From Coleofasciculus chthonoplastes F2-STO-03 (GTDB lineage: Bacteria > Cyanobacteriota > Cyanobacteriia > Cyanobacteriales > Coleofasciculaceae), in NCBI GenBank assembly GCA_040222015.1, contig JAVJWO010000106.1, positions 1 through 13,765 on the forward strand: a stretch of 13,765 bases of DNA, given 5' to 3'. Below, piece after piece: positions 1 through 13,765 of this stretch. The number at the start of each line of letters is the position of its first letter. Within the stretch, counting starts at the first letter, position 1. The translations under genes and the position numbers were made by a program. The notes under the pieces were generated by a model, which was given only the letters and a program-made list of their open reading frames with translations, was not told the DNA's origin and searched no databases.

Positions 1-141
1 GTCTTAACTCCTTAGCAGAAATGGCGAGGAGGAATGCCAAGGCAGAAGTTCCTGGTATTCACCGAGAACAGCGGCTCTTCGTGGTAACAGCAGGGGAGAA
101 TCCCTAACTAGATTGCTTGCAATTAGTTAGGGTCTGTTCAA
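1..141 (+). mobile_element. 3' end / right end of an IS200/IS605-family (tnpB-type) element, truncated by window edge
   Basis: GAAT followed by hairpin CCCTAACTA-G-ATTGC-TT-GCAAT-TAGTTAGGG (102-132) and then ...GTTCAA (ends 141). This matches the GAAT-hairpin-TCAA right-end layout of IS608-like elements. An open frame 3..107 (LNSLAEMARR...GENP*) could be a TnpB tail. Confidence 0.6.
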
Positions 142-452
142 AAAAGGTTATCATCAATAGCGACAACCTGGATAGTTTAGTAAGCCTACTCCGAGATGAT
201 CGAGTACGGGCGATTATTGAACCCATGCTCGTCGGTAGGGAGTTGGGGGATATTCCCAATGATGATGTACAATTTCTGATTGATTTGGGCTTGTGTCGCA
301 TGAGTTCTCAGGGCGGATTAGCGATCGCGAATCCCATATACCAGGAAGTACTCCCTCGGGTGTTAAGCCAAACCCCACCGATTAGCGATCGCACAACCAC
401 AGAATCGGCAAACACTCCCGGAAATCTCGCCATTGTGGTGATTCGGGGATGA
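142..452 (+). pseudogene. Internal fragment of a cyanobacterial AAA-like ATP-binding protein
   Basis: LDSL...DRVRAIIEPML.G.ELGDIPNDDVQFLIDLGLCRMSSQGGLAIANPIYQEVLPRVL resembles the post-ATPase region of this family. No P-loop or credible start. The 5' side abuts the IS end and similarity appears lost after about 380. Confidence 0.6.
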
Positions 453-455
453 ATG

Positions 456-669
456 GTAGGGGCGGGTTTTGACAAAGGGCGCACGTCTGTGCGCCCCTAC
501 GGTTGATTATGGTAGGGGCGACCCGCTTGTATCAATTCACAACGGCGTCCATTCAATTGACTCGGGTCGCCCTTTACTCAATGGCGCTGTTGATAACCTG
601 GTGGGTTACGGCGGATATAGGATTAAAGGGTTCGTTTCCTCAATGAAGCACCGCCTAACCCACCCTACA
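456..669. repeat. Cluster of REP-like (GTAG...CTAC) palindromic elements downstream of narB
   Basis: GTAGGGGCGGGTTT (456); GGGCGCAC..GTGCGCCCCTAC (about 477-500); GTAGGGGCGACCCG...CGGGTCGCCCTTTAC (512-577); GTGGGTTACGGCG...CGCCTAACCCACCCTAC (601-668). Confidence 0.7.
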
Positions 670-689
670 GGTGAACATTCAAATTAGGA

Positions 690-2933
690 TTATTTGCCCA
701 AAATCGACTGTTGCTCCAACTCTTGTTCCCATTGCACCTCTGCGGACTCTGGCACTAAACTCAACTGCACCGCACAAGCTTTTAACTCCGGTTGCCCAGA
801 ATCCGGACAAGACTCTGGATGCGTCAAGGTGTTTGCTTCTGAATTGGCTGCCCATAACGCCCCCCAATGCATCGGCACAAATACCGTCCCTGGCGCGATC
901 GCTTTCGTTACCTGAGCCGGAAACCGACTTTTGCCCCGGCGCGATCGCACGTCTACCCAATTCCCCTCTTCAATCCCCAGTTTCTGGGCATCACGAGGGT
1001 GGATTTCTAGGAACGGTTGCGGATGCATTTGCTGAATCTTGGGAATATGACCCGTTCGAGTTTGGGTGTGCCAATGACCATAAAGGCGTCCCGTTGTCAA
1101 GACTAAAGGATAATTCGGATCAGGGGGTTCTGCCAATCCCCGTGAATGATACGCCGCAAACTTTGCCCGTCCATCGGCGGTGGGGAAGCGCCAATCTGTG
1201 TACAATCGTTTTGTATTTGTCGGGGTGGGTTTAGTCTCATTAGAGGTTGAGGACTTATCGGTAAACCCCGCCTCCGGGTTTTCCTGCGGATGGGGCCACT
1301 GAATGGGACCCTCCTGTAACTGCTCATAGCTAATACCCGTCATATCGCAAACCCGCCCACGGGTGAGTTGCACGAATTCTCGATGCACCGCCGCCGAATC
1401 CGCAAAGTCAAAGTGTTCCGTAAACCCTAAACGCCTCCCAACTTCGGCAAAGATTTCCCAATCGGCTCTAGATTCGCCAACTCGGTTGCGGAATTGGGGA
1501 CATAAGGTTACTACCCGTTCGGAATTCGTCATCGTTCCCGTTTTTTCACTCCACTGGGCGGCGGGAAGCAAGACATGAGCATAAGCGGCGGTTTCGGTGG
1601 GATAATAGGCGTCTTGATACACCGTAAACGGGGACTGTTTCAACGCCGCTTTCGTGCGTTCTAAATCGGGCATACTCACCGCCGGATTCGTCGCCGCAAT
1701 CCAGAGGAATCCGACTGCACCCGTCTCTAATCCCAGAATCATATCCCAAGCCGGTAAACCCGGTTCTGGGGAGATTTGTCCCGGCTTGAGTCCCCACAAT
1801 TGTTCCAATTCCGCCCGATGTTGGGAATTCTTCACCAACCGATAACCCGGCAGAATATGCGCCAGTCCCCCCGCTTCTCGTCCCCCCATGGCATTGGGTT
1901 GTCCGGTGAGAGAAAAGGGTCCAGAACCCGGTCTACCAAGGGTTCCGGTCATCAGGTGTAAGTTAATCAACGTGCGAACTTTGGCGGTTCCTTCCGAGGA
2001 TTGGTTCATCCCCATTGACCACAAGGATAATACTCGTTCCGCATCCCCCCAATATCGAGCCGCCTTCTCCAATTCATCTAACCGAATCCCACACTTACGC
2101 GCTACGAGTTCGGGGGGATAGTGGCGAATGATATCAGCGTAGAGGGGAAAGTCTCGCGTACAGTCATCAATGAATAAGGTATTAATTTTACCCCAACGCA
2201 TCAGCAAATGGGCAATTCCATTCAGCAAGTCTATATCCGTCCCTGGTCGAATTGCTAAATGTAAATCAGCGGCTTCTGCGGTGGGAGTACGCCGGGGGTC
2301 AACCACAATCATTTTCACCTTGCGGTTCTTTTTACAATGTTTGTGCAGGCGATTAAATACGATTGGGTGACATTCGGCGGTATTTGTACCAATTAAGAAG
2401 GCACAATCTGTTTGTTCTAAATCCTCGTAGCAGCAGGGGGGACCATCTGATCCGAAACTCTGGATATAACCAGAGACGGCGGAGGACATACATAGGCGAG
2501 AATTGGCGTCAAAATTGTTTGTACCTAGACAGCCTTTGAGTAATTTTTGGGCAATATAATAGTCTTCGGTTTGAAATTGACCGGAACCATACATACAGAT
2601 GGCTTCAGGTCCTTGGGTAAAGCGGACGGTTTGCAGTTGCAGGACGATGCGATCTAGGGCTTCATCCCAACTGACTCGTCGAAAGGGCTGATCCAGGGAA
2701 TCTCGCATCATCGGATATTTCAGACGATTTTTATCCAAAGATTCGCTTACCGTCGCTCCCTTGACACAAACCTTTCCCTGGCTGGAGGGATGATCGCGAT
2801 CGCCCCGTACTCGCCATATTGGTGTTCCTTCACTGTCGCGATGGGTGGCTTTACCGGATTGGGCGGGTGGCGTTACCTCTAAACCACAGCCAACACCGCA
2901 ATAGGGACAAAGTGTTTTTGTTGAGTTAGTCAT
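690..2933 (-). CDS. narB: Ferredoxin-dependent assimilatory nitrate reductase (Mo-bisPGD, [4Fe-4S])
   Basis: N-terminal CPYCGVGC...CVKG cluster motif, [23 protein letters not shown]-terminal molybdopterin dinucleotide domain ([31 protein letters not shown]). 747 aa, directly downstream of nrtP. Confidence 0.97.
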
Positions 2934-2942
2934 AGATTTTTT

Positions 2943-2984
2943 CAGGGAACAGGGAACAGGGAACAGGGAATAGGGAATAGGGAA
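2943..2984. repeat. STRR-type heptamer tandem repeat (CAGGGAA)4(TAGGGAA)2
   Basis: Six tandem 7-mers seen directly, lying about 10 nt upstream of the narB start codon. Confidence 0.9.
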
Positions 2985-3256
2985 TTAAGATTTAGACATC
3001 CTATCTTTTTGACTATCTTTGGATTTAGCTTAAAAAAATCAATAGGAATATTTGGTATAAAAAGCAACAAAATCTTGTCGGCTATGAAATAAATACATGG
3101 GATAAATGCTAATTTGACAAAATTGTTCTAAAAGATTCATTCAAATTACGTTATGGCGGGGATTTGGGCGAAGCATTTTTGAATAATTTTATCGACTTCG
3201 TATTGAGTTTTGGGCAAGAATGATTGCCCCTACGTAAATTCATCCCCCCCTAAACC

Positions 3257-3286
3257 TGTAGAGACGTAGCATGCTACGTCTCTACA
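3257..3286. repeat. Perfect 30-bp REP-like palindrome in the nrtP-narB intergenic region
   Basis: TGTAGAGACGTAGCA|TGCTACGTCTCTACA, 25 nt after the nrtP stop. Possible mRNA-stabilising or terminating hairpin. Confidence 0.85.
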
Positions 3287-3310
3287 AATTTAACAATCAA
3301 TATTCAATCA

Positions 3311-4834
3311 TCAATGGGATTGTTCATCCACCAAAACTGGCACACCTTCGATGGGCAATTCGGTTTCTTCACCTTCATGATGTGTCGCAAACGATCCTTT
3401 AGGTTCTCTGAGGAAGAACCAACAGAGGAAGGTAACCACTAATGCTGTAACTCCTAAGGTTTGGAAGAAAACGCGGTTACCCATATCGCCTTCTGGGAGC
3501 AAACTAAATAGGGTGAGATAGGCAACAGCACCCACATTACCATACGCCCCAACATTACCCGCAATCTGACCCGTAACTCGGCGCTTGATTAACGGTACCA
3601 TGGCAAAGGTAGACCCTTCACCGGCTTGGACAAAGAAGGAACACCCCATGGTGAGAATAACCGCAGCAGGTAGCCACCAACTCCCATTTACAGTACTCAA
3701 CATCAGATAGCCAATTCCCATGCATCCTGTCAACACCGTCATCGTCCATTTCCGGCTTCCTAAAGTATCTGAAATTAATCCGCCACCGGGACGTGAAACT
3801 AAGTTCATAAACGCATAACTAGCAGCAATCATTCCGGCTAATTGCTTACTCAATCCAAAGGTTCCTTCAAAAAAGGCGGGAAGCATAGACACAACAGCTA
3901 ATTCTGAACCAAAGTTGACCACATACGTTAATTCCAGAAGAGCGACTTGGGAGAAATTATAGCGATCATCCGCAGGATACCGTTTTTGATTGGTCATCAG
4001 GTCTTTATTCACATCCCAGCATTTGTAAGCCTGGAACAGATATAACCCCAACAGCGCTAACCAGGTGATAATTAATCCCGTTTGATCTAAGAAACCAACG
4101 TTACTCAAACGCCAAGCCAAGACAGCCAGAATACCCACCAGAGGAACATTCATCAGCATCAAGAAGCCAAAGTCTCGCTTGGTGGTGACTTCTAAGCCCC
4201 CATGACGCTTGGGTTTCTGATAAACTTTACCCGGAGGTGTATCTTGAACGTTTCTATAGTAAAAGACGCCATAGAGTGCAGCAATAATACCAGTGAGTGC
4301 GATCGCGAGTCGCCAGTTGATCAATCCACCCCCAGCGCCAACCGTTAATAACGCCGCGATTGTGGGTAGGGCAAAGGCAGATGCAGCCGAACCAAAGTTA
4401 CCCCATCCCCCATAAATTCCTTCAGCCAAGCCAATTTCTTTGGGGGGGAACCATTCCGCCACCATGCGGATACCAATCACGAAGCCTGCACCCACAATAC
4501 TTAAGGCTAAACGGCTGATCACTAATTGGCTAAAGTCTTGTGCCAGGGAAAACGCCAGACAAGGAATGGCGGCATAAACCAGCAACACAGAATAGGTTAA
4601 CCGTGGACCAAAACGGTCGAGTAACATACCGATAATAATCCGAGCCGGTACAGTCAGCGCTACGTTACAAATCGCCAATGTCCGAATTTGTGCCGCACTC
4701 AGCCCTAATTCTTCTTGTACGGCTGTCGCTAATGGGGCAAAATTAAACCAAACGACAAAGGAGAGAAAGAAGGCGAACCAAGTTAAATGTAAGATGCGGT
4801 ATCGACCGCGAAATGACCATAATTCTTGCAGCAT
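3311..4834 (-). CDS. nrtP: MFS nitrate/nitrite permease (NarK/NRT2 family)
   Basis: HLTWFAFFLSFVVWFNFAP, nitrate-signature GGWGNFG, NFGSELAVVSMLP, GNVGAYGNVG, multiple hydrophobic helices, adjacent to narB. Confidence 0.95.
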   Translation of the reverse strand: MLQELWSFRGRYRILHLTWFAFFLSFVVWFNFAPLATAVQEELGLSAAQIRTLAICNVALTVPARIIIGMLLDRFGPRLTYSVLLVYAAIPCLAFSLAQDFSQLVISRLALSIVGAGFVIGIRMVAEWFPPKEIGLAEGIYGGWGNFGSAASAFALPTIAALLTVGAGGGLINWRLAIALTGIIAALYGVFYYRNVQDTPPGKVYQKPKRHGGLEVTTKRDFGFLMLMNVPLVGILAVLAWRLSNVGFLDQTGLIITWLALLGLYLFQAYKCWDVNKDLMTNQKRYPADDRYNFSQVALLELTYVVNFGSELAVVSMLPAFFEGTFGLSKQLAGMIAASYAFMNLVSRPGGGLISDTLGSRKWTMTVLTGCMGIGYLMLSTVNGSWWLPAAVILTMGCSFFVQAGEGSTFAMVPLIKRRVTGQIAGNVGAYGNVGAVAYLTLFSLLPEGDMGNRVFFQTLGVTALVVTFLCWFFLREPKGSFATHHEGEETELPIEGVPVLVDEQSH

Positions 4835-4995
4835 CTGTTACTTAACCCTGTGTAAAAATTTCAGGATGGGGGCAAATTTAATCGAGCAATTTTTTTATCC
4901 ATTGAATTCGTCAATTGCTCTCACTTAACCGAAGTAATTTATTTACGGTTCCCCGATGTCCGCTACAAGAATCACACCCTTGCCAGAGAGGTTTC

Positions 4996-5009
4996 GTATA
5001 TTTAATTAC
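4996..5009 (-). promoter_or_regulatory. NtcA binding site of the nrtP-narB promoter
   Basis: Minus strand tGTA-ATTAAATA-TAC fits GTA-N8-TAC. A -10-like GATTCT lies 22 nt downstream (4968-4973), the class II NtcA spacing. Confidence 0.85.
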
Positions 5010-5023
5010 AAAATTGGCTTAGA

Positions 5024-5040
5024 TATGCATTGACTGCATA
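5024..5040. promoter_or_regulatory. NtcB (LysR) binding site
   Basis: TATGCA-TTGAC-TGCATA contains TGCA-N5-TGCA. It is centred 29.5 nt upstream of the NtcA box centre (about -71 if NtcA is at -41.5), as in cyanobacterial nitrate-operon promoters. Confidence 0.8.
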
Positions 5041-5091
5041 ATTTTAATTCTTAGATTGCATAATTATCATTGAGGCAGGGTGTGGGCTGAG

Positions 5092-5127
5092 TTTGTACAG
5101 GATTTTGTACAGGATTTTGTACAGGAT
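5092..5127. repeat. 12-bp tandem repeat (TTTGTACAGGAT)x3
   Basis: Three exact copies at 5092, 5104 and 5116. Confidence 0.9.
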
Positions 5128-5533
5128 TAGGATTGCCCATTCAGCTATTAGCAAGCTCCCCGACTTCTCCAAGAAATCGGGGATTTGGAGTACGTTACTT
5201 ACATGAATTATGTGAATTATCCAAACTGGTAATACCTTGATTTTATGCCTCAACAGTCTAAGTTAACTCGAAATAACGCCCACTGAAATTAAAGAGTAGG
5301 GGTGGGGGCGATATCCGAGATGATGTGGGAAACACTTGACAATTTATCAAAGAAGTGACGAAAATGATGAAATTTGTGATCGGTCATTGGCAAACAAGGA
5401 TAGGAGTCTGGACAACGACACGGTATAGAAAGATACCATAAATTGCCGGAAATACCGGAAAAATTGCCAAAAACTGATGCGGCTAGGGAGAAACGCCCAA
5501 TGTCCGCTCAAATTCAATCGGTGTGAGGATGTC

Positions 5534-7225
5534 ATGTCAAACTATGTACTGCTGCTATTAACCACGCTAACCCGACAGGTTAAAGCCAATTTCGTGAACA
5601 AGACGCATCAGACAGAGGCGGTACAGGAACGGTTTCTGCTGACGCTGTTGCGAAGATATTGCAACACCGAACTAGGGCGGAAATGGGGGTTGAGAGAGAT
5701 TAGAACCATCGACCAATTTCGCGATCGCGTCCCGGTTCTGCCCTATAGTGAGTATCAACCCTACACCGAACGCATTTTCCAGGGTGAGTCGAATATATTA
5801 ACCCCTGATCCCGTTGTCTATATAAATCTCACCAGTGGTTCCACAGGATCAAAAAAGCTAATTCCCGTAACCAAGCGGTTTCAGAATTCCCTAAGAGGGG
5901 CTAATCTAACCAGTATGGGCTTCTTAGCTGAAGCGTTGAACCGTCGCCAGCGTCAGTTTGGCAAATTACTATTGACGAACTCCGTACAACTGCTGGGACA
6001 AACGCCAGGAGGGGTCAAGTATGGTGCAACAAGTGTAGGTGTGCTGCGGATGGGAAAATTTCTCTACAAACAACTCTTTTCCCATCCCTTTGAAACCCTG
6101 CAACCAGGGGATAGCCTCACTCGCCATTACGTTTGCTTACTCTTTGCTTTACGCGATCGCACCATGCGGGGGATGATTGCTAATTTTCCCATGCTCCTGC
6201 TGCGAACGGCAAGTTATTTGGAAACCTACGCCGAAGACTTGATTCGGGATTTAGAAAAAGGGACAATAGCCAATTGGTTGGACTTAGAATCAGGGATTCG
6301 GTCACAATTAGAACATCAATGGTCAGCGTATCCGGAACGGGCGCAGGAACTACGAGATATTTTACACCACGAGGGACGCTTAACACCGAAACGGGTTTGG
6401 TCAGAGTTATCCTTTGTCGCCACCGCACGGGGCGGTACATCGGATTTTTACTTTCAACGCTTTCCTGATTATTTTGGCGATACACCTGCGTTTGGGGCGG
6501 TTTATTCCTCAGCAGAAGCCACATTTAGTATTTACCCGGATGTCGATACTGATGGGAGTGTTTTGGCGATTGAAAGCGGCTTTTTTGAATTTGTTCCCCA
6601 AGATCAATGGCACGCCGAACATCCGAAAACACTACTAGCGACGGAGGTTAAGATTGGGGAAAAATACCGCATTTTAACTACAAATTATAGTGGGTTTTAT
6701 CGCTATGATATTGGCGATGTGGTAGAAGTTGTCGGATTTTACAATAAAACACCCTTAATTGTGTTTCGGTATCGTCACGGGGGAACCATGTCGGCGACGA
6801 CGGAGAAGACAACGGAACACCACGCGACTCAAGTCATGCAAGCCTTACAGCAGGAATTTGGTGTACCGTTAGAAGACTTTTGTTTGACTTTATCAGAGAG
6901 TATTGTCACTCCCCATTATTTAGTCAACATTGAGTTAGCACTGGGTCAACATTTAGAGAATTCTCAAACTTTTCTGGCTAGTTTTGAGCGTAAGTTACAA
7001 GAGGCGAATACATCTTATGCGATAAAGCGACCGGGTAATTATATTCCAACACCTCGCCTACGGATATTAGCACCGGGTAGTTTTGCCATACTGCGTCAGC
7101 GTCAGTTAGAACGCGGCGTTCCCGATTCTCAGTTGAAGTTTCCTCATATTAGCAATGATCGGCAATTTTTGGCAGGGTTAGAGGTGTTAGAAGAGGTAAG
7201 ATTACCCGGAAATAGTGGCGATTGA
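5534..7225 (+). CDS. GH3 auxin-responsive-promoter family protein (acyl acid-amido synthetase, ANL adenylating fold)
   Basis: LTSGSTG, YSSAEA and YRYDIGD motifs. Start moved from 5477 to ATG 5534, which follows GAGG. 563 aa. Confidence 0.9.
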   Translation: MSNYVLLLLTTLTRQVKANFVNKTHQTEAVQERFLLTLLRRYCNTELGRKWGLREIRTIDQFRDRVPVLPYSEYQPYTERIFQGESNILTPDPVVYINLTSGSTGSKKLIPVTKRFQNSLRGANLTSMGFLAEALNRRQRQFGKLLLTNSVQLLGQTPGGVKYGATSVGVLRMGKFLYKQLFSHPFETLQPGDSLTRHYVCLLFALRDRTMRGMIANFPMLLLRTASYLETYAEDLIRDLEKGTIANWLDLESGIRSQLEHQWSAYPERAQELRDILHHEGRLTPKRVWSELSFVATARGGTSDFYFQRFPDYFGDTPAFGAVYSSAEATFSIYPDVDTDGSVLAIESGFFEFVPQDQWHAEHPKTLLATEVKIGEKYRILTTNYSGFYRYDIGDVVEVVGFYNKTPLIVFRYRHGGTMSATTEKTTEHHATQVMQALQQEFGVPLEDFCLTLSESIVTPHYLVNIELALGQHLENSQTFLASFERKLQEANTSYAIKRPGNYIPTPRLRILAPGSFAILRQRQLERGVPDSQLKFPHISNDRQFLAGLEVLEEVRLPGNSGD

Positions 7226-7286
7226 GAGGAGGAAGTTTTGGGAGTTTGGGAAGCAGGGGAAGATGCTTATTTTCACGAGATATAGA

Positions 7287-7328
7287 AAACCTCTCTCCAA
7301 ACCTCTCTCCTGGGAGGAGAGAGGCTTT
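7287..7328. repeat. Small dispersed repeat / hairpin downstream of the GH3 gene
   Basis: AAACCTCTCTCC duplicated, then CCTCTCTCCT-GGG-AGGAGAGAGG stem followed by CTTTT. May act as a terminator. Confidence 0.6.
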
Positions 7329-7377
7329 TAATTCGGGGATCTAGAAGAGAAGGGAGATGGATAAAAATTGTTCACAA

Positions 7378-7409
7378 TGACAAATAACAAATGACAAGTG
7401 ACAAGTAAC
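7378..7409. repeat. Degenerate heptamer tandem repeat (TGACAAA-like)
   Basis: TGACAAA TAACAAA TGACAAG TGACAAG TAAC. Confidence 0.75.
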
Positions 7410-7602
7410 TATTGGAAATCGGCTATTTTTACAATTGTATTAGGGGGTCAACTTCTTGGAGTTGATGCTATTCAGGCGACAGCAAGCCAGAAACGCACTG
7501 CTTGCCAAATCAAGAATGAATTAGCTTGTACTTTGGTATCATTCCCTATTTTCGACAGATGAAGGAAGTGATAATCTAGATAGTGGCTACAATCTCACTT
7601 TC

Positions 7603-7760
7603 TTACCCCAGCGATCTCTCACGCTTGGGTTTTCCTGAGTCAGCCGAAGGTTCATCATCCACCGTGAGGACTCGAATTCCGGTGAGATCAAGTTCGGGTT
7701 GGCGCAACGTTGCTGTCTGCTTGCTCTCCGAGTCACCATTGAGCAGTGGCAATTGCACTC
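7603..7760 (-). pseudogene. Remnant of a hybrid histidine kinase (HATPase end, linker, start of receiver domain)
   Basis: VQLPLL...DLTGIRVLTVDDEP is typical of the HATPase-to-REC junction. It is cut on the 5' side by the IS-like hairpin and degenerates after DDEP. Confidence 0.7.
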
Positions 7761-7857
7761 CTGTTATCATAGTGCCGTAATACCCCATCCTTCTATAGGG
7801 TGGGGATGTAAGGCGGGTCAACGGAGCGACTAGCCCTTCCAAATTACTTGGGCTTAG

Positions 7858-8167
7858 GTAGCCGAGAAATGTATTTCGTGACATACTCCTACACCGAATC
7901 AAAGATTACGGTGTAGGCTTCCAAGACAATCCGGCTACCCCTTAGGAGACTCTTGGCTTTATTAACGACACGGGATGCCCCTCCGCGCCGGAACAATACA
8001 AAGTTTTGTTCATCTATCTGTCTTGCTTTGCTTTGCTTTGTACTGCTGGAATTTTACCCGCCCACAGATGCGACTACAAATAGCCTGTTTCTAGGCGGAA
8101 CCCCATATTCCAGGTTGTCAAGGTACGGTGTACAGGAAGCGGTTAGCTTTATTCAATTAACCTGTAC
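7858..8167 (-). ncRNA. Putative stand-alone omegaRNA (TnpB reRNA)-like noncoding RNA with 3' guide
   Basis: Extended -10 TGCTATAGT (8174-8182), 5' stem GTACAGG/CCTGTAC, boxA-like GTACCTTGACAAC (8114-8126), no credible ORF. It ends in GAAGCCTACACCG-TAATCTTTGATT-CGGTGTAGGAGTATGTCAC, a typical TnpB right-end scaffold terminus. Confidence 0.55.
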
Positions 8168-8169
8168 CC

Positions 8170-8182
8170 TGTTACTATAGCA
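8170..8182. promoter_or_regulatory. Overlapping divergent extended -10 elements
   Basis: Plus strand TG-T-TACTAT (8170-8178) faces the RHH gene. Minus strand TG-C-TATAGT (8182-8174) faces the ncRNA. Confidence 0.55.
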
Positions 8183-8204
8183 ATGTGAAAGCAGATTGAA
8201 AACT

Positions 8205-8351
8205 ATGAAACAAGTAACAACGCGAGTATCGGATAGGGAGTATGAACATCTGACCAAATTTTGCGAAGTGACAGAAAGAACCCAGTCAGATGTTATTCGC
8301 GAACTGATACGCAAGTTATCAATCTCAGGGATGTTGAATCCCATCGATTGA
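8205..8351 (+). CDS. Ribbon-helix-helix (CopG-like) DNA-binding protein, 48 aa (not in ORF track)
   Basis: Manual translation MKQVTTRVSDREYEHLTKFCEVTERTQSDVIRELIRKLSISGMLNPID*. Beta-strand (KQVTTRV), helix, then RTQSDVIRELIR helix, typical of RHH proteins near cyanobacterial IS605 left ends. Confidence 0.85.
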   Translation: MKQVTTRVSDREYEHLTKFCEVTERTQSDVIRELIRKLSISGMLNPID

Positions 8352-8561
8352 TCGCCTATTCATCCCAACGCCAACCTAAGTACAGGTATGGCGTTGGGCT
8401 TCCGGCTTTAGCTTGCTAAACAAGTCAGGGAAGAGGAATTGCCGATACTGTAAATCCTTGTCCTACAGCCTTGCTCCGGGAGCGCTTTCAACTCAAAACC
8501 TTTCCAATAACTAAACTTTTGTAACGGGATCTTTCCGATTTACCGATAAATCAGGACAGTT

Positions 8562-8666
8562 ATAAGCTAAAACACATTTAAATTGTGTATTCTCTGTTGC
8601 CTGTTGCCTGTTACCTGTTGCCTTTCAGGGTTTTAGGTATCCCAATTCAAATGCCGAACAGCTTAT
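8562..8666. repeat. Miniature inverted-repeat element containing a (CTGTTGC)x4 heptamer run
   Basis: Imperfect terminal IRs ATAAGCT-aaaaca-CATTTAAATTG / CAATTCAAATG-ccgaac-AGCTTAT. Internal 7-mer tandem at 8594-8621. Confidence 0.65.
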
Positions 8667-8789
8667 TTACAATTATTGACACAAATGTAAAGTTTTAATT
8701 ACATCTATTGAGCATTATGAAAGGAAAGTAACTAAAAGTATATAAAAAAGATCTGACAACATCTCAATCTGGAGTTTTTTTGAAAAATC

Positions 8790-8805
8790 TGTGACATTAA
8801 TCACA
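8790..8805. promoter_or_regulatory. Consensus CRP (SYCRP1-type) binding site
   Basis: TGTGA-CATTAA-TCACA is a perfect TGTGA-N6-TCACA, about 170 nt upstream of the small acidic ORF. Confidence 0.75.
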
Positions 8806-8977
8806 GCTAAACGCTTAAAAAATCACCATTTTTTCACGAGTTTATCACACTAAATGGTGAGAATAATCACTATTTTTTATGGATTAAATTACAATAATTT
8901 CCCGAAAAATGGGAGATGATTTAGATGTAACTTGGTTGATTAGTTAAATTGAGTTGAGAGCAAACGGGGAACTAACA

Positions 8978-9241
8978 ATGAGAGTATTTACCAATTATAC
9001 AGTCAGCGAAGGAGATATAGAACTTCTGTTAAAAGACACAGATAACAATGAGTACATATCTTTCGAGGAATGGGACGCAGATGTCTTATCCCAAGACTGG
9101 GATGCGGATGCTTTTATCGAGGAATGGGATGCAGATTATCCAGTAAATGATAACAATAGGGACATCTGGTTTAATGACTGGAAGGAGTTTGAAACAAACT
9201 TAGACGACATGCTAATTAACTATCGCGAATGGGAACTATAA
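8978..9241 (+). CDS. Small highly acidic hypothetical protein with an EF-hand-like loop and WDAD repeats (87 aa)
   Basis: ATG 8978 follows GGGGA. DTDNNEYISFEE fits an EF-hand loop. EEWDAD, QDWDAD and EEWDAD recur at a 9-aa period. Confidence 0.7.
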   Translation: MRVFTNYTVSEGDIELLLKDTDNNEYISFEEWDADVLSQDWDADAFIEEWDADYPVNDNNRDIWFNDWKEFETNLDDMLINYREWEL

Positions 9242-9621
9242 GCTATCCCTAAGATTCAACAGCTTTCCATTTATTTTTGTCTCTGACTTAATGAATCAAC
9301 TTGCCCAAGTTATTACGGGCATCATCCTGAACTCAATACCTAAGAAGTAGCAGATTTTTGCCGTTAATTTTTCTCATTTCCGTTAATCTCAATACCCTAA
9401 TATCGTAAAGAAACCTACCTTCATTTTACAGGTTGGGTGAGGGCGGGTTGGGCAAAAATCTTAGTTTTATGTGACACCTTTTATTAAGCGTCTTTCACCC
9501 GCCCCGATAAGCTTCTAAATACTTGTCCTCCATGGAGGATAGCCATGTAGAAACAAGGTTTGGGAATTACCTCGCCATTTTTTAAGCGGATAGGGTTCAA
9601 AAAATCTCCGCTCAACTATGT

Positions 9622-9828
9622 CTAGAGTGGAGTTCCCACCTTATAGGTTTCTCCTTGTACACTTACCAAATCGCCTGCAACTAATTTACGTCCGCGTCGA
9701 GTTTCAATGATGCCATTAACGGTAACATCACCGTCTTGAATCATCAGTTTAGCTTCGCCGCCTGTGGACGCTACACCTACCCACTTGAGGAACTGATCTA
9801 ACTTAATGGTTTGGATGGGGCTGGTCAT
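9622..9828 (-). CDS. S4-domain RNA-binding protein (YaaA/YbcJ family)
   Basis: IKLDQFLKWVG...TGGEAK..IQDG.V.VNG..ETRRGRKL..GD.V. Confidence 0.92.
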   Translation of the reverse strand: MTSPIQTIKLDQFLKWVGVASTGGEAKLMIQDGDVTVNGIIETRRGRKLVAGDLVSVQGETYKVGTPL

Positions 9829-9859
9829 GCCAAAATAGACAAATCACTGATCTGGAGGG

Positions 9860-10306
9860 TTAGGTGGTTGGAGATTTATCGGTTTCCGCCTCAGATTCTG
9901 ATTCAACCTGATCGGATTTGACAAAGTTTAGCGAGGCAGAATTTAGACAGTAACGCTGACCCGTTGGTGCTGGTCCATCATTAAAGACATGACCTAAGTG
10001 AGCGTCACAAGCCGCGCAGAGGATTTCAGTGCGACGCATCCACAGACTATTATCGGCTTCGTATTTGATGTTTTCTTCATCAATCGGCGCCCAAAAACTG
10101 GGCCAACCCGTACCAGAATCATATTTGGTTTTGGAGGTGAACAAGTCATTGCCACAGCAGACACATTTGTAGACTCCCGGCTGCTTGCTGTCGTGATACT
10201 CTCCAGTAAAGGCGCGTTCTGTTCCCTTCTGTCGGGTCACTTTATATTGTTCCGGGGTAAGCTGTTGTATCCACTCCGTGTCACTCTTTTGTACTTTCTG
10301 AATCAT
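9860..10306 (-). CDS. msrB: Peptide-methionine (R)-S-oxide reductase
   Basis: [12 protein letters not shown] and CAAC zinc motifs, [30 protein letters not shown]. Confidence 0.97.
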
Positions 10307-10398
10307 TGTTTCAGCTTCCTTAACTATGCAAACATCAGGTTAAGCTAGATCTACACCCAACATGATAAGGTGATTCGTTGGCTTAGAGAAAAATTAGC

Positions 10399-10432
10399 GA
10401 GATTTGAGTTCATAACCCACAACTCAAATCTC
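10399..10432 (-). terminator. Terminator-like hairpin between tnpB and msrB
   Basis: 12-bp stem GAGATTTGAGTT/AACTCAAATCTC with a 10-nt loop, followed on the minus strand by GCTAATTTTT. Confidence 0.6.
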
Positions 10433-10437
10433 TACTT

Positions 10438-11592
10438 TTACTGTCCTACAGTACGAAGTGCTTCCTTAAGTATGTTTATCGCAGCGTTCCAGTCACGGTC
10501 TAAAACACATCCACACTTACATTTATGTGTCCTCATCGAGAGTGATTTCTTCACAACACAACCGCAATTGGAGCAATTTTGAGAAGTGTAGTGGGGTTTA
10601 ACCGCGACTGTCGCCACACCAAAAACCTTGCCAAAATACTCAAGCCAGCAACGAAATTCAGACCAAGCCACATCGCTGATTGATTTAGCTAGGTGATGAT
10701 TTTTGACCATATTCCGCACTGGCAAATCTAGCCTTCGGCAAGCCGCTGGCGCGTCTACATAAGCTACCAAGTCGTTAGACCGGACTACGCACAATGCGTT
10801 CTTTACCGCAAAGTCTTTACGCTGCCTACTGACTTTCAAGTGCTTTTTGGCTAATTTTTGTTTAGCCTTTTTGTAGTTATTAGACTGGGGTTGACCTTTC
10901 TTGAACTTCCTATACACTCTCTGATGAAGTTGTTTCAGTTGCTTTTCTGATTTCCTCAAGAATCTCGGATTATCAACTGTTTGACCGTTTGAGTCTGTAT
11001 AGAAGTGATTCAGTCCAACATCTAACCCTACAGTCTTCCCCGTTGGCTCCCTATCTTCAGTTCTGTCATGGTCTATACAAAACTGAGCATAATAGCCATC
11101 AGCACGGCGAACCACCCGAACTCTCTTAATTGACCCAAGTTGGTAGTAGTTTAAGTCACGAGTGCCATAGAGTTTAAACTCTCCAGCTTTAAACCCATCA
11201 GTGAATGTAATGTGGTCACGATTCTCTGATAGCTTACAGCCTGATGTCTTATACTCTACTGAACCATGATTGGAGCGATTCTTCTTGTACTTGGGATAAC
11301 CTTTCTTTCCTTTAATCTGTTTCTTACAGTTATCGAAGAATCGAGAGATAGACGTCCAAGCACGCTCACACATGGCTTGACGGGCTTGTGAGTTAAGCTT
11401 TCTTACCCACAGCAAGTTTTTGTCTTTAGCGAGTACCGCGCAATACTTATATAAGTCATTGCGTGTCTTGCCTTGACCATCTTCCCAATAGCGAAGACAA
11501 GCATTACGCATAAACAGACCAGTACGAATGGCTTCATCGAGCCTTCTTTCCTGATACTCTTTACCTTTTAGCTTACCCTCGTAGACAATCAT
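10438..11592 (-). CDS. tnpB: IS605/IS1341-type TnpB, probably nuclease-dead and 3'-clipped
   Basis: GYPKYKK, RuvC-I GLDVGL, YTSQNCSNCG and CKCGC zinc finger, RuvC-III DRDWNAAINIL. RuvC-II reads AYVDAPAACRRLDL in place of the usual AYEDL. Confidence 0.92.
   Translation of the reverse strand: MIVYEGKLKGKEYQERRLDEAIRTGLFMRNACLRYWEDGQGKTRNDLYKYCAVLAKDKNLLWVRKLNSQARQAMCERAWTSISRFFDNCKKQIKGKKGYPKYKKNRSNHGSVEYKTSGCKLSENRDHITFTDGFKAGEFKLYGTRDLNYYQLGSIKRVRVVRRADGYYAQFCIDHDRTEDREPTGKTVGLDVGLNHFYTDSNGQTVDNPRFLRKSEKQLKQLHQRVYRKFKKGQPQSNNYKKAKQKLAKKHLKVSRQRKDFAVKNALCVVRSNDLVAYVDAPAACRRLDLPVRNMVKNHHLAKSISDVAWSEFRCWLEYFGKVFGVATVAVKPHYTSQNCSNCGCVVKKSLSMRTHKCKCGCVLDRDWNAAINILKEALRTVGQ
10727..10757 (-). repeat. 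27-bp small dispersed repeat inserted in-frame in tnpB, with TAGA direct repeat
   Basis: Minus strand TAGA-CGCGCCAGCGGCTTGCCGAAGGC-TAGA. The two TAGA copies are 27 nt apart and the insert adds 9 aa. Confidence 0.75.
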
Positions 11593-11725
11593 TTTACGCC
11601 GTGCCTTTCATGATAAAATTATAGCACAAGAGACCAACACTTGCCACTAAAGTGGCTGGGCTGGACGCCAAGCTCGGTTTCATCACCCGGTTAAAACGCG
11701 GGGGAGCTTTCACCATCGCTTTTCT

Positions 11726-11926
11726 GTAAGCTGGTGTGCGATCGCTGTAATTCGTCTGAGTCCCTGTGATCGACTCAGCTAGCTGATCAAAGGACTCAGA
11801 ACGCCAGTTGCGATCGTGGATTGGCTTCCTCTGTTCGCCTCGGAAGTAAGCCTGAGTCCCTAATACAGCAACGGCGACCCAACCGACGACAAACAATGAA
11901 ACTAGGATAACCATTGGGCTAATCAT
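11726..11926 (-). pseudogene. psb35: Small single-TM conserved cyanobacterial protein (Psb35-like, name from recall), interrupted after codon 67 by the IS
   Basis: AGGAG RBS. LFVVGWVAVAVLGTQAYFRGEQRKPIHDRNWRSESF...RTPAY, after which the frame reads through the IS left end to 11594. Confidence 0.6.
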
Positions 11927-12094
11927 AATCGTTCTCCTTTGTTGAGCTATTTTGTAAATTTATGTTATTCACAATGTAACGAATCATTACAAAAAGTATC
12001 TGTGACTTGACTCTGATCCAGAAGTGATGATAATCACTATCCCTGACTAAATCCATTTTTTGGGAGTAAGGTGACAGGCTCCCCATTTTTTTGT

Positions 12095-13729
12095 ATGGCT
12101 GTGAATGAACTAACAACAGAAGTCTTAGTTGTCGGTGGTGGTACAGGTGGCACAAGTGCAGCCATCCAAGCCGCACGTCGAGGCGTAAAAACAATTCTAG
12201 TTAGTGAATTTTCCTGGCTAGGAGGAATGCTAACAACAGCCGGTGTCTGTGCGCCTGATGGCAATGAATTAGCCGCGTGGCAAACAGGGTTATGGGGCGC
12301 GTTTTTGCGAGAACTCCAACAGCGACAGCCTGGAGGACTTGATAATGGGTGGGTGAGTTTGTTTACCTACCACCCTAGAATTGGCGCTCAACTCTTGGCG
12401 GATTGGGTGCAAGTATTACCTAACCTCAAGTGGATTTCTGGACAAACGCCGTTAGCGGTATTCAAAGCAGGGGATTGTGTCACGGGGGTGCAATTTGCTG
12501 ATGTTGTAATTCACGCCAAAGTCACCCTAGACGCCACGGAATTGGGAGATGTACTGGAATTAGCCGAAATTCCCTATCGCTGGGGTTGGGAGTTGCGATC
12601 GCGCTTTGGTGAACTGAGTGCGCCTGTTTCTGACAATGACTTGACTCAACGTTATCCAGTTCAAGCACCAACATGGGTCGTCATCCTCAAAGATTTTGGC
12701 ACTGATACCGCACCAGAAATTCCTCCCCCGCCTGAATACAAACCAGAACAGTTTATCAGTACGTGGGAGGGTTATGGGATGGAATCCTTTCTCAATTACG
12801 GACGCTTACCGGGGGGACTGTTTATGCTGAACTGGCCCCAATCTGGCAATGATTATGGTGAGGGGGTGGGGCGCTTAGTGGAATCAGATGCATCCCGACA
12901 GCAGTTTCTCCAAGAAGCCCGCTGTCATACTCAAGGCTTTGCCAATTTTATTCAATCTCAACTGGGACGGCGTTATGGGTTAGCCGATGATATGTTCCCA
13001 GAAGCCTCTATTGGGGGTGGGGCTTACGCCTTACATCCTTACTATCGAGAAAGTCGGCGTCTGGTAGGAATGGTGACGTTAAAAGAACAAGATATTTTAC
13101 CGATACCGGGGGGTCAAGTTGCATCTTTACCCGTCGATGAGTCAGGCGATTTTACCGGAATTGTGGTAGGCAATTATGCCAATGACCATCATTACCCTGG
13201 TTTTACATTCCCCTTAGCCCCAAAATCCATCCGTTGGGGAGGGCGCTGGACAGGAACACCGTTTACGATTCCTTATGGTTGTCTTGTCCCCGTGTCAATG
13301 GATGGTTTGTTGGTGTGTGATAAAAATATTTCGGTCTCTCACATTGCCAATGGTTCGACGCGGTTGCAGCCTGTAGTGATGAATCTGGGTCAAGCCGCAG
13401 GAATGGCGGCGGCGTTGTCTGTGGAACTTGGCTGTCAACCGAGGGAGTTAGCTGTCCGGCGTATTCAAGAGGCGTTGTTGGGCGATACTATTGCCCCGGC
13501 TGCTGTGATGCCCTTATTTAACAAATCCCTTGATGATCCCGATTGGCAGTACTGGCAACGTTATTACTTGGATCATCCAGAAGAGTATCCTAGTTCCGGC
13601 ATGGTTGAGGAGCAGGGGGAGCAGGGGGAGATGGGGAAGATGCGGGAGTATGGGAAGCAGTTGCGGAAATTGCCAGAGGCGGATCATCAGTTGGCGTCGC
13701 AGTTAGTGCGGTTGAGTTGTTGGGATTAA
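12095..13729 (+). CDS. FAD-dependent oxidoreductase
   Basis: VLVVGGGTGG Rossmann motif, LGGMLT, DATELGD, YYRESRR, IPYGCLVP, SHIANGSTRLQP..MNLGQAAG. Start is ATG 12095, or possibly GTG 12101. Confidence 0.9.
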   Translation: MAVNELTTEVLVVGGGTGGTSAAIQAARRGVKTILVSEFSWLGGMLTTAGVCAPDGNELAAWQTGLWGAFLRELQQRQPGGLDNGWVSLFTYHPRIGAQLLADWVQVLPNLKWISGQTPLAVFKAGDCVTGVQFADVVIHAKVTLDATELGDVLELAEIPYRWGWELRSRFGELSAPVSDNDLTQRYPVQAPTWVVILKDFGTDTAPEIPPPPEYKPEQFISTWEGYGMESFLNYGRLPGGLFMLNWPQSGNDYGEGVGRLVESDASRQQFLQEARCHTQGFANFIQSQLGRRYGLADDMFPEASIGGGAYALHPYYRESRRLVGMVTLKEQDILPIPGGQVASLPVDESGDFTGIVVGNYANDHHYPGFTFPLAPKSIRWGGRWTGTPFTIPYGCLVPVSMDGLLVCDKNISVSHIANGSTRLQPVVMNLGQAAGMAAALSVELGCQPRELAVRRIQEALLGDTIAPAAVMPLFNKSLDDPDWQYWQRYYLDHPEEYPSSGMVEEQGEQGEMGKMREYGKQLRKLPEADHQLASQLVRLSCWD

Positions 13730-13765
13730 GCGCCCCCTTTCTCATCGCCCTCCTCTATCGCCTCA

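Follow-up and report, generated by a model that had tools for sequence, protein, structure and literature searches.

Limits, target site and mobility of the element

The window analysed here, a stretch of 13,765 nucleotides of Coleofasciculus chthonoplastes F2-STO-03 (contig JAVJWO010000106.1), contains a segment that lacks both tnpA and tnpB and that, judged by its ends and homologues, is a nuclease-free, non-autonomous mini-transposon (PATE) of 538 bp derived from IS605/IS1341 elements. Unlike wholly ORF-less PATEs, it retains a small ribbon-helix-helix (RHH) gene. In BLAST comparisons with the organism's own genome and 40 relatives homology ends abruptly at 7878 and at ~8406-8415, and reading of the copies places the limits at 7878-8415, with TTAG| at the left and TCAC at the right. 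A first-pass annotation of this DNA had described a cassette of ~650 bp; its left boundary, at 8415 directly after TTAG, is retained, but the copies all end at 7878 and the element is thus 538 bp long. The target tetranucleotide (TAM) TTAG at 8416-8419 (minus strand) lies immediately outside the left end; the same four bases stand before the left end of 25 of the 28 family members parsed, and one of the three parsed exceptions, L002, on reading likewise carries it. The IS605-type left end (8352-8415, minus strand), with its subterminal hairpin at 8398-8364 (fold z -4.4), is common to the tnpB-bearing parents C26, C150 and L009. The right-end hairpin at 7917-7888 (minus strand), which folds as DNA with a z of -4.6, is followed by the terminal TCAC at 7878, as first annotated.

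The cassette had been thought to lie between two left-end-like hairpins. The hairpin at 8398-8364 is one such boundary; the other, at 7768-7826 (plus strand), lies outside the element, folds more weakly (z -1.9) and is the end of an unrelated IS200/IS605 family. It resembles the end that lies 3' of tnpA in a distinct IS200-like family (C117, C116, C60, C57 and C3), matching the C117 tnpA-downstream end and four contig ends, and its sequence was found alone in 9 of 201 genomes. As copies of the element stop at 7878 and this hairpin belongs to another family, it was rejected as a second enclosing end. The predicted guide, believed earlier to be enclosed by a further IS-type hairpin, is thus plain flanking DNA next to a neighbour from another family. 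The adjoining segment 7617-7767 is present here, while G001 has other DNA instead; this segment and 7768-7877 may together represent one more insertion, into which the cassette then moved.

Mobility of the nuclease-free element, also part of the earlier proposal, is supported by unrelated flanks, the TTAG target and the empty sites of sister copies. Copies sit at unrelated flanks with exact ends, inserted 3' of the tetranucleotide without duplicating their target, and every guide is different. For the right flank of the copy on C108, a TTAG|guide empty site occurs in three of four relatives, the fourth having TTCG, and at the C140 site TTAG|guide is empty in three relatives, the organism's own copy being accompanied by a 150-bp adjacent deletion. 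The BLASTN comparison that the first-pass annotation had suggested yielded true ends and sister-copy empty sites, but no empty site for the window copy among the relatives; G001 is without the entire stretch and has other DNA there. In relatives the left flank of the C86 copy, at a contig end, is joined to the right flank of the C108 copy (C108:71644), which indicates, for the latter, either an assembly error across repeats or recombination with another copy. The genome also contains minimal PATEs of ~60-80 bp that consist of ends only, and a second family reduced to the scaffold (C65:5703-5783, C183:19645-19696, C98, C163 and C178:73034), and at C3:4099-4246 a tnpA-bearing IS200-like element sits within the scaffold of a sister cassette. 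A plasmid collection searched with the window element gave a single match of 38 nt.

Parentage, RHH gene and promoter

Shared architecture indicates that the element is descended from IS1341-type parents; L009, L010 and L021 share its left end, have a divergent RHH gene and carry tnpB after an extended -10 in the same place. A DNA profile built from seven tnpB parents aligns with just two parts of the element, 7986-7878 (E 2.7e-24) and the left-end hairpin, and a search with 44 TnpB proteins returned one match, in the same 3' part. It had been asked whether 7920-8150 is simply decayed tnpB. The part 7878-7986 is a tnpB 3' end, in keeping with an omegaRNA, while 7987-8167 was rejected as decayed tnpB since it aligns to neither tnpB DNA nor protein, a probable diverged tnpB hairpin at its extreme 5' end being the exception. 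The same genome encodes a cognate tnpB element (C150) with HTH, RuvC and TNB domains and D-E-D motifs all present, a broken cognate element (C26), and 17 Y1 transposase matches, 16 of them above the cut-off. A cognate tnpB with a matching scaffold was not found for four of eight copies examined in this fragmented assembly (C216, C196, C126 and C179), and, with the same fragmentation, the C140 and C130 copies showed only short or right-end matches to tnpB scaffolds.

The divergent gene at 8205-8351 (plus strand), inherited from RHH-tnpB parents, encodes the 48-aa RHH-like protein noted in the first-pass annotation; its product matches Pfam RHH_1 with an E value of 5.6e-4 and 20.2 bits, just below the cut-off of 20.5, and the ORF at the same position in another copy passes at 30.4 bits. 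Of 15 distinct RHH sequences from cassettes, 13 scored as intact, and the median dN/dS was 0.08 (62 pairs). These values point to purifying selection, although the constraint may partly stem from the tnpB-bearing parents. The product is likely a repressor. In other end families, at least five further RHH-like types are oriented divergently to this RNA; most domain loci are without a divergent ORF, any short one being present in 34 of 156.

The promoter (8174-8202, minus strand) comprises a -35-like TTTTCA at 8202-8197 and an extended -10, TG-n-TATAGT (TGCTATAGT), whose last base is 8174. On its own the extended -10 is at chance level (1 seen against 1.4 in shuffles); across the family, TGnTAnnnT lies 20-80 nt upstream of the boxA in 74 of 178 members compared with 10 of 178 control windows, which places the boxA shortly 3' of a promoter on untranslated RNA. 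The extended -10 first annotated is therefore present and enriched in the family, but its position is identical to that of the parental tnpB promoter (L009 and L010), so the promoter was inherited rather than newly dedicated to the RNA. From its position, transcription is predicted to start at ~8167 on the minus strand.

Upstream of the pyrophosphatase gene ppa, most of the genus carries an old copy of the element that has become fixed (L099-L107; C176:14602-14640 in this genome). At these ppa loci the RNA has been deleted in several ways, and the -10 region is retained in eight loci that lack the family's ancestral promoter, suggesting that the element promoter likely drives ppa there. The converse possibility, that the RNA was captured from the host upstream of ppa, was rejected since relatives have the ancestral ppa leader without the RNA; these leaders, and TTAG beside the same flank in relatives, identify L057/L058 as an old fixed copy.

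The predicted RNA and its guide

The RNA is predicted to be ~300 nt long and to have three parts: a 5' hairpin, an ~85-nt domain that tnpB elements lack and an omegaRNA scaffold of ~110 nt. The region 7878-8167 folds with a z of -2.9. With the nuclease gene lost, the promoter, RHH gene and scaffold kept, and a boxA and the domain added, the product is likely a stand-alone guide RNA for borrowed nucleases. The 5' stem of the first-pass annotation (P1, 8130-8167, minus strand; apical AAGC-UAACC-GCUU) is present, covaries in its basal stem, occupies a boxB-like position and is optional within the family. In tnpB parents the NKAENAG codons, ~300 nt 5' of the right end, make a hairpin, and a profile of it matches 11 of 193 upstream regions but 0 of 965 shuffles; a looser AGC-AA-GC motif occurs in 65 of 193 compared with 5.2 in shuffles. 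In some relatives, comparison indicates, the 5' hairpin clearly derives from tnpB coding sequence. P1 of the window copy has the loose motif without reaching the profile score, and is probably a diverged copy of the same coding hairpin. Thus, the RNA is most simply read as a foreign boxA domain set between a hairpin and a scaffold that both come from tnpB. The linker hairpin region between domain and scaffold (7990-8042, minus strand) is expanded here by short AAAGC repeats, and an allele shorter by 5 nt was seen in a metatranscriptome contig.

The core scaffold and right end (7878-7989, minus strand) bear out the earlier comparison with TnpB omegaRNAs, as the scaffold ends at the right end, contains its hairpin and is homologous to tnpB 3' ends. 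In an alignment of 12 tnpB-less copies and six tnpB parents, a five-helix model has 98.8% of cells paired over the 18 rows, with a covariation of 0.335 against 0.131 when shuffled. Stem 1 covaries, both its sides differing between cassettes and tnpB parents, and the fold has thus outlived the reading frame. A pseudoknot (7979-7975/7884-7880, minus strand) lies in a register like that of ISDra2; its pairs are kept but invariant in the 18 rows, and therefore rest on register and analogy.

The 16-nt guide predicted from flanking DNA (7862-7877, minus strand; length assumed from ISDra2) has, together with TTAG, no other match with fewer than three mismatches in its own genome, and so points at the element's own empty site. 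In L247, L269 and L278 two different domain-bearing mini-elements stand in tandem, so that the guide of the first is the left end of the second.

These data bear on whether the RNA might guide a dead, TldR-like TnpB or another host protein, the element then being a mobile regulator. The genome does contain TnpB-like genes with altered motifs, one of them in the window, and one old copy now provides a promoter upstream of ppa. Guides that differ with each insertion, lack conservation and, for the window copy, have no genomic target are difficult to reconcile with such a role, however, and C150, the closest scaffold partner, keeps all three catalytic motifs; we regard it as highly improbable, and a guide RNA directed at the element's own empty site as the better reading.

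The conserved RNA domain

Between linker and boxA lies a conserved RNA domain without similarity to tnpB (8043-8113, minus strand; match to the refined model R2 at 8032-8129). It is predicted to comprise the stems S2 (8113-8107/8052-8046) and P4 (8098-8092/8064-8058), a pseudoknot (8067-8065/8045-8043) and a single pair (8114/8091), and its near-invariant loops are AUGGGGUU and GUAAA; in 59 of 59 aligned sequences the unpaired AUGGGGUU and GUAAAA are identical or nearly so. Over 42 rows, both partners have changed in 13 of the 14 base pairs of S2 and P4, and mutual information revealed two extra crossings (columns 68-70/90-92 and 16/40). The full model has a covariation of 0.604 compared with 0.233 when shuffled (0 of 500 shuffles reach it) and at most 0.161 in slid controls, scores that are inflated by the relatedness of the rows. 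Of 38 sequences not used for training, 33, 32, 33 and 38 keep the respective four pseudoknot pairs, with several pair types. Two further pseudoknots, AAC/GUU (columns 14-16/30-32) and GAACCUU/GGGGUUC, were dropped for want of compensatory change, the crossings 16/40 and 68-70/90-92 being preferred to them. The first-pass annotation would have abandoned its RNA if homologues showed no covariation; it is strong in the domain and is also seen in the scaffold.

The domain is, on comparison of 212 matches, confined to tnpB-less elements, never lying beside a sense tnpB. Six TnpB profile matches lay near them, five on the opposite strand and one a short sense fragment ~900 nt upstream, in flanks that ranged from <300 to 1500 nt and with three of the six read base by base; no autonomous form, in which the element would itself contain tnpB, was found around the 212. 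Model R2 returned nothing from nine tnpB-element loci at E values up to 1.

It could be argued that the element is an inert deletion derivative, made up of leftovers of tnpB and DNA-level end structures and spread passively by TnpA. Its 3' part is indeed a tnpB 3' end, its 5' hairpin came from tnpB in some relatives, and many deleted versions are known. Against this, 7987-8167 cannot be aligned to tnpB and R2 finds nothing in the tnpB-element loci, while the covariation is strand-specific and tolerant of G-U, and pseudoknots and a host-matched boxA recur in two phyla. The covariation largely refutes the reading as a remnant, which we consider very improbable.

A compact pseudoknot with near-invariant unpaired bases is a pattern typical of ribozymes and aptamers. 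The domain may accordingly be asked to act as a catalytic or nuclease-blocking RNA that self-cleaves to give the omegaRNA a clean 5' end, in place of TnpB's processing of its own message, or that stalls 5'-3' decay, with the boxA as a mere leader. Such a role would suit a double pseudoknot whose unpaired bases are near-invariant in cyanobacteria and Bacillus alike. Rfam gave no match to ribozymes, riboswitches, group I introns or HEARO at permissive thresholds, however, the only score being 23 bits (cut-off 83) for an opposite-strand HEARO on a right end; the domain is without the P3/L3 part of HDV and the loop motifs of twister (compared by eye), and short variants without it are also mobile. 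This role thus seems unlikely, and we prefer a domain that assists a guide RNA. The short variants, in L060-L067 (G020), consist of 5' hairpin and scaffold only, often with small repeats inserted in loops. Numerous relatives are without the RHH gene, the 5' hairpin or the entire domain, none of which is therefore required for spread.

The boxA motif

The domain begins with a host-type boxA, GTACCTTGACAAC, at 8114-8126 (minus strand). The strict pattern occurs 25 times in the 7.7-Mb genome (6.8 expected): in 14 copies of the domain, six CRISPR leaders, the rpsJ (S10) leader, a tRNA array and three places that are unexplained. Of the sites outside the element, those at C124:19527, C165:48267, C47, C77, C108 and C216 belong to rpsJ, the tRNA array and the six CRISPR arrays. 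Both assembled 16S leaders have an ACCAAG variant, as do the domain copies C1, C108 and C137, and a boxA reported from cyanobacterial ITS sequences (PMC8461337, as far as its available text goes) is identical to that of the element. Judged by its other genomic sites, the boxA-like motif of the first-pass annotation is the host's boxA, as used in CRISPR, rpsJ and tRNA leaders. The knotted domain was not seen behind this genome's other boxA sites.

Copies in Bacillus carry a CTTTGAAA-type boxA that resembles the B. subtilis consensus given in PMC13753749 (available text), and the motif thus follows its host. NusB is encoded in the Coleofasciculus genome; Rho was not found there, and the classical purpose of boxA is therefore missing. 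The terminal boxA base pairs within the domain, and a 3' strand may partly sequester the motif (68-75% of cells), so that its conservation could be structural; the repeat expansion of the window copy disrupts the outer stem that pairs with the boxA. Bacillus-type and E. coli-type boxA patterns numbered 0 in viral contigs. At C117:26460-26862 two convergent boxA-like motifs flank a small ORF. A full-text literature search found no paper joining boxA, TnpB and antitermination.

Distribution and RNA data

Scanning 185,579 genomes with a pattern gave 28 stretches, which lie in Coleofasciculus, Moorena, Symploca, Potamolinea, Scytonema and one further bin. Model R1 matches 38 of 151 genomes of the order and R2 26 of 151 genomes of the phylum; in the organism's own genome R2 matches 19 places on four end types (5, 6, 7 and 1 copies). 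A metagenome scan added >119 domain loci and a viral scan four, and a phage collection gave no match. With a loose detector, a right end was found downstream of 133 of 163 domain matches, at a median of 174 nt, compared with 45 of 140 controls, and the scaffolds 3' of the domain fall into 29 clusters.

A copy on a viral contig led to plasmids from the Bacillus cereus group, where the same domain, with all stems kept, lies in an ORF-less IS605-type element (L375-L378). This element is ~390 bp long, preceded by TTTAT and unannotated, and occurs at 561 places in 252 plasmid records. It may or may not be one of the bcr repeats (bcr1-18) of this group (PMC6542083, PMC6199540, PMC3446304), with which it was compared by description only. 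Both are structured repeats, but the bcr repeats are described in the available text as specific to the group, whereas the domain also occurs in cyanobacteria.

Part of the stretch is contained in 20 of 21 RNA runs, four of which were examined as assembled contigs, from which start, strand and level are not readable. In run X1 the element and its flanks are covered alike; in X9, from a biocrust, 7869-7991 and 8033-8155 are covered by deep contigs of relatives and the RHH gene by none, at most a weak hint of expression. An abundant, stable omegaRNA mimic might instead serve as a decoy, titrating TnpB (or Nus factors) and dampening self-cutting, to the benefit of host and element and with no need of restorative homing. 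Up to ~20 copies per genome with several scaffold types, a window guide without a second target and, weakly, the X9 contigs would fit such a decoy. It would have no use, however, for end-precise guides, and everything that targeting of the empty site needs, from scaffold and TAM to the exact right end and the register of the pseudoknot, is retained; we hold a decoy to be improbable and return to a guide RNA that restores its element.

Proposed function and relation to known systems

Sequence and comparison define the boundaries, mobility and parentage of the element, the covariation of scaffold and domain, the identity of the boxA, the restriction of the domain to tnpB-less elements and the constraint on the RHH gene. 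The reading that we favour, and consider reasonably probable, is that the PATE makes one ~300-nt RNA that is loaded in trans by TnpB and restores the element, boxA and domain aiding this RNA. TnpA supplied in trans would move the element, and the inherited tnpB promoter would transcribe the RNA, with the RHH protein likely tuning or repressing the divergent promoters. The host boxA at the front of the RNA likely recruits NusB-S10, and the knotted domain would aid synthesis, folding and persistence of an RNA that has no tnpB message in cis. TnpB from other elements would then bind the 3' scaffold, as proposed for PATE omegaRNAs acting in trans (PMC10055086, available text). By the same analogy, the flank-derived guide would direct cutting of the TTAG-guide junction left by excision, and recombination would restore the element.

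Similar to the Geobacillus stearothermophilus PATEs of Meers et al. (PMC10055086), the element has no tnpA or tnpB but IS605 ends and a TAM; as in these PATEs and in the stand-alone omegaRNAs reported in PMC10691335, whose role is there termed unknown, the omegaRNA stops at the right end and TnpA and TnpB are predicted to act in trans. Omega-RNA-bearing PATEs and stand-alone omegaRNAs are thus already in print. In contrast to those PATEs, so far as the available text describes them, the element adds an RHH gene under constraint, a promoter inherited from its parents, the host's boxA and a double-pseudoknot domain that covaries, and the one domain is coupled to many scaffold and end types. The omegaRNA of ISDra2 (PMC10097598, available text) has a 116-nt core and a dispensable 5' region that overlaps tnpB. 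It shares with the element a core of ~110-116 nt, stem 1, a flank guide and a pseudoknot between ~-100 and -3 to -6; here the 5' region is a non-coding domain instead. The order of hairpin then boxA just 3' of the promoter recalls rRNA and CRISPR leaders (PMC13753749, PMC8461337), but unlike the leaders in the available text of these papers it stands on the guide RNA of a selfish element whose host has no detected Rho. IStrons (10.1101/2023.11.20.567912, available text) likewise fuse a structured 5' RNA with an omegaRNA in an IS605 transcript; the present RNA differs in having no group I intron match, in being far shorter and in a right-end C/A in place of the splice-site G. The domain is not described in the open-access papers that literature searches listed.

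A bolder proposal, which we offer tentatively and think rather less probable than not, is that host boxA and undescribed double pseudoknot form a portable, cross-phylum expression module for parasitic guide RNAs. Recombined onto many TnpB scaffolds, it would let elements without a nuclease hijack the Nus factors that serve rRNA and CRISPR transcripts, outcompete omegaRNAs loaded in cis and represent a CRISPR-like leader step. If so, its double pseudoknot would be new, whether as a ribozyme, a block to decay or a fold that captures TnpB, and it would illustrate how a transposon guide acquires a CRISPR-like leader, with a bearing on the origin of type V CRISPR RNAs. The element makes the build of a stand-alone omegaRNA concrete: the promoter is inherited, the boxA is that of the host, a folded domain is dedicated to the RNA and the scaffold can be swapped. 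The candidate Nus substrate is short and testable, in a lineage without detected Rho, and runs parallel to CRISPR leaders that use the same boxA in the same genome. The domain would also be a new compact pseudoknotted RNA motif common to cyanobacteria and Bacillus, and such a natural 5' extension might increase the stability of TnpB guides in editing tools.

Other features of the window

A 95-aa, highly acidic ORF at 8954-9241 contains a 27-bp repeat three times (9063-9136) and has no Pfam match. A tnpB of another family occupies 10438-11592 (minus strand); its RuvC-II position reads YVD with a seven-residue insertion, the Glu is missing from its C44 relative too, and the window gene, which has no right-end hairpin 3' of it, is thus probably inactive.
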